DNA of 64,000 nucleotides from Candidatus Melainabacteria bacterium 17Bon1m (GCA_032128875.1 JAVLKG010000002.1:544001-608000), one strand, 5' to 3'. Shown: positions 1 through 64,000, counted from the stretch's first letter. The notes: generated by a model from the letters alone, not told the origin. Translations and numbers: made by a program.

Positions 1-459
1 CAATGCTTCGGAGGTTGGGATCGTGATTATATGGTGGCAGCGGTTCAAATCCTCTTGACGCAAGCCATCCCGTTCATCGCCAAGTACAAAGGCCACTTTG
101 TTTTCCTTTGCCGCATCCAAAACAGTTTGTGAAATCTCCGCAAGAGGAACCGGTATTAGTTTTCTCTGTTTTCCGGATGTAGTTCCTATCGCAACCGCGA
201 TGTCTTTCAGAGCGTCTTCCAGTGATTCGAATACTGAAGCTCCTTTCAAAATATCGAAGGCACCGACTGCCATTTTCCTAGCTTCTGCATCTTTGTAATT
301 CTTTGGAGGTGACACCAAACGCAGATCGCTCAATGCGAAATTCTTCATGGCGCGCGCCACTGCACCAATGTTTCCCAGGTATACAGGTTTGACGATTATA
401 AAGACGACATTTTCTAAAACAGAGTGACTACCGATTTCTTCGTTCGCGCTTTCAGTCAT
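1..459 (-). CDS. TrmJ/LasT family SPOUT RNA methyltransferase (3' end runs off the window)
   Basis: Not in the ORF track. Manual translation from ATG 459 gives MTESANEEIGSHSVLENVVFIIVKPVYLGNIGAVARAMKNFALSDLRLVSP...AIGTTS...VAFVLGDERDGLRQEDLNRCHHIITIPT, with the SPOUT/TrmJ motifs. The start overlaps the upstream gene's stop. Confidence 0.9.
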   Translation of the reverse strand, partial: MTESANEEIGSHSVLENVVFIIVKPVYLGNIGAVARAMKNFALSDLRLVSPPKNYKDAEARKMAVGAFDILKGASVFESLEDALKDIAVAIGTTSGKQRKLIPVPLAEISQTVLDAAKENKVAFVLGDERDGLRQEDLNRCHHIITIPTSEAL

Positions 460-2473
460 TGTTCTTTAATTCCACAACGCGTTCGTGAAGCAAGTTTTTG
501 ATCTCATCAACCGAAAGATCGCGTAGTTCTTTTACTTCCAAGGGCTTTCCGATGGCGACGCGGATGGCTGCAGGACGGGGAGTCTTCTTTCCCTTTGGCC
601 ATGCTTCAAATCCGCCTGTGATGGCAAAAGGAACAATGGGGCATTGCGCGTCCTTCTGCAATCTGGCCACCCCTGATTGAAATTCTCCAATGCTTCCGTC
701 GCGTGTCAACTTTCCTTCCGGGAAAATGAGGACGCTTTCCCCCTTTGATAAACACGCTTCTGCCGATTTAAGAGCGTCGGATCCTTGCCCTCGTTTAAGT
801 GGAATGGCGCCAAGTGTCGCCGCCAAATGACCAATCACCGGCCATTTCATGGCATCATCCATAACAAGAAAGCGCGTTCTTCTCTCAAAAATTGCGCCCA
901 CAATCAAAGGGTCCAACCAACCAGTATGATTGCCGGCCAAGATAACCGTTCTTCTGCGTCCCCAGTGGCTGACACCAGATGCGGTATCATCAAGCTGGTG
1001 CGACTTGTCGATGATTTGGAATTGGAAAAAAACTTTCAAAAGCGCTCTGGCAAAGAGGCGGCAGAGCAAAAATACAAGATCATTCCAGACAAATGCCATC
1101 AAGAGAGCAAAAATCAGAGCGGTAATGGAGAGAACTCTCAGCGCCGGTAAAAGCGAAACCGAAGGCAAAATGCGTTCCATATAAATTGCCGCGAAAAGCA
1201 GCGGCAACAGTTGCAGGGATACTCTCAATCCCAATGCTCGTCCACGATACTGTCGGGGGAAAATACTCTGACACAGCGTGTCCAGCAAAGACTGCGATTT
1301 GCTGGCTGTATAACCAAGTGCAAAAACCCCAAGCTGGGCGATCATCAACCTGCCTGTAGACGCCGTGATCACTGCTGCAATCGATGAGACTGCCAGAACT
1401 ATCGCCAATCCTTCAGTTAGTTTTGTCAGCCCGCCCCGTTTCACAATTTGATTTGCAGCCAAGCCGCCGCACATCAAACCTAATGCCAGCGCCGGCAAAA
1501 GGTCGGTCATCAGAGGAAAGCTAAGCCGATGCCCTTGCCAGGCAAAAAGCGTCAGGCAGACAAAAAATGCCAGGGAGAACGTGCCCACCCCGGCGCTGAC
1601 AAAGAGAGTTTTTGCGGCGCGTTGGTGACGTTTTAAATACAGCCAGAAAGACATTTCCGCTGGTTTTTCTTTGCGCTTGAATGCAGCGTTGCAGATGTCT
1701 TCGACTTTGCTTCCTGCAAAATAAGCAAGGACGTACAAGACAACTGACGCTCTAAGTAAAGTCCAGGGAAACTCCGCACCTGTGGCTAACCATATAAGTG
1801 TAGAGGACATGATCGCTGCTGCCAGACTTGCCCAGAATAATGAATTCAGGCGCACCAGCGGTGCCAGGAAACTTTCCTTGCCATTACTTTCAACGGATAA
1901 TTTCACCACGCGTGGTGTCACCTTCAACCGGCAAATATCGAATACTGCCGAGGCCGAACTGAGAGCCACAATAAGTGAACCAACGATTAGACAACGCTGT
2001 ACCTCGTCTAACATTTGCGGCAGCAGCATGGAGAGACCAAGCAATATCGCGCCGCGAACAAGAAGTGACTGGTTGAGCAGACGGAAAGGACTGAATTTGT
2101 CCGCCAGAATGCCGGCCGGAAATGAGAAAAGAATGCAAGGCAAAAGCAAGAGACATGAGGAAAGCCCGAGCAATTCTCCTTGCGGTCCAAAAAGAATAAT
2201 CAAAGAAAAGAGGCTGAGCATCGACAACTTGTCGGCAGTCTCAGACAAAAAATTGGTGGCGATGAAACAGCGCCGGGCAATTTTTTCATCCCGCTCTGGC
2301 GAGAGATTGGATTCCATGCTCAAAGCAGCCAAATTCGGGCTTTCGACCGATTTTGCCTTGCTGGTGCTGCGATTTGACTCATAACTGGTCGAACTTAGCA
2401 GTTTTTGCCCTCGTCTGTAGATCGCATATAAAACAGCTATCCACCGTGTTATTGCTGTTTTGTGACAGATCAA
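452..2473 (-). CDS. MFS transporter (LplT-like) fused to a PlsC-type acyltransferase
   Basis: About 12 hydrophobic segments with MFS motif A-like GILADKFS. C-terminal acyltransferase motifs NHTGWLD and IFPEGKLTRDG. True start is probably downstream of 2473. Confidence 0.85.
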   Translation of the reverse strand: MICHKTAITRWIAVLYAIYRRGQKLLSSTSYESNRSTSKAKSVESPNLAALSMESNLSPERDEKIARRCFIATNFLSETADKLSMLSLFSLIILFGPQGELLGLSSCLLLLPCILFSFPAGILADKFSPFRLLNQSLLVRGAILLGLSMLLPQMLDEVQRCLIVGSLIVALSSASAVFDICRLKVTPRVVKLSVESNGKESFLAPLVRLNSLFWASLAAAIMSSTLIWLATGAEFPWTLLRASVVLYVLAYFAGSKVEDICNAAFKRKEKPAEMSFWLYLKRHQRAAKTLFVSAGVGTFSLAFFVCLTLFAWQGHRLSFPLMTDLLPALALGLMCGGLAANQIVKRGGLTKLTEGLAIVLAVSSIAAVITASTGRLMIAQLGVFALGYTASKSQSLLDTLCQSIFPRQYRGRALGLRVSLQLLPLLFAAIYMERILPSVSLLPALRVLSITALIFALLMAFVWNDLVFLLCRLFARALLKVFFQFQIIDKSHQLDDTASGVSHWGRRRTVILAGNHTGWLDPLIVGAIFERRTRFLVMDDAMKWPVIGHLAATLGAIPLKRGQGSDALKSAEACLSKGESVLIFPEGKLTRDGSIGEFQSGVARLQKDAQCPIVPFAITGGFEAWPKGKKTPRPAAIRVAIGKPLEVKELRDLSVDEIKNLLHERVVELKNND

Positions 2474-2634
2474 TCTTACTTTCTAACCTGCACTGCTCGT
2501 CAAATGAAACAAGAATCAGAGGATGCGGATTTCGGGTGAAAGCGGATGTTGCAGCAAAAAAATGACTTCTTGTTAACAGCGGGCGAACATTCAAAGAACG
2601 TGAGACAATCAACTTTCTATAGGCTTGCGAGACT

Positions 2635-3912
2635 GTGAAAATGGCGCCGATTGCGGCACGTACCTTGCTTACTACGCTTTTAGCTATCCTGACCTCGATG
2701 CCTGCCGCCTGCCTGGCTGACGAGCTCGCGCCTTCAGCACAGTCGTCTGAGACGGCATCGTCTCCAGCTGCAATGTCCGCCTCAGGTTCCAAGCAAGATG
2801 ATACCGACCCTCCATCGGATAAGGGCGAGGGCCACTCGAAGTCGAAAAAGAAGAAGTCCGGCTCGAAAGCAGAGTCCCGCTCGAAAGAGAAGTCCTCGAA
2901 TAATGAGAGTGACTCGAATGAGAAATCATCAACAAAAGCAGAAGGCGGTTCTGAAAAGACTCCTGACAATTCGAAAGGCAAGAACAAGACCAAAACGGTA
3001 AGACGCGGCACGCCGCCGTGTTTGTCCTGGGTTGACTATGAACAGCCAGTGCGCGCTGTTCTGCTTTGTGTTCACGGACTGGGTCTGCACAACGGCACCT
3101 ACGATGCATTCGGCAATCGCATGTCAAAAATGGGCTTTGCCGTCTACGCCATTGACGTTAGAGGCTTTGGTTCCTGGATGGCTGCTCAGGGCAGAGAGAA
3201 GGTAGATTTCGACGGTTGCATGGAAGATGTGAAAAGCACTCTCAAAGTGGTCCATAGAGCCCATCCAGGGCTTCCTGTTTTCATATTGGGCGAATCGATG
3301 GGCGGCGCTATTGCCTTACGAGCCTGCGCTCAGTTTCCAGAACTCGTTGATGGCTTGATTTCATCAGTACCTGCCGGCGATCGTTTCAAGCAAGGACAGA
3401 CAAAACTGACCGTTGCTTTTCATTTGATTGCAGATCCGAATACTCCTTTTGATATAGGCACTTCGGTTATCAAGCAAGCGACTGCTAAACCTGAATTGCG
3501 CGATTCGTGGGGAAATAACCCTCTTTCAAGGTTGAAAGTCTCCGCAAATGAGTTGATTCAATTCCAAAACTTTATGAATCAAAATCACAAGTACGCAGTG
3601 TTGATCAAGGACCGCCCTGTTCTTTTCGTACAAGGTTGTGATGACAAATTGGTTCGCCCGGAAGGCACGGTTGAACTCTACAACCGCCTGGCAACCAAAG
3701 ACCGGCAAATAGAATTAATCCCGAAAGCCGAGCACCTAATTTTCGAGGAAGGCCAGTTTACGGATCGGGAGGTGGAGATTGTCAACAAATGGTTGACTTC
3801 ACACCTCAATTCGACAAAAGTCGCTCCCCAGGACTCCGGCGCACAGGCAGTTCCAAACAAGACTGACGGTGAAAAGACCGACACTTCCAAAAAAGAGATT
3901 GGAGCAAATTAG
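2635..3912 (+). CDS. Exported alpha/beta hydrolase (lysophospholipase/monoacylglycerol lipase family)
   Basis: Signal peptide, long S/K/E-rich linker, VHGLGLH, DVRGFG, nucleophile elbow GESMGG, DKLV and AEH catalytic-triad candidates. Confidence 0.85.
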   Translation: MKMAPIAARTLLTTLLAILTSMPAACLADELAPSAQSSETASSPAAMSASGSKQDDTDPPSDKGEGHSKSKKKKSGSKAESRSKEKSSNNESDSNEKSSTKAEGGSEKTPDNSKGKNKTKTVRRGTPPCLSWVDYEQPVRAVLLCVHGLGLHNGTYDAFGNRMSKMGFAVYAIDVRGFGSWMAAQGREKVDFDGCMEDVKSTLKVVHRAHPGLPVFILGESMGGAIALRACAQFPELVDGLISSVPAGDRFKQGQTKLTVAFHLIADPNTPFDIGTSVIKQATAKPELRDSWGNNPLSRLKVSANELIQFQNFMNQNHKYAVLIKDRPVLFVQGCDDKLVRPEGTVELYNRLATKDRQIELIPKAEHLIFEEGQFTDREVEIVNKWLTSHLNSTKVAPQDSGAQAVPNKTDGEKTDTSKKEIGAN

Positions 3913-3980
3913 TCGAGCGAACTAGACGGTATCCCGGAAAAGACAAGACAATATATGTCTGTATGTGAGGTTATGGCGTT

Positions 3981-4709
3981 ATGTTGCGTACTAGTACCAA
4001 GTTAATCAGTGCGATATCGGCAGCGGTTTTTTTGACAGGCATGTTTTATTCGCAAGCGTCGGCTGTCCCGGCACCGGCAGCCAGTCCGTATACCCGTTGT
4101 ATGGCGCAGGGAAAGAATTGTGTCACTAAAGGCGACCTGAAGAACGCAATCACGCACTTTCAAATTGCCGTCAAGGAAAATCCGAACAGCTGCGAAGCAC
4201 ACCTGTTGTTGGGCCAAAGCTATTGCAAAGTAAAACAATTCGTCAAAGCAAAAGACGAGTTGAGGCGTGCGATCAGGCTTGGCAAAGGAAATAAGAATGC
4301 ACAGTTAGCAAACCAGGCGCTGATGCAATTACCGAAGAATATCCTCAGTCCGAAAACCGGAGCAGAAACTCGCATGATAGCTTCGATGCTCGGTCTTTCT
4401 CGTGTTCGTGGTGCAGGAGGCGAATCGAAACCAACCGTTATCGATTTTTATGCTTCATGGTGCCAGCCGTGCAAACAGACGAATACAGCTTTGGATAAGT
4501 TCAAAGAATCATACGGTGATCGAGTTTCCTTTATGCGTGTTGATGTGGATGATCCAAACAATGAGCGCATCATCGATCAGTATGAAGTGAGTCCAATTCC
4601 GACGCTCGTGTTTCTCAACACCGAAGGCGAAGTGGTTTCATTCACGATCGGATTTTCAGGTGAAAAAGGTATCGATGACGGTATCAAAAAAATCTTGACA
4701 AAAGGATAA
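3981..4709 (+). CDS. Exported TPR + thioredoxin domain protein
   Basis: Signal peptide, 2-3 TPR-like helical repeats, DFYASWCQPC active site, cis-Pro motif IPTL. Confidence 0.85.
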   Translation: MLRTSTKLISAISAAVFLTGMFYSQASAVPAPAASPYTRCMAQGKNCVTKGDLKNAITHFQIAVKENPNSCEAHLLLGQSYCKVKQFVKAKDELRRAIRLGKGNKNAQLANQALMQLPKNILSPKTGAETRMIASMLGLSRVRGAGGESKPTVIDFYASWCQPCKQTNTALDKFKESYGDRVSFMRVDVDDPNNERIIDQYEVSPIPTLVFLNTEGEVVSFTIGFSGEKGIDDGIKKILTKG

Positions 4710-4712
4710 AGA

Positions 4713-7049
4713 GTGGCGAAGCAAACAACCCAAGTCGAACAAGAGAATTATTGGCTGGAGGCAAGGAAGCGCCCGCAAGGTGCTGCACTTGCCTTTAGTG
4801 ATTCTGCGAACCTACCTTTTGAATGCACATACCACAAGTGCAGTATTGCCGGCGTTTCTGTTGTGAGAATAGATGCGTGGCCCGAGGGTGAGAAAGGAGT
4901 CAAAGGAGTACCTTTCTCTTTTGCTCTCGATATAGAGGCTGAAGAAGACGGCGGCACTGGTGGTTTTGACAGGTCCGATGAAACAGAGGAGATTTCTTTC
5001 TTCTCCTCAGGAGAAGCCGGAAGGCTTGATTGGCAGGACGGTGCGGAATCCGATTTGGAAGCAGTCTTTCCTTTTGGCTTGAAGTTTCAGCGCACAGCAA
5101 AGAGCCGCTTCAATTTTATTTTTGATCTGCCGGATGACACTCGTTGCTACGGGCTGGGAGAAAGACTTTCCGGTTTGAACCGCCGCGGTGCCGTGCATAC
5201 GCTCATAAATACAGATAATTCGAAGCATCTGCCGTCTATGGATGCTATGTACAAATCCTTGCCTCTGCTTTTTCTCTGGCACCAGGGACAGTGGCACGCC
5301 GCATTTTTAGATTCGCCGGCTTGTCAAAAGTGGGACCTTGATTCAAGTATGAGCGGTGAAGCTCTCATCACGCTACTTAGCCGTCGAGGTTGGCAGCTCT
5401 ACTTGTTTGGGCAAGCGCCCCTCAAAGATCTGGTAGCTGCGTATACGGTGTTGACGGGAAGGTCGAAATTACCCCCTCTTTGGGCTCTGGGACACCAGCA
5501 GTCCCGATGGAGTTATCCTGACGAGCAAACAGTGCGAGGCATCGCGCATGAGTTTCGCAGCCGATCGATTCCCTGCGATACGATCGTTCTTGATATTGAT
5601 TACATGGATGATTACCGGGTTTTCACAACCTCCGACGAGCGTTTTCCGAATATGAAAAAGCTCGTCAGCGATCTTGGACAGCAGAATTTCAAAGTCATAA
5701 CGATAGTTGATCCAGGGGTGAAGAAAGACTCTAAGTATTCCGTATTCAATGACGGAAAGAAGCAGGATTGTTTCGTCAAGAAGGCAGACGGAAAGATCTA
5801 TACCGGAAATGTTTGGCCCGGAGTTTCTGCCTTTCCTGATTTCCTGCGTCCTGAGGTCCGTCGATGGTGGGGTGCCCAGCACGGCTTCTATACTGACTTG
5901 GGAATCAAAGGCATTTGGACGGACATGAATGAGCCGGCCATTTTTGATGCTAATGAACCGCTCGACGGTATCACTGATGAATTGCCGGAAGATAAAGATC
6001 AGCTTTTCATGCAGATGTCGCCGGAAGGCGAGGTTGGGCATATGGAAGTGCGCAACCTGTACGGAATGCAGATGAGCCGTGCAACATGGCAGGCGCTGAA
6101 GGCACTTCGTCCAAAGGAGCGCCCTTTCGTTCTTACGCGTGCTGGCTATGCCGGTATGCAAAGATATTCCGCTGTTTGGTTGGGCGACAACAATTCCTGG
6201 TGGGAACACTTGCAGATGAGCATCCCGATGCTCGTAAGCGTAGGATTGTGCGGCGTTCCCTTTGCGGGCGTCGACATTGGTGGTTTCGCATTTGATACCA
6301 CCGGTGAATTGCTCGCACGCTGGTATTCAGCTGGACTCTTCTATCCGTTTTTCAGAAATCACTGTGCATTGAGCGGGCGTTTGCAAGAGCCATGGCACTT
6401 CGGTGAAAGAGTTGAGAAAGCAGTTAAGAAGTTTATCGAGTTTCATTACAGGCTTTTGCCCTATCTGCAGGGGCTATTTTTCGAGCACATGATCAACGGC
6501 TCGCCGATTATGCGTCCATTGGCATTTCATGCCGAGGATGATGAACACGCACTTGATATAGACGATCAGTTCTTTTTCGGAAAAGACATCTTGGTGGCGC
6601 CTATTGTGCATCGTGCTAAGCGGTCTCGTCCTGTGTATCTGCCTGCCGGTAATTGGTATCGTTTGGAAGGTGGGGCTGACGCCAAGCCGTATGCGGGAAA
6701 TCGAACATACGAGGTTGCTTTTGGTTTTGACGAAGTGCCGGCCTTTGTAAGAGAAGGAAGCATAATTCCTCTTGCAGATTTAAGAATGACTGCAGAAGAA
6801 ACCCGAACGGCACCTGTCACTTTCGTGGTTTTCGGCGAAAAGGCCGAAGGCAGTTATTTGGAAGAGGATGGTATCAGCTTTGATTATGAAGCTGGCCAGT
6901 TCAATCTTTTCCAAATGCAGTATCGCCAGGGGAAAATGGAGTGTCAGCCTCTATCCCTCGGCTACGGTATAAGTGGGCGCGAATTTTACTATTCGCTCAA
7001 GGATGTCAGCCCTGAGGCACAAAAGCACAAATTCGAGTTGTCCTACTGA
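4713..7049 (+). CDS. GH31 alpha-glucosidase
   Basis: YGLGE, LDIDYMD, catalytic WTDMNEP, WLGDN, DIGGF and FFRNH motifs. Confidence 0.93.
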   Translation: MAKQTTQVEQENYWLEARKRPQGAALAFSDSANLPFECTYHKCSIAGVSVVRIDAWPEGEKGVKGVPFSFALDIEAEEDGGTGGFDRSDETEEISFFSSGEAGRLDWQDGAESDLEAVFPFGLKFQRTAKSRFNFIFDLPDDTRCYGLGERLSGLNRRGAVHTLINTDNSKHLPSMDAMYKSLPLLFLWHQGQWHAAFLDSPACQKWDLDSSMSGEALITLLSRRGWQLYLFGQAPLKDLVAAYTVLTGRSKLPPLWALGHQQSRWSYPDEQTVRGIAHEFRSRSIPCDTIVLDIDYMDDYRVFTTSDERFPNMKKLVSDLGQQNFKVITIVDPGVKKDSKYSVFNDGKKQDCFVKKADGKIYTGNVWPGVSAFPDFLRPEVRRWWGAQHGFYTDLGIKGIWTDMNEPAIFDANEPLDGITDELPEDKDQLFMQMSPEGEVGHMEVRNLYGMQMSRATWQALKALRPKERPFVLTRAGYAGMQRYSAVWLGDNNSWWEHLQMSIPMLVSVGLCGVPFAGVDIGGFAFDTTGELLARWYSAGLFYPFFRNHCALSGRLQEPWHFGERVEKAVKKFIEFHYRLLPYLQGLFFEHMINGSPIMRPLAFHAEDDEHALDIDDQFFFGKDILVAPIVHRAKRSRPVYLPAGNWYRLEGGADAKPYAGNRTYEVAFGFDEVPAFVREGSIIPLADLRMTAEETRTAPVTFVVFGEKAEGSYLEEDGISFDYEAGQFNLFQMQYRQGKMECQPLSLGYGISGREFYYSLKDVSPEAQKHKFELSY

Positions 7050-7076
7050 GCCTACTTTTGAGGGCTTTCAAGGGCA

Positions 7077-7096
7077 TTGTTAAGAGCCCTTAACAA
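7077..7096. promoter_or_regulatory. Palindrome TTGTTAAG-AGCC-CTTAACAA upstream of the acyl-CoA ligase; candidate operator
   Basis: Perfect 8-bp inverted repeat in the 7050-7160 intergenic region; no U-tract follows it. Confidence 0.35.
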
Positions 7097-7161
7097 GCCA
7101 AGAGCCAAAATAGGTTAGACTTTGCGCGTCCCTCGCTACGCACTTGCGCAAGAAAAACACT

Positions 7162-8796
7162 ATGAATTCGTGGAACGCAACTTCAGCTTCTTCAAAGCTG
7201 CCAATGTCCCAGGGCGACTATAAAAATGTGGCTGAAATTCTTGCTTGGCAGGCTGAAGCTCAACCGCAAAAGGTAGCCGTTCGCTACCAGGGCACCAGTT
7301 ATTCGTATGGACGAATTTATGCGACCAGTCTCGATATAGTCTCTGCGCTTTTCAGAGTCGGTGTCGTATCCGCAGACAAAGTTGGGGTCATTTTCCCCAA
7401 TCACCCCGACTTCATCGCAGCCTTCTTCGCTGTAAGTTCTCTCGGTGGAACGGTTGTTCCAATTAACCCGCTTTTGAAAGCCGAAGAGATCAAACACATT
7501 CTTTCCGACTCCCAAGCAAAAGTGCTTATCGTGCACGAATCGACTGCGGGTGAGGTTGCCGATGCGGTTGAAAATTTACCGAATCTCGAGCATGTTTTTG
7601 TTCTTACCTACGGTGATAAGGGCGGTTACACTGCCGTTGAGCTGAGTGAGAAAGCTGCTGCTCGCGTCAAAATGACTCAGCTGTGCATGTCTTACGTTTC
7701 AGAATCAGCAAGCTGTTCGAGCTTTTTCGGCAAGATAGCGAAAGTCGATCCTGAAGTGGATCTGGCTGTTTTGGTCTATACATCCGGTACTACCGGCAAG
7801 CCCAAAGGGGCAATGCTTACCCACAAAAACTTGCTCGGGGCAGTTACGGCTGCTCATGCGGCTTTTCCAGTAAACTCCGAAGATCGTTTGCTTGGTGCCT
7901 TGCCTTTGTGCCACATATACGGATTGACTGTGGTGATGCTTGGGACGATGCATAAGGGCGGCTCGCTTGCCTTGATCGAGAAATTTGATGTCGTTCCCGC
8001 GCTTAAGACGATCGAAGAAGAGCGAGTAACGGTTCTACCCGCGGTGCCAACCATGTATCAATACATGATTATGCATCTGGAAAAACAGACCTTCGATCTC
8101 TCTTCTTTGAGACTTTGCCTTGCAGGCGGCGCGCCGCTGTCCAAGACTGTTTTCGATTCCCTCTCTCGTTTTGTGAAAGCACCACTTGTTGAAGGATACG
8201 GACTTACTGAAGTCAGTTGCGTGGCAACTCTGAATCCTGTGGATGGTGTCAACGTCCACGGATCTGTTGGACCCGCAATTCCGACAGTGTCCATCGGAAT
8301 CTTTGACAAAGATGGAAAAGAGTTGCCGCCCGGCATTGAGAATGTCGGTGAGATCGCAATCAAAGGTCCCAATGTAATGCGCGGCTACTACGGAGCGCCT
8401 GAGAAGTCCGCCGAAGTATTGAAGGACGGCTGGTTTTTCACCGGTGACCTTGGTTATCTGGATGAGAATAAGTATCTGTGGATTGTCGGTCGCGCTAAGG
8501 AATTGATTATCCGCGGCGGGCAAAACATCTACCCGCGCGAAGTAGAGAGCGTTATCGCAAAATTGAAAGGCGTCGTAGATGTGGCTGTAATTGGTGTTCC
8601 TGAGCCAATCATGGGTGAGCGAGTCAAAGCAGTAGTCGTACTCGATAAGGACGCTGAAGTCACTGAAGAGCAAGTGAAAGAGTTTTGCCAAAAACGTTTG
8701 GCAGACTACAAAGTTCCGCGCGTTGTCGAGTTCATCGACAAGATGCCTCGTAATTCGACAGGCAAGATTTTGAAGTCGCAGCTGGTAAAGAAGTAA
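7162..8796 (+). CDS. Long-chain-fatty-acid--CoA ligase (AMP-binding family)
   Basis: YTSGTTGKPKG, EGYGLTE, FTGDLGY, IIRGGQNIYPREVE and PRNSTGKI motifs. Start could be 7144, 7162 or 7204. Confidence 0.92.
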   Translation: MNSWNATSASSKLPMSQGDYKNVAEILAWQAEAQPQKVAVRYQGTSYSYGRIYATSLDIVSALFRVGVVSADKVGVIFPNHPDFIAAFFAVSSLGGTVVPINPLLKAEEIKHILSDSQAKVLIVHESTAGEVADAVENLPNLEHVFVLTYGDKGGYTAVELSEKAAARVKMTQLCMSYVSESASCSSFFGKIAKVDPEVDLAVLVYTSGTTGKPKGAMLTHKNLLGAVTAAHAAFPVNSEDRLLGALPLCHIYGLTVVMLGTMHKGGSLALIEKFDVVPALKTIEEERVTVLPAVPTMYQYMIMHLEKQTFDLSSLRLCLAGGAPLSKTVFDSLSRFVKAPLVEGYGLTEVSCVATLNPVDGVNVHGSVGPAIPTVSIGIFDKDGKELPPGIENVGEIAIKGPNVMRGYYGAPEKSAEVLKDGWFFTGDLGYLDENKYLWIVGRAKELIIRGGQNIYPREVESVIAKLKGVVDVAVIGVPEPIMGERVKAVVVLDKDAEVTEEQVKEFCQKRLADYKVPRVVEFIDKMPRNSTGKILKSQLVKK

Positions 8797-8821
8797 AACT
8801 CAGCCCTGTTTTAGCGAAAAA

Positions 8822-8856
8822 TCACTCGATTGAGTGAGAGTCACACTTTAGTGTGA
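8822..8856. promoter_or_regulatory. Two tandem 16-bp palindromes (TCACTC-GATT-GAGTGA; TCACAC-TTTA-GTGTGA)
   Basis: Seen directly at 8822-8837 and 8841-8856, with the same 6-4-6 geometry. Confidence 0.4.
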
Positions 8857-9191
8857 TCTTGGCTTCTTGTTTGTCTGGAAAGGCTCAGCTGGCCATTTGT
8901 TCGGGACTCTTGCGCCGATGAGTGTCAGGAAATTGGCAATAAAGAGACTTGTCTGTCTTTGATAAAATAGGATTTAGCTTGTAGAAGCTATTGGTTCTCA
9001 AAAACGGCCTCCCGTCAGACCTGCTCTGCATTTTTGATATTTCGTGGACAAAGTTTTGCCCACAGGAGTCCATTTGTCGCACAGGGGTGGTTATTCTACC
9101 TGTCACTTCCGCAGTGTTTCAATTTTTTATGCCGGGTAACTATACTTACACGGAGTAGTTGCTCTGCTTTTTACATAGGAGTCCAAGCGCC

Positions 9192-9884
9192 ATGCAATCG
9201 CCGATCAGGCAAGACACCGTAAGCGTCTTCATCGCAGAAGACCATGAGATAACGCGCGTCGGGTTGCGATTGACGCTTGAGCAGATATCGGGATTCAAGG
9301 TCGTTGGAGAAGCCAATGATGGGCGCGTAGCCGTAGACAACGTAGTCAGCGTAAAACCTGACGTCGTGCTGATGGATATCGGTCTTCCCACAATGGACGG
9401 CATCGAGGCCACGAAGAAGGTAAAAGAACTGGCGCCTGACAGCAAAGTGATTATGCTCACCTCGCACGATAGTGACCGCGACGTTTTTGCGGCATTGGCG
9501 GCTGGTGCAGATGGCTATTGTTTGAAGGAAGTATCCGGCAATCAGCTGGCGATGGCCATTAGGTGTGTTGCGGATGGCGCTGCTTGGCTCGATCCCGGAG
9601 TCGCAAGCCGGGTGCTGAAAGCCTGTGCCGTGGGCGGAAACGTTCCTCAGGCGGCGGTAAGCATGTCGCAAAAACCTCAATCAAATGGCCAGCAAACTTT
9701 GTCTCAAAGAGAGTTGGACGTGTTGAAACTGGTTGTAGATGGACTGAGCAACCAGGAAATCGCCGACAAGCTAGTCGTAAGCGTGGAGACCGTAAAAACT
9801 CACATGCGACACATTATGGAAAAAATGGCTGTTTCAGATCGAACACAAGCCGCTGTAAAAGCCATGCGCGAAGGCTTGGTTTAA
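9192..9884 (+). CDS. NarL/LuxR-family response regulator
   Basis: REC motifs AEDH, LMDIGLP, LTSH, YCLK; LuxR HTH LSQRE...GLSNQEIA...ETVKTH. AGGAG RBS before ATG 9192. Confidence 0.93.
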   Translation: MQSPIRQDTVSVFIAEDHEITRVGLRLTLEQISGFKVVGEANDGRVAVDNVVSVKPDVVLMDIGLPTMDGIEATKKVKELAPDSKVIMLTSHDSDRDVFAALAAGADGYCLKEVSGNQLAMAIRCVADGAAWLDPGVASRVLKACAVGGNVPQAAVSMSQKPQSNGQQTLSQRELDVLKLVVDGLSNQEIADKLVVSVETVKTHMRHIMEKMAVSDRTQAAVKAMREGLV

Positions 9885-9939
9885 ACACAGCAACGCCCTG
9901 TTTTTCCTTTATGCGCCTGAACGTTTGTCTGTTTCTTAC

Positions 9940-10794
9940 TTAATGAGTGTGCATTTCTCTTGCCATTTGCTGCAGGCGGAAAATGCGCTCTTGTGTGGGC
10001 GGGTGTGTAGACATTAAGTTGAACAGCCAATTTTGTGGAAAAGGATTGGCAATATACAGGGATGAATAAGCTGGATTACTATCAGTCATCGGTCTGACTT
10101 GCGCACCACGTTCGATTTTCGCCAGCGCATCCGCCAATTCAAGGGGCTTGCCGCACATCTCGGCACCAGTCGCATCAGCTTCATACTCACGAGATCTGGA
10201 GATTGCCAAATTTATGAGTGTTGCAGCAATCGGTGCAAAGATTGCTGCGACAAGCATGACTATCGGATTCGGACCGTCATCGTCTCTCGAACCTACAAAG
10301 TAAATTCCATTTTGCGCAACCATTGTGACCACGCCGGCAAGCACCGCAGCGATTGTAGTGAGAAGTACATCTCGGTTTTTTACGTGACCCAACTCGTGAG
10401 CCAGTACGCCTTCCAATTCGCTTTCGGAAAGCATTTTGAGAATTCCTGCGGTGACAGCGACAGCAGAGTGTTCTGGGTCGCGCCCAGTGGCGAAGGCGTT
10501 AGGTGAATCTGTAGGAATCAAATATATAGGGGGCACTGGTATTCCCGCTTTGGCTGCCAACCTTTCAATGATCTCGTAGAGCACTGGCGCTTGCTCTCTG
10601 GCGATCGGCTGTGCTCCGTGGGCTGCCAATGCAATTTTGTCGGAAAACCAATAGCTGCCGACATTCATTACGCAGGCGAAAACAAAGGCAATCATCATGC
10701 CGGATTTGCCGCCAAATATACCGCCCACTAGCACAATCAAAGCGGTGAGAACGCCCATGAAAACTAAGGTCTTCAGTGTATTGACGAAATGCAT
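9940..10794 (-). CDS. htpX: Zinc metalloprotease HtpX (M48)
   Basis: PNAFATGR, HELGH, SRSREYEAD and STHPP motifs; N-terminal TM pair. Confidence 0.93.
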   Translation of the reverse strand: MHFVNTLKTLVFMGVLTALIVLVGGIFGGKSGMMIAFVFACVMNVGSYWFSDKIALAAHGAQPIAREQAPVLYEIIERLAAKAGIPVPPIYLIPTDSPNAFATGRDPEHSAVAVTAGILKMLSESELEGVLAHELGHVKNRDVLLTTIAAVLAGVVTMVAQNGIYFVGSRDDDGPNPIVMLVAAIFAPIAATLINLAISRSREYEADATGAEMCGKPLELADALAKIERGAQVRPMTDSNPAYSSLYIANPFPQNWLFNLMSTHPPTQERIFRLQQMAREMHTH

Positions 10795-10950
10795 AATCGG
10801 TTACCTATTGCCCCTAGGTGAGTAGCCACATAACTACATTCACTTTATGCAGCAGAAAAGTAAAATTCCCCGTTGATAGCGATTTCTTAAACATCTTGCA
10901 CCCTGGCGCTCTATAATCGTCAACCTGTCGAAAGACTTGTTGCAGAAGGA

Positions 10951-12348
10951 ATGAAGATGGCTGAAACACGCAAAGAAAGAGACTCGATGGGCGAGATGGA
11001 AGTTCCTGCCGATGCCTATTACGGAGCGAGCACTCAGCGAGCCGTAATCAACTTCCCAATTAGTGACCTTCGATTTTCAAGAACGTTTGTCAGGGCTCTT
11101 GGCCTGATAAAGAGATTTGCTGCAGAAGCCAATCTTGAGTTTGGTGACCTGGCAGAAAAGAACGCACAAGCGATCTCAAAAGCGGCACAAGAGGTTGCCG
11201 ACGGTCAGTTCGACACACATTTTGTCGTCGATGTTTTTCAAACGGGCTCCGGCACTTCGACAAATATGAATGCAAATGAAGTAATTGCCAATCGTGCCAT
11301 GGAAATTTTGGGCGGTAAGCTCGGAGACCGCCATCTCGTCCATCCTAATGATCACGTCAACTTTGGTATGTCTTCTAATGATTGCATTCCTACTGCAATT
11401 CATATCGCCGCCTTGATCGATATCAAAGAGAGCCTGAGACCCGCACTAGAAGAGTTGAATGCATCACTCAAGAAAAAATCTGATGAGTTCATGCCAGTAA
11501 TCAAAACCGGCCGAACCCACTTGCAAGACGCAACACCGATTCGGCTAGGACAGGAGTTTCTCGGATATGCAGGGCAAGTAGAACGCGCACTTGAGCGCCT
11601 TGATTACTCTGTTTCCAGACTATCCGAAGTTGCACTTGGTGGTACTGCTGTTGGTACCGGAATCAACAGCCGTCCCGAGTTTCCTTCAAAAGTGTTGGGC
11701 AAAATTTCAAAGGTTATTGGGATTGAACTTAAGGAATCAGACAATCATTTCCAAGCTCAAAGCACCATTGATGAAGTCGTTGACTGTTCTGGGCAGCTGA
11801 AGACGATTGCAGTAAGTTTGCTCAAAATTGCAAACGATATTCGCTGGCTCGGATGTGGTCCACGAGGGGGAATTGGCGAGATTGCATTGCCCGAGGTTCA
11901 ACCGGGTTCGTCCATTATGCCGGGTAAGGTCAATCCTGTAATCGCGGAATCTCTGACAATGGTTTGTGCGCAAGTAATTGGAAATGATGCCACCATTGCA
12001 GTCGCCGGAGCTTCTGGAAATTTCGAGTTGAACGTGATGATGCCGGTGGCTGCGTACAACTTATTACAGTCGATAAATCTGTTGGCGACAGCATCCTCGA
12101 ATTTCAGCAGACAATGCATAGATGGATTAACAGCAACAGACAAGGGTCCTCACTTTGTTGAGCAAGGCTTGGCATTGTGTACGGCACTTGTTCCTGCAAT
12201 TGGATATGATGCGTCTGCAAACATATCCAAGATAGCGTTTAAGACTGGAAAAACGGTACGAGAAGTAGCGCTTCAGGAGACTAAGCTCTCGAAGGAAGAA
12301 CTTGATGCACTACTTGATCCATTTAAAATGACGGCACCTGGATTGTGA
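10951..12348 (+). CDS. fumC: Class II fumarate hydratase
   Basis: QTGSGTSTNMNANEV, GRTHLQDA and the signature GSSIMPGKVNP. Confidence 0.95.
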   Translation: MKMAETRKERDSMGEMEVPADAYYGASTQRAVINFPISDLRFSRTFVRALGLIKRFAAEANLEFGDLAEKNAQAISKAAQEVADGQFDTHFVVDVFQTGSGTSTNMNANEVIANRAMEILGGKLGDRHLVHPNDHVNFGMSSNDCIPTAIHIAALIDIKESLRPALEELNASLKKKSDEFMPVIKTGRTHLQDATPIRLGQEFLGYAGQVERALERLDYSVSRLSEVALGGTAVGTGINSRPEFPSKVLGKISKVIGIELKESDNHFQAQSTIDEVVDCSGQLKTIAVSLLKIANDIRWLGCGPRGGIGEIALPEVQPGSSIMPGKVNPVIAESLTMVCAQVIGNDATIAVAGASGNFELNVMMPVAAYNLLQSINLLATASSNFSRQCIDGLTATDKGPHFVEQGLALCTALVPAIGYDASANISKIAFKTGKTVREVALQETKLSKEELDALLDPFKMTAPGL

Positions 12349-12370
12349 TGAACTTGGAGGAACTGCTTCT

Positions 12371-13054
12371 ATGAATCTGAGATATGTGATTGCATTGTCC
12401 TTTTCGCTTGCCTTTACATTTTCCCTTGCTTCTTCACTTCCCGCCTTCTCACAATCAACACCGGCGTCTCCGGCTGCGGCTGCTATTGATCCGGCTAAGC
12501 TCACCTTGCCAGACCCGGCAGAGTGTTTAAGGCGTGTTCGCGGATTCGAACCTACATTGCTCAACTTGAAGCAAACTTGCAAAGGAACGATCAATGCAAT
12601 TATTCCTGACGCTGCCGCCTATGAGAAAACGTTGCCTCCGATTGATAAAGTCATCGCCGACAAAGACGCTAAGAACCTCAGGAATTACGGCGGTTTGAGC
12701 GAAGCGTTTTTCTACAACGACAACGCTGAAAAAGGAAAAGAGCTGTTTTCTAAATTCGAAGCAAATGCCGAAAGCATATTAGGCGCTGAGGACACTTTTC
12801 TTGGACTCGTAAAAGGTGACATCGGCCTCTACTATTATTTTCAAAACGATTTTGCCAATGCAGAAACGTACATACTAGACGCTGTATCGAAGCTAGAACC
12901 GCATTTAAATGCAGCTAACTCAAACAATGTTTTGAGCTCATACATGGCATTGTGCTTGATTTACGACAAGGCTGGAAAACAAGATAAAGCACTTGCGTAT
13001 GCAACCAAAGCTGTTGATCTTTCAATAAAGCAAAGACAAGCACCAGTAAAGTAA
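12371..13054 (+). CDS. Exported TPR-like helical hypothetical protein
   Basis: Signal peptide, GGAGG RBS, C-terminal TPR-like helices (GLYYYFQNDFANAE; IYDKAGKQDKALAY). Confidence 0.7.
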   Translation: MNLRYVIALSFSLAFTFSLASSLPAFSQSTPASPAAAAIDPAKLTLPDPAECLRRVRGFEPTLLNLKQTCKGTINAIIPDAAAYEKTLPPIDKVIADKDAKNLRNYGGLSEAFFYNDNAEKGKELFSKFEANAESILGAEDTFLGLVKGDIGLYYYFQNDFANAETYILDAVSKLEPHLNAANSNNVLSSYMALCLIYDKAGKQDKALAYATKAVDLSIKQRQAPVK

Positions 13055-13292
13055 CAGAATAAGTTGAGCGTGCTGTGCTTATCGGCGATTGCTCAATAGC
13101 ATGACACTGATTTACGACAGTTGCGGCCAAAGAGAAGATGCTAGTTTGACTACTAAATGCAGATGAGTACTGTGTTTATGGCTCATGCACCAGCAATTTG
13201 TACGTTCCTAACGAATTAACCTCCGATTTATTCATTTGCGACTAAGATATGCGGATGTTGTAAATGCGTCACATACGCGCGAGGATTTTTCT

Positions 13293-14543
13293 ATGACTAC
13301 TTTTAGAGAGGCAGCGGATGCCGGGTATCTCAAGTTGGTCGCACTTTGGGACAAGGGTAAAGCGTTTAACCCTCCCACGGAGGGTGGTGGCGGACGCTTT
13401 TGGATGGCAGGCAATACCGTTCAAGTAGCAGTCGACTATCTTGTACAAACGCAGCAAAGCGACAAACTCGGCTATATGTCTGACGCGATTTCATTCTTTG
13501 AAACTTGGGTGAAGGGTAACGATCCAGATCCGAAGAATTGGAAGAACAACGGAACTTGGATCGACGATTACGGATGGTGGGGTATCGCTCTCATCAAAGC
13601 GTATGAATTCTCTGGCGTTTTAGGTTATGACAACGATCCTGTTTTGAAAGGAAAGATCGAGAAACACGTGAAAGATTGCTGGACTGCAATGCATGCAGCT
13701 TGGGATCCAACGCGCGTTCCCAATGATGATCCAAGGATAAACATCGTTGGAGGCATCAACAACTCAATCCAGGGTGTAAGCGACAAAGTTAAGTTGGCTG
13801 GAAGAAACTGCGTCACTAATGAAGTTTATTGGCTCTTGAGTCTATTGATGGCAAGAGTAATGAACGATAAGAGCTATCTCGATCCAGCCACCGATGCATC
13901 TGCTTGGTTTACTGCTGCCATAAATGCCAACATTCTCAGCCGAGTGGACATGATCAATGGTCAAGAAGATTACACCAATTTGGTATTGGAGCGATTCAAA
14001 GGTGTGCCAAATTACACAGATCCCAAAGTAGATAACTTGGTCTGGACTGGAGATCAAGGACTCTTCATTGGCGCTAGCATTGAAAACGTTGCCCAAAATC
14101 GCTCGGATCAACCCGGATTGCTGGCGGCTTACAACATTGCCGATTCGGTGAAGCAACGCATGACGCTAAAAAATCAGGTGGTACACGAAGAACTGTTCAA
14201 GATTGCAGATTATCGAATGGATTATGCGGGCGGTAAGGGCGTATTCATGCGTAATCTGCAAGTGCTGAATGTCATCGACCATAAAGAGTCCAATGGACAA
14301 TACGATCCCATCATCAAAGCAAATGCTTCGGCTGTTTGGAATAATCGTCTACCAGATCAGAGATTCCGTTATTACTGGAATGCTGAGCTTCCAGAACCTG
14401 ATGTCGCTACTTGGAAATACAACAAGACAATTGTGGATGCGGTTCTGCATGCTTCAGGTCTGAGTGCGCTGACTGCAGCATTGCCTTGGTTTGCTGACCA
14501 GCAAATTCAGCCAGTTGCTGTGGCTGGTGCGGTAGGCGGCTAG
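13293..14543 (+). CDS. GH76-like glycoside hydrolase (alpha-1,6-mannanase family)
   Basis: Catalytic-type DD motif IDDYGWWGIA, NCVTNE, WTGDQGL, KGVFMRNL, NASAVW. GAGGA RBS before ATG 13293. Confidence 0.7.
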   Translation: MTTFREAADAGYLKLVALWDKGKAFNPPTEGGGGRFWMAGNTVQVAVDYLVQTQQSDKLGYMSDAISFFETWVKGNDPDPKNWKNNGTWIDDYGWWGIALIKAYEFSGVLGYDNDPVLKGKIEKHVKDCWTAMHAAWDPTRVPNDDPRINIVGGINNSIQGVSDKVKLAGRNCVTNEVYWLLSLLMARVMNDKSYLDPATDASAWFTAAINANILSRVDMINGQEDYTNLVLERFKGVPNYTDPKVDNLVWTGDQGLFIGASIENVAQNRSDQPGLLAAYNIADSVKQRMTLKNQVVHEELFKIADYRMDYAGGKGVFMRNLQVLNVIDHKESNGQYDPIIKANASAVWNNRLPDQRFRYYWNAELPEPDVATWKYNKTIVDAVLHASGLSALTAALPWFADQQIQPVAVAGAVGG

Positions 14544-14558
14544 CTAAATCAGATTGAT

Positions 14559-14597
14559 AACATGAGGATTGGTGGTTTCATCAATCCTCGTTGTTTT
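14559..14597 (+). terminator. Intrinsic terminator hairpin between convergent genes
   Basis: GAGGATTGGTG-GTTT-CATCAATCCTC followed by GTTGTTTT. Confidence 0.65.
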
Positions 14598-14638
14598 CTG
14601 ATCTGTCTGAATTTATCGTCTGCCTGATTTGTGAGCAC

Positions 14639-15589
14639 TCAATCGTAGTGGCGCATCTCGCTTCGGTCATCTACGCCCCCAGGATTTGATGCGCTTGCTT
14701 TTTTGCCTACATAGTCGAACGTGTATTCGATGTCGATCGTCGGTGGAGAGCCAGAGCCAAGTTTTGGCAGTGGACTTATTGCAGAAATAGTTTTCATCGC
14801 AGAATCATCACATGCTTTGTTGCCGGAAGATTTAGCGACTCTCGGGTTTGATGTTTTTCCTGATTTATCAACAGTGAAGTGAACTACAACTTTCATTGGT
14901 TTCAAACCGGCCGGCGGGCGCCAAGCATTTCTGATTTTGCTTTGAATTGCAGCCATGTAGCGAGCTCCGTCGAATGGCTCTATTACTACATCGTCGCTTG
15001 GATTTGGAGCGGAGTTTTTTGAATGAGTTGTGGATTGCGTTGGTGTCTGTTTTGCCGAAGTTTTCGATGTTTCAGGTGGGGAGTTTTCATTTGCTTCTTC
15101 TGTCTCTTGCGCCTCTTCATCCTCTTTCCTTTCGCTATACCTAGACTTGGGCGGATGTTTTACTGCATCGATAAAGGCAAGCGTGACGCATCCGCCGAAC
15201 ATAGTGAGGCAAATCAAAACAGCAACTATGCCTGTTGATTGTCGAACAAAACGTGTTGAATTGCGCCGCTTTGCCTTAGCAATTTGCTTGAGGATGTCTG
15301 CGTTGTTTGTTGCTTCTGCAATTGCTGTGAGAAACAGTTCGTCTCCGCAAATGAGTGTGTCGCCAGTTTGATGCGCTTGCAAAACGATTTTGTCTTCGGC
15401 CGAGCCGCCAACTCTGACTTCCCATTCGGTCAGTGGGACAGAGATTGGTTCGTTGTCATTTTCTTCCAGATAAATAATTATCATGTCGTCTTGGAAGGAA
15501 ACGGTAGCAGGAATAGATTCTCCCGTACCGCGCTCATAGAGTCGCGCCAGGAAGTTCATCTGCCGGTCGCCTAACTGTCTGCTGCCCAT
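14639..15589 (-). CDS. Membrane protein: N-terminal cytoplasmic domain, one TM, linker, TonB/TolA C-terminal domain
   Basis: YMAAIQSKIRNAWRPP...VHFTVDKSG...SSGNKACDDSA...PLP...IEYTF is TonB_C/TolA-like; acidic/Pro linker after the TM. Confidence 0.8.
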   Translation of the reverse strand: MGSRQLGDRQMNFLARLYERGTGESIPATVSFQDDMIIIYLEENDNEPISVPLTEWEVRVGGSAEDKIVLQAHQTGDTLICGDELFLTAIAEATNNADILKQIAKAKRRNSTRFVRQSTGIVAVLICLTMFGGCVTLAFIDAVKHPPKSRYSERKEDEEAQETEEANENSPPETSKTSAKQTPTQSTTHSKNSAPNPSDDVVIEPFDGARYMAAIQSKIRNAWRPPAGLKPMKVVVHFTVDKSGKTSNPRVAKSSGNKACDDSAMKTISAISPLPKLGSGSPPTIDIEYTFDYVGKKASASNPGGVDDRSEMRHYD

Positions 15590-15719
15590 TTATCCCCACA
15601 AGCATGCTCCTTGGAATATTCCCAGTTACTAGCAAAGCTCTTACGTTTAAGAATCTAATTTTCTGTTTGACTTGGCTTTACCACGGGTAAGTGGGACAAG
15701 TCACCTGGGAGCTAGTCAA

Positions 15720-16424
15720 ATGCAATACGACGTCTTGCACGAGGGGTCTAACGCCGTACTTCTGGTTTCGTTGAAACGCGGCGAATCGGTGAGAGCGGAA
15801 TCGGGCGCAATGGTAGCCAAATCGCCGAAACTCCATATCCGCGGAAAAATGTGGGGCGGTTTTTTTGGAGCATTGCAGCGCTCTGTATTGGGTGGAGAAA
15901 CATTCTTCTTTCAAGAAATTTCTGCTGAAGACGGCAACGGTGATGTGTTATTGGCACCAAGTTTGATCGGTGATGTGAAAGTCATTTCGCTTCAGGACGG
16001 TCAGGATTATTATGTGCAAAATGGCTGTTTATTGGCTGCATTAGAGCACGTGGAGATGGGCACGAAGGCACAGAAGTTGACCGCCGGTTTATTCTCCGGT
16101 GCGGGTTTTTTCGTCCTTCATCTCAAAGGCAGCGGACATTTTGTCATCAGCGCATTTGGCGCAATTATGGAAATACCTATTCCCGCCGGTCAGGAATATA
16201 TCGTCGACAACGGGCATGTCGTCGCCTGGTCTGGAGACACTGAGTATCACATGGTTAAAGCTGGAAAAACATGGTTTAGCAGCATGACGAGCGGTGAGGG
16301 GCTTGCATGTAAATTTCAAGGACCTGGAAAGGTTTGGATTCAAACGCGCAATCCTCGATCGTTTGGAGCCTGGATCGGTCAGTTTGTAAGAGCACGGGGC
16401 GGACTGCTTTCTCTTATCGGATAA
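15720..16424 (+). CDS. AIM24/TIGR00266 family protein
   Basis: AESGAM, GGETFF, FSGAGFF, VDNGHVVAW, SGEGL and GPGKVWIQTR motifs. ATG 15720 follows GGGAG. Confidence 0.9.
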   Translation: MQYDVLHEGSNAVLLVSLKRGESVRAESGAMVAKSPKLHIRGKMWGGFFGALQRSVLGGETFFFQEISAEDGNGDVLLAPSLIGDVKVISLQDGQDYYVQNGCLLAALEHVEMGTKAQKLTAGLFSGAGFFVLHLKGSGHFVISAFGAIMEIPIPAGQEYIVDNGHVVAWSGDTEYHMVKAGKTWFSSMTSGEGLACKFQGPGKVWIQTRNPRSFGAWIGQFVRARGGLLSLIG

Positions 16425-16436
16425 ACAGAAACAGTT

Positions 16437-17537
16437 GTGGAAAGTTATCAGGCACGATTTTATGATTCTTCCAGCAGTGCGCCGGACCAAGTGCGAGTGC
16501 AGGTTGGCAGCGGAAAGATCAGTGTTGTGGGCACCGCATTTTGTATACCCTTCGAAGAGCTTACTTTGCAAGTCGGCGGGCACGATGGTGACAGGTTTAA
16601 ACTCGTTTGCGAGCGTCAGAGTGTTGCAATCGTTTCGGAAGATCGCAATTTGCTAACTGCAATTGCTAATGCTGCAGGTGGAACTGAGCTTGGCAAACAA
16701 GCTGCTCTAGCAGATCGCAAGATCGTTAAAAGAAGCTCGAACAAAGCTCGCTACTGGACAATTGTCGCGGGTTCTATCGCCGCACTGGGAATAGCGGGAT
16801 ACTTGCTGCTCGACCCGTTGTCAGCCGCGGTTGCGACCATGATCGATCCATCATTCGAAATTAAGTTGGGCGAAATGCTCGCTCAGACGGACAAGCTCGA
16901 TAAGAAATCTGAGAGTTACAAGCGCGTTGCAAATATAGGTCAGAAGCTTGTTGCTCAACTGGATAAGTGTCCCTACAAGTTTCAGTTCTACGTGAAGAAG
17001 GACAAGGAGATTAATGCTTGTGCATATCCCGGTGGCATTCTTATTGTCAATTCTGCGCTTATCGAAGAGGCTAAGAGTGATGATGAATTGGCTGGTGTTA
17101 TCTCGCATGAAATCGGACACGTGATCCACCGCCACACGTTGAAGCAAGCACTGCATAATTGCGGATTGATCACTTGCCTCAGTATCATCTCAGGGGGCGT
17201 GGGAGATAACGAGAAAATTGAAGCAGCATTTGCATTGGCACAGAAGTTGGAATCACTAAATTTCAGCAGAACACAAGAAACTGACGCCGACTTGACTGGT
17301 TTAGCGTTAGAAGTAAAAGCAGGCTATAGCGGTGATGGACTGGTTGAATTTTTCAAGCTTTTAGAGAAACAAGAGAAGGCGCTGGGAAAAGGGGCTGCAC
17401 CGCTTTTTGCTATGTTGTCTACGCACCCAATGAGCGCTGAGAGAGTTGCAAGAATCGAAACAGAATTGAAGCGTCTTAAGGCAGAGAATAGCAAGGATAA
17501 AGAAGCATCCGGTGGAAACACTGACGGCGGAAAGTGA
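16437..17537 (+). CDS. M48 family metallopeptidase (Oma1/YfgC-like) with N-terminal cytoplasmic domain and one TM
   Basis: INACAYPGG, HEIGH, FSRTQETDAD and LSTHP motifs. Confidence 0.9.
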   Translation: MESYQARFYDSSSSAPDQVRVQVGSGKISVVGTAFCIPFEELTLQVGGHDGDRFKLVCERQSVAIVSEDRNLLTAIANAAGGTELGKQAALADRKIVKRSSNKARYWTIVAGSIAALGIAGYLLLDPLSAAVATMIDPSFEIKLGEMLAQTDKLDKKSESYKRVANIGQKLVAQLDKCPYKFQFYVKKDKEINACAYPGGILIVNSALIEEAKSDDELAGVISHEIGHVIHRHTLKQALHNCGLITCLSIISGGVGDNEKIEAAFALAQKLESLNFSRTQETDADLTGLALEVKAGYSGDGLVEFFKLLEKQEKALGKGAAPLFAMLSTHPMSAERVARIETELKRLKAENSKDKEASGGNTDGGK

Positions 17538-17555
17538 TGTGTTTGTGCTTTGGAG

Positions 17556-19469
17556 CTAGCCGACGTGAATGAGCGGGCGGCGTTTTGAATCGTGTTCTGC
17601 TGAGCGCAGAATTTCTCGTGTTAGAGGAGCTGTTTCACCCTCGCCCAAGAAAATGTATTTCACGATGTAAGAAATCGGGTGACCTTCAGTCCATCCGAGA
17701 TAGGCGTGAGGAACTTTGTGCGTACGATCACGGATGTAGAGAAGCAACGCCGCAAGAGCGTTAGGAACCGCTGATGAGGTGCATCTCAAAACCTGGTATC
17801 CGTTAATCACCTGACCGCTGACTTCAAGGCATTCATCGATAAACTCAGAGGTGTCGTCTGTCTTCACCTCAAAGAAGATGAAGTCACCTTCGGGATGTTG
17901 GATACTGTGAACGTGTCGTGCCCACTCTTCTTTGACACCATAATTGATATCATCCGGGCGGTGGGCAAGAATACGAATTTCCCCCCAGTGTTTTTCTGTC
18001 GCTTCGTCTATGAATTTTTCAGCTTGTTCATCGAGTTTGACTGAAGAAATGCGCAATTCTGTCGAGCGTATGGCACGAGAGATGAGCGAGCTGGCAAGAA
18101 TTGCAACGATGAAGAAAGATGCGATTTGCAAGCCTTCTGTGTTCTGCAGCGTGTTGGCGCAAAGTGTATAGATGAATATTGCGCTGATAAGAATAAAACA
18201 GATTCTAATCAGCCAGTTGCGTTTCCACATTGAGAATGTGGCGGCAATAGCTGCTGACGTCATCAACACAAGAACACCGGTCGCGTATGCTCCGGCTTGA
18301 GCATCGACGTTTGCTTTGAACATAATTGTCACTGCTGCTTCGACGATGAAGAAGAAAATCACCAGTGGACGAGTGGCGAGTGCCCAGTCAGGCGCCATGC
18401 CGTAGCGCGGCAAGTATTTTGGTACAAGCGTAAGCAAGCCGGCGATAGCAGACGCGCCGGCAAACCAGAGAATGGAGATGGTAGATAAGTCATAGATACT
18501 GCCGACCAAGTGACCGCAATACTTGTGGCATAGATACGAAAGTGCGCGGCCGTTTGCTTCGCCGCCTTCGGCAAACAATTCAGGTGGAATGAGCAGCGAA
18601 GTGGTGATACTACTTAAGGTCAGGTAAAAGCACATAATAATGGCAGCAGTTGCCAAAAGCTTTTTGGAATTCTTGATTCGACCCTGGGGATGTTTGGGAT
18701 CGTCGTGTGGAAGCCCTTTTACAAGCGGCATGACGGCGACGCCGGTTTCAAATCCTGAAAGACCCAGCGCCAGTTTGGGGAACAAAAGCATCGAGACGAG
18801 GAACATCTCAAGCGGCGAATGGTATCGATTCATAAGCGACTGCCATGCGTCGTCAAAAACATGTGGATTGTCCATCAAATGCTGACCGGCCGCAAACAGT
18901 ACATATGCGTTGAGACTAAGATAAATAGCTACAATGACGGCAGCAACTCCAATTGCTTCACGAAATCCTTTCAAGAAGACACCGGAGAGCAAACTGAGCA
19001 AAAGAAGCGTCACTAAGACACGATCTTTGTTATGCATCCAGACTGGAATGACTGGACTTTCGATAATGTGAGCAGTTGCGTCGGCTGCTGAAAGTGTAAT
19101 CGTAATGATGAATGCTGTTGCGGCAAAACCGAGCAATATAAGGACTACTGTTTTTCCTCGCCAGCCCCCCAGCAAACGCTCCAGCATTGAAACGGAGCCC
19201 TGTCCATGAGGGCTTTCTGATGCAACAACAAAATAAGTCGGTAGTGCTGCTGCCAGCGTCATGAGCACAAGAACTAGTGTCGCCAGTGGTGACAGTAAGC
19301 CGGCAGCAAGAAATGCGATACCGGGCTGATATCCCAAGGTGGAAAAGTAATCCACCCCAGTAAGGCACATAACTTTCCACCAACTGTCTTGATGGGCGGG
19401 CTCGGCCGTATTGGCCTTGGCGCCTTTCATCAGCCATTTGGAGAATTCGGTAGTCTGTTTTTTAGTCAC
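17556..19469 (-). CDS. APC-superfamily transporter, KimA/KUP-like (paralog 1)
   Basis: About 12 [12 protein letters not shown] in TM1, GLSGFETG in TM6, AYATGV; soluble C-terminal domain. Confidence 0.82.
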
Positions 19470-19602
19470 AGGGGTGAGTCGATCTATTGAACGAATCCGA
19501 ATCTAACTTTACTTCTAGCCATTCCACGTTTCAATCCCGGGCGCATCAATTCTTTCAGACAAGGGCAAGACTTAACTTCGAGCACTTTTCAAGTAAATAA
19601 AC

Positions 19603-21522
19603 CTAAGTTTGTGGGGTCGCATTGATCACACATGCATGGACGCCCGTGTTGGTTTCAATCTCTCGAGCAAACTCGCGAGCTTGTGTTGGATCTTGACCTG
19701 TACCTAGGAAGATCTTTTTGAACTTGCGGTAACGCTTCAATTGGATCATTCCGTCGATCAAAGTCTCCGGCAAAACTTTCACTGTCAAAATCAAATCGCG
19801 GTCTTTGAATTTTGGTGCCACCTGTTGCGATACCACTCTTTGCAACAATTCAAAAACTACGCCTCGTCGTGCAGCTTCTTCTTCAGCATGGAATATGACT
19901 ACTTCTTTTTCTCCAGGTTCCTCATGTTCGAGGAGGTCAAGTAGAAGTACGGTAAGATTTCTCGCTTTTGCTCCGGCAGTGCAAAGAACGTAGGTAGGAA
20001 GGTTGACGGGCAGATCGTCAACATTTTGGAATTTACCAAGCCCTAGGCGCAAGTCAGGTAAATGCTGCAATCGACCTTCTAAAACACCGAGCCTGTAAAA
20101 TGCGGTAACCATAAGAACAATGAGGAAGATTGAAAGACCTAACATTCTTGCGGTTGATGAATATATGAAAAGAGTTACTTCCGCAAAAGAAAGTGCGATC
20201 AAACCAAGTACAGCCGGCACAGGCATGCTCCAGTCGCCTAGATGCCATATCCATCGAGTCCGGTAAGGCGAGCGAGCAACTTTCAGCGGCATTCTTGCTC
20301 TCAGTAAGATTACTCCGAAGCAGAAAGACATCATCACGCCAAGAAAAGCCATTCCATAGACTTCGCCCAGCACGTTAACTTCGCCAGGAAGCAGGCAAAT
20401 CATCACAATTGTTACCAGCATGAAAGATAGTGCGCAATTTGGATAACCCTGAAAGAATGGCAAGCGTTCTCGAGTTTTGTTGAGTGGCCACGGCGCATTG
20501 TCAGCCCATCGTCTCAAAAAGAAGCCTGGGAGATTTCCTTGTTTTGCCATTGTGGTGCATAGCCCTATGCAGCCAGCATAGGCGGTATTAACCGCTGCAA
20601 ACAGAATCAAGCAAGCGTCCAAAACCAAAATAATCAAACCACTTTGACCAAACTCGATAAATGCTAATCCGCTTAGCAGGCTGTTCGAATAGGTATTCAT
20701 CTGTTCTGGAGTCAGAAGAATAATGCAGAGGTAAGAAGTAAGAGGTGCAGTAATACCCACCAAGGAAACAACTACCAGATACACCTTACGCAGTGTGAGC
20801 CAGGTAGGCGTCTTTAGCTGCTCCACAATTTGCGCTGCAGCTTCAAACCCTGTGATGCCTAGAAACGCCGCAGCGAAGCCTCTATACATGTCCTGTGTGG
20901 AAATCGTCGGTAGTCCTTCAAAAACACGGGCAAAATTTGCCCCGCTCGAGAAAGCAATGAATAGCCCATAGAAATCCATCACTAGCAAAAGACCGAAGTG
21001 GAATGCAGCTATTCCCAGAACAATTTTTGCCGGCTCTTTGATCCCAACAATGTTTAGAAGTCCAAAAAATACAACGGGAATTGAAGCAACTGCGACAACA
21101 TTTTGAACTGGCCAATTAACGATGTTATCGAAAGAATCTAGGTAGTATGCCCCCGAAATTGCACTGACAGCAGCAGTAGCCAGGTAGGAGAGTATTGAAA
21201 GGGCTCCTACTACCATAGCCATCCGCCTTCCGACAGTCTGTAGAACCATCATGTATGCACCCCCGTTAAAGGGGCTAGCGGCACAGCCTTCCTCATACGT
21301 GACCTTGAATAGCCACATGAGAATACAGACGACTAATATCATCAGAGGCGCTGCATATCCAACCAGAGGACGAATTATCCCTGTCGAATAGAAAACGGAC
21401 GTGCCAATATCCGCACCGACAATGGCTGCTGCTAGCCACCAGCTAAGCAGTTCGTCCTTGTGGTGGGTTACCTGTTGCGATGCAGCGGGCTGTGTGCTTG
21501 GTGCTGTAGACGGTTCTTGCAA
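19603..21522 (-). CDS. APC-superfamily transporter, KUP/KimA-like, with USP-like C-terminal domain
   Basis: About 12 TM; GADIGTSVFY (compare KUP GDIGTSPLY), NGGAY, GITGFEA. Confidence 0.8.
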   Translation of the reverse strand: MQEPSTAPSTQPAASQQVTHHKDELLSWWLAAAIVGADIGTSVFYSTGIIRPLVGYAAPLMILVVCILMWLFKVTYEEGCAASPFNGGAYMMVLQTVGRRMAMVVGALSILSYLATAAVSAISGAYYLDSFDNIVNWPVQNVVAVASIPVVFFGLLNIVGIKEPAKIVLGIAAFHFGLLLVMDFYGLFIAFSSGANFARVFEGLPTISTQDMYRGFAAAFLGITGFEAAAQIVEQLKTPTWLTLRKVYLVVVSLVGITAPLTSYLCIILLTPEQMNTYSNSLLSGLAFIEFGQSGLIILVLDACLILFAAVNTAYAGCIGLCTTMAKQGNLPGFFLRRWADNAPWPLNKTRERLPFFQGYPNCALSFMLVTIVMICLLPGEVNVLGEVYGMAFLGVMMSFCFGVILLRARMPLKVARSPYRTRWIWHLGDWSMPVPAVLGLIALSFAEVTLFIYSSTARMLGLSIFLIVLMVTAFYRLGVLEGRLQHLPDLRLGLGKFQNVDDLPVNLPTYVLCTAGAKARNLTVLLLDLLEHEEPGEKEVVIFHAEEEAARRGVVFELLQRVVSQQVAPKFKDRDLILTVKVLPETLIDGMIQLKRYRKFKKIFLGTGQDPTQAREFAREIETNTGVHACVINATPQT

Positions 21523-21763
21523 AGCTGTTACCGGAGACTCGTCGGCTCAAAAGCCGTTATGAACAGTTGCGATTATATTGCAAGCATTTTGAAAACCAAC
21601 AGATATGGCCTTTAATTCGCTTGATAACGTTGTACTTCTAAATATAGCTCTATAAAATCTTTGATTAAGCGAAAAACGCTGAAACCGCCAACCTGTGAGC
21701 GACGTGCGTCTTTTGATCTTACTTTTGCTTTTGGAGAATGAATTGCTTGACATGGCGATGCTT

Positions 21764-23713
21764 TCAGGCTACATGCACGCAGGGACGGAGGTTTTCGTCC
21801 TTTTCAGCCAGTCTCAAAATCTCGCGAGTTATTGAAGCTGTTTCACCTTCACCCAAGAATACGAATTTCATTACATACAAAAGCGGGGCGCCTTCCGTCC
21901 AGCCGAGATAGATATGTGGTTTTTTACCTGTAAGGTCGCGCAGGTATAGAAGAACGGCTGAAAGTGCATTGGGTACGGCTACCGCATTACAAGTCAGCAC
22001 GCTGTAGCCATTTCGTTTTTCACCCTTTACTTCAAGTACGTCTTCAATAAATTCAGATGCATCGCCAAGCAAGACTTCGATGAAGATCACGCCATCGCCG
22101 CTAATGTTATGTTTGTCGGATATTTCCTTGAGTTTGCCAGCATAATCAAAATTCCCCGGATGATGAGCAACCAGGCGAATTGTGCCGGGCAATTTCTGTC
22201 CTAACTCACCTGTGCTCAAAGACGAACTGCCTACTCCCATTGCTTCCTGCAAAATTGCCTCTGCTTGTTCGTCCACAACGACTTTCTTGATTCGCAGTTC
22301 AGTTGAGCGTCGCAAGCGAGACATGAAAGAGACAAAGATAATTGCCCAGATGAAGAAGCTGGCGATATGCAGACCTTCAGGCCGTTCGATAACGTTTGCC
22401 AGGGTAGTGTAAATGAAAAGTATTGTGATGGCTATTAGCATTAAGCGTCTTGCCACTGAGGTTTTCCAGTCTGTCAAAGTGACTGCGACGGCAGCAGAAG
22501 CCATAAGAACCAAAACACCTGTGGCATATGCAGCGCCTTGTGCATCTACAGACGCGCGGAAATAGTGTGTGACAGCAATACTGACGACAAAGAGCACAAG
22601 TACAAGAGGGCGCATTGCGCGAGCCCAGTCAGGCGCCATCCCGTATCGAGGTAGATAGCGCGGGACAAGATTGATCAAACCAGCCATAGCCGACGCGCCG
22701 GCAAACCAAAGAATTGCAATTGTGCTTAAGTCATAGACTGTTCCAAAAATGTCGCCAAGATAATGATGAGCCAGATACGCAAGTGCGCGCCCATTAGCTT
22801 TTCCGCCGTCTTGAAATTCTGCTGCAGGAATAAGAATTGTCGTTATCAGAGAAGTGGTGATAAGGAAGAAGCTCATCACTACAGCTGCTGTGGAAAGCAA
22901 TGTGCGGGTGTTTTTGATTCTGCCGGTTGGTGTGTTTTCTGTGTCGTCGCTATTGCCCTGCACAAGCGGCATTACCGCAACGCCGGTTTCGAAGCCGGAA
23001 AGTCCAAGTGCCAGTTTTGGAAAGAGAAGGAGACTGACCATGAACATTTTGGGAATGGAAGGATACTGAGAGGTAAGATTGCTGAGCCAGTCGGTGACTG
23101 GTTTTTGATTCTGTAAAACGTCATAACCGCAAACACTGACGACGATCAAATTAAGAGCAAGGTATATGCCGACAAGTATGATGGCAACGCCGATTGCTTC
23201 TCGAAAACCAATCAAAAAGATGCCGGCTAGAACTAGCAAGAGGCCGTCTGTGACAAGGAGAGGACTGAGACCAAAACCCTTCATGAAAACGTTTTCCACA
23301 ACGTGCTGTGCCGCATCGGCTGCAGAAAGAGTGATGGTAATTATGAAATCTGTTGCCGCAAAACCAATGAGGACAAGAACTGCAGCTTTACCCCTCCATC
23401 CTGGTAGCAAGTGCTCCAGCATCGCGACCGAGCCTTGACCGTGCGGCGAAACCTCAGCTACTCGTCTGTATATCGGCAACGCCGCAAAGAGTGTGAAAAG
23501 AACGAGTACCAGAGTGGCGAGAGGAGAAAGATAAGATGCCGCCAGAAAAGCAATGCCAGGTTGGTAACCGAGAGTGGAAAAATAGTCCACGCCGGTAAGG
23601 CACATTACCTGCCACCAGGGTGCTTTTGTGCTTTCGCCTTCGTCTTTCTTCGAAAGTCCCTTGAACAGCCACTTGCGGGCGTTCTTAATGGTTGGCGACT
23701 GGCTTTCTGTCAT
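21764..23713 (-). CDS. APC-superfamily transporter, KimA/KUP-like (paralog of 17556..19469)
   Basis: Shares long identical blocks with 17556..19469 ([70 protein letters not shown]). Confidence 0.82.
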
Positions 23714-23857
23714 GTTGGAAAATTTCCTTTCTAAGTTTCTTTATCTACCCAATGCAGTCAGCAACCATGCTTTTCGCCGATTTTATCTGTTGTCAGGGTT
23801 CTTCAGGTCCTAGAAACACGTTACTATTCACCTTTTGATTGATACTGGAGAGATGCT

Positions 23858-25117
23858 TTGATAAGTAAGACCGAAAAGGCTATGAAGTGGTCTTCGCTAA
23901 TCGGCGGGCGCGATGAGGACGATAAGTCGTCTTCGAAGCAAACAGCCAAGCAGATAATCACTCAGATGTCCGAGAGATTGCTGAGCGAACTCGGTCAAGA
24001 ACCTGATTTGGTCATCGCCTTTGTCTCTCACCATTATTCGCGCAACTTCGAGAAAATTCCCGGATATATCAAGGACAAATTGAAGCCGAAGGCGCTTATT
24101 GGCTGCTCTGCCGGTGGCTTGATTGGTGGTGGTGAGGAAGTTGAGCATGACAAAGGCATCGCTCTTGCAGGAGCCGTAATGCCCGGCGTAAATCTCTCCA
24201 CTTTCCACGTTTTCAATGAGCAATTGCCGGATGGTGATGCTCCGCCATCTGAGTGGGAAAAGATAGTCGGCATTGATAACAGTGTTGAGCCGTCATTCAT
24301 TCTGCTGCCGGACCCTTTCACGTTCAGAATCGAGACGATGGTGCAAGGGCTCGATTATGCTTTTGCCAATAGCGTGAAGGTTGGCGGAATGGCTAGTGGA
24401 GCAAACGAACCTGGCCGAAATGCGCTTTTTCTCAACGGCGATGTTTACACTGAAGGCATGGTAGGTCTCGCTGTTTCCGGCAATGTCACCGTTGACACTG
24501 TGGTGGCGCAAGGTTGCCGGCCTATTGGAAAACCGCTCACAGTCACGGCTTGCCAGGGCAATATACTTTTAGAATTGGATGGCGAGCCGGCAATTCACAA
24601 GCTGAAAAGTGTGCTTGAAGATCTCCCGCCGCATGATCAAGAACTTGCGCGCAACTCGCTTTTTCTTGGAGTTGTGATGAATGAGTTTAAGACTGATTTC
24701 AAATGCGGTGACTTCCTAATTCGTAATCTGGTCGGACTTGTACCTGAAGCCGGAGCAATTGTAGTCGGAGAATTGCTCAGGCAGGGACGTACAGTTCAGT
24801 TTCATTTGCGTGATGCTGCAACATCATCCGAAGACCTTCGTCTGATGCTGAAAAACTATTGCGATCGCACGCGTTTAAGCGGTGCCGGTGCCCAAGCGCA
24901 AGGGGCGCTTCTTTTCTCCTGCCTTGGACGGGGCAAATATTTGTACGGAACCAAAAACCACGACAGCGACATTTTCCGTGAGTATGTCGGCGAGGTGCCC
25001 TTAACAGGTTTTTTCTGTAATGGCGAAATTGGACCCGTGGGAGGAACCACTTTCCTGCACGGTTATACTTCCTCCTTCGGGTTATTTCGAGCGAAGGACA
25101 GCGCAGGTTCTTTATAA
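23858..25117 (+). CDS. FIST domain (FIST_N + FIST_C) sensory protein
   Basis: LIGCSAGG, GGMASG, VAQGCRPIG, QFHLRD, LLFSCLGRG and GFFCNGEIGP motifs. Confidence 0.9.
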   Translation: MISKTEKAMKWSSLIGGRDEDDKSSSKQTAKQIITQMSERLLSELGQEPDLVIAFVSHHYSRNFEKIPGYIKDKLKPKALIGCSAGGLIGGGEEVEHDKGIALAGAVMPGVNLSTFHVFNEQLPDGDAPPSEWEKIVGIDNSVEPSFILLPDPFTFRIETMVQGLDYAFANSVKVGGMASGANEPGRNALFLNGDVYTEGMVGLAVSGNVTVDTVVAQGCRPIGKPLTVTACQGNILLELDGEPAIHKLKSVLEDLPPHDQELARNSLFLGVVMNEFKTDFKCGDFLIRNLVGLVPEAGAIVVGELLRQGRTVQFHLRDAATSSEDLRLMLKNYCDRTRLSGAGAQAQGALLFSCLGRGKYLYGTKNHDSDIFREYVGEVPLTGFFCNGEIGPVGGTTFLHGYTSSFGLFRAKDSAGSL

Positions 25118-25145
25118 TCTTAAGCGAGAACGGGGAGGATGAATA

Positions 25146-25706
25146 ATGTCACTACTTAAGGTCGCTTCGAGTTTTAGCTCAAAGTCTTGCTCGCAGTTCA
25201 AAAAAATTGCACTTCTAGTTCTTGTCTGCGGACTTACAATTACCACTGCTGCGACTGCCGCACCGGCAAATAGAGCACCCGCCAAAGCTTCATCAAAAGC
25301 TCCAGCAAGCAAACCACACGTGGATAATTCAGGTCCATTGACCGGTTATTTCAATCGCACGAGGTTGCGAGTGCAAAATAACTGGCAGGTTCCTGATGGC
25401 AAGAATACTGTCGTTCTGACCGCCACCATCAATGCAGACGGCAGCACATCCGATGTTGTAGCGACCGGGCACCCGAAAGACGGGCAAGCAGAAGTCAGCG
25501 CTACCGATGCTTTCAACAAGTCGCTCCCTTTGGAAGCGCTGCCTGCAGGAGTGACGTCAGCGAAAATAACGATTAACTTCGAGTATTCATATGATCCGCA
25601 CGGTGACGGCTTCCACAAAGTGTCCGGTCAGATTTCCCAAACTGGTTCGCAACAAGCTCAACCAGCAAGTACCGCCGCTCCAGCCGAAGGCGGAGCAAAA
25701 TTCTAG
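25146..25706 (+). CDS. Exported TonB C-terminal-like domain protein
   Basis: Signal peptide/TM, then YFNRTRLRVQNNWQVP...TINADGS...PLEALP...ITINF. Confidence 0.65.
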   Translation: MSLLKVASSFSSKSCSQFKKIALLVLVCGLTITTAATAAPANRAPAKASSKAPASKPHVDNSGPLTGYFNRTRLRVQNNWQVPDGKNTVVLTATINADGSTSDVVATGHPKDGQAEVSATDAFNKSLPLEALPAGVTSAKITINFEYSYDPHGDGFHKVSGQISQTGSQQAQPASTAAPAEGGAKF

Positions 25707-25747
25707 TTAGAAACACCTTCGTTTTAGCCAAACAACACGGATGAGCA

Positions 25748-27346
25748 ATGTCAGGTTTTCGCTTCTTCTCAAAGAAAAAGACTCCTGGCAGTAAAGTTCG
25801 CGAGGCGCGTTATGCTGGTTCGTGGTACAACGATGACCCGCTTAAGTTGAATCAGCAGTTAGAAGAGTACCTCCAATCAGCTAGTGGTGCTCTTTCCAGG
25901 CGCTCTGCTCATGCTCAATTTCAAGAACCGGAATTGAATTTATTGAGAGATGATGGCAATCTTTTAGCTATTGTAAGTCCGCATGCCGGTTATATGTTCT
26001 CGGGCCAAACAGCAGCGTTTGGTTATTCTCGTGCTCAAATGCAAGAGAAACAATTTCAGAAAATCCAGCGAGTTTTTCTTCTAGGACCTAGCCATTACAC
26101 AGGTTTTGAGGGCGCTGCTTTGAGCGACGCCACGGCATTTCAAACCCCGTTAGGAAATCTTCCGGTTGATCTGAAAACGGTCGAGGCGCTTTGCGATTTT
26201 CCTCTTTTTCGCTTTATGCCGGAGGTCCATCGCAAAGAACATTCTCTTGAGCTGCAGCTGCCTTTGATTTACAAAGCGTTTGGACCGATCGAAATTGTTC
26301 CGATCGTAATCGGCCAACTCGAAGACGAAATGGAAACCCGTTTGATTGGCGGCGCTCTAAAGCGTTTTCTCAAAGAAGATGACATTGTTGTCGTCAGCTC
26401 TGACTTTTGCCATGTCGGCCCGCGTTACCAGTATCAACCATTTACCGCCAATATCAAAGAAAATGTATATCGGCTAGACAAAGAAGCATTTACGTACATA
26501 AACCGCCTCGATCTTGAGGGTTTTATCGACTTCCGAGAGCGAACTGGTGCCACCATATGTGGTTTTTACCCACTTTGCGTTTTAATGTCGATATTGCCTG
26601 ACAATAGTGGCGGCACTGTTTTGAATTACGCAACTTCACAAGACTCACTCGTCGAGGATGACGAGAATTCAGTGAGCTACATGGCTATCGCATTAGGCGG
26701 GCAATCTGGTAAAAACTGCCGCTGGCTGCCGGATGACGAGATTCCCGAAAGCAATGCTCCGCTCACTTCTGAAGAGCGTCAGGCACTGCTTATGGTGGCA
26801 CGAGAAAGCATTGCGGCTGCCGCTTCAAAAAAAACACAACCAAATAATGCTGAACTGAAAAAAACATTCCCGCGCTTTGCTCACCCTCGCGGGGTTTTTG
26901 TCACGCTCTTCAAAAAGACGGACAATCCGTCCAACCCCGAAGAACGGCGCGAACTGAGAGGTTGTATAGGTCATATTTGGCCGGTTCGCCCGCTGGTCGA
27001 TGCCGTTTGTGAAAATGCAACTGGAGCTGCGATGCGCGATTATCGCTTTCTGCCGGTCACCGCGGACGATTTGGACAGCTTGGAAATTGAAATTAGTGTC
27101 TTGACGCCATTGAAGAGAATCGCCACCTATGATGAGATAGTAATAGGTAGAGATGGCGTCGTCCTCTATAAGAATGGAAGTCAGGCAGTCTTTCTGCCAC
27201 ATGTGGCAGAGCAATTCGGCTGGAATCTCGAGCAGACTCTTACACAGCTTTCCTTGAAAGCCGGACTGGGAGAGACAGCATGGAAGCAAGGAGCCAGATT
27301 CGACATATTCCAAACGGAGTCTTTTGAAGAGCACGAAGAGGGGTAG
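25748..27346 (+). CDS. AmmeMemoRadiSam protein B (MEMO1) / protein A (AMMECR1) fusion
   Basis: MEMO motifs AGSWY, SPHAGY, GPSH, EHSLE, SSDFCH, TICG. AMMECR1 motifs GVFVTL, LRGCIG, EISVLTP, FLPHVA. Confidence 0.9.
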   Translation: MSGFRFFSKKKTPGSKVREARYAGSWYNDDPLKLNQQLEEYLQSASGALSRRSAHAQFQEPELNLLRDDGNLLAIVSPHAGYMFSGQTAAFGYSRAQMQEKQFQKIQRVFLLGPSHYTGFEGAALSDATAFQTPLGNLPVDLKTVEALCDFPLFRFMPEVHRKEHSLELQLPLIYKAFGPIEIVPIVIGQLEDEMETRLIGGALKRFLKEDDIVVVSSDFCHVGPRYQYQPFTANIKENVYRLDKEAFTYINRLDLEGFIDFRERTGATICGFYPLCVLMSILPDNSGGTVLNYATSQDSLVEDDENSVSYMAIALGGQSGKNCRWLPDDEIPESNAPLTSEERQALLMVARESIAAAASKKTQPNNAELKKTFPRFAHPRGVFVTLFKKTDNPSNPEERRELRGCIGHIWPVRPLVDAVCENATGAAMRDYRFLPVTADDLDSLEIEISVLTPLKRIATYDEIVIGRDGVVLYKNGSQAVFLPHVAEQFGWNLEQTLTQLSLKAGLGETAWKQGARFDIFQTESFEEHEEG

Positions 27347-27403
27347 AAAGATACGGGGGATTCGATTCGTTGCTGAGTCAGACATCCACCAAAAGGGGGA
27401 CAT

Positions 27404-28180
27404 GTGGGCTACGATTTGCCGGTTGGCCAGAAAGTAAGGGTCGTTCTAGCAGAAGACGATGAACCGACCAGATTCTGGTTGAAGTTGACTCTTCAGCAAT
27501 CCCAAACTTTTGAGGTTGTCGGACAGGCCGGCGATGGACGCTCTGCTGTGGCTATCACCAATGAGAATAAACCCGACCTGGTTTTGATGGATATCGGCAT
27601 GCCGATTATGGACGGTGTTGAAGCGGCGCGTCTGGTCAAAGAAGCTCTGCCCGAAACCAAAGTGATCATGTTCACCTCGCATGATACCGACGATTCTGTA
27701 TTTGCAGCTCTTTCTGCCGGTGCAGACGGATATTGCTTGAAAACGCTCACCGCTGAGCAACTGCTCAAAGCTGTATCCAGTGTTATGGATGGTGCGGCTT
27801 GGCTCGACCCGGGTATTGCCAGAAAAGTTTTGCGGGCGGCATCACATAGTGTCACCCCAAAAGACGGCGAATTGGAATCGGAGAAATCCGAAAGTGCTGC
27901 TGGGCCAGTTGCGAGCGACACTGGTAAGGATGCGCCTAAGGATCAAAAAGACACCAGAGACTCAAAAGACACACCAGGACCAAATCCATTTGCACTGTCC
28001 CAGCGTGAAATGGAAGTTTTGCAGCTACTTGTCGAAGGACTGAGCAATCAGGAGATTGCGGACAAATTGTGCTTGGGCACTGAGACTATCAAAACCCATA
28101 TGCGTCACATTATGCGCAAGCTGTCGGTTTCAGATAGAACGCAGGCGGCAATCAAGGCAATGCGCCAGGGCATTGTTTAA
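27404..28180 (+). CDS. NarL/LuxR-family response regulator (paralog of 9192..9884)
   Basis: AEDD, LMDIGMP, FTSH, YCLK; HTH LSQRE...GLSNQEIA...ETIKTHMRHIM. Confidence 0.93.
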   Translation: MGYDLPVGQKVRVVLAEDDEPTRFWLKLTLQQSQTFEVVGQAGDGRSAVAITNENKPDLVLMDIGMPIMDGVEAARLVKEALPETKVIMFTSHDTDDSVFAALSAGADGYCLKTLTAEQLLKAVSSVMDGAAWLDPGIARKVLRAASHSVTPKDGELESEKSESAAGPVASDTGKDAPKDQKDTRDSKDTPGPNPFALSQREMEVLQLLVEGLSNQEIADKLCLGTETIKTHMRHIMRKLSVSDRTQAAIKAMRQGIV

Positions 28181-28212
28181 TCTGCCAGAGATTGCATAAA
28201 CACCGGGGCTGC

Positions 28213-28773
28213 TTATCCGAACAGTTTTGCAGCCAGCAAGAGCTGCTGAACAATGCACTGAATGGCGGTGAAAATCAAAAAAACAAGAGTGTGGTCTTGA
28301 TTGGCGAACCGCGACAGTTCGGCTTCGATGGAGGGAATTGCTTGTCCCTTTTCGGGCTGATTTAGAAGCGCATCAGGAATGATTAAGCGCGGATTTGTCC
28401 GCCACAATCCGTAGCTGAATAATTCTTCCGTCGTGGTGTCGACTACAGCCAATCTCAGACCTGGCAAAGACAATTTCTTACAATGCTCGCCAATCATCAA
28501 GGCTAATTCGGGATTGGTCTTGGCAATATCTTCAAGAGCGACAAAGCGAGCTTTGAAATAACGTCGCTCCGCCCAATCCAGCACCATAGGCAGTAGCATG
28601 ACGAAAAGAACGTTCCAGCAGAGCGTTAAAATTGCAGACCCTCTTGCACCAATCTCACCGATCGCAACACAGCGTGCCACCGGGAAGGCTAAACCTACGC
28701 CGACGATAAACGTGGTCAGGTAATAGATGCCTAAGACGGTTGATGGTTTGAGTGGTTTTGCAGTATTTGCCAT
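28213..28773 (-). CDS. Membrane protein; truncated, catalytically degenerate HtpX/M48 homolog
   Basis: Two N-terminal TMs, then 73 residues that align without gaps to this window's HtpX, with HELGH replaced by AELSR. Confidence 0.65.
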   Translation of the reverse strand: MANTAKPLKPSTVLGIYYLTTFIVGVGLAFPVARCVAIGEIGARGSAILTLCWNVLFVMLLPMVLDWAERRYFKARFVALEDIAKTNPELALMIGEHCKKLSLPGLRLAVVDTTTEELFSYGLWRTNPRLIIPDALLNQPEKGQAIPSIEAELSRFANQDHTLVFLIFTAIQCIVQQLLLAAKLFG

Positions 28774-28896
28774 GATTTTTTGCCGGACTTACTCCGGCAT
28801 CATAGATAGGTCTCTTGCTACTCTTGTTCCACCTTGAACTGCCAATCAAACTGTCAATATCCTCATGACAACTAGGTCGCGGCTATAATTGGACTG

Positions 28897-29268
28897 TTGG
28901 GGAGCGGACACGAAGGGCGGAAACTTTTGAAGGGCAAAGCACTCCTCGAATGCAAGCATTTCGCTGCTGAATGGTTGCGGGCGTTTGAAATTAAGAGAGC
29001 GGGGGGCAATATTCAGCGATTGGACGAACTCGCCGATTTTAATGACGACGAAGTTCTCCGGCGCGGGTTATGGATGATTTCCATTGTGGGCGGCCCGGTT
29101 GTCTATCTTCTTTTGCCTTTCGTGTTGTCTATCCTGCAAACCTTTATCTGGGCGCAGTTGACGATCGTGCTTTGGACGCTTCTGAAAATCGCCATGGGTT
29201 TAATCTTTGCGATCTTCGCTTTGGCTGTGTATTTCACTTTCCTGCAAGACAGGGGATCAATCGGATAA
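28897..29268 (+). CDS. Hypothetical membrane protein (2 TM)
   Basis: Hydrophobic C-terminal half; its stop directly abuts the ATG of the next gene. Start uncertain. Confidence 0.55.
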   Translation: MGSGHEGRKLLKGKALLECKHFAAEWLRAFEIKRAGGNIQRLDELADFNDDEVLRRGLWMISIVGGPVVYLLLPFVLSILQTFIWAQLTIVLWTLLKIAMGLIFAIFALAVYFTFLQDRGSIG

Positions 29269-30621
29269 ATGATTCAGGTTAAGACTCTCGATGACATTGT
29301 GATGGAGGCTCAGCGGCAATCCATCAATCTGGTGCGATTTATATACGCCGACTTGAGCAGCATCATAAGAGGAAAGGCGACGCGCGCAGCTCATCTTAAG
29401 GAGAGGCTGGAAAGCGGAATTGGACTGGTCAAAGGAACGCTGGCGATGAATATGCTCGACCAGCTTCAGACTGATACCGGTTTTGGTGCCAGTGGCGAAA
29501 TCCGCTTGATCCCAGATCCCGACACCTGGACAGTGCTGCCTTACGCTGAGCGGCAGGCGGCTGTAATTTGTGATTTGATGGAACTCGACCACACACCATG
29601 GGAGCTTTGTCCGCGCGCTGTCCTGAAGCGTCAAATTCAAAAGGCGAAGGATATGGGTGTAAGTTTTCAGGTCGCCTTCGAACCGGAATTCATGCTCGGC
29701 ACCACTAGTGACGGCACGTTTCAACCGCTTGATCGCAGCTTGTGTTTTTCTACCGAGGGAATGAACCGAGCGTCACGCTTTATCAATAATTTTATTGACG
29801 CGCTCGCCAAACAAAATATTGAGACCGAGCAATATTATCCGGAACTCGGACATGGTCAGCATGAAGTCAGCATTACTCACATGCCGGCTTTGAAAGCTTG
29901 CGACAGGCAGATTTATTACAGAGAAACATTGAAGGGCGTTGCTCTTGATATGGGGATGGAAGCATACCTTGCGCCAAAACCATTCGAGAACCAGCCCGGA
30001 AACGGCTGCCATTTACACTTGTCCGCTTGGGATATCTATGGTGAGCGCAATTTATTGTTTGCCGACAGTGGACTCTCTCTTTTCGGAATGAAATTTGTTG
30101 CCGGCATACTCGAACACCTTCCGGCCCTTGTGGCATTGACTGCACCGTCGGTAAACTCTTACCGCCGTTTGAAGCCGAGTTCATGGGCGTCGGCGTATAC
30201 CTGTTGGGGTTTTGAGAATCGAGAAGCCGCAGTAAGAGTACCCTCTGTTTACTGGGGGCACGAAATGGCCACGACTAATATTGAAATAAAATGCGTTGAC
30301 TCGACTGCGAATCCATACATAGCGTTGGCAGGGATAATTGCCGCCGGTTTGGACGGAGTAGAAAGAAACCTTCAGCCACCAGATCCTGTATTCACGGATC
30401 CTGCCACCATGACTCCTGAAGAGCAGGATAAGAATAAAATTCGCAGACTGCCTACTAGCCTCATGGATGCGGTTTTAGAGCTGGAACAAGACAAGCTTCT
30501 TGTCGGTGTTTTGGGTTCTCGCTTAGCTGATACATATGCGGCAGTGAAGACCTCTGAATGTGGTGCTTTTGATGCGGCTAATCCGGAGTTCGAAATGACC
30601 CATCACCGAAATCGCTATTAA
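29269..30621 (+). CDS. Glutamine synthetase-family ligase (FluG/NodGS C-terminal-like; not canonical GlnA)
   Basis: FEPEF, ELGHGQHE, PKPF..GNGCHLHLS, NSYRRL, WGFENREAAVR, and NIEIKCVDSTANPY in place of canonical RIExR. Confidence 0.88.
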   Translation: MIQVKTLDDIVMEAQRQSINLVRFIYADLSSIIRGKATRAAHLKERLESGIGLVKGTLAMNMLDQLQTDTGFGASGEIRLIPDPDTWTVLPYAERQAAVICDLMELDHTPWELCPRAVLKRQIQKAKDMGVSFQVAFEPEFMLGTTSDGTFQPLDRSLCFSTEGMNRASRFINNFIDALAKQNIETEQYYPELGHGQHEVSITHMPALKACDRQIYYRETLKGVALDMGMEAYLAPKPFENQPGNGCHLHLSAWDIYGERNLLFADSGLSLFGMKFVAGILEHLPALVALTAPSVNSYRRLKPSSWASAYTCWGFENREAAVRVPSVYWGHEMATTNIEIKCVDSTANPYIALAGIIAAGLDGVERNLQPPDPVFTDPATMTPEEQDKNKIRRLPTSLMDAVLELEQDKLLVGVLGSRLADTYAAVKTSECGAFDAANPEFEMTHHRNRY

Positions 30622-30634
30622 CAAAGGAGACAGT

Positions 30635-31819
30635 GTGAGCGAGCTTCCGGGCATAGATTTGCGAAGTGCGATCATTATCGATCAGCACGCGCACTCTTTG
30701 GTCAACGATTTCGTTCAGTTCGAGGCGGTCGACCTGCGCCGTTGTTTTACCGAAAGCCGTACCATGGATATGTTGCAAAACCATGTTCAGAACTCGCTGT
30801 CATACATTGATATGATCCGCAAATTGGAATTTCTGTTGGACGTAAGCGGTGAGAAACAGCTTATTGAGCTTCGTCAAACGATGAGAGAATTCGACCTGGT
30901 GAATAGTTTGTTTGACGATGTTTCACTCGGCGCTTTCATTATTGATGACGGCTATTCATCAGGTAAGGCAATGCCGCTGCAGAAGTTTAGCCAACTAACA
31001 GACCGTCCTGTTTTTCGCTGCCTGCGTATTGAAAGTTTTATCGAAAAGGCTCTGTCGATGTCGTCGAGTTTTGGCGAACTAGAATCAAAGTTTCTATCCT
31101 TATTGTCTGAGCCTTCGGATGTGCCAGTCGTTGCACTAAAAACTATTCTGGCTTATCGAGGCGGACTGCGTTTTCTAGATACCACTAAAGAACTTGCTCA
31201 AGAGGAATTCTCACCATTAAAGGAAGGGGCTAAAGAGCGCTCCAGCGAACCTGGAAAATCCGGTGCAAGCAAGCCTTCCGTTCGAATAGAAAAATGCAAT
31301 CTGTACCACTATCTGGTGCTGCGAGCGTTCGAGTTTGCTGGTGACAGAAAGATTCCAGTTCAGATTCATACAGGCTTGGGAGATTCCGATGAGGATCTCT
31401 CTGAAAGCAATCCGCTTCATTTGAGAAGCCTTTTCGAAGATAAGCATTTCTCTTCAGTCAAATTTGTCTTGCTGCATTGTTATCCATTCGTCAAAGAAGC
31501 GGCTTATTTTGCGTCTCTTTATTCAAATGTCTATATGGATTTGTCGCTCGCTTGTTTTCTCGTCTCGGCTAACATCGAATCGATTTTGATGGATGCAGTC
31601 TCTCTTGCACCCGTTTCAAAAATTTTGAGTGGAACAGATGGTCACACCGTGCCGGAAACTTACTGGTACGGTGCGCTTTCATTGAAACGCGGTTTGTCTA
31701 GAGTACTCACAAAACTCGTACGTGAAGATTTCTTGGAACCCGCTCAGGCAATGAAAATTGCTGGCGATATTCTTCACGAAAACGCGCAAAGGCTTTATAG
31801 ATTGGAAGGTCTGGCATAG
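30635..31819 (+). CDS. Amidohydrolase family protein (FluG/NodGS N-terminal-like)
   Basis: IDQHAH, LKTILAYRGGL, QIHTGLGD, LLHCYPF, NVYMDLS and GTDGH..PE motifs. Confidence 0.88.
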   Translation: MSELPGIDLRSAIIIDQHAHSLVNDFVQFEAVDLRRCFTESRTMDMLQNHVQNSLSYIDMIRKLEFLLDVSGEKQLIELRQTMREFDLVNSLFDDVSLGAFIIDDGYSSGKAMPLQKFSQLTDRPVFRCLRIESFIEKALSMSSSFGELESKFLSLLSEPSDVPVVALKTILAYRGGLRFLDTTKELAQEEFSPLKEGAKERSSEPGKSGASKPSVRIEKCNLYHYLVLRAFEFAGDRKIPVQIHTGLGDSDEDLSESNPLHLRSLFEDKHFSSVKFVLLHCYPFVKEAAYFASLYSNVYMDLSLACFLVSANIESILMDAVSLAPVSKILSGTDGHTVPETYWYGALSLKRGLSRVLTKLVREDFLEPAQAMKIAGDILHENAQRLYRLEGLA

Positions 31820-31829
31820 TCCCGGTTCT

Positions 31830-31857
31830 CAAAAGACACCAAATGCAGTGTCTTTTG
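31830..31857. terminator. Probable bidirectional terminator between convergent genes
   Basis: CAAAAGACAC-N8-GTGTCTTTTG. Confidence 0.55.
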
Positions 31858-31877
31858 GACGAATAGTTGCAAGAGGG

Positions 31878-32843
31878 TTATACAGGATAGGTGACCTTGG
31901 TTAGCTCTTCAGAAACTTTCCAGAGCTTCCTTTGCAGGTCTTCGTTGTGCGAAAGTTTATTTGAATCAACGCGAGTTGCATTACCTTTGGCACCACCAAA
32001 ACCGTCTGGTCCAAAATATTCGCCGCCGGAGACGAGCTTGTCCGTTGCCGCCATTAACATCGGCTGCGCGCCTGCGCGTGCGTCTTGGCTGAAGAGAGGT
32101 TCGAACATCGCGAAAAGAGCACGGACCCATGCCTTTGTGACCGCGTGAACTTGAAGTCCGGTGCGTGACCAGCCTGGGTGGGCTGCAACAGAAATCGTTC
32201 TAGAGTTTGCTTTATCCAAGCGGCGTTGCAGCTCGTATGCGAAAAGGAGATTGGCAATTTTTGATTGAGCGTATGCCAAATTTGCGATATAGAGTTTTTT
32301 GCTCTGGAGATCATCGAAATTGATTCTGCCGCGCAAGTGCGCGGTGCTGCTTAGTGTAACGACTCGAGAACCGGCAGTCGCCATCAGGTTGGGCAGGATA
32401 AGACCTGTAAAGGCAAAATGCCCAAGGTGATTTGTGCCGAACTGTAATTCGAAACCATCTTCTGTAATTGTGTATGGTGGCACCATCACGCCGGCATTGT
32501 TTATGAGTACGTCAATGTTTGGAAATTCTGAACGCAGTTTGTCCGCGCATTCATGTACTGACTTGAGAGAGCTTAGGTCGAGCTTGATTGGAAAGATGTT
32601 TTTATTACTGTGTTTAGCCTTTAGCTTTTCTGCGCACTCTTTGGTGCGTTCTAAACTTCTGCTCGCGAGGACAACAGTGGCACCGTGTTCAGCAAGAGCA
32701 TCGGCTGACTCGAAACCAATGCCGTTGGTGGCACCGGTAATGACAAAGACTCGACCCGTTTGATCGCCAATCTTCGATTCGCACCATTCCTTTAGAATGT
32801 TTCCAGACTTCGTCACTTTCGCTTCGCATGATTGTCCGGACAT
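31878..32843 (-). CDS. Short-chain dehydrogenase/reductase (retinol-DH/WWOX-like)
   Basis: TGATNGIG, NNAGVM, TNHLGHF, YAQSK and HPG motifs. GAGG RBS before ATG 32843. Confidence 0.92.
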   Translation of the reverse strand: MSGQSCEAKVTKSGNILKEWCESKIGDQTGRVFVITGATNGIGFESADALAEHGATVVLASRSLERTKECAEKLKAKHSNKNIFPIKLDLSSLKSVHECADKLRSEFPNIDVLINNAGVMVPPYTITEDGFELQFGTNHLGHFAFTGLILPNLMATAGSRVVTLSSTAHLRGRINFDDLQSKKLYIANLAYAQSKIANLLFAYELQRRLDKANSRTISVAAHPGWSRTGLQVHAVTKAWVRALFAMFEPLFSQDARAGAQPMLMAATDKLVSGGEYFGPDGFGGAKGNATRVDSNKLSHNEDLQRKLWKVSEELTKVTYPV

Positions 32844-32942
32844 TGTTGAACCTCGGATCTGGATTGTATTGAAAGATTTGTCGTAACTGGACTTTGTGTG
32901 ATCGCAGAGCACACTCATAGAATTTGAAATTTTAATGAAGAA

Positions 32943-33034
32943 GGCGACGCATTGCGCCGCCATATATCTTCTAGATTGCTGGTTTCATCGATGTCGTATT
33001 GTCCGAAATTAGGGCGCATGCAATGCGCCCCCAC
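32943..33034. repeat. REP-like palindromes (degenerate inverted pair)
   Basis: GGCGACGCATTGCGCCGCC at 32943-32961 and AGGGCGCATGCAATGCGCCCCCAC at 33011-33034 (minus strand starts GTGG). Confidence 0.6.
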
Positions 33035-33049
33035 GAAAAACACCGAAGA

Positions 33050-34090
33050 TTACATCAAGCCCTTCATCACTTCGTCCAGGACTTCTTTGCCTGGTCTGAG
33101 TTGTTCGTTCGGAATGTTGACGATTGGTGTGTCGACAACATGCATAACGTCGGTGAAGTTCTCTTTCTTCTCGTCGATGTAGAGCAAGCCCGTGAGGAAT
33201 TGCTTCTCTTTGGCTGCTTGAGCGATCGTCTCAACTGCCAATGCTCTGTTGGTGGCATCGTAGTTGCGTTCGGTCTTCTTCAAGCGCAGGTGCGAACCGT
33301 CATGCAATTCGATGTCGGTGACAGTTCCTGGTTCGTAGTCGACTGTGATTTGCTCGTAGAACGGAATGTAGCCGAGCTCGTGGAGCGGCGTTTCCATTTC
33401 CTTTGCGTACTTGTAGCTCTTGGTCGAGCCTTCGTGGTTGTTGAAGGTGACGCATGGGCTGATGACGTCGAGGACGGCTGTTCCTTTGTGGGAAGCAGCG
33501 GCTTTGAGCAAAGCGACCAATTGTTTGGGGTCGCCTGCGAAAGAGCGAGCAACGAATCCGCAGCCGAGCTCAATGGCAAGTCCGCAAAGATCGATAGGCG
33601 GAAGTTCGTTCAACACACCGGTCTTCAGCTTGGAGCCGAGGTCAGCGGTGGCAGAGAATTGTCCTTTTGTAAGACCATAAACGCCGTTGTTTTCGACGAT
33701 GTAAATCATCGGCACGTTACGTCTGACCAGGTGGCAGAACTGACCAAGACCGATCGATGCGGTGTCGCCGTCGCCGGAGACGCCGATGAGGCGGAGGTCT
33801 TTGTTTGCCAGGCTGACGCCTGTGGCGACCGACGGCATTCTTCCGTGCGTGGAGTTGAATCCGTGAGCGCGGTTCAAGAAATAAGCCGGTGTCTTACTGG
33901 AGCAGCCGATACCACTCAGTTTTGCAACGTTGTGGGGCTCAATGCCCAGTTCGTAAAACGCCTTGATGATCTGACTTGTTATAGCGTCGTGTCCGCAGCC
34001 GTCGCAGAGAGTGGAAGGGCTACCTTTGTAGTCCGCCAAGGTCAGACCGATGCGGTTTGTGCTTTGGGGTTTGGGTGTAGATGCAACCAT
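33050..34090 (-). CDS. korB: 2-oxoacid:ferredoxin oxidoreductase beta subunit
   Basis: CDGCGH, SGIGCSS, HGR, ThDP motif GDGD...NN, YGLTKGQ, SPCVTFN. Confidence 0.92.
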   Translation of the reverse strand: MVASTPKPQSTNRIGLTLADYKGSPSTLCDGCGHDAITSQIIKAFYELGIEPHNVAKLSGIGCSSKTPAYFLNRAHGFNSTHGRMPSVATGVSLANKDLRLIGVSGDGDTASIGLGQFCHLVRRNVPMIYIVENNGVYGLTKGQFSATADLGSKLKTGVLNELPPIDLCGLAIELGCGFVARSFAGDPKQLVALLKAAASHKGTAVLDVISPCVTFNNHEGSTKSYKYAKEMETPLHELGYIPFYEQITVDYEPGTVTDIELHDGSHLRLKKTERNYDATNRALAVETIAQAAKEKQFLTGLLYIDEKKENFTDVMHVVDTPIVNIPNEQLRPGKEVLDEVMKGLM

Positions 34091-34095
34091 GTCTC

Positions 34096-35919
34096 TTACT
34101 TCTCCTGGCTTTGGATGGAGTCGGTGACGAAACGAGCGTCAAGCGGCAAGCCATCGTAATGTCTGATAGAACGAATCTTCGTTGCGAGTTCCGGATATTC
34201 GGAAACGATGATGTCTTTCAACTGACCATCGCGGTTTTGCTCGACGATGTAGGTGCGTTCGTGCGATTCGATGAATGCTTTTACGTCGTCGGTAAGCGGC
34301 AATGCTCTCAAGCGCAGGTAGCTGGTTTCAACATTTGCTGCTTTGAGTTGATCGCGCGACTCGCCGATTGCCGGATCTGAAGAACCGAATGCAATGATGC
34401 CCAGTTTTGCTTTGGCATTCTTGTCGATGATTGGTTGCGGGATGTGTTTCTTAGCCGTTTCCAATTTCTTGAGCAAGCGATCCATGAGCTTGACATAGTC
34501 ATCAGGACGCTCTGTGTATCCGGCTTTTTCGTTGTGACCGGAGCCACGAGTGAAGTAAGCTGCGTTCGGATGATTGGTGCCGGGCAAGGTGCGGAAAGGA
34601 ATTCCGTCACCGTCGACATCTTTATAGCGAGCAAATTCTTTGCCTGCCTCCAGCATCTCGGCGGTCATGATTTTGCCTCTGTCCATCGGAGTCTTCGGGT
34701 ATTCGAAGGGATCCGACATCCAGTTGTTCATGCCGAGATCGAGATCGGAAAGAACGAAAACAGGTTGTTGGAAGCGCTCTGCAAGGTCGAACGCATCGTG
34801 TGCGAATTGATAGCACTCTGCTACAGAGCCAGGCAGCATCACGAGATGTTTGGTGTCGCCGTGCGAGAGGTAGTAGGCGCTGATCAAATCAGCTTGCGAT
34901 GTTCTTGTCGGCATACCGGTTGAAGGACCGACACGCTGAACGTCGAAGATGACGACCGGGATTTCAGTGAAATATCCGTAGCCTGCGAATTCAGCCATCA
35001 GCGAGATGCCGGGACCGGAAGTGGAGGTCATAGCGCGAGCGCCAGCCCAACCTGCTCCCAGAGCCATACCGATTGCAGCCAATTCATCTTCTGCTTGAAC
35101 AATATTGAAGGTTGCTTTACCTGATTCTTTGTCGACACGATATTTCTTCATGTAGTCGATCAGTGATTCGGTCAAGCTGGACGACGGAGTGATCGGGTAC
35201 CAGGCAGCAACCTGAATACCAGCGAACATGCAACCGAGAGCAGATGCGGCGTTGCCATCGATAATTATCTTGCCGGCGGTCTTGTCCATTTTTTCAACGT
35301 AGAAAGGATCATCTTTTTTGATGTTCTCTTTCGCCCATTCACGACCGGTGTCGGATGCCTTGATGTTCAAGTCGGCAGCAGACTGCTTTTTCTTGAACTG
35401 GCGGCGAATGGCATTCTCGATTTCGGATTGTTCGATATTGAGAAGTTCAGCTACAACGCCTACATAAATCATGTTGGTGACGAGCTTTCTCAACTTGATG
35501 TTTTCTGTTGCTTTGGCAGCCAGCTCAGTGAATGGCACTGGGTAGTGCTTTACGTCGGAGCGTACGGCAGTCAAATTCAATTCTTGCGGGCTGACGCATA
35601 CGGCGCCCGGCTTGAGATTTTTGACGTCTTCCATGGCGGTTTGTGGATTCATCGCCACGAGAATGTCGATTTCTTTCTTTCTGGCAATATAGCCATCTTT
35701 GTTTACGCGGATGGTAAACCATGTCGGCAAGCCGGCAATATTCGACGGAAACAGGTTCTTGCCACTGACCGGGATGCCCATCTGGAAGATGGAGCGCATC
35801 AGCACGGAATTCGAAGATTGGCTTCCAGAACCGTTTACAGTTGCAACTTCAATTGAGAAGTCGTTAACAATTCGCCCGCTCTCTACTTTCTGAGCGGCGT
35901 TCGCTTCAAGTGTTTTCAC
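34096..35919 (-). CDS. korA: 2-oxoacid:acceptor oxidoreductase alpha subunit (gamma-alpha fusion)
   Basis: NGSGSQS, YPITPSS, QAEDELAA, TSGPG, QRVGPSTG and VEQN motifs. Confidence 0.92.
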   Translation of the reverse strand: MKTLEANAAQKVESGRIVNDFSIEVATVNGSGSQSSNSVLMRSIFQMGIPVSGKNLFPSNIAGLPTWFTIRVNKDGYIARKKEIDILVAMNPQTAMEDVKNLKPGAVCVSPQELNLTAVRSDVKHYPVPFTELAAKATENIKLRKLVTNMIYVGVVAELLNIEQSEIENAIRRQFKKKQSAADLNIKASDTGREWAKENIKKDDPFYVEKMDKTAGKIIIDGNAASALGCMFAGIQVAAWYPITPSSSLTESLIDYMKKYRVDKESGKATFNIVQAEDELAAIGMALGAGWAGARAMTSTSGPGISLMAEFAGYGYFTEIPVVIFDVQRVGPSTGMPTRTSQADLISAYYLSHGDTKHLVMLPGSVAECYQFAHDAFDLAERFQQPVFVLSDLDLGMNNWMSDPFEYPKTPMDRGKIMTAEMLEAGKEFARYKDVDGDGIPFRTLPGTNHPNAAYFTRGSGHNEKAGYTERPDDYVKLMDRLLKKLETAKKHIPQPIIDKNAKAKLGIIAFGSSDPAIGESRDQLKAANVETSYLRLRALPLTDDVKAFIESHERTYIVEQNRDGQLKDIIVSEYPELATKIRSIRHYDGLPLDARFVTDSIQSQEK

Positions 35920-36032
35920 CGTTTGAGTACCCTAAAAGGACGCAAATACAGTTGAAATTTTAACAACGGAAGCGCGCTGCCGGCTCGTTTCAAAAGGAAT
36001 CAATAAGAATCTATATATAGGACCTGACTAAG

Positions 36033-37730
36033 CTAAGAGTTTGAGGCAGCTCTTTCCTTGTCAAGCGCCTGCTGCTCAAAGTGTCCGTCAGAAACATGAA
36101 CATCTAAAAGGAAGGGACCCTGGGTTTCGAACATATGCTGCAAGGCCGGCTCCAGTTCGGACATCATGCTGATTTGACCGGCAGGAACCCTCATAGAAGT
36201 CGCCAGATCCCTGAAGGAGACCGGCGGATTGTCTAGTTGAACTCGAAGCGGGCTGCCCGGAGTCGAAAGCAATTGCAGGTTGTATGTGCTTCTTCCGAGG
36301 TTGTTGATGACGATGTATTTGGTATGCAGACCGTAATGAGCGGCTGTCCATAAGGCTTGAGGTGCAACCATAGCGCTCAAGTCCGAAGTCAATGCAATCA
36401 CCTGGTGGTCTGGACTCGCCCACTGGATGCCGAGACTGGCCCCTAAGCCGTAGCCTTGGACACCGGAATTCAGTGAGAAAAATGAAGAGCTGCTCTCTAA
36501 ATTGAGCACCTGTACCGGGTCGCAAAGGTCGTTGACGAGGTCGCTGACAATCACCGACTTCTGTGGCCTGACCGCATCGATCATGCGCAAAAGCCACAGC
36601 AGCGAAATTGGAGCATTTTGTCCAGGATAGGAAAGCTTCTCTTCCAGGTCCTGTTTGCGTTTTGAAACCCAGGCAATGGTGTTATGCGCCCGCCGTTTTG
36701 TCACATCTACCCATGAGTTATTCGATACCATCTGGATTTCGGCTCGAATTCTGGAAAGCGTTTCTCCGATATCAGCTACGGCCGCCAGGTGGCAAGGCAG
36801 TGTCTTACCGGCTAAACCTGGTTCTACGTTAATCTGAATCACCGAAGCATTTTGCGGAATCAGCGGTGGTTCGTGGACTTTTGCCGGTATACGCGTTTGC
36901 ATACCCAGGACCAAAATGACGTCAAACGGCGAAAGCAGCTGATTTGCCTGAGTTAGATCCAGTGGCAAAACTCCGCAGAATTGTGGATGCCTGTTCGGGA
37001 AGTTGACTCCTGTGGGCATCGGCTCGCAGAAAGCCGCGCATCCTAGCACTTCCACAAGGCTGACTGCTTCTTTTCGAGCGCGATATTGCGAAACTTCGTT
37101 GCCGAAAATGATGCAAGGATTTTGGGCTGAAACGAGCGCCTTGGCCGCTTTCTTGAGAAAGGCCGGATCGGCAGAGCCCAGAGGGCTTATCTGTGGCGGC
37201 ACAATTGCTTGTCCGGCCGAAGGTCTGAGCAGCAAGTTATGCGGAAGGCTGATTACAACTGGCCCCTTGGGCGGAGAATTTGCCTCATGAAAAGCTCGCC
37301 GGATCAATCTTGGAATCTCAGCGTGAGTTTTCAGTTCGCAAGCCCATTTTGCCAGAGGCTTTGCCATTTCAAGAAGATCGGCTGCAAGCGGAGGCTCGTC
37401 GGAAAGAATTTGAGAATCCTGCTGGTCTACAAGAACGACCAGAGGAACGCGTGCTTTGAGCGACGTATAAAGCGCCGTCTGAACACTGGCCATGCCAGGT
37501 GCAGCCAAAACAGCCATGACGCCCGGGCGTCCCGATGCTTGCGCATAACCAATGGCCATCGACCCCGCCACCTCGTCATGAAGAGCGGACAAGAAGTGAA
37601 TATCGGAGCGCATCTCGTAAGTCGCCGTGATTACGGGCGATTCGGCGGAAGCGAGCGAGCCGAATATAAAACGTGTTCCCTCAGCTTGAAGTTGATCAAG
37701 CAATAAATGACTTGCCAGGTGGTCGGACAT
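36033..37730 (-). CDS. Thiamine-diphosphate enzyme-fold protein (benzoylformate decarboxylase/AHAS-like) with degenerate cofactor motifs
   Basis: MAIGYAQASG, PPKGPV, GYGLGASLG, QALWTAA and VINN motifs, but HD in place of HE and SDLS in place of GDGS. Confidence 0.82.
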   Translation of the reverse strand: MSDHLASHLLLDQLQAEGTRFIFGSLASAESPVITATYEMRSDIHFLSALHDEVAGSMAIGYAQASGRPGVMAVLAAPGMASVQTALYTSLKARVPLVVLVDQQDSQILSDEPPLAADLLEMAKPLAKWACELKTHAEIPRLIRRAFHEANSPPKGPVVISLPHNLLLRPSAGQAIVPPQISPLGSADPAFLKKAAKALVSAQNPCIIFGNEVSQYRARKEAVSLVEVLGCAAFCEPMPTGVNFPNRHPQFCGVLPLDLTQANQLLSPFDVILVLGMQTRIPAKVHEPPLIPQNASVIQINVEPGLAGKTLPCHLAAVADIGETLSRIRAEIQMVSNNSWVDVTKRRAHNTIAWVSKRKQDLEEKLSYPGQNAPISLLWLLRMIDAVRPQKSVIVSDLVNDLCDPVQVLNLESSSSFFSLNSGVQGYGLGASLGIQWASPDHQVIALTSDLSAMVAPQALWTAAHYGLHTKYIVINNLGRSTYNLQLLSTPGSPLRVQLDNPPVSFRDLATSMRVPAGQISMMSELEPALQHMFETQGPFLLDVHVSDGHFEQQALDKERAASNS

Positions 37731-37876
37731 CGAAAAACTCCGCGAGGTTGAGCACATTCAAGCCCTGTCATGGAAAACATACCCAGAGTGAGGGAAATTT
37801 GAGACACCCGAAAGGGTGACTATAAATCGTTTTCCACGAAAGCTTTAGATGCTTATTCAAAGTCACTTATAGTCGC

Positions 37877-39070
37877 CTAGAGGTGATCGAGCTCGACAAG
37901 CGGGCAGGGCGCGGTTAGATGGAGATCTGCTAGTTTGTCATCGAAGGGCAAAATCATTCCTCTTCCCCAGGAGCGATCGTAATAATTGAGCTGGCCCTTG
38001 TAACCAGTTGGCAAAATCTCATCCAATCCGCATTTTTTTATCAGCTGCTTGAGGTTGAAGCTGGGCGCAAAGTCGTTTGCCAAACCCTCCCAAGCCCTAA
38101 TTCTCATCAGCTTTTCCTTCAGTGCATGAACCAATAGACCTGCCCAAATTGGTTCGCGGAATTCTTGCGGTGCGACAATTTCCAATATGCGCAGCACGCC
38201 ACCTGCGCTTTCTGTGATCGCGTAGCCACCGGGCCTGCCATTCTCTGAAACTTTCGTGATGTTTAATGCCGGCCATGCCAAACGTGAGTGGCTGTGCAAA
38301 AACATTTCGCGCATCAGCTTATAGCTGAAATAATTGCGATCCCTAACGATGCCATACGGCTGTCTCGATAGCCACTGCATGTAGTGGCGTGCTGTAAAGT
38401 CGAGATGTTCAGGAAGAAGTTTTTCGTGAAGGAGCTCAAATGACTTGCCGTCAAGTGTGAGGTTTATTCGAGCGTTCTTTGGACTGTCAATCTTTGTACT
38501 GCCATTCTGTGTACTGCCATTTTGTGTCTCGTAATTCTGTGTATCGTAATTCTGTGCCCCGCCATCATTGAGATCTGCGCCACAGTCGTCTTCGCAGGAA
38601 ATATGTGAAGGAAACGCAGGTTTTCCTTTGAGGAACGGAAGGTGTATCAGTAGGTCGGCTGCTCCAATTTCTTCAAATCCGAAGCGCGCATAAAACTCGC
38701 AGTCGATATCGGAAAACAAAATCATTCCCTGATAGCTTTCGCTTTCAGCAAGCTCCGCTGCGGCTTCCATGAGTTCTGTTGCATAGCCCATGTGTCGGCA
38801 ATCGAGCTGAGTGTAAACAGCTCCAATGCCGGCTAACTTATAAGATAGTCCGCGCGCCTTCAGCTCAATAGTCGAAAATTTCATGCTTGAAACGATTTTG
38901 CCTTTTCGTTTCAGCGTAAAGTGTCTCAGGTTACGCCGCGCCCAAGGATGATTGGCTTGCTTGAACTGATATTCCAGATAATCTCGTCTGGACAGACCGG
39001 GCGACCAAATCTTGAATGTTTCTCGGAAAACCGGAAGCAGTGTTTGCCAGTCAGCGGGTTCAAGCTTCAT
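37877..39070 (-). CDS. GNAT family N-acetyltransferase (Eis-like)
   Basis: GIGAVYT...RHMGYATELM (acetyl-CoA motif A) and LFSDI...FYARFGF. Confidence 0.82.
   Translation of the reverse strand: MKLEPADWQTLLPVFRETFKIWSPGLSRRDYLEYQFKQANHPWARRNLRHFTLKRKGKIVSSMKFSTIELKARGLSYKLAGIGAVYTQLDCRHMGYATELMEAAAELAESESYQGMILFSDIDCEFYARFGFEEIGAADLLIHLPFLKGKPAFPSHISCEDDCGADLNDGGAQNYDTQNYETQNGSTQNGSTKIDSPKNARINLTLDGKSFELLHEKLLPEHLDFTARHYMQWLSRQPYGIVRDRNYFSYKLMREMFLHSHSRLAWPALNITKVSENGRPGGYAITESAGGVLRILEIVAPQEFREPIWAGLLVHALKEKLMRIRAWEGLANDFAPSFNLKQLIKKCGLDEILPTGYKGQLNYYDRSWGRGMILPFDDKLADLHLTAPCPLVELDHL
38495..38554. repeat. Four tandem 15-bp in-frame repeats inside the GNAT gene
   Basis: tgtactgccattctg / tgtactgccattttg / tgtctcgtaattctg / tgtatcgtaattctg, encoding QNYDT-QNYET-QNGST-QNGST. 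Confidence 0.85.
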
Positions 39071-39230
39071 TTTTGCTCAGCTGCAATTTCCTTTACTGAT
39101 TTTACTCATGATTTGTATTGCAGCGTGTTCGGATTTCATCGCTGCCCCTAATGACAAGTGTTTGAAGTGGAAGCGGTGCCGTACAATTATTGATTCGTCT
39201 AAGTATTGGATTCGTCCGTAAGGCAGTTAG

Positions 39231-40616
39231 ATGTCCGGCTCCGTTTCAAACAACGGCTGCGCCAGTAAGGGCGGCGCCTTGACTGTGTATCTGGGTCATA
39301 TTGTTGACCCGATAGACGAAGACAACTATCGTGACATCCCTGAAGGCGCTTTGGTCGTTTCTTCAGATGGTCGGATTGAGGCTGTTGGCAACTGGTCCGA
39401 GCTTGAAAGCCAATATTCTGCAAATGCTGGAATCAATGCGCGAATACTTAATTGCGGGCAGAAGCTGATAATGCCGGGCATGATCGACATGCACATTCAT
39501 TTGCCGCAAGTAACGCAAATTGGCAAATCCGGAGACACTCTTCTCAGTTGGTTGGAGAAGTACATTTTTCCTGCTGAGTCGAGGTTTAGTGATCTTAGTT
39601 ATGCAGAAAAAATTGCCGCCTGGTTTTTTGATCAGTTAGCATGCAACGGCACCACGCTTGCCGTTGTCTTTGCCACTATTCATAAAGAAGCGACTGATGC
39701 CGCGTTTTCAATTGCGGCCGCTAAGGGCATGCGCGCCATCATGGGCAAAGTTATGATGGATAGAAACGCGCCTGCAGCCTTACTTGAGGACCGTAAAAAT
39801 TCCATCAGCGATTCGGAAAATCTAGCTGCTAAGTGGCATGGTCACGACGATGGCAGATTGCTTTATGCGTTCACGCCTCGCTTTGCAATCACGGCTACTG
39901 ATGAACTTTTAAAAGAATGCGGAAGGCTCTGGCAGAGCAATCCGGGTACTTACATGCACACCCATCTTTCGGAGTCTATCGAAGAAGTTAAAAAGGTATC
40001 TTCACTATTTCCGGACTCTAGAAGTTATCTGGATGTTTACGATCGTAGCGGATTATGCGGTTCTCGATCTATTTTTGCGCATTCCATTCATTTGGATGAT
40101 GAGAATTTGAACCTATTGCATAGAAAGAAATGCGCACTTGCTCATTGTCCTTCATCGAATTTCTTTCTCAAAAGCGGAATTTTTCCAATAGAAAGAGTCA
40201 AAGCGGCAGGTGTTCAATTCGGCTTGGGATCAGACGTTGCAGCCGGTCCGCAAATGTCGATATTCGGTGTGATGAAGGATGCTAACTTCATTCAGCCTCA
40301 GATTTGGATTTCACCTCGCGAACTTTTCTATAGAGCAACAAGAGGTGGAGCAAAAGCATTGCAGTTGGATGATCGGCTTGGTTCTCTCGAAGCCGGCAAA
40401 GATGCCGATTTCATAATCGTGGATCCAACATTGAAAAATGCGTGTCCGAGGGACATTCTCGAGCATGAAACCGACGATATCCTTTCGACGCTTGTTTTCT
40501 TGGGTGACGATAGAATGATCGACGCTACCTATATAAGGGGGCGACAGGTGTTTAAGAGAGAGGAAGAGGCGAACGAGAGTTCTGAACTACACAAAGTCAG
40601 GGGTGGCAAACAATGA
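39231..40616 (+). CDS. guaD: Guanine deaminase
   Basis: PGMIDMHIHLPQ, LLSWLEKYIFPAE, TPRFA, HTHLSE, HCPSSN and GSDVAAG motifs. Confidence 0.92.
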   Translation: MSGSVSNNGCASKGGALTVYLGHIVDPIDEDNYRDIPEGALVVSSDGRIEAVGNWSELESQYSANAGINARILNCGQKLIMPGMIDMHIHLPQVTQIGKSGDTLLSWLEKYIFPAESRFSDLSYAEKIAAWFFDQLACNGTTLAVVFATIHKEATDAAFSIAAAKGMRAIMGKVMMDRNAPAALLEDRKNSISDSENLAAKWHGHDDGRLLYAFTPRFAITATDELLKECGRLWQSNPGTYMHTHLSESIEEVKKVSSLFPDSRSYLDVYDRSGLCGSRSIFAHSIHLDDENLNLLHRKKCALAHCPSSNFFLKSGIFPIERVKAAGVQFGLGSDVAAGPQMSIFGVMKDANFIQPQIWISPRELFYRATRGGAKALQLDDRLGSLEAGKDADFIIVDPTLKNACPRDILEHETDDILSTLVFLGDDRMIDATYIRGRQVFKREEEANESSELHKVRGGKQ

Positions 40617-41170
40617 CTACGGAAACGGCAACGGCGGGAATCAAAGAAATCTATTCTGCCGAGACGATAAAAGCTCGTATTAAAGAGCTCGGTAAGGAAA
40701 TCAGCAACGACTTTCGCACTCTGGAAAAGCCAGTCGTAATTGGCGTAATGAAGGGCGCCTTTTGCTTTCTAGCCGATCTTGTCCGGGAGATAAACATCGA
40801 ATCGCCTCTGCAAATTGAGTTTGTGCGGCTCTCCAGCTATGGTTCCGGCACGGAAAGCTCAGGAAATGTCCAGGCTCCTTATCTCGATTTGCCGAACATC
40901 AAGCGCCGCCACATCATCGTAGTCGAGGACATTATTGACTCAGGGCGGACTGCAAAGTTCTTTCTCGAGTATTTACGCGACCAGTTTGACCCCGCGACCC
41001 TCAAGTTAGCCGCGTTTTTGGATAAGCCATCACGACGCGTAGTCCCCATTGAGCCGGACTATACGGGTTTCCGGATTGAAGACCTGTTTGTCGTGGGCTA
41101 TGGCCTCGATTATGCAGAGAATTATCGCGAACTCCCCTTTTTGGGGGAGATGGGAAATGGCGAAGCGTGA
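40613..41170 (+). CDS. hpt: Hypoxanthine(-guanine) phosphoribosyltransferase
   Basis: SSYG, VEDIIDSGRT, LDKP and FVVGYGLDY motifs; ATGA overlap with guaD. Confidence 0.95.
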   Translation: MTTETATAGIKEIYSAETIKARIKELGKEISNDFRTLEKPVVIGVMKGAFCFLADLVREINIESPLQIEFVRLSSYGSGTESSGNVQAPYLDLPNIKRRHIIVVEDIIDSGRTAKFFLEYLRDQFDPATLKLAAFLDKPSRRVVPIEPDYTGFRIEDLFVVGYGLDYAENYRELPFLGEMGNGEA

Positions 41171-41264
41171 GATACTGAAAGAGTCGGTAGCGTAGGCTTG
41201 CCTTAATTCGCCAGCCTGTTATTCTCTTAAACAGGGATTGTGCCGACTTTAAGGAGTCACGGCC

Positions 41265-41723
41265 GTGGATTCGACCGAAAAAACTGTCGATAAGAAGAGC
41301 GAAAGCCCTATGTGGGACAAAGCTGCGTCCTTGCTCATGGTGACGGCGGCTGCTTTATTGATTGGCAATGTAGCGGTTCTCTGGCTGGCTAGTGCCTATA
41401 ACGAAAAGGCTTGTCTGGCTGCAGTCTACGAGGCCGGCAAGGCTTGTCTGGCCGGTCACGATCAAAGACGCATAATGCGCGCTGCCTACCTGGGATTGTC
41501 GCAGTCCCCAAATGGACTGTTCTTTATAGAGCACCCCCACTTCACTGAATATCATTGTGAAGAGGTTCAAGGCGGCAAAAAGCTGACCATCCAAACATCC
41601 ACATTTGTAAGATTGCCGGCTCCCATGCTTGTAGTCATGTCAAAAGACAATATTTCGGATGACGGACGCCTGGCAATTCACAAACGCTATCAACTCGACA
41701 TTCCAGACAGCGCACAAAACTAG
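41265..41723 (+). CDS. Hypothetical protein with N-terminal TM; possibly TadE/pseudopilin-like
   Basis: AAGGAG RBS, single TM followed by the helix NEKACLAAVYEAGKA and beta-rich C-terminus ending VRLPAP. Confidence 0.55.
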   Translation: MDSTEKTVDKKSESPMWDKAASLLMVTAAALLIGNVAVLWLASAYNEKACLAAVYEAGKACLAGHDQRRIMRAAYLGLSQSPNGLFFIEHPHFTEYHCEEVQGGKKLTIQTSTFVRLPAPMLVVMSKDNISDDGRLAIHKRYQLDIPDSAQN

Positions 41724-41779
41724 AATTTGTTAGAGAGCTTCTAGAAATCCACTTCAGACTTTTCAGGTCTTTGCGTTCT

Positions 41780-42199
41780 CTATGGTCTTGGTTTTTTGCT
41801 TTTCTTTTTGCAGTTAGCAGACTGCAGGATTACTTTGGTCTTGCCGTACTGAAATGAGCTGGAATATCCATCAATCCAGAATTCTATTGTTTTGATATTG
41901 TCGGAAGTGACACTTGGGTTCAAGCTTTTATTCAAGTCATTTCTATTTAGTGAAAGTGTTTTACCAAAGGCATTTGCTTTCACTTCTGCCACCTCAATTG
42001 GTTGAGGCCGTTTAGTATATTCGTCTCCCTTCATGTAAACACCGCAAGCCAGTCGCTGAATAACCCCCTTGCTTGCAAGACGGGACAAAGCAACGTCAAT
42101 TGTTTTTCTCTTGCCACAATCTAGTATCTCTGTGATGGTAAACATCTTGCCATCGTTCAGAGAATTTATAAATCGACGCAGGCGCGCTGCAGTGCTCAT
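41780..42199 (-). CDS. DUF6088 / AbiEi N-terminal-like winged-helix protein (orphan)
   Basis: GKMFTITEIL..GKRKTIDVALSRLASKGVIQRLACGVY is an AbiEi-type wHTH pattern. AGAGG RBS before ATG 42199. Confidence 0.7.
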   Translation of the reverse strand: MSTAARLRRFINSLNDGKMFTITEILDCGKRKTIDVALSRLASKGVIQRLACGVYMKGDEYTKRPQPIEVAEVKANAFGKTLSLNRNDLNKSLNPSVTSDNIKTIEFWIDGYSSSFQYGKTKVILQSANCKKKSKKPRP

Positions 42200-42313
42200 T
42201 GTCCAACCTCTTCTAAACAGTCTCAATATAAGAGACGAGTTTCGCCTGCAAAAAGTTCAATACTCATAAATTCCATTTTTCCATCGACCATCGGTTGAAA
42301 TGCGTCTTTTAAA

Positions 42314-42483
42314 ATGGAAGACTTTTCAGATTTTTCTTCCATAAATCAAGTTCGCAAAGCCCCATATGAGTAGGCTTTGTGAAACTCGTCCAAAGTTGGA
42401 ATTTGATTGTGATGTTTGGAGCGTTCAGAAACAGGCATTCTTCGATTTGAGATTATGGAAGATTTTTCTAGATTTTTCTTCCA
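42314..42483. promoter_or_regulatory. Two copies of a ~29-bp palindromic element upstream of the DUF6088-like gene
   Basis: ATGGAAGA-cttttcagatttt-TCTTCCAT at 42314-42342 and ATGGAAGA-tttttctagatttt-TCTTCCA at 42455-42483. Confidence 0.55.
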
Positions 42484-42521
42484 CATCTGAAATGCCAAAA
42501 TGAAGTGGTGTCAGCAAGAAT

Positions 42522-42554
42522 AAAGGGCCACCACTGGCGGTGATGGCTCCTTTT
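42522..42554 (-). terminator. Probable terminator downstream of the M16 pair
   Basis: Imperfect GC hairpin AAAGGGCCACCAC-TGGCG-GTGATGGCTCCTTT with A/T tracts on both sides. Confidence 0.45.
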
Positions 42555-42618
42555 GAATACTTGGCAGTTTGGTTCTGCAATATTGGTTTGCAATTCGGTT
42601 TTCGCTCAGACTTTGAGC

Positions 42619-44115
42619 TTAGCCGGGATTCTCCGACTTGGATTCGGTGCTTACTTTGCCTGAGACATCGTAGACATCAACCGGTCCAAAGATTTGCAGC
42701 TCGGGCTTGATCACTTTTGCGTCACCAACTACGGTGATTGCAATGTGCCCCAAATCAATGTGTTTTCTCGCGACGTTGCGTACATCATCTGCACTGACAG
42801 TCATAATCTTGTCTGTGTAGGTTTCAAGATAGTCACGTGGCAGATCATAGAGCTGACCTTCGAGCAGTCTTTGTGCAAGACCGCCTTGCGTTTCAAGACC
42901 CAGTTGGAATGAGCCTGTCAAATATTTCTTAGCTTCATTCAACTCTTTGTCAGAAACCTTCAGGTTTCTAATGCGCGAAAGCTCGTAGATAAATTCTTGA
43001 AGAGATGGCGCTGTCACTTCGGTTCTTACCGAAGCTTCCGCTCCGAATGAGCCGGGGTCTTTTCCTGCGGCAACGCCGGAATATGCACCATAAGTGAAGG
43101 ACTTAGCTTCTCTGAGGTTGAGGAATAATCTCGAGTTTGCTGCACCGCCAAGAATCTGGTTGGTTAGCACCATCGCGTAATAATCAGGGTCTGAGCGTTT
43201 AATGCCTATGTTTCCCAACTTTATGTTTGATTGGACTGAGCCAGGTCGGTCAACCAGGTAGATGCGTTGCTCAGTCCTCGTCGGTACAGCCTGTCCTTCG
43301 TTTTTAGCAATGTGACCAGGCTTCCATTGTTCGCTGAAGTCTTTGCTGATAAGCGGGCGGATCTTGGCGGAATCGAAATCGCCGATGATTACGATGGCTG
43401 ATTCATTCGGTAAGTAATTTGCTTTGTGAAAAGCTTCGAGATCTGCGCGCGTAATTGATTTTACGGATTCCGGTGTCGGCGCAATGCTTGAATAAGGATG
43501 CTCGCCGAAGATTACTTTGGCAAACCGCTCTTCCAGGAGGAAATCCGGATTGCTTCGCTTCATGGCCAACTCTTGAATAAGGTTGGTTTTCTTTAGATCG
43601 AATTCGGCTTGTGGGAAAGTCGGATTAAAGAGAATGTCTTCGAATACTGCAATCAGCCGATCTGTGTACTTAGAAAGTACGGAGCTGCTGACGATGGTGA
43701 AGTCGTTGTCGGCACCAGCCTTAAGACCACCACCAATGAAGTCGACTTCATCGGCTATCTGTTTGCTTGTTTTCTTTTTCGTGCCTTCCGTGAGCATATC
43801 GGCTGTCAAAGAGGCGACGCCTCTTTTCTTTACCGGGTCGAGCGAAGAGCCGATTTTTAGGCCGAGAGCTATTGTCACCAGTGGATAGCGATGGTCTTCA
43901 ACGAGCTGGACTGAAAGCCCATTGGCCAGTTTGAATGATTCAATTTTCGGCAAACGAAATGCACGTGGTGCAGGTGCCTCAGGTGGTTTCTTTCTCCATG
44001 CCTCGGAGGCTGCTGCTGTAGATGCAGCGGAAGAATCCTCTGCCCAGGCTGAGATGCATGGTGCCTGCATACTCATTGCGATGAGAAGACTGGTTGCTAA
44101 TGCTTTTACTCTCAT
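42619..44115 (-). CDS. M16 peptidase family, non-catalytic subunit (exported)
   Basis: Signal peptide, LANGL, no HxxEH (SLTADM instead), SRLFLNLRE..TYG. Confidence 0.88.
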   Translation of the reverse strand: MRVKALATSLLIAMSMQAPCISAWAEDSSAASTAAASEAWRKKPPEAPAPRAFRLPKIESFKLANGLSVQLVEDHRYPLVTIALGLKIGSSLDPVKKRGVASLTADMLTEGTKKKTSKQIADEVDFIGGGLKAGADNDFTIVSSSVLSKYTDRLIAVFEDILFNPTFPQAEFDLKKTNLIQELAMKRSNPDFLLEERFAKVIFGEHPYSSIAPTPESVKSITRADLEAFHKANYLPNESAIVIIGDFDSAKIRPLISKDFSEQWKPGHIAKNEGQAVPTRTEQRIYLVDRPGSVQSNIKLGNIGIKRSDPDYYAMVLTNQILGGAANSRLFLNLREAKSFTYGAYSGVAAGKDPGSFGAEASVRTEVTAPSLQEFIYELSRIRNLKVSDKELNEAKKYLTGSFQLGLETQGGLAQRLLEGQLYDLPRDYLETYTDKIMTVSADDVRNVARKHIDLGHIAITVVGDAKVIKPELQIFGPVDVYDVSGKVSTESKSENPG

Positions 44116-44189
44116 TACTCTCTCCTAGTTCGTCCTTAAAAGTAGCTTGTTCGAATTTTTGAATTCAGTTTTTCAATTCTTTCGACCGT

Positions 44190-45971
44190 CTACTTTTTGG
44201 ACTCCTCCAATTCTTTCTTCTCTGGTGGTGTCTTTCCTGCATCCGGTGCGGGAGTGTCTTTTGTGGCATCAGCACTTCCTGGAGTTGTTGCTTCGGTTTT
44301 TCCTGGAGTTGCTGACTCGACCTTTTCCGGAGCTGTCGTGTTTTTGTCAGGCTGCGGTGCACTGCCTGCCTCGGCATCGACCTTTGCAGGAGCGGGCTTT
44401 TCCTCCTTGCCTTCTTTGGGTTCGATGTCTACGACGCAGACTATGTCTTTGTTGAACATTGATTTGGCAACACGCTGAACATCTTTGGCAGACACGTTCA
44501 TATAGGCTTCGAGATCTTTGTCGATCAGTTTAGGATCGCCAAAGAATAGAGTGTATTCACCAAGATGTTCGGCTCTTCCAAGGCTGCGCTGCAATGAAGT
44601 ATGCGCGTTTGCAAACAGCGTTCGCAAAATCTGGTTCTTTGCTTTCTCCAGTTCTTCCGGAGCGACTGGTTTGTTCTTTAAATTGTCCAGTTCTTCGAAA
44701 AGCACCTGACGTGCGCGTTCGGGAGTATTGCCCGGCTTCAATACGACGAAAGCTTCGAAACCCGATGGTCCGCGACGTTCGTCATACCCAGCGTCAGCTT
44801 TGAGTGCGATTTTTTCGCCTTTCACCATTCGCTGATAAAGTCGTGATGATTCGCCGGCTGAGAGCAGTTTTTCTATAACTCCCAAAACATAATAGTCGGG
44901 CTCTCTTCTTCCTGGTGCGCGCCAACCGATCCAGAAAGCCGGCAGGTTTGCGTGTTTGTCTTCGACCTTTGCGTACTTGGATTTGGTCATTGGACCTTCC
45001 GCTACATCCGGCTTGGGAGGAGCCTCTTGTCTTGGAATAGTGGCAAAGTATTTTTCGACTAGCGGCTTCATCTCGTTGCTGTTGAAGTCACCAACTACAA
45101 CAAGAACTGCATTGTTCGGCGCATAGTAGGTTTTGAAAAATGCACGCACATCATCGAGACTGGATTCTTCGAGATCTTTGAAGTAGCCGATCGTCGGGTG
45201 GCCGTTTACCCAGTTGTCGAAAAGCATCTCGTCAAACTTGATGGATGCAGGGACATAAGGTTGATTGTCGTAGTTGAGTCGTTTTTCTTCTTTGACTGTC
45301 TCCAACTGATTCTGGAAATTTTCCGGAGTCAGTTTTAGCGAGCGCATGCGGTCTGATTCCAACCACAATGCCAGCTCTGCTTGATTGCTCGGAAGCTTTT
45401 CGAAGTAGTTGGTGAAGTCCGGGTGGGTCGAACCGTTCAAGCTGCCGCCTGCGCTCTCCACGTACTTGAAGTGCTCGGTTTTGCCTACGTTTTCGGAACC
45501 CTCGAACATCATGTGCTCGAAAAGATGGGCAAATCCCGAGCGGCCTTTCTTCTCGTTGCGCGCACCGACATCATAAAGAATGGCGACTGCCACTACCGGC
45601 ACTGAATGGTCTTCTGAGAAAACAACGCGCAACCCGTTTTCCAATTTGAAATCAGCGCTTACCGGAATGAGAGGTTTTCTCAATTCCAAGCTCGCTTTGG
45701 TCGCTGTCTTTGTAGCGACTTTTGCTGCAATTCTTATCGCTTTGTTAGACCGCTTTGCGAGTCTTCTTGCACCTCTTGTGGTGCTACCTGGACGTTTGTT
45801 TGCCGCTGCCTTTGTTGCATGCGACTGAGATTTTGTTGCACTCTTTGCTAACGACGCCAACGTCGCTGATTGCCCACCTATTAATAGACTCAATCCGACC
45901 ATCACGGTGATACCTTTTTTCACCGGATTGAAGGGGGAGATATTAGCTATCTTCGTCATCATCAGCTCCAA
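44190..45971 (-). CDS. M16 zinc peptidase, catalytic subunit (exported)
   Basis: GFAHLFEHMMF (HxxEH), NGST, LESDRM, YYAPNNA; low-complexity termini. Start may be 45962 or 45959. Confidence 0.92.
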   Translation of the reverse strand: MELMMTKIANISPFNPVKKGITVMVGLSLLIGGQSATLASLAKSATKSQSHATKAAANKRPGSTTRGARRLAKRSNKAIRIAAKVATKTATKASLELRKPLIPVSADFKLENGLRVVFSEDHSVPVVAVAILYDVGARNEKKGRSGFAHLFEHMMFEGSENVGKTEHFKYVESAGGSLNGSTHPDFTNYFEKLPSNQAELALWLESDRMRSLKLTPENFQNQLETVKEEKRLNYDNQPYVPASIKFDEMLFDNWVNGHPTIGYFKDLEESSLDDVRAFFKTYYAPNNAVLVVVGDFNSNEMKPLVEKYFATIPRQEAPPKPDVAEGPMTKSKYAKVEDKHANLPAFWIGWRAPGRREPDYYVLGVIEKLLSAGESSRLYQRMVKGEKIALKADAGYDERRGPSGFEAFVVLKPGNTPERARQVLFEELDNLKNKPVAPEELEKAKNQILRTLFANAHTSLQRSLGRAEHLGEYTLFFGDPKLIDKDLEAYMNVSAKDVQRVAKSMFNKDIVCVVDIEPKEGKEEKPAPAKVDAEAGSAPQPDKNTTAPEKVESATPGKTEATTPGSADATKDTPAPDAGKTPPEKKELEESKK

Positions 45972-46134
45972 GCAAGACCGAAGTCCAAAAAATCGAAACT
46001 ACCAAAATGGAAAGTATTGCCGAACCCACGCAGACTTTATCCGGTAGCCCGTAACGCTTCATCATCAGATACGTCGCCGCGGACAGTATCAGTGCTAAAA
46101 CGGCTACCAGATGGTTGACTGTAAGTGTCGGCAT
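45943..46134 (-). CDS. Small 2-TM membrane protein
   Basis: 63 aa, two hydrophobic helices and an acidic tail; overlaps the start of the M16 gene. Confidence 0.5.
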   Translation of the reverse strand: MPTLTVNHLVAVLALILSAATYLMMKRYGLPDKVCVGSAILSILVVSIFWTSVLLGADDDEDS

Positions 46135-46179
46135 TCGCGAATACTTTTGCTACCACTTCCATTGAGCCTTGGATGAGGG

Positions 46180-46355
46180 GCGACCTCAGTTCCTGGCACA
46201 AGGGAAAAGCATAACAGGTACCAGCCTTCCAACCCTTAAAAGGGTCTGGATTGCAAAGTTTTCGCCGTAACGCGGTAAATGACGTCCTCTCGAACGCTTG
46301 TCCCGCTGCTCAGGTGGCTGCCTATGCTCTTGCCGCAGCTCCAGAGTCCCTGCAA
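46180..46355 (-). ncRNA. ssrS: Probable 6S RNA
   Basis: ~180-nt intergenic element with long end-to-end pairing (UCUGG/CCAGG, AGAGCAUA/UAUGCUUU, CAGCC/GGCUG; the G-U wobbles work only on the minus strand), a central bubble with side hairpin ACCCU-UUUA-AGGGU, and a CGGCGAAAAC segment resembling cyanobacterial 6S as I recall it. Ends approximate. Confidence 0.6.
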
Positions 46356-46364
46356 CTAGGCCGC

Positions 46365-47174
46365 TTAGATGCGAGCGTGCGAAAGAGTTTCCGCACACTT
46401 GCAGCCCTTTCTTTCCGGCTTGATCTCTTCAATAAGATTGACCAGAAGCGACTGGAGTTTGGTGATGTTTTCACCAAAAACTTTCACTACTTCGCTGTGC
46501 GAAACCGGCTCTACATCACCTACAAGACCGGAGTCGTAGTCTGTAATCAAAGCTATATTGACGACGCACAATTCAAGTTCGCGGGCCAGGTGCGCTTCAG
46601 GATACTGGGTCATATTGATTACTTCCCAACCCATTGAAGTAAACCATCTCGACTCCGCTTTGGTCGAAAACCGAGGACCCTGGATGACGACAACCGTTCC
46701 TTTTTCGTGCATGGTGATGCCGGCTTTGCGCCCGGCAGCAATTGCTTGCAGGCGAAGTTCAGGGCAATATGGATCAGCCGCAGATACGTGTGTGGCGATA
46801 GGACCGTCGTAAAAGGTGTCTATGCGACCGGAGGTGCGGTCTACATATTGATCGCTGACGACAAAGCTGCCCGGAGCCACATTTGTCTGTAGCGACCCGG
46901 CCGCGCAGGGCGAGATGATTCTCGTCACTCCCAGGGACTTCATCGCGTATAAATTGGCTCTGTAGTTGATTTTGTGTGGCGGGATCTGGTGACTGGCGCC
47001 GTGTCTTGGAAGAAATGCCACCTTCTTGCCTGCCATGGTGCCAATAACTAATTTGTCGGAGGGGGAGCCGTATGGGGTTTCAACGGCCCGCTCTTCGTAT
47101 TTATCGAAGAGTTTGTAGAAGCCAGAACCACCAAAAACGCCGATGTCTGCAACTTTTTCTTTTTTGTCGGTCAC
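46365..47174 (-). CDS. mtnP: S-methyl-5'-thioadenosine phosphorylase
   Basis: GGSGFY, TPYGSPS, LPRHG, NYRAN, GPRFSTKAES, NMT and TDYD motifs. Confidence 0.93.
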   Translation of the reverse strand: MTDKKEKVADIGVFGGSGFYKLFDKYEERAVETPYGSPSDKLVIGTMAGKKVAFLPRHGASHQIPPHKINYRANLYAMKSLGVTRIISPCAAGSLQTNVAPGSFVVSDQYVDRTSGRIDTFYDGPIATHVSAADPYCPELRLQAIAAGRKAGITMHEKGTVVVIQGPRFSTKAESRWFTSMGWEVINMTQYPEAHLARELELCVVNIALITDYDSGLVGDVEPVSHSEVVKVFGENITKLQSLLVNLIEEIKPERKGCKCAETLSHARI

Positions 47175-47471
47175 TTGAGTCTTTGCTCCAATCTCAAATC
47201 AGGGGAAACCACATGGCAAGTCGAATTTCAACAAGGTAGCCTATAGTATCACCCCCGAGTTGGGGGGCTGAAGCGACCAAAAACCCGCTGTAACGAGGCT
47301 GGAATCCGCCGTATATGTCTAAAAAATCGCGCTAGCGGGTATATAACCAGGACTGAATGTGCCCCTGGGCAAGGTTTTGCCGGAAAGGATAAAGTAAATT
47401 ACCGGCAATATCGCAGCAAACTAGACAGAAACAACGCACTCGCATTGCACATACCATCGGAAAGCAAAGTC

Positions 47472-48821
47472 ATGGAAACAGTACGGAAGCATCTATTTTT
47501 TTTCTCGTTATCCGCTTTAGTAACACTGATTGGCTCTTTTCCGTTTCTTCAAGCATCCGCCAACGAGAGACAATTAGTTGCCTATCCGTTTGACGCAACC
47601 AAGACACTTGGACGCGCAAAGGTTGATGATAAGGCGGATCCGGAGCAGATTTACTATAAAGTTTGGCGCCTGATCAAAGAAGATTACGTTGACGACCGAT
47701 TCAACGGACAGGATTGGGACATCTGGCGCCACCGCTACGACGGTAAGTTGAAGACGACCGACGACGCTCATAAAGCGATCGAAACAATGCTAGCCAGCCT
47801 TGGTGACCGATATACTCGTTTCCTCGATAACGATGCATTCGATGACGAGAATTCTCAGATTCATGCTGAGCTTTGCGGCATCGGCATTCAGATCGGTTTG
47901 GACAAAGTGCAGAACATCATAATCATCGCCCCGATTGAAGACACTCCGGCTCAGAAGGCCGGTTTGCAGTCTTCCGATGAGATCGTCGAGATTGATGGAG
48001 TTTCAACCAAAGGATATTCAGTAGAAGAAGCCGCCAAGCATATTCGAGGCAATATCAACACCAAAGTAAATCTGACCATCATGCGCCACAAGCACCGCCT
48101 CAAAGTGGCAGTTGTACGCGCGAAAATTCCGATCAAAGCTGTTCAGACTGTCAAAATGCTTGACGGTGATATCGGCTATATCCGCTTGTCTAGCTTCATT
48201 TCACAGCAAGCAAACCGCGAAATGAGAGAGGCAATCACCAAGCTTACGCCTTCTAAAGCCTTGATTCTCGACCTTAGAGAAAATCCGGGTGGATTGCTCA
48301 CTAATGCTATCGAGATCGCAAACATGTTCCTTGATCACGGCAACATCGTTTCTACTGTCGATCGCGATGGATACAAAACCGCCCAAACGGCCGACGGAAA
48401 TCAGCTCTGCAAAAAACCGCTCTGCATCTTGATTAACAAAGGCAGTGCCTCTGCATCCGAGATCACATCCGGTGCGCTGAAAGATAATGGCAGAGCCATT
48501 CTTGTCGGACAGAGGTCGTTCGGAAAAGGGCTTGTACAGGGCATAAATCGTCTCGAGGACGGCAGTGGCGTCAATATCACTATCGCTAAATACCTGACTC
48601 CTGCTGATATCGACATCAACAAGAAAGGCATTACACCAGACCAGGTTGTAGAGCTTTCCGAAGATGACCTCAAGACAGGAAAAGGCTGCTGGTGGAATGA
48701 CCCCGAAGGACCGCAGGTTAAGAGACAACCGGAAGACTTCAAAGACAAGCAATTGAAGGCCGCTTTCGATCTTCTCAAAGTCAAGGTAAGCCAATCCGGA
48801 GCGGTTGCAATCGGCCACTAG
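47472..48821 (+). CDS. ctpA: S41 carboxyl-terminal processing protease with PDZ domain
   Basis: Signal peptide, LGDRYTRF, GIGIQI, DLRENPGG, SASASEI, FGKGLVQ. Confidence 0.92.
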   Translation: METVRKHLFFFSLSALVTLIGSFPFLQASANERQLVAYPFDATKTLGRAKVDDKADPEQIYYKVWRLIKEDYVDDRFNGQDWDIWRHRYDGKLKTTDDAHKAIETMLASLGDRYTRFLDNDAFDDENSQIHAELCGIGIQIGLDKVQNIIIIAPIEDTPAQKAGLQSSDEIVEIDGVSTKGYSVEEAAKHIRGNINTKVNLTIMRHKHRLKVAVVRAKIPIKAVQTVKMLDGDIGYIRLSSFISQQANREMREAITKLTPSKALILDLRENPGGLLTNAIEIANMFLDHGNIVSTVDRDGYKTAQTADGNQLCKKPLCILINKGSASASEITSGALKDNGRAILVGQRSFGKGLVQGINRLEDGSGVNITIAKYLTPADIDINKKGITPDQVVELSEDDLKTGKGCWWNDPEGPQVKRQPEDFKDKQLKAAFDLLKVKVSQSGAVAIGH

Positions 48822-48888
48822 GTAAAGCTTCTGCGCAACCACCCTTTAGTGTCTTTTCGTGGACCGAAATAGGTACTATAGTTGCGTA

Positions 48889-49707
48889 ATGCCTGAGAAG
48901 AAAAATACCGATAAAGTTCCAGCAATGCGTTCTGGCGAACTAGAATCTGCAGCGCAGTTCAAACGCGAATTCGCATTTGGTGTGGCGGTTTTCGGCACCG
49001 AAGCCGGTTGTGGAAAAACGATTTTCATGACCGGTCTTTCAGCAGCCTTACGTGATGAAGGATTTCCGACAAGAGCTATAAAACCATTTGTTCTCAGTTC
49101 TAGACGAGATGCTGAAAACGAGTTGGCATTTATCAGCTCAATTACCCACACTCCAGTCAACTATCCCGTTGTCATCATGGATAAGTCCTCGGCAGTGCAA
49201 GAAGGCAACTGGCAACAGGCTGCCAATATGACGAGGTCTGGTCAGCATCTGACTTTTGTGGAATTGCCCAACTCTCCGGCAACGCCTATTTTGTATGAAC
49301 ACACGAGCGCAGGCACTATCGGCTCAGGCTGGAAAGATGCAGCCTCTTTCGCATGCGATCTTGGACTGCCGTGCATTTTGATCGCAAAACACAACAAAGA
49401 TGCTCTTGAGAAGATAATGCTGGCCGCGAGTTATCTGCGCTCCAAAGACGCTAAATTGGTTGGCGTCGGCACCGTCGAAACCACTGAGTACGGCGCCGCC
49501 AACGAACTCAAATTGACAAAGTCGGAACTGGAATTGGCGATTATGAATAGTGCCAAAACCCATTATTTAGGCGCCATCGAATACAGCCCTTCAATCAGCG
49601 TTCCGCGCGTTAATCAGGGCAACTTGATTAAGGTCACGTCCGCCGGCGTTGATCTCCTGCATGTACTGAGAAGCCTCGGCGCACCGGCATCGCTTTCCAA
49701 AAGCTAA
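48889..49707 (+). CDS. Dethiobiotin synthetase-like (AAA_26) P-loop protein, divergent
   Basis: FGTEAGCGKT P-loop and IKP, but VELPNS in place of BioD VEGAGG. Confidence 0.65.
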   Translation: MPEKKNTDKVPAMRSGELESAAQFKREFAFGVAVFGTEAGCGKTIFMTGLSAALRDEGFPTRAIKPFVLSSRRDAENELAFISSITHTPVNYPVVIMDKSSAVQEGNWQQAANMTRSGQHLTFVELPNSPATPILYEHTSAGTIGSGWKDAASFACDLGLPCILIAKHNKDALEKIMLAASYLRSKDAKLVGVGTVETTEYGAANELKLTKSELELAIMNSAKTHYLGAIEYSPSISVPRVNQGNLIKVTSAGVDLLHVLRSLGAPASLSKS

Positions 49708-49915
49708 CTCGTCTAAATTCCGTTCCTTAAAGATATAGAAGCAAATGGCTGTAAGCTCCCCGGGTCATGCCAAACTTTCTTTTGCGCCCGAATTCCGGAA
49801 TTCAGGAGCTTGACCTCCTGTTTTGGGAGCAGTGGGTCGGTCCGGGCGTCTGAGCCAACGCTGTTTGTCGGCGCTCCCAAGTTCGGTTGGCTGCGCTTTT
49901 ACCCTGGAGTTCGCA

Positions 49916-50770
49916 TTGGAGAACACCGAATCAGCCGTCAACGAGACAAAAAAACTGGCAGCAGATGCCAGAGAACTTGTTGTGTTCACCCTTTCAGATT
50001 CCTCCGGCGAGACTGCTGAAGCCGTGGGACGAGCCGCACTGGTGCAGTTTCCACCCGGACGCGCTTCTATCTACCGGCTGCCGCAAGTAAAGAGCTGCCA
50101 GCAATTGGCAGGACTTGTTCGTGAATGCGCGAACGGGCGTGCGGTCATCGCCTACACGCTCGTTTTGCCGGAATACAGAGAAACGCTCGAAGCCGAAGCT
50201 GCGAAGTTCAGCATACCGACTGTGGATTTGCTTGGTCCTCTAATTTCTCGCATTGCCAGTATTACTCAAACCTCGCCCCTTTCTCAGCCCGGTCGTTTGC
50301 ACCTCTTGGACGAGAGTTATTTCAAGCGTATCGAGGCGGTTGATTTTGCAATTCGATTTGATGATGGCAAAAACCCTGATGGAATCAAGCAAGCCGACAT
50401 TGTGTTGGTCGGTGTTTCGCGAACCAGCAAAACACCCAATTGCATGTACTTGGCTCACCATTACGGTTTGAAGGCAGCGAACGTTCCTCTCGTCTTCGGC
50501 GTTGATCCACCTTTGGCACTTTTCCAGATCAATCCAAAGAAGATTTTTGGATTAGCGATCGACCCTTATTTGTTGCAGGAGATACGGACTACAAGAGCGA
50601 TTGTGCTTGGAATGCGCGGTGAAAATGACTACGCCGATCCGGATCGCATTCGCCAAGAAGTTCGCTACGCCAAAAAGATTTTCCGCGAACTTAAGTGCCA
50701 CGTAATTGATGTTTCTGCAAAAGCAATCGAAGAAACGTCCAGCGAAATTTTCCTTCAATTGAGGCAGTAG
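49916..50770 (+). CDS. PPDK/PEPS regulatory kinase-pyrophosphorylase (DUF299)
   Basis: SDSSGETA, YFKRIEAVDF...DDG, GVSRTSKTP, AANVP, KAIEET. Probable TTG start at 49916 after GGAG. Confidence 0.93.
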   Translation: MENTESAVNETKKLAADARELVVFTLSDSSGETAEAVGRAALVQFPPGRASIYRLPQVKSCQQLAGLVRECANGRAVIAYTLVLPEYRETLEAEAAKFSIPTVDLLGPLISRIASITQTSPLSQPGRLHLLDESYFKRIEAVDFAIRFDDGKNPDGIKQADIVLVGVSRTSKTPNCMYLAHHYGLKAANVPLVFGVDPPLALFQINPKKIFGLAIDPYLLQEIRTTRAIVLGMRGENDYADPDRIRQEVRYAKKIFRELKCHVIDVSAKAIEETSSEIFLQLRQ

Positions 50771-50843
50771 CCTGCATCGGTAAACATTCAAAGTATCCAA
50801 TCAAACGAATCACAAGGTCCGTTGCAATAAGGGAGAAAACAAA

Positions 50844-53588
50844 ATGGTAAGCACCACAGGACAGTCAGTAGACTTGAAGCGAGTCTTCCTTTTCCCTGAT
50901 GCCTACAAGGCACTCAACCAGCTGGGCAGCCAAAAAATGCGCGAGACTCTTGGCGGCAAAGGCGCTGGTCTTGCTGAGATGACTTCCTCCGGTGTGAATG
51001 TTCCTCCTGGTTTGACGATCACAACCAATGTTTGCCGCGAATACTATGAAAACAACAAAAAGATGCCTGACGGACTCTTCGCGGAGGTCATGGACGCGCT
51101 CAAAGACGTTGAAGCAAAAGTCGACAGAAGATTGGGTGATTTAGAAAAACCGCTTCTCTTGTCGGTTCGATCCGGCGCCAAATTCTCCATGCCCGGAATG
51201 ATGGACACTATTTTGAATCTTGGTCTTAACGATAAGACCGTTGAATCACTGGCAAAGCTCACCAACAATCCACGTTTTGCTTACGACAGCTACCGCCGTT
51301 TTATTCAAATGTTCAGCAACGTAGTGCTCGACGTTCACAAAGATAAGTTCGAAGACCTGCTTGAAGACATGAAAGATGAAATTGGAAAGTCTCTTGATAC
51401 CGAATTGACTGCAGACGATTGGAAAAAACTCGTTGTCGAGTACAAAGCTCTGGTCAAGAAAGAGAGTGGCAGCGACTTCCCTCAAGACACCGCAAAACAG
51501 CTGGAAGGCGCTATCGAGGCTGTGTTCCGTTCTTGGAACAATAGCCGTGCCATCTATTACCGCAATCTAAATAAGATCGATCACAATCTCGGAACCGCCG
51601 TCAACGTTCAAGCCATGGTTTTTGGAAACCTGAATGACGAATCAGCGACCGGAGTTTGCTTCACCCGCAATCCATCTACCGGTGAGAAACTTCTCTACGG
51701 CGAATATCTAGTAAACGCGCAAGGCGAGGACGTTGTTGCAGGCACACGCACACCTAAGAAAATTGTAGAGATGCAAAAGGAAATGCCCAAGGTTTTCGAG
51801 GAGCTCCTTGCTACAACTGCCAGACTCGAAAAACATTACCTTGAAATGCAAGACATCGAATTTACGATTGAAAGTGGAAGGCTTTTCATTCTTCAAACCA
51901 GAACCGGCAAGCGAACCGCAGCCGCAGCAGTCAAAGTTGCTGTGGACATGGCTGAAGAAGGTATCATCTCTCGCGATGAGGCTCTCACGCGCGTTGAGCC
52001 GACGCAGTTGAACCAATTATTGCTTCCATCTTTCATTCCTGCCGATAAAGAGAAGGCGAAGAAAGAGGGGCGTTTGCTCGCGACTGGTTTGAACGCAAGT
52101 CCTGGTGCAGCAATTGGCCGCATCGCTTTCGATCCGGACGTTGTCGAAAGCGCGACTCAAAAGGGAGACAAAGTAATTCTCGTCCGAATCGAGACTTGCC
52201 CCGATGACATTCACGGCATTGTTCCAGCGCAAGGCGTTGTCACCAGCCGCGGTGGTATGACCTCGCACGCAGCCGTAGTTGCGCGCGGCATGGGCAAGCC
52301 CTGCGTGGCAGGTTGTGAGTCGCTAAAGATAAATCTCGAAAAGGGCGAAATGCAGGTTGGTGGCAAAACACTCAAAGCTGGCGATTTGATTTCGATTGAC
52401 GGTTCGACAGGTGAGATTTTCGAAGGCGCAATCACAACGCAAGATCCAAAGTTTTCTGAAGAGTTCGGTCGTCTTCTGAATTGGGCGGATGAAAAACGCG
52501 TCCTCAGGGTTCGCACAAACGCCGACACCCCTGAAGATGCAAGGCTCGCTCGCGAATTTGGTGCAGAAGGAATTGGATTGTGCAGAACCGAGCACATGTT
52601 CATGGCTGCTGACCGTCTGCCGGCGATGAAAGAGATGATCATCGCGTCAGATGTGGATGAAAGAAAAGCTGCACTTGCGAAGTTGCTTCCGATGCAAATC
52701 GAAGATTTTAAAGGCATCTTCAAGGCGATGAAGGGCTTGCCCGTAACTATCCGTTTGCTCGATCCCCCGCTTCATGAGTTCCTCCCCAAGCACGAAGACT
52801 TAGTCGAAGAGATCGCCAACCTCAAGGCTAAAGGTGTTAAAGGTGCAGAACTCCGCGAGAAGGAAGTAATGCTCCAGAAAGTGAATGAGCTCAAGGAATC
52901 GAATCCGATGCTCGGTTTTCGCGGCTGCAGGCTCGGTCTCATCTACCCCGAAATCAACACCATGCAGGTAGAAGCCATCTTCACAGCAGCCATCGAAGTT
53001 CAAAAAGAAGGTCATGAGGTTTTTCCTGAGATCATGATTCCTCTGATTGGTCATCCGAATGAACTGAAATTCGCCAGACAACACCTTGAGTCAGTGGCGA
53101 AACAGGTTATGGATAAGCTGAAGACCGAAGTTAAGTACAAATTCGGCACCATGATTGAAGTTCCGAGAGCTTGTGTTGCAGCTGATTTGATCGCCGAGCA
53201 TGCTGAGTTCTTCAGCTTCGGCACAAACGATTTGACGCAAATGACTTTCGGATATTCACGTGATGATGCTGAAGGTAAATTCCTTCAGAAATACCTGGAA
53301 GGTATCACCGTAGATGGTGTGCAACAGAAAGTCATGCAACACAATCCGTTCGAAGTTCTCGATCGTGGTGGCGTTGGCAAACTCATGAAGATTGCCGTTG
53401 AATACGGTCTGCAAACAAGAGCAGATCTGAAGCTCGGCATCTGCGGAGAGCACGGCGGAGAGCCATCTTCGATAGCTTTCGCTCACGAGATTGGACTGGC
53501 ATATGTAAGCTGCTCTCCATTCCGCGTACCCGTAGCCAGACTCGCAGCTGCACAAGCAACCGTGGTAGGGAAAGAACGCGATAAATAA
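50844..53588 (+). CDS. ppdK: Pyruvate, phosphate dikinase
   Basis: LGGKG, SVRSGA..SMPGMMDT, GGMTSHAAVVARG (phospho-His), GIGLCRTEHM, FSFGTNDL, GICGEHGG. Confidence 0.97.
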   Translation: MVSTTGQSVDLKRVFLFPDAYKALNQLGSQKMRETLGGKGAGLAEMTSSGVNVPPGLTITTNVCREYYENNKKMPDGLFAEVMDALKDVEAKVDRRLGDLEKPLLLSVRSGAKFSMPGMMDTILNLGLNDKTVESLAKLTNNPRFAYDSYRRFIQMFSNVVLDVHKDKFEDLLEDMKDEIGKSLDTELTADDWKKLVVEYKALVKKESGSDFPQDTAKQLEGAIEAVFRSWNNSRAIYYRNLNKIDHNLGTAVNVQAMVFGNLNDESATGVCFTRNPSTGEKLLYGEYLVNAQGEDVVAGTRTPKKIVEMQKEMPKVFEELLATTARLEKHYLEMQDIEFTIESGRLFILQTRTGKRTAAAAVKVAVDMAEEGIISRDEALTRVEPTQLNQLLLPSFIPADKEKAKKEGRLLATGLNASPGAAIGRIAFDPDVVESATQKGDKVILVRIETCPDDIHGIVPAQGVVTSRGGMTSHAAVVARGMGKPCVAGCESLKINLEKGEMQVGGKTLKAGDLISIDGSTGEIFEGAITTQDPKFSEEFGRLLNWADEKRVLRVRTNADTPEDARLAREFGAEGIGLCRTEHMFMAADRLPAMKEMIIASDVDERKAALAKLLPMQIEDFKGIFKAMKGLPVTIRLLDPPLHEFLPKHEDLVEEIANLKAKGVKGAELREKEVMLQKVNELKESNPMLGFRGCRLGLIYPEINTMQVEAIFTAAIEVQKEGHEVFPEIMIPLIGHPNELKFARQHLESVAKQVMDKLKTEVKYKFGTMIEVPRACVAADLIAEHAEFFSFGTNDLTQMTFGYSRDDAEGKFLQKYLEGITVDGVQQKVMQHNPFEVLDRGGVGKLMKIAVEYGLQTRADLKLGICGEHGGEPSSIAFAHEIGLAYVSCSPFRVPVARLAAAQATVVGKERDK

Positions 53589-53618
53589 GCTGGCGTTTAC
53601 AAGTCAGCGTTTGCAATT

Positions 53619-53643
53619 GTAGGGGCGACGCCATGCGTCGACC
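53619..53643 (+). repeat. REP-like palindrome (GTAG type)
   Basis: GTAGGGGCGACGCCATGCGTCGACC between convergent genes. Confidence 0.65.
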
Positions 53644-53651
53644 GGTTTTAC

Positions 53652-54215
53652 TTAGCTGCTTTGTTTCACTGCAGTTTCAATCGTTGTCTTTAAATCCTTG
53701 GCGGCTTTAACGTCGTGAATAACAAATAGTTTGACGCCATGATGGATGCGTGGCTTCATCTCCGGTTTCTTGAGATTACGTGCCTCATATTTACCGGACT
53801 CTTTCAACAAAATCTCAATATCATTGTTGTCTCCGCGTGGTTTGGAGACGAACACTTTATCGACATCCTTGAGCCAACCGTAGTGTACTGAAATGCCCGG
53901 ACGAACACGCATAAAGCGTTTCGTAGTAATAGCGTCAATAACTTTGTAGACCTTTCTGAAAAGCAAAAGGAAGCAAAGCCATACCATGACAAAGAGTATT
54001 GCATTGCCCAAGGTTGGCGGCTGATGATGTTTCACATAAATGTCGAAACCTATGACGAGCAAAACCACAGCGAGCAGGGCTTTCGTCATTGTCATCATTC
54101 GCGGCACAGGGTCTTCCAGCCTAGCGAATAAGAGTTTCTCATCAGGCATAAGTTCTTTCAGAACCATCGATTCCGAGAGTTGGTCGATTCCGCCCTGCTT
54201 TTGAACCTCGGTCAC
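53652..54215 (-). CDS. Hypothetical membrane protein (2 TM + possible bacterial PH-like domain)
   Basis: L.PDEKLL N-terminus, two TMs, AITTKRF; GGAGG RBS before GTG. Confidence 0.65.
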   Translation of the reverse strand: MTEVQKQGGIDQLSESMVLKELMPDEKLLFARLEDPVPRMMTMTKALLAVVLLVIGFDIYVKHHQPPTLGNAILFVMVWLCFLLLFRKVYKVIDAITTKRFMRVRPGISVHYGWLKDVDKVFVSKPRGDNNDIEILLKESGKYEARNLKKPEMKPRIHHGVKLFVIHDVKAAKDLKTTIETAVKQSS

Positions 54216-54411
54216 CTAAATCCTCCGACAACAACTTGGACAAAGACTGCCCTGATTGTAGTCTAATCAGTTTAATCTGCAAGGCAGGCGCGGTCTTAAG
54301 CCTGTCAGTTGTTCCCTTTAATCAACAGTTACAGAAGTGTTGGTTTTGAGACCGGAAAACGTCACTGGCTTATAAACTGAACGCTTCAGAGGGCGTTTTG
54401 TAACTATATAG

Positions 54412-55434
54412 ATGAATCGGCTGACGACATTCAAAATATCCAGGTTTTTTGCTTTTCTCCCGGTGGTTCTTTACCTCTGTGGACTTGTCTGCTCTTCCGC
54501 AGCGATCGCGCAGAGTGCTACTTATAGCGTTTCAAATCTAAGCAGGAACGAACAGAATATCGAAAAACCCTTAAAGGCTAAGCGTTGTGTTAAGTCTATA
54601 AAGGTTGGAAAGATTCGTCGTAGTTATGTTGTAAACACACCGCAGGGTTATGGAGATAAACCAGCTCCGCTGGTGTTAGTTCTGCATGGTGCGATGGCAA
54701 ATACCTTTGCAATGGCATGGGACACTCGCATGACAGAGAAGGCGAACGAACATGGTTTCATCGTTGTTTATCCGCGCGGAATTGGAATCGCAAAAACATT
54801 GATGACTTGGAATGCCGGCGATTGCTGTGGCATCGCAAAGCTGAGAAACATTGACGATATAGCGTTCTTGAAGGTATTGATCAAACAGTTACGCGAAGAT
54901 TATAACGTCGATGGCGATCGCATCTACATAGCTGGCGCTTCAAATGGTGGCATGATGGCATACAAAGCAGCAATTGAACTTTCAGATCAGATTGCTGCAA
55001 TTGCTACTGCGAACGGAACGATGATGACCAGCGAGCTGAAGCCTGGAGAGCCGGTGAGCATACTCGCATTTCACGGAACAAAAGACCACATTGTTCCATA
55101 TCAAGGCGGACCTGGAGGCTTACCATTTTGGAAAATAATTGGGACGAAAGCCGCTGACAATGTGAAGTTCTGGGCTGAGCGTGATAAGTGCTCTGCGACT
55201 GCTGTGCGAGAAAGCGTTGGCAATTACGTCAAAGAAAGTTACCGCAATGGTGCTAATGGCACCGAAGTCTGCGTATACATCGTAAATGGCGGTAAGCACA
55301 ATTGGCCTGGCGGACGTGGGACCATCATAAGCAGCGATTCAGCAATGAGCAAACTCGATGCAACAGACATCATATGCAAGTTTTTCTTGGCTCATCCCAA
55401 ATTGCGAACTACGGCAAGCGCTCGTAAAGAGTAG
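54412..55434 (+). CDS. Exported esterase, PHB-depolymerase/LpqC family
   Basis: Signal peptide, VLHG, WNAGDCC, GASNGG nucleophile, HGTKD, GKHNWPG. Confidence 0.88.
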   Translation: MNRLTTFKISRFFAFLPVVLYLCGLVCSSAAIAQSATYSVSNLSRNEQNIEKPLKAKRCVKSIKVGKIRRSYVVNTPQGYGDKPAPLVLVLHGAMANTFAMAWDTRMTEKANEHGFIVVYPRGIGIAKTLMTWNAGDCCGIAKLRNIDDIAFLKVLIKQLREDYNVDGDRIYIAGASNGGMMAYKAAIELSDQIAAIATANGTMMTSELKPGEPVSILAFHGTKDHIVPYQGGPGGLPFWKIIGTKAADNVKFWAERDKCSATAVRESVGNYVKESYRNGANGTEVCVYIVNGGKHNWPGGRGTIISSDSAMSKLDATDIICKFFLAHPKLRTTASARKE

Positions 55435-55458
55435 TTTCACTGATAACCGGAACCAGAG

Positions 55459-56919
55459 TTAAAACTGGAAGTAGATAAACTTCGGCGTGATGTCCGGAGA
55501 AAATGCGATAAGCAGGCAAATCGCGACCGTGAGATAAACCACCTTCAGCGGGCGGTTGAAAGGCATGATGCCGCCGATGCAGTCTTTGTTCTCGCGGAAT
55601 TTCGTGCAAATGAGCTGTCCGGCGAGGATAGCCAAAAGAAGGAGCGGCAGGAAGAAGTAGACACCTGGCTGATCGACGTTAGGCAAGGTAACTTGCCAGA
55701 ATTTCAGATTGGGTAGCTGGTCTAGGAGAAGCAAACGCTTGATGATGCCCACACCAATCGGCACATTGTCTGCGCGGAAGATAACTTCAGTGAGGCAGAC
55801 GCTGTGGAATGTGAGGAAAATGGCAAAAGCGTGGAAGATTTTGTTGGCAGTCAAAGTCTTGAGTATCTGCGACTTTTCAACAAGATTGCGCCACTCGCGA
55901 TGCAGAACCAGCAACACGCCATGCAATGTCCCAAATAAAATATAGTGCGTAGCTGCTCCGTGCCAAAGACCGCACAGAGTGAAGGTGATGAGGATATTTC
56001 TGTAAGTCATCCACTTGCCGGCACGGCTGCCGCCCAGTGGGATGAAGAGATAATCTTTGAGCCAGGTGGAAAGCGAGATGTGCCACCGTCTCCAATACTC
56101 TGTGATTGACTCGGCCATATACGGCAAGTCAAAGTTTTTCGGCACCTTAAATCCAAGAAGCTGCGCAGAACCTCTGGCAATATCAGTGTAGCCGGAGAAG
56201 TCGAAATAGACTTGGAAGGCGAAAGCATAGGTGGCAAGCCACATGTCGAATGTAGTGAAGTTGTTAGGATTCGCATATGCAGTTTGCACGACGATAGCCA
56301 GGTTGTCCGCAAAAATTACTTTTTTCATCAAACCGAAAACAATTAGTTCAATGGCTTCGTCAAACTGTGACATCGACAGTTTGGTCTTCACTTCAAGCTG
56401 CTGCATGAAGTCCTGATAGCGTTTGATGGGGCCCGCTATTTGTGTTGGGAAAAAACTGGCGAAGAGCGCGAATTGCCACGGTGATTTAACTGGCGCACTG
56501 CCTTTATAAACGTCCGTCAAATAGTGGATGAATTCAAACGCGAAGAACGAGATGCCCAGTGGCAGAATGATTTGGAAAGGAATTGGCATCAATTCCTGAT
56601 TCGAGAATGCGAGCGCAGAATTTGCGACATCACGCACAAAGTACGCATATTTGAAGAAGCCCAGGAGCAACAGATTCGCAGCAATTGCGATGGTGAATAG
56701 CAGCTTTTTTTTCGTCTCGGCTCTAGCAATCCAAAGCCCCATGAAATAGTTGATTGCAGTCATGGCAGCGATAAGCAATCCGTATTCCGGCTTCCAAGCC
56801 ATATAAAAAATGTAACTGGCTAAGAGCAGAAGCGCGGTGCGAAAACGATATGGCACCATCCAGAAAAGGGCTACTACAATCGGCAAAAATACTAGGTAGG
56901 TAAAGCTGTTGAATAGCAT
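55459..56919 (-). CDS. MBOAT O-acyltransferase (AlgI/PatA/DltB-like)
   Basis: MLFNS, LPLGISFF, FFPTQIAGPI, YFDFSGYTDIA, WRRWHISLS and GLWHGA motifs. Confidence 0.93.
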   Translation of the reverse strand: MLFNSFTYLVFLPIVVALFWMVPYRFRTALLLLASYIFYMAWKPEYGLLIAAMTAINYFMGLWIARAETKKKLLFTIAIAANLLLLGFFKYAYFVRDVANSALAFSNQELMPIPFQIILPLGISFFAFEFIHYLTDVYKGSAPVKSPWQFALFASFFPTQIAGPIKRYQDFMQQLEVKTKLSMSQFDEAIELIVFGLMKKVIFADNLAIVVQTAYANPNNFTTFDMWLATYAFAFQVYFDFSGYTDIARGSAQLLGFKVPKNFDLPYMAESITEYWRRWHISLSTWLKDYLFIPLGGSRAGKWMTYRNILITFTLCGLWHGAATHYILFGTLHGVLLVLHREWRNLVEKSQILKTLTANKIFHAFAIFLTFHSVCLTEVIFRADNVPIGVGIIKRLLLLDQLPNLKFWQVTLPNVDQPGVYFFLPLLLLAILAGQLICTKFRENKDCIGGIMPFNRPLKVVYLTVAICLLIAFSPDITPKFIYFQF

Positions 56920-58148
56920 TACATCTCACCTCGTGCCTTGCCGGCGATTTGAGAATCTTGACGGGTTAGCGCTGCGCTTAGGCGAGTGTCTTTGCCGATT
57001 TCCTTGGCAACAAAGTCCATGACCTTTCTGCCACCTGATGCATCCATGTGGCAGGAATCGGTGAAATCTTTGATGTTGAACGCGCCCGTAGCCTGAAGAT
57101 CCAGGTATGCAACTTTTTCTTCTTTCGCAAACGATTCGACCCTTTTCACCAGAGCATCGTGTACACCCTTGGGAAGAATGGTCAAAGCTGGGTCAGGAAG
57201 TGCGACATTGACGATAAGTGGTTCGATGCCTTTTTCTTTGCAGAGGTCGATACATTTCTTCAGCCATGCCATTTTGATTTTGCAGCGCTCCGGCGTCGCA
57301 AATCGATAACGCTTTCTGAAATTGTTGGAATTATCGTTGTAGTAGTCTATGCCAACCGGCTGAGCAAGCCATATTCCAGGCGCGACTTCATCTTGGTAGA
57401 TGGCGTCTTTTACGTCGCCTTTTTCTTTAGAAGTGATCGGTTTTGCAGACAATGGCCCTAGGTAATCGGACATCCTGTTGCGCACTGTTCCTACCACAGA
57501 ACCCTGCACATCATGTTTGCGCCCGGCTAAATACAATCCTTCATTGACTAAGAACTCAGTGCGCTGCCACGGTTTGGGCATTGCCAAATCCAGCAAATCA
57601 CGTGTTTGAGTAAACTTGCTCAAATACTTATAGTGCGTGGATGAGACTGCACAGTAGAAGTCGTCGTCGGTCATATCCAAAGGTGTCAAACCAAGGACAA
57701 CTACTTTGGGGGTTTTTCCTTCCTTAAAGAGTGTGCGGATGATCATGTAGTCGTCTGACACCATCGCACCAGGCAGCGCAAAATTGAAACAGCTGAGATT
57801 GAGACCAGGAAGGTGTTTCTTAATTGCATCTTCGAAATAGTGGCTGCGTCGTTCTACGACAATGTCCACTTTGCGATTGAGGTGTTCAGCCTCCAACATC
57901 CACAGTGGATTCATAAAAATAGATGAACCGAGAAGCACTACATCCGGTGCCGACTTCTCTTGTAAGTAATCTTGAGTAGTCCAATAAGCCCAGTGTTTAG
58001 CAGACGGAATGGTATTTGGGTCTACGCGCCCAAATGGATCCTTTAGCGCCAAAAACACGTTGATTGCAACGACCAAGAGCAAAGCAATTAGAACTGGGCT
58101 CTGCCTGAAGGCTGCGGCTGTTTTTTTAATTGGAGACAGTGCGGACAA
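56919..58148 (-). CDS. SGNH-like periplasmic partner of the MBOAT (DUF1574/DltD-like)
   Basis: N-terminal TM, LLGSS, NFALPG, C-terminal DSCH (DxxH); stop/start overlap with the MBOAT gene. Confidence 0.75.
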   Translation of the reverse strand: MSALSPIKKTAAAFRQSPVLIALLLVVAINVFLALKDPFGRVDPNTIPSAKHWAYWTTQDYLQEKSAPDVVLLGSSIFMNPLWMLEAEHLNRKVDIVVERRSHYFEDAIKKHLPGLNLSCFNFALPGAMVSDDYMIIRTLFKEGKTPKVVVLGLTPLDMTDDDFYCAVSSTHYKYLSKFTQTRDLLDLAMPKPWQRTEFLVNEGLYLAGRKHDVQGSVVGTVRNRMSDYLGPLSAKPITSKEKGDVKDAIYQDEVAPGIWLAQPVGIDYYNDNSNNFRKRYRFATPERCKIKMAWLKKCIDLCKEKGIEPLIVNVALPDPALTILPKGVHDALVKRVESFAKEEKVAYLDLQATGAFNIKDFTDSCHMDASGGRKVMDFVAKEIGKDTRLSAALTRQDSQIAGKARGEM

Positions 58149-58433
58149 GGTTTACGAGATTCCTTCTATTGGCAAAATGCACACGGCATTACAGCGTGAG
58201 GCATTATAGCTTGACAGCTAAAAGCCTTCGTTTGCATTAGCTAATAGTTGTCCTCCGAGGTGCTATAAACGAGCTAGGACTGGGAAATCACCTAGTATTC
58301 AATTGAAATATATGGTTCTTAAGTGACCGCTGCTCGATTGCGGGAGTCTGACAAGAATCAAAAAAGCCGCAAAAGCCGGCTACCTGGGGTTAATGGGACA
58401 AATCAATAAGATTTTAGGGGCAGGGAGCCTCTT

Positions 58434-59747
58434 GTGAACGTCAATTCGATTGCTTTAGAAATCACCGTCATTTTGGTGCTGATTCTCATCAATGGAGTCT
58501 TTGCGCTCTCGGAGATGGCACTGGTTAGTTGCCGCCGCCCTCTGCTGCTCAAACTCGCAGAGGAAGACAAGCCAGGAGCCAAAGCAGCGCTGGCTTTGAC
58601 CGATTCACCCAACACCTTTCTTTCGACAATTCAAATAGGCATTACACTCGTTGCCATTCTTGCCGGTGCTTTCGGCGGAGCTACCTTGGCTGACGAGCTT
58701 TCCGACCAGCTAGAAGGAATAGAGCATCTTCGCCCGTATGCCGATTCGATAGCGTTTGCGATCGTTGTCGTATGCACTACTTATCTGTCGCTCATTGCTG
58801 GTGAGTTAGTGCCAAAGCGTATTGCGCTTTCCAATCCCGAAGGAATTTCTTGCATCATTGCGCCGTTCATGAAATTTCTGTCTCACTTTGCCTCGCCGGT
58901 GGTTAAATTCCTCTCGCTTTCGACCAACCTTGCTGCTGGTGTCTTTGGTGTCGAAGATGACAAAGCACGAGAGGTGTCAGAACGCGAAATTCAGGCCATG
59001 GTCGACGAAGGTGCACGAGTCGGAGTATTTCAAGAAACCGAGCACGACCTTTTGTGCGGGGTTTTCGGACTGGATGAGCGAAAAGTATCGGCAGTAATGA
59101 CGCCGGTTACAGAGCTTATTTGGCTCGATGTAGATGCGCCGCAAGAAGAAGTTATGTCTCGGGTATTTGCCCACCCGCACACCAAGTTTCCAGTGGCACG
59201 GGGCTCTCTGGATAACTTCCTCGGAGTGGTCAGAGCGCGCGAACTGCTCACAATTTGGGCTCGCGAAGGCAAAATTGACTTGGAAAAACTCATCCGCAAA
59301 CCGCTCATGATGCCCGACACCAAGAGTGCACTCAATGCACTGGCTGATTTCCGCCGAGACAAAGTGAGCGGAGCGATGGTGGTTGACGAACATGGCAGTC
59401 TGCGTGGGCTGGTGACCGTTTCCGACATCCTGAGTTCGATTGTGGGCGATGTGCAAATTTCAGACGAAACTGTTTCTTACCTCACTGTCGTTACGCGCGA
59501 TGACGGAGGTTTTTTGGTGGACGGTATGCTGCCTATTGCCGAGTTCAAAAAGCGCCTGTCGGCAACCGAGTTACCCGACCAGCACTCTGGCAAGTATGAA
59601 ACAGTGGCCGGACTAATAGTTCATCTCTTAGGTCATGTACCGGCCACTGGTGAAGTCGCCACCTGGAACGATTTGCGGTTCGAAGTCATTGATATGGACG
59701 GTTTTAAGATCGATAAAGTCGCCGTTTCTTACCACAAGGCGTCGTGA
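58434..59747 (+). CDS. Hemolysin/CorC (CNNM-CBS-CorC_HlyC) family Mg2+ transport protein
   Basis: NGVFALSEMA, FLSTIQIGIT, GELVPKRIA, VMTP, VDEHG and YETVAG motifs. Confidence 0.93.
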   Translation: MNVNSIALEITVILVLILINGVFALSEMALVSCRRPLLLKLAEEDKPGAKAALALTDSPNTFLSTIQIGITLVAILAGAFGGATLADELSDQLEGIEHLRPYADSIAFAIVVVCTTYLSLIAGELVPKRIALSNPEGISCIIAPFMKFLSHFASPVVKFLSLSTNLAAGVFGVEDDKAREVSEREIQAMVDEGARVGVFQETEHDLLCGVFGLDERKVSAVMTPVTELIWLDVDAPQEEVMSRVFAHPHTKFPVARGSLDNFLGVVRARELLTIWAREGKIDLEKLIRKPLMMPDTKSALNALADFRRDKVSGAMVVDEHGSLRGLVTVSDILSSIVGDVQISDETVSYLTVVTRDDGGFLVDGMLPIAEFKKRLSATELPDQHSGKYETVAGLIVHLLGHVPATGEVATWNDLRFEVIDMDGFKIDKVAVSYHKAS

Positions 59748-59808
59748 GAAAGCTTTCCCCAGCTTTGGTATGATGGGTTAAGAGGGCTCTAATTTAGCAA
59801 CAGGCCAC

Positions 59809-60753
59809 ATGGACGACACAGTCGACACCTTGCTGCGCATGCTTCCTGAAAAAGAGCAGGAGATGGGGAGTGAAAGCACCCAGCTCGCTGACTACTTAAC
59901 AGTGCTTGCGTTGACTCTTTACCATGAAAGCCGCTTCCCGGAAGCGGAGAATATGTTTCACCGCGCCTTGTCCATCAGAGAAAAGGTATTGGCGGTAGAT
60001 CACGCTGATATTGGCGTATCGCTCAACCATTTGGGCATGGTAATGCTGGCACAGGGGCACTTTTCCGAGGCTGAGCCTCTTTTCCGCCGGGCACTGACGA
60101 TCCAAGAAAGAGCGCTGGGATTTGAACATATAAGTTTGGCGGCTGGATTGAACAATCTGGCCGAGCTATATCGCATTTTGGGAAGGCCTGAGCCTGCTGA
60201 AAAACTCTATCGTCGCGCTTTGACAATACGTGAGCGACATCTTGGGTCTGACCATCCGGAAGTGGCTGAGGTTCTAAATAATCTGGGATTGCTCTATTAC
60301 GACTTGGGGCGCAATGCTGATGCAGAACCGCTCTACAGGCGTGTTTTGGCGATTCAGGAAAAGTATTTGGGCAAGGATCATCCCATCGTTGCGACCACTC
60401 TGTCTAATTTGGCTGCGCTTTTTACCGACAAAGATTCGTTCGATAAGGCTGAACCCCTGCACATTCGTGCGCTATCAATTAGAGAGCGAATATTGAGTAC
60501 TGAACATCCAAAAGTGGCGGAAAGCTTGAACAATCTTGGCTGGCTGTACCATCAGCGTGGCAACTATTCGCGAGCGGAATCTATGTACTCACGTGCGATC
60601 CAGATTTGGGAACGCTCCTTGGGACCTGAGCATTCGAATGTCGCCGCATGTCTTGAGAATTATGCCGATTTGATGCGCAAGACCGATCGCGAAATCGACG
60701 CGGTAGCTTTGGAGCAACGCGTCTACGTCATTCGCAGAAAAAACGCCCATTAG
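59809..60753 (+). CDS. TPR protein (kinesin-light-chain-like 42-aa repeats)
   Basis: About six repeats of the type LNNLG.LY...G....AEPLY.RAL.IRE..LG.DHP. Confidence 0.9.
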   Translation: MDDTVDTLLRMLPEKEQEMGSESTQLADYLTVLALTLYHESRFPEAENMFHRALSIREKVLAVDHADIGVSLNHLGMVMLAQGHFSEAEPLFRRALTIQERALGFEHISLAAGLNNLAELYRILGRPEPAEKLYRRALTIRERHLGSDHPEVAEVLNNLGLLYYDLGRNADAEPLYRRVLAIQEKYLGKDHPIVATTLSNLAALFTDKDSFDKAEPLHIRALSIRERILSTEHPKVAESLNNLGWLYHQRGNYSRAESMYSRAIQIWERSLGPEHSNVAACLENYADLMRKTDREIDAVALEQRVYVIRRKNAH

Positions 60754-60812
60754 TTGAAAGAGGCGCTAGAATCTAGGGCGGTTATTCCGTCTACGTCTTT
60801 GCGTGCAAACCT

Positions 60813-61664
60813 ATGATCCCGACTAAAGCAAGCGAAAGAGAATCGTTCACTCTCACTAAAGTTGAAATTGAAGGCATCCCAAACGCGCATATATTGGAGA
60901 GCGACTCAATAGATAGTTTGCTGGTGGCACCCGGGCGTCACTTGCTTGGTTATCGGCGCCAATTGGCTGCTTTCACTGCGACCGTCACTTGGATTGATGC
61001 GCTCCATGCGGCAAAGGAATTGCCGGAAAATTTAAACGAACTCTGCACCGTAACCGTGATGGCTGAGGGATGTGGTCACAACCTTCCGACGGCAGTCGGG
61101 TGTGCTCTCGATGGCGCTCATTATCGCGGTGACAATTGGATTGGTGTCAGCCGTTTTGCATTACCTAATAAAGAAGGGCAAGACTACACAGACTTCGATG
61201 CGAAAGTAACGTACATGCGCATGCACTCTGCAGCGCCTGTTTGGTTGATGCTGGATACAATCGCTACCGGCGCTACATTGATAAAAGGTCTGACTGCGAC
61301 TTTTGAAAACTGCAAAAAGCCGAAGCGCATTTTGCTGGCTGCGACTTGCGGCTCGGTTGTCGGAACCCGTAAGATCGTCGAATTTCTGCAGTCGGAAAAA
61401 ATTGAGGTGCACGTGACCTTTTGGGGGGCGGCTTTCGGACTCTGGAATGATGGGACAGGATTGCCGTGGTGCCACCCTGATACGATCATTTCTGGCACCA
61501 CGCGCGGTGTGACAAATCGTCAGATTGCCGGAAGACTTTTCAATGAAATTCCCGGCTTCTGTGCAGTCGGAGATTGCTCAGCCAACTTCTTCGATGTTGA
61601 AGACGCTAAGCGAGTATTAAAGGAAGAAGAGTACAAATTCTCCTGGCGCCTGCCGACATTGTGA
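60813..61664 (+). CDS. Type I phosphoribosyltransferase-fold protein (UPRT-like, divergent)
   Basis: PRPP-loop-like WLMLDTIATGATL, VMAEG, GVSR and C-terminal VGDC echo UPRT features. Confidence 0.6.
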   Translation: MIPTKASERESFTLTKVEIEGIPNAHILESDSIDSLLVAPGRHLLGYRRQLAAFTATVTWIDALHAAKELPENLNELCTVTVMAEGCGHNLPTAVGCALDGAHYRGDNWIGVSRFALPNKEGQDYTDFDAKVTYMRMHSAAPVWLMLDTIATGATLIKGLTATFENCKKPKRILLAATCGSVVGTRKIVEFLQSEKIEVHVTFWGAAFGLWNDGTGLPWCHPDTIISGTTRGVTNRQIAGRLFNEIPGFCAVGDCSANFFDVEDAKRVLKEEEYKFSWRLPTL

Positions 61665-61677
61665 CTTCTGCTCACTC

Positions 61678-61730
61678 GTAGGAGAGCCGCATGCGGCTCC
61701 CTGGCAGGGAAGCGCATGCGCTTCCCCTAC
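61678..61730. repeat. Inverted REP doublet (REPIN-like)
   Basis: GTAG-GAGAGCCGCATGCGGCTCCC-TGGC-AGGGAAGCGCATGCGCTTCCC-CTAC; overlaps the kinase stop codon. Confidence 0.7.
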
Positions 61731-63370
61731 GAGAATTGATTAAGGTCTTCTCTGAGCTCTGATGCTTTCAAATAGCGCTTCGGAGCTGACAGAGCTGTTG
61801 ATTTCGCAACAATTTCGTCGATGCTATCGCTTAACCCTTCAATTTGTTTTTTTGGGTGAGAACAGGTTATTGGTTCTGGATCTTCACCCGTCAGTAGGTA
61901 GAACAGCGTTGCACCCATGGAATAAATGTCGCTTTGTGTTGTCGGTTTGCCACGGAATTGCTCTGGTGAAATAAAGCAGTGTTTTCCAACTACCGTGCCA
62001 GTTGCAGTGGACTCCTGCTGCTGTGCGACGTTAAAATCCACAAGTTTCAAAACACCATCTTTGGAAAGGATGAGATTGTCTGGCGTGAAATCTCTATGCA
62101 CCACAGGTGGTTCAAGACCATGAAGATATTCGAGCATGTCGCACATTTGCAATGCGAGCGAACGTACTTCTGTTTCAGTAAGTCGTCCACTTTCGGAAAC
62201 CTTTTGCCGCAACGACTGTCCGTCAATGCGCTCAAGAACCAGATATCCTCTATGATCTTCGATAAAGAAGTCGATCAGTTTTACGATGCGATCGTGATTG
62301 AGTTTGCTCAAAATCTCAGCTTCATTCTGCATTTTCTCCACAGATTGTCTGCGAACATTTACATCCACATAAACTGGAAGGATAAACTCTTTCAATACAA
62401 CCGCATGGTTATTGTCGATTTCTCTTGCTCCGTAGGCAGTGCCTTGCCCTCCGACACCCAGACGACCGAGAATTTCATATTGTGAATCTCTAAGCAAGGC
62501 GCCCTCATGCAGAGGGGTTAAACGCTCGCGTTTTGGGGGTTGTGAAAGAGCTTGCAGCCAAAGTTCTGTATAACCGTGAGTATGCGGTTCAGACAGCATG
62601 TCGGACAGTTCTGGCGCACGCGATGCGTGTGGTGCCCACCTATTAATTGCATCCATAAGTGATTGTCGCGAATCAATGGAAGGCAATGCGCCGTATTTTA
62701 TTTTGAGTGGTTCACCATCAATCGGAGTAAAACAAAGGAGGCTATCCTGTGGTGATGTCTTATTTGGAGGCCACTCAACGCTGATACGCTGCAGGTTTTG
62801 CCAATTGAGAGACTTGTGATACCACTCGCTGCGACGTTTCCAAACGAGGGAAATTCCCTTTCCATTTAGGACGACATGTGTCGGATGTCTCAAATACATG
62901 TACAAAAGCATGAAAATAGCAAGAGCCATCATAATGGTCATCCACAGAATGATCATCACGTTTGATCCAGCGGCGCTTGCGGCAGCAGCCGCTGCAGTCC
63001 CGGTGCCCGGTAAACCTGCAATCAATGTTTGAGTAATCCACTCAATTACTTTGCCGGGACCACCGAAGCCAAAGAACGTCACAACAAGGGTCGTAGCGAA
63101 CCATGTCTTAGGAGCGCTCCATGCAGAGAATCTATGCGCAAGCCACTTCTCCGTGCTCGCAAACGGTTTGTACGGTAATACAACTTCTTGCGTATCTAGG
63201 ACTTCATTCTTCTCTACCGGAATTAAGCTTTTCGCTGCAAGGTCGGCTTCAATTTTTGAGACTTCTTTATTGAAGGCGACCTCGAACTTATTTGCGAGTT
63301 CATCCGGTACGTCAGTTTCTTTCGATTCCGGCGTTTCTTGCTTAGGGTCTAGATTCTCTGTTTCTGTCAT
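61727..63370 (-). CDS. Membrane-anchored Ser/Thr protein kinase (N-terminal TMs, soluble domain, C-terminal kinase)
   Basis: GVGGQG, VVLKE, HRDFTPDN, DFN, SPEQ and DIYSMG motifs. Confidence 0.9.
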   Translation of the reverse strand: MTETENLDPKQETPESKETDVPDELANKFEVAFNKEVSKIEADLAAKSLIPVEKNEVLDTQEVVLPYKPFASTEKWLAHRFSAWSAPKTWFATTLVVTFFGFGGPGKVIEWITQTLIAGLPGTGTAAAAAASAAGSNVMIILWMTIMMALAIFMLLYMYLRHPTHVVLNGKGISLVWKRRSEWYHKSLNWQNLQRISVEWPPNKTSPQDSLLCFTPIDGEPLKIKYGALPSIDSRQSLMDAINRWAPHASRAPELSDMLSEPHTHGYTELWLQALSQPPKRERLTPLHEGALLRDSQYEILGRLGVGGQGTAYGAREIDNNHAVVLKEFILPVYVDVNVRRQSVEKMQNEAEILSKLNHDRIVKLIDFFIEDHRGYLVLERIDGQSLRQKVSESGRLTETEVRSLALQMCDMLEYLHGLEPPVVHRDFTPDNLILSKDGVLKLVDFNVAQQQESTATGTVVGKHCFISPEQFRGKPTTQSDIYSMGATLFYLLTGEDPEPITCSHPKKQIEGLSDSIDEIVAKSTALSAPKRYLKASELREDLNQFS

Positions 63371-64000
63371 TGTCCCGGCTCGTGTCCGTTTTTACCATTG
63401 GATTCTTTATTGCTGTTTTTGCCGTTGTCTTTGCCAATACTAGTATCAGTGCCGGTGCCGATTGTCACACGCAAATCTGCGAAGCTCTCTGCCACCGCAA
63501 CGGCAGATTGCGGACGATCAGATTCTTCCATACTTGTTAGTTTGTAGATCAATTCGTTGAGCGCATCGGGTACGTCAGGTCTGAGTTCTTTCGGGTTTGA
63601 TTCCGATAGAGGCTCTGGATCTTTTGCTGTAAGAAGATAATGCAGTGTTCCACCGAGAGCATAAATGTCGCTCAGAGTGCTGGCCTTGCCGCGCAGTTGT
63701 TCTGGCGCCATGTATGCTTGTTTTCCGACTAGAGTTCCGGTTGCTGTACCGACAAATTCGTTCGCTGCACCAAAGTCGATCAGTTTTACAGAACCGTTTT
63801 CATTCAAAACAATATTTTCTGGTGTCAAATCACGGTGAACGATCGGCGGTGCCTGTTCGTGTAAATACTTGAGAATGCCTGCGATCTCGTGCGCCCATTT
63901 CACAACATGGACAGTTGCTTGCGGCCCATTCTGTTTCACGAGTTGTCGTAAGTCTTGCCCGCGTACATATTCAAGCAAGAGATAATGTCTTCCTTCTTCG
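63367..64000 (-). CDS. Ser/Thr protein kinase (5' end outside the window)
   Basis: HRDLTPEN, DFG, APEQ, DIYALG; frame is open to the window end; ATGA overlap with the next kinase. Confidence 0.9.
   Translation of the reverse strand, partial: EEGRHYLLLEYVRGQDLRQLVKQNGPQATVHVVKWAHEIAGILKYLHEQAPPIVHRDLTPENIVLNENGSVKLIDFGAANEFVGTATGTLVGKQAYMAPEQLRGKASTLSDIYALGGTLHYLLTAKDPEPLSESNPKELRPDVPDALNELIYKLTSMEESDRPQSAVAVAESFADLRVTIGTGTDTSIGKDNGKNSNKESNGKNGHEPGQ

Follow-up and report, generated by a model that had tools for sequence, protein, structure and literature searches.

An AIM24-linked locus in which a TonB-C protein and an M48 protease share a predicted PH-like N-terminal domain

The window, the whole 64,000-nucleotide stretch of Candidatus Melainabacteria bacterium 17Bon1m that was analysed (JAVLKG010000002.1:544001-608000), contains a TonB-type gene, an AIM24 family gene divergent to it and, downstream of the latter, an M48-type protease gene (Table 1). 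ORF calls and Pfam bear out the original prediction of these three ORFs, of their TonB-C, AIM24 and M48 identities and of the place of AIM24 between the other two, with 12 bp (16425..16436) separating its stop from the M48 start. The longest AIM24 ORF, 15672..16424(+), starts at a TTG (15672) and matches Pfam AIM24 at 2.9e-66; the ATG at 15720, from which we number the protein, is kept across the orthologue alignment A2. In the region between the divergent genes, a consensus promoter scan found no promoter-like match, and a terminator scan gave a result no better than shuffles. A Kyte-Doolittle scan finds one hydrophobic segment in each of the two membrane proteins and none in AIM24, and the basic stretch that had been read between N-domain and TM is present in both (6 K/R in 15 residues). 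Past the TM, Pfam and motif search agree with the HEIGH protease proposed for one protein and the TonB/TolA-type C-domain proposed for the other. The order of the TonB-type protein is PH-like N-domain, one TM, an acidic, Ser/Thr-rich linker and the TonB_2/TonB_C domain.

Table 1. Genes and features of the locus, in window coordinates
Feature	Positions	Strand	Basis
TonB-type gene, 316 aa	14639..15589	-	ORF; Pfam TonB_2 6.7e-16, TonB_C 1.5e-8; NCBIfam tonB_Cterm 4.7e-13
TonB_2 C-terminal domain, residues 209-287, probably periplasmic	14729..14965	-	Pfam PF13103, 58.6 bits vs cut-off 22
Putative TM helix of TonB-type protein, residues 117-144, N-terminus probably inside	15158..15241	-	Kyte-Doolittle scan; N-flank 6 K/R, 0 D/E
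PH-like (DUF7092-like) N-domain of TonB-type protein, residues 1-115	15245..15589	-	alignments A1, A5; AF2; Foldseek
Intergenic region between TonB-type gene and AIM24, divergent	15590..15719	.	sequence read
AIM24 / TIGR00266 family gene, 234 aa from conserved ATG, no TM segment	15720..16424	+	Pfam, NCBIfam
M48-type gene, 366 aa: PH-like N-domain, one TM, M48 metalloprotease domain	16437..17537	+	ORF; Pfam Peptidase_M48 4.2e-29
PH-like (DUF7092-like) N-domain of protease, residues 1-104	16437..16748	+	DUF7092 sub-cut-off match, hhalign, AF2, PH matches, predicted AIM24 interface
Putative TM helix of protease, residues 107-133, after basic flank	16755..16835	+	Kyte-Doolittle scan; N-flank 6 K/R
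Peptidase_M48 domain, residues 162-342	16920..17462	+	Pfam
HEIGH of protease, residues 224-228	17106..17120	+	motif search

The protease belongs to Pfam Peptidase_M48 (PF01435, 102.1 bits against a cut-off of 20.3, with HExxH present), and a motif search places RTQETDAD at residue 278, the Glu of which we take to be the third zinc ligand. Against the PDB it matches 3c37 at 8.9e-29 and BepA at 3e-13 (BepA chains at about 1e-13), and its nearest named relatives in NCBIfam are BepA (3.1e-31) and LoiP (7.1e-21). Membership of either family was rejected, at 108.7 bits against an equivalog cut-off of 570 for BepA (NF052400), with no TPR family match in the protein, and at 74.8 bits against 365 for LoiP (NF052399). 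BepA and LoiP are periplasmic envelope proteases of Escherichia coli, and their branch has a substrate-degrading role. The protease of the window shares with them the related catalytic domain and its HExxH motif, but lacks the TPR domain, signal peptide and lipobox, and instead has an N-terminal, presumably cytoplasmic, domain and a TM anchor. These nearest named relatives, together with the K/R-rich flank on the N-terminal side of the TM, suggest that the M48 domain lies in the periplasm.

The C-domain of the TonB-type protein exceeds the cut-offs for TonB_2 (Table 1), TonB_C (35.4 vs 24.6 bits) and tonB_Cterm (49.3 vs 27.1). In common with TonB and TolA, the protein has a TonB C-terminal domain, a long linker and, as predicted, a single-pass inner-membrane topology, but it differs from them in having about 115 probably cytoplasmic residues before the TM, a TM devoid of His and a linker that is not Pro-rich. 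TonB coupling to ExbBD needs a His-containing SHLS motif in the N-terminal TM helix. Assignment as a true TonB was rejected, with the TM lying behind a 115-aa domain, no His in the segment and no ExbB- or ExbD-like gene among the neighbouring ORFs scanned by Pfam; assignment to TolA (TIGR02794) was likewise rejected, at 37.3 bits against an equivalog cut-off of 59.45.

The two membrane proteins share one N-terminal domain of about 100 aa. The N-termini had been said to align without gaps, and BLASTP indeed gives an ungapped match of 17/54 identities (31.2 bits, pairwise E 3e-7), while Smith-Waterman alignment gives a score of 80 with 19 identities in 59 columns. This similarity is significant on shuffling, as none of 5000 shuffles in each direction reached a score of 80 (mean 25.4, sd 4.4, z 12.4, Gumbel p 6e-8). 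Furthermore, in the whole 7.55-Mb genome the best non-self match of each N-domain is the other (E 0.0025 and 0.0072), and alignment with relatives extends the similarity over the full ~100 aa, including the [FY]xAR[LF]Y start. In the N-domain tree, the M48-type domains form one clade (98/96) and the TonB-type domains branch outside it; recent gene conversion between the two N-domains was rejected because the tree splits off the M48-type clade across genera.

Both N-domains are predicted to adopt a PH-like fold, in which a C-terminal helix caps a beta sandwich of seven strands. AF2 models from separate, shallow alignments (M48-type, 17 rows, pLDDT 81.5; TonB-type, 12 rows of TonB-type sequences only, pLDDT 79.1) have the same order of elements, namely seven strands, a helix and a long helix. 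The Foldseek top-50 lists for both models consist almost entirely of PH or FERM-F3 domains (best E 1e-4 and 5.7e-4, TMq 0.5-0.62), and the VIA-align top 50 for the M48-type model are all PH, PTB or FERM-F3 domains over ~80 residues at Z 6.1-7.4, with no match at Z 8 or more, values in the middling range by the tool's own grading. The models thus favour the earlier suggestion of a shared beta-rich, possibly PH-like domain. Most of the PH-domain matches are lipid or peptide binders.

By profile comparison, the domain of the window appears as a divergent, sub-threshold relative of DUF7092, the N-domain of other M48 peptidases. The M48-type N-domain alone matches Pfam DUF7092 (PF23368) at 20.4 bits (E 7.7e-4), under the gathering cut-off of 24.5, and the TonB-type N-domain has no match to this family, so that neither N-domain of the window is a member by that cut-off. 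Four of the 17 aligned domain members match DUF7092, the best at 4.9e-4 and all under the cut-off, and hhalign of A1 against eight canonical, above-cut-off DUF7092 N-domains gives 96.9% (E 1.8e-10, 84 columns). At all eight canonical loci read, the peptidase has the architecture of the protease here, with an N-domain of ~80-100 aa, one TM and then Peptidase_M48. The domains of the window nevertheless fall on a branch of their own (86/93), have an invariant Arg not found in canonical DUF7092 members, and differ in sitting also on TonB-C proteins and in being linked to AIM24. Three distant AIM24-linked M48 proteins (L109, L115, L120), on which the A1 HMM does not reach E 1e-3 and for which Pfam gave no DUF7092 match, are connected to the domain by hhalign only (93.8%, E 1.7e-7), a weaker extension from a 3-row alignment.

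The domain has a restricted set of fusion partners. A profile search of 1.84 billion representatives at E<=1e-3 returned 72 matches, of which 65 were scanned with Pfam; the seven left out are proteins of >900 aa with several short matched stretches, probable repeat artefacts. Among the 65, Peptidase_M48 is found in 35, TonB_2 in 15 and both in one (P0034), and no partner family other than M48 and TonB_2/TonB_C recurs. Another fusion of M48 with TonB_2 (L057) is encoded immediately behind an AIM24 gene. These natural N-domain-M48-TonB_2 fusions lend support to a coupling of the protease with TonB-C. BlaR1/MecR1-type M56 peptidases fused to TonB_C also place a related-clan metalloprotease and a TonB C-domain in one membrane protein. 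They resemble P0034 and L057 in this, but they belong to the M56 family, are multi-pass and are not known to have a DUF7092 domain or AIM24.

AIM24 (DUF124, TIGR00266) occurs in bacteria, archaea and eukaryotes, and the gene of the window belongs to this family (PF01987, 223.5 bits vs 25.7; TIGR00266, 170.2 vs 96.6). Linkage was assessed in 101 genomes of the order Obscuribacterales, with adjacency defined as an AIM24 match within 1.5 kb. The domain is found in 52 of these genomes (77 matches in total), and the linkage to AIM24 holds in 45 of the 52. AIM24 is the immediate upstream neighbour, in the same orientation, of 44 M48-type matches, and it is divergent to 20 TonB-type ones. AIM24 adjoins the TonB-type gene even when no M48-type gene is adjacent (L037, L059); it keeps company with the domain whichever output domain is attached, in three different gene orders. 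The divergent three-gene module proposed for the window recurs in relatives from three or more genera whose N-domains are 26-33% identical, although the full layout belongs to only part of the family. In genus g14, TonB-type genes lie elsewhere in the genome; in G050 and G064 they stand alone, and G093 has two AIM24 copies, one adjoining each protein type. The seven domain-carrying genomes with no adjacent AIM24 comprise G086, which is cut by a contig end, G087, where the two genes are on different contigs, and five in which no AIM24 was found near the domain (G050, G064, G070, G074, G084).

In the table for the order, all full-length AIM24 matches of at least 54% identity lie beside the domain except one (G087:C90), and AIM24 paralogues of 52-53% identity in the genus are unlinked to it. 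The domain is missing from the contigs of three short partial matches (53-66% identity); two of these are in G058, a genome in which the domain was not found, and one is in G040. Outside the phylum, where the census was anchored on AIM24 and does not count the domain itself, no such domain was seen near any of 35 AIM24 loci from Paenibacillus, Cohnella or Bacillus (45-50% identity), so AIM24 clearly works without the PH-like domain as well. Behind the AIM24 homologue of one Cohnella locus lies an ORF that, judged by eye, resembles an ECF sigma factor.

When AIM24 and the M48-type domain were modelled as a 1:1 complex, the ipSAE scores were 0.61, 0.62 and 0.60, with 0.00 for the best of three controls, at least 84% of contacts common to the runs and partner pLDDT of at least 83. 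The score, which is the model's own confidence, is above a pass mark that 116 of 157 solved complexes, compared with 2 of 215 mismatched pairs, attain, counts that are only rough here because our own alignments were used. The predicted interface includes both invariant residues of the domain, R7 and G48, the only two that it has, and the invariant AIM24 residues W170, D173 and G201-P202-G203; the invariant Arg of the domain (R7 in the protease, with R16 as its TonB-type counterpart) is predicted to pair with AIM24 Asp173. Within the domain, conservation is higher at the interface than elsewhere (0.49 vs 0.39, one-sided p 0.02); in AIM24 the corresponding difference is not significant (0.75 vs 0.70, p 0.20). 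All 14 linked orthologues have Asp at position 173, and so does L091, the unlinked copy of G087 type. The six other unlinked homologues compared have T, G, Y or E there, and three distant AIM24s linked to M48 have T; in two of these three cases the N-domain has Thr in place of R7. The docking on AIM24 that had been suggested thus gains a passing, controlled prediction for the M48-type domain, and AIM24 probably binds the PH-like domain.

We propose that the locus encodes an inner-membrane envelope module in which a single kind of cytoplasmic domain is used twice. Each membrane protein would be single-pass, with the N-terminus inside, and open with a ~100-aa PH-like domain; the part outside the membrane would be an M48 zinc protease of BepA/LoiP type in one and a C-terminal domain of TonB/TolA type in the other. 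Soluble AIM24 would bind the beta-sheet face of the PH-like domain, where Arg (R7/R16) would meet Asp173; this face is kept in both membrane proteins, so AIM24 may be able to hold either. As a cytoplasmic adaptor or regulator, AIM24 could unite the two, and the periplasmic protease would thereby be brought to the structure, at the outer membrane or the wall, that the TonB-C domain holds. In some relatives the same arrangement is contained in a single polypeptide, N-domain-TM-M48-TonB_2. We regard the case as evenly balanced that AIM24 is a partner, on the cytoplasmic side, of the PH-like domains anchoring the BepA/LoiP-type periplasmic protease and the TonB-C protein; that all three proteins act in one complex is possible, if somewhat less so. 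The physiological role may be envelope or outer-membrane protein quality control or processing, and quality control of outer-membrane proteins in particular is a speculative assignment.

Other readings of the locus are each less probable. The PH-like domain could be self-contained and membrane-proximal, lipid-binding, dimerising or autoinhibitory, and tune each protein alone, with AIM24 merely co-transcribed, for example in the same stress regulon, and making no contact with it; both parts of this reading we consider unlikely. It would fit the lipid or peptide binding of most PH-domain matches, the five genomes of the order that have the domain with AIM24 not nearby, and the absence of AIM24 within 1.5 kb at the eight canonical DUF7092-M48 loci and at two AT-rich M48-type loci outside the family. 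Against it stand the complex prediction, which passes against controls of 0.00 and places in the predicted interface both of the residues that are invariant in the domain, the distribution of Asp173, which among the unlinked copies compared is found in one, and the persistence of AIM24 beside the domain across output domains and gene orders. A still less likely reading is that the N-terminal likeness is only an old paralogy, in which a TonB-C protein acquired its DUF7092 domain by shuffling and the divergent layout is historical, and, with the same low probability, that the protease and the TonB-C protein serve unrelated processes, each perhaps using AIM24 separately. The old split in the N-domain tree agrees with this, as do the TonB-type genes unlinked to the protease in g14 or alone in G050 and G064, and the separate AIM24 copies of G093. 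Yet both outputs stand behind one N-domain in P0034 and L057, M48 and TonB_2/TonB_C are the sole recurrent partners among the matches scanned, and the divergent layout has been kept across genera at low N-domain identity.

The architecture, in which a single TM joins a candidate protein-binding domain in the cytoplasm to a protease or binding domain in the periplasm and AIM24 is the sole soluble component, would also suit a trans-membrane signalling device in which a periplasmic event alters the hold of the PH-like domain on AIM24, the cytoplasmic output. The trigger might be a cleavage that the M48 domain makes or undergoes, or else the capture of a ligand by the TonB-C domain, in the manner of an anti-sigma/BlaR1-like relay. 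The ECF sigma-like ORF of the single Cohnella locus, noted by eye only, would agree with this. Such a device and such a trigger both seem improbable to us: no conserved DNA-binding or sigma-factor gene was seen in the Obscuribacterales loci read, no regulatory activity is known for AIM24, and the protease domain is of the substrate-degrading BepA/LoiP branch.

The domain as such is not new, since it is a distant, sub-threshold relation of Pfam DUF7092; the AIM24-linked arrangement was not found described. In a search of the open literature, with subscription journals and supplements outside its scope, we found no description of the three-gene arrangement and no mention of DUF7092; judged by title, nothing relevant appeared for AIM24 with bacterial M48, TonB or pleckstrin homology, and none of the matches listed for the M48/PH/TonB combination was relevant. 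In bacteria, few PH-like domains are known to have a defined protein partner. AIM24 is called largely uncharacterised in prokaryotes in the part consulted of a 2022 paper (PMC10203443). Eukaryotic members of the same Pfam family are reported, in the portions of the sources consulted, to be associated with membrane complexes that serve membrane contact sites or protein degradation, yeast Aim24 with MICOS and plant PAWH1/2 with the Hrd1 ERAD complex (PMC3975624, PMC6677890, PMC10203443); those portions state no relation of their partners to DUF7092, M48 or TonB. The plant proteins PAWH1/2 are described there as bearing their own TM extension (PMC10203443), unlike the AIM24 of the window, which has no TM. 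An extension of our model, in which AIM24 family proteins are cytoplasmic adaptors on PH-like (DUF7092-type) domains of single-pass proteins, assembling or gating trans-envelope machines (here a BepA-like protease joined to a TonB-C anchor), and a partnership with membrane-bound quality-control and contact-site complexes is ancestral, is an unlikely proposal; on this reading, which we hold just as doubtful, the job would still be visible in yeast Aim24-MICOS and plant PAWH1/2-Hrd1 ERAD.

The locus offers AIM24 a concrete candidate partner, a small PH-like domain with a named predicted contact pair, and a context, an inner-membrane-anchored, putatively periplasmic protease and a TonB-C protein. 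If the interaction is true, it would provide a function for DUF7092 and a first bacterial role for AIM24, and may point to cytoplasmic control of a periplasmic protease in little-studied non-photosynthetic relatives of cyanobacteria.

The two membrane proteins encoded on either side of AIM24 have in common a homologous, predicted PH-like N-terminal domain (N-domain), which shows tight linkage to a single AIM24 subclade and whose conserved face AIM24 is predicted to bind. The original prediction had aligned the N-termini of the TonB-type and M48-type proteins, and this alignment is confirmed by BLASTP (gap-free, 31.2 bits, 17/54 identities, pairwise E 3e-7) and by a search of the whole 7.55-Mb assembly, in which each N-domain is the other's best non-self match. 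The similarity is also significant in a shuffle test, as the Smith-Waterman score of 80 (19 identities in 59 columns) was reached by 0/5000 shuffles of either N-terminus (z 12.4). ORF and Pfam scans bear out the predicted positions of all three genes, with 12 bp between the end of AIM24 and the M48-type gene, and in the orthologue alignment the true start codon of AIM24 is the ATG at 15720. Just downstream lie two adjacent big membrane proteins of nearly equal length, and the hairpin between the TonB-type gene and a convergent GH76-like gene is likely a terminator, in a scan that overall performed no better than shuffles.

Features of the three-gene locus and its neighbours in the window
Feature	Coordinates	Strand	Size	Annotation
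GH76-like gene	13236..14543			
Hairpin	14562..14591	+	13 pairs	followed by T-run
TonB-type gene	14639..15589	-	316 aa	TonB_2 (6.7e-16) and TonB_C (1.5e-8) at C-terminus, Pfam
AIM24 gene	15672..16424 (longest ORF)	+		AIM24 (2.9e-66), Pfam
M48-type gene	16437..17537	+	366 aa	Peptidase_M48 (4.2e-29), Pfam
Membrane protein	17556..19469	-	637 aa	zero Pfam matches
Membrane protein	19603..21522	-	639 aa	AA_permease_2 plus ~170-aa C-terminal extension

Each N-domain leads into a basic flank (6 K/R per 15 residues) and then one hydrophobic segment, as expected for the basic stretch and single TM that had been proposed; the hydrophobicity scan found no such segment in AIM24. K/R-rich flanks mark the cytoplasmic side (positive-inside rule), and since here they lie on the N-side of the single hydrophobic segment, the PH-like domain is probably cytoplasmic and the C-terminal domains periplasmic in both proteins. 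The closest solved relative of the protease catalytic domain is an M48 peptidase (PDB 3c37, 8.9e-29), and its nearest named relatives are BepA (about 1e-13 in PDB, NCBIfam 3.1e-31) and LoiP (7.1e-21), both periplasmic envelope proteases. The protease is itself neither BepA nor LoiP, because its scores fall far below both cut-offs and it has no TPR domain. The TonB-type protein passes TonB C-terminal-domain models, but its likeness to TonB is restricted to that domain: in contrast to true TonB, its TM is preceded by 115 cytoplasmic residues and contains no His, and a Pfam scan of neighbouring ORFs found no adjacent ExbB or ExbD gene.

The N-terminus of the protease matches Pfam DUF7092 weakly (20.4 bits, E 7.7e-4; cut-off 24.5), and that of the TonB-type protein has no DUF7092 match in the Pfam scan. 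Alignment A1 comprises the N-domains of ten M48-type and seven TonB-type proteins encoded in genomes of relatives. The similarity covers the entire ~100 residues: the domain opens with [FY]xAR[LF]Y, passes through a GG..(G/E)D[RK] turn and ends in a helix, and only Arg7 and Gly48 (protease N-domain numbering) are invariant. DUF7092 is matched by 4/17 members, all under the cut-off. Canonical DUF7092 members occur in 8 of the 151 genomes sampled from the phylum, where each precedes a TM and an M48 domain in the protein. Since profile-profile comparison (hhalign) of A1 with these eight gives 96.9% and E 1.8e-10 over 84 columns, the domain is a divergent branch of DUF7092. The PH-like fold that had been guessed finds support from structure prediction. 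The AlphaFold2 model of A1 (the M48-type domain; pLDDT 81.5, pTM 0.66) shows seven strands, then one helix and a second, long one that extends into the basic flank, and a model from 12 TonB-type sequences only (A5; pLDDT 79.1) has an identical element order. When the PDB was searched with Foldseek, PH and FERM-F3 domains made up nearly all matches of both models, at best E-values of 1e-4 (A1) and 5.7e-4 (A5) and with TMq reaching 0.62 and 0.60, respectively. Furthermore, the top 50 matches of VIA-align, which is independent of Foldseek, are all PH, PTB or FERM-F3 folds with Z 6.1-7.4 over ~80 aligned residues, a range that the tool terms middling, with no match at Z 8.

Among 1.84 billion representative proteins, only 72 matched the profile at E<=1e-3, 40 of them at E<=1e-10. 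Seven of more than 900 aa, each with several short matched stretches, were omitted as presumed repeat artefacts, and the remaining 65 were scanned with Pfam: 35 carry Peptidase_M48, 15 TonB_2, one an odd MnmE_helical match, one only a weak DUF7092 match, and 14 no family. Inspection of five of these 14 showed two fragments stopping right past the TM and three full-length proteins with C-termini that are TonB-C-like by eye. The only recurrent partner families among the 65 are thus M48 and TonB_2/TonB_C, at times both in one chain: P0034 (546 aa), counted under both, reads N-domain, TM, M48, linker and TonB_2, and a second M48-TonB_2 fusion (L057, 539 aa) is encoded immediately after an AIM24 gene. 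These natural fusions suggest that the protease and TonB-C act on the same target. The MnmE_helical match (3.4e-11) follows the middle of the N-domain in P0061 (137 aa), probably a chimeric or mis-called fragment.

Of 101 genomes of the order Obscuribacterales, 52 have the domain according to the A1 profile (77 matches, 18/35 genera, all one family). The same genomes were searched with the window's AIM24 and the positions of both cross-tabulated: the anticipated linkage across genomes is found, with an AIM24 match (at least 47% identity) at most 1.5 kb from a domain match in 45 of the 52, a count over non-independent relatives that describes conservation inside one family and is not a statistical test. 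AIM24 is directly upstream of the M48-type gene on the same strand in 44 M48-type matches and downstream in one case (genome G083). Of the TonB-type matches, 20 are divergent from AIM24 as in the window and one follows it on the same strand (G093, contig C82); locus L037 pairs AIM24 with a divergent TonB-type gene and has no adjacent M48-type gene. In this cross-tabulation, all full-length AIM24 matches of at least 54% identity adjoin the domain, with G087:C90 as the one exception. No domain match lies on the contig of any of three short partial matches (53-66% identity; two in G058, one in G040), and the A1 search did not find the domain in G058. AIM24 paralogues of 52-53% identity in the window's genus are unlinked to the domain, and of the three AIM24 genes in the window's genome only the window copy is linked; the others lie at G000:C7:160967-161635 (53% identity) and G000:C1:647265-647918 (35%). 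Two AIM24 copies occur in G093 (69% and 63% identity; G093:C3:23567-24602 and G093:C82, L059:2040-3487), one upstream of an M48-type gene and the other of the same-strand TonB-type gene, an arrangement suggestive of a module naturally divided into two pairs. In G040 the AIM24-M48-type pair occurs twice on short contigs (G040:C348:1452-2117 and G040:C554:1439-2937; 76-79% identity to the window N-domain), which may reflect a strain mixture in the bin.

That AIM24 is a cytoplasmic partner, a possibility raised in the original prediction, gains support for the M48-type domain from a controlled complex prediction of AIM24 (14-row orthologue alignment) with protease residues 1-104 (A1). Three runs gave ipSAE 0.61, 0.62 and 0.60, the best of three controls 0.00, with at least 84% of contacts common to the runs and partner pLDDT of at least 83; in calibration, the mark applied is reached by 116/157 solved complexes and 2/215 mismatched pairs, a rough guide here because custom alignments were used. 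The model supports, and does not show, binding of AIM24 to the M48-type domain. On the domain, the predicted interface (residues 7, 9, 11, 13-16, 18, 47-51, 53, 55, 57-59, 62-64, 66) includes invariant R7 and G48 as well as Y9 and is more conserved than the rest (0.49 vs 0.39, p 0.02). On AIM24 (residues 92, 94-95, 98, 116, 151, 153-158, 170-176, 201-204) it includes invariant W170, D173 and G201-P202-G203, but as a whole is not more conserved than the remainder (0.75 vs 0.70, p 0.20). With an error of 1.8 A, D173-R7 ranks among the contacts predicted with most confidence. All 14 linked orthologues have Asp at position 173, as does an unlinked G087-type copy (L091). The six other unlinked homologues compared, namely those of Cohnella, Paenibacillus and Nitrospinota, one paralogue from a congener and the window genome's own two paralogues, have Thr, Gly, Tyr or Glu there; of the own paralogues, the C7 copy (L042) has Thr and the C1 copy (L041) Gly. 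In three distant M48-linked AIM24s the residue is Thr, and two of their N-domains have Thr at the R7 position. This fits a clade-specific Arg-Asp pair, with few independent events.

Outside the family, the A1 profile found only two further genomes and one fragment with internal stops among 401 genomes of the phylum; neither of the two AT-rich M48-type genes, nor any of eight canonical DUF7092-M48 loci, has AIM24 within 1.5 kb. An AIM24-anchored survey of a species-level genome collection overlaps the genomes above and is not independent of them. Among its best 80 of 465 confirmed loci, an A1-type domain adjoins AIM24 in 36, mostly labelled Melainabacteria, Obscuribacterales or Cyanobacteria MAGs; a few bear no more than 'bacterium', and one locus is labelled Proteobacteria and another Chloroflexota. 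The latter two (L101, L107) carry the AIM24-M48-type operon that otherwise occurs in Obscuribacterales-type records, and their labels may reflect mis-binning or loose labelling. The domain is absent from five Obscuribacterales/Melainabacteria-type loci (four paralogue-type, L103-L105 and L108, plus L091, whose copy has 58% identity). It is also absent from 35 loci of Paenibacillus, Cohnella or Bacillus, at 45-50% identity, and from one Nitrospinota MAG. At the Cohnella locus L110:3001-4321, a 180-aa ORF that by eye resembles an ECF-type sigma factor comes after the AIM24 homologue (48% identity), with no DUF7092-like domain at the locus. In the remaining three (L109, L120 and L115, the last labelled uncultured Nitrospira), the gene directly after AIM24 encodes an M48 protease that has a TM and an N-terminal region of ~120 aa. 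Neither the A1 HMM nor Pfam recognises this region, and since hhalign does (93.8%, E 1.7e-7, from a 3-row alignment), an AIM24-(DUF7092-like)-M48 operon probably exists beyond the Obscuribacterales family, on thin evidence.

We propose that AIM24 would bind both membrane proteins in the cytoplasm and could thereby couple or jointly control the periplasmic protease and the outward-reaching TonB-C domain. The likeness of the two N-domains might instead be mere paralogy. In a tree of 33 N-domains, the family's domains group together (86/93), apart from canonical DUF7092 (95/95), and a recent copy within the window is rejected. M48-type domains form one clade (98/96) and TonB-type domains branch outside it, in an unsettled order compatible with a single origin; the duplication onto a TonB-C protein is thus, on this tree, old relative to the sampled genera. 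Alternatively, the domain may be an independent PH-like module with which AIM24 is merely co-transcribed. Among the seven exceptions in the order sample, a TonB-type gene stands by itself in G050 and G064, and an M48-type gene lacks a nearby AIM24 in G070, G074 and G084; in G086 a contig edge cuts the locus, and in G087 AIM24 and domain genes are on separate contigs. On the other side are the conserved neighbourhood and the predicted interface. The lone TonB-type protein of G050 (L063, contig C6), the longest branch in the tree, has Met for the otherwise near-invariant Arg and DG for GG, and G050 has no AIM24 match at E<=1e-10; these changes would fit a relaxed AIM24-binding face in this single case, and the lone copy in G064 retains both residues. 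A signalling relay is a further reading of the locus. For the putative module of AIM24 and its two partners, outer-membrane protein quality control or processing is rated the likeliest role because of the BepA/LoiP kinship, and is itself put forward tentatively.

The component families are already known and DUF7092-M48 is catalogued. Searches of open-access full text and bioRxiv found no mention of DUF7092, which has a Pfam entry, and no description of a DUF7092-like domain on TonB-C proteins, of its fusions with both M48 and TonB_2 outputs, or of a conserved AIM24 partnership with a predicted interface. The main value of the locus lies in offering a testable partner for bacterial AIM24.
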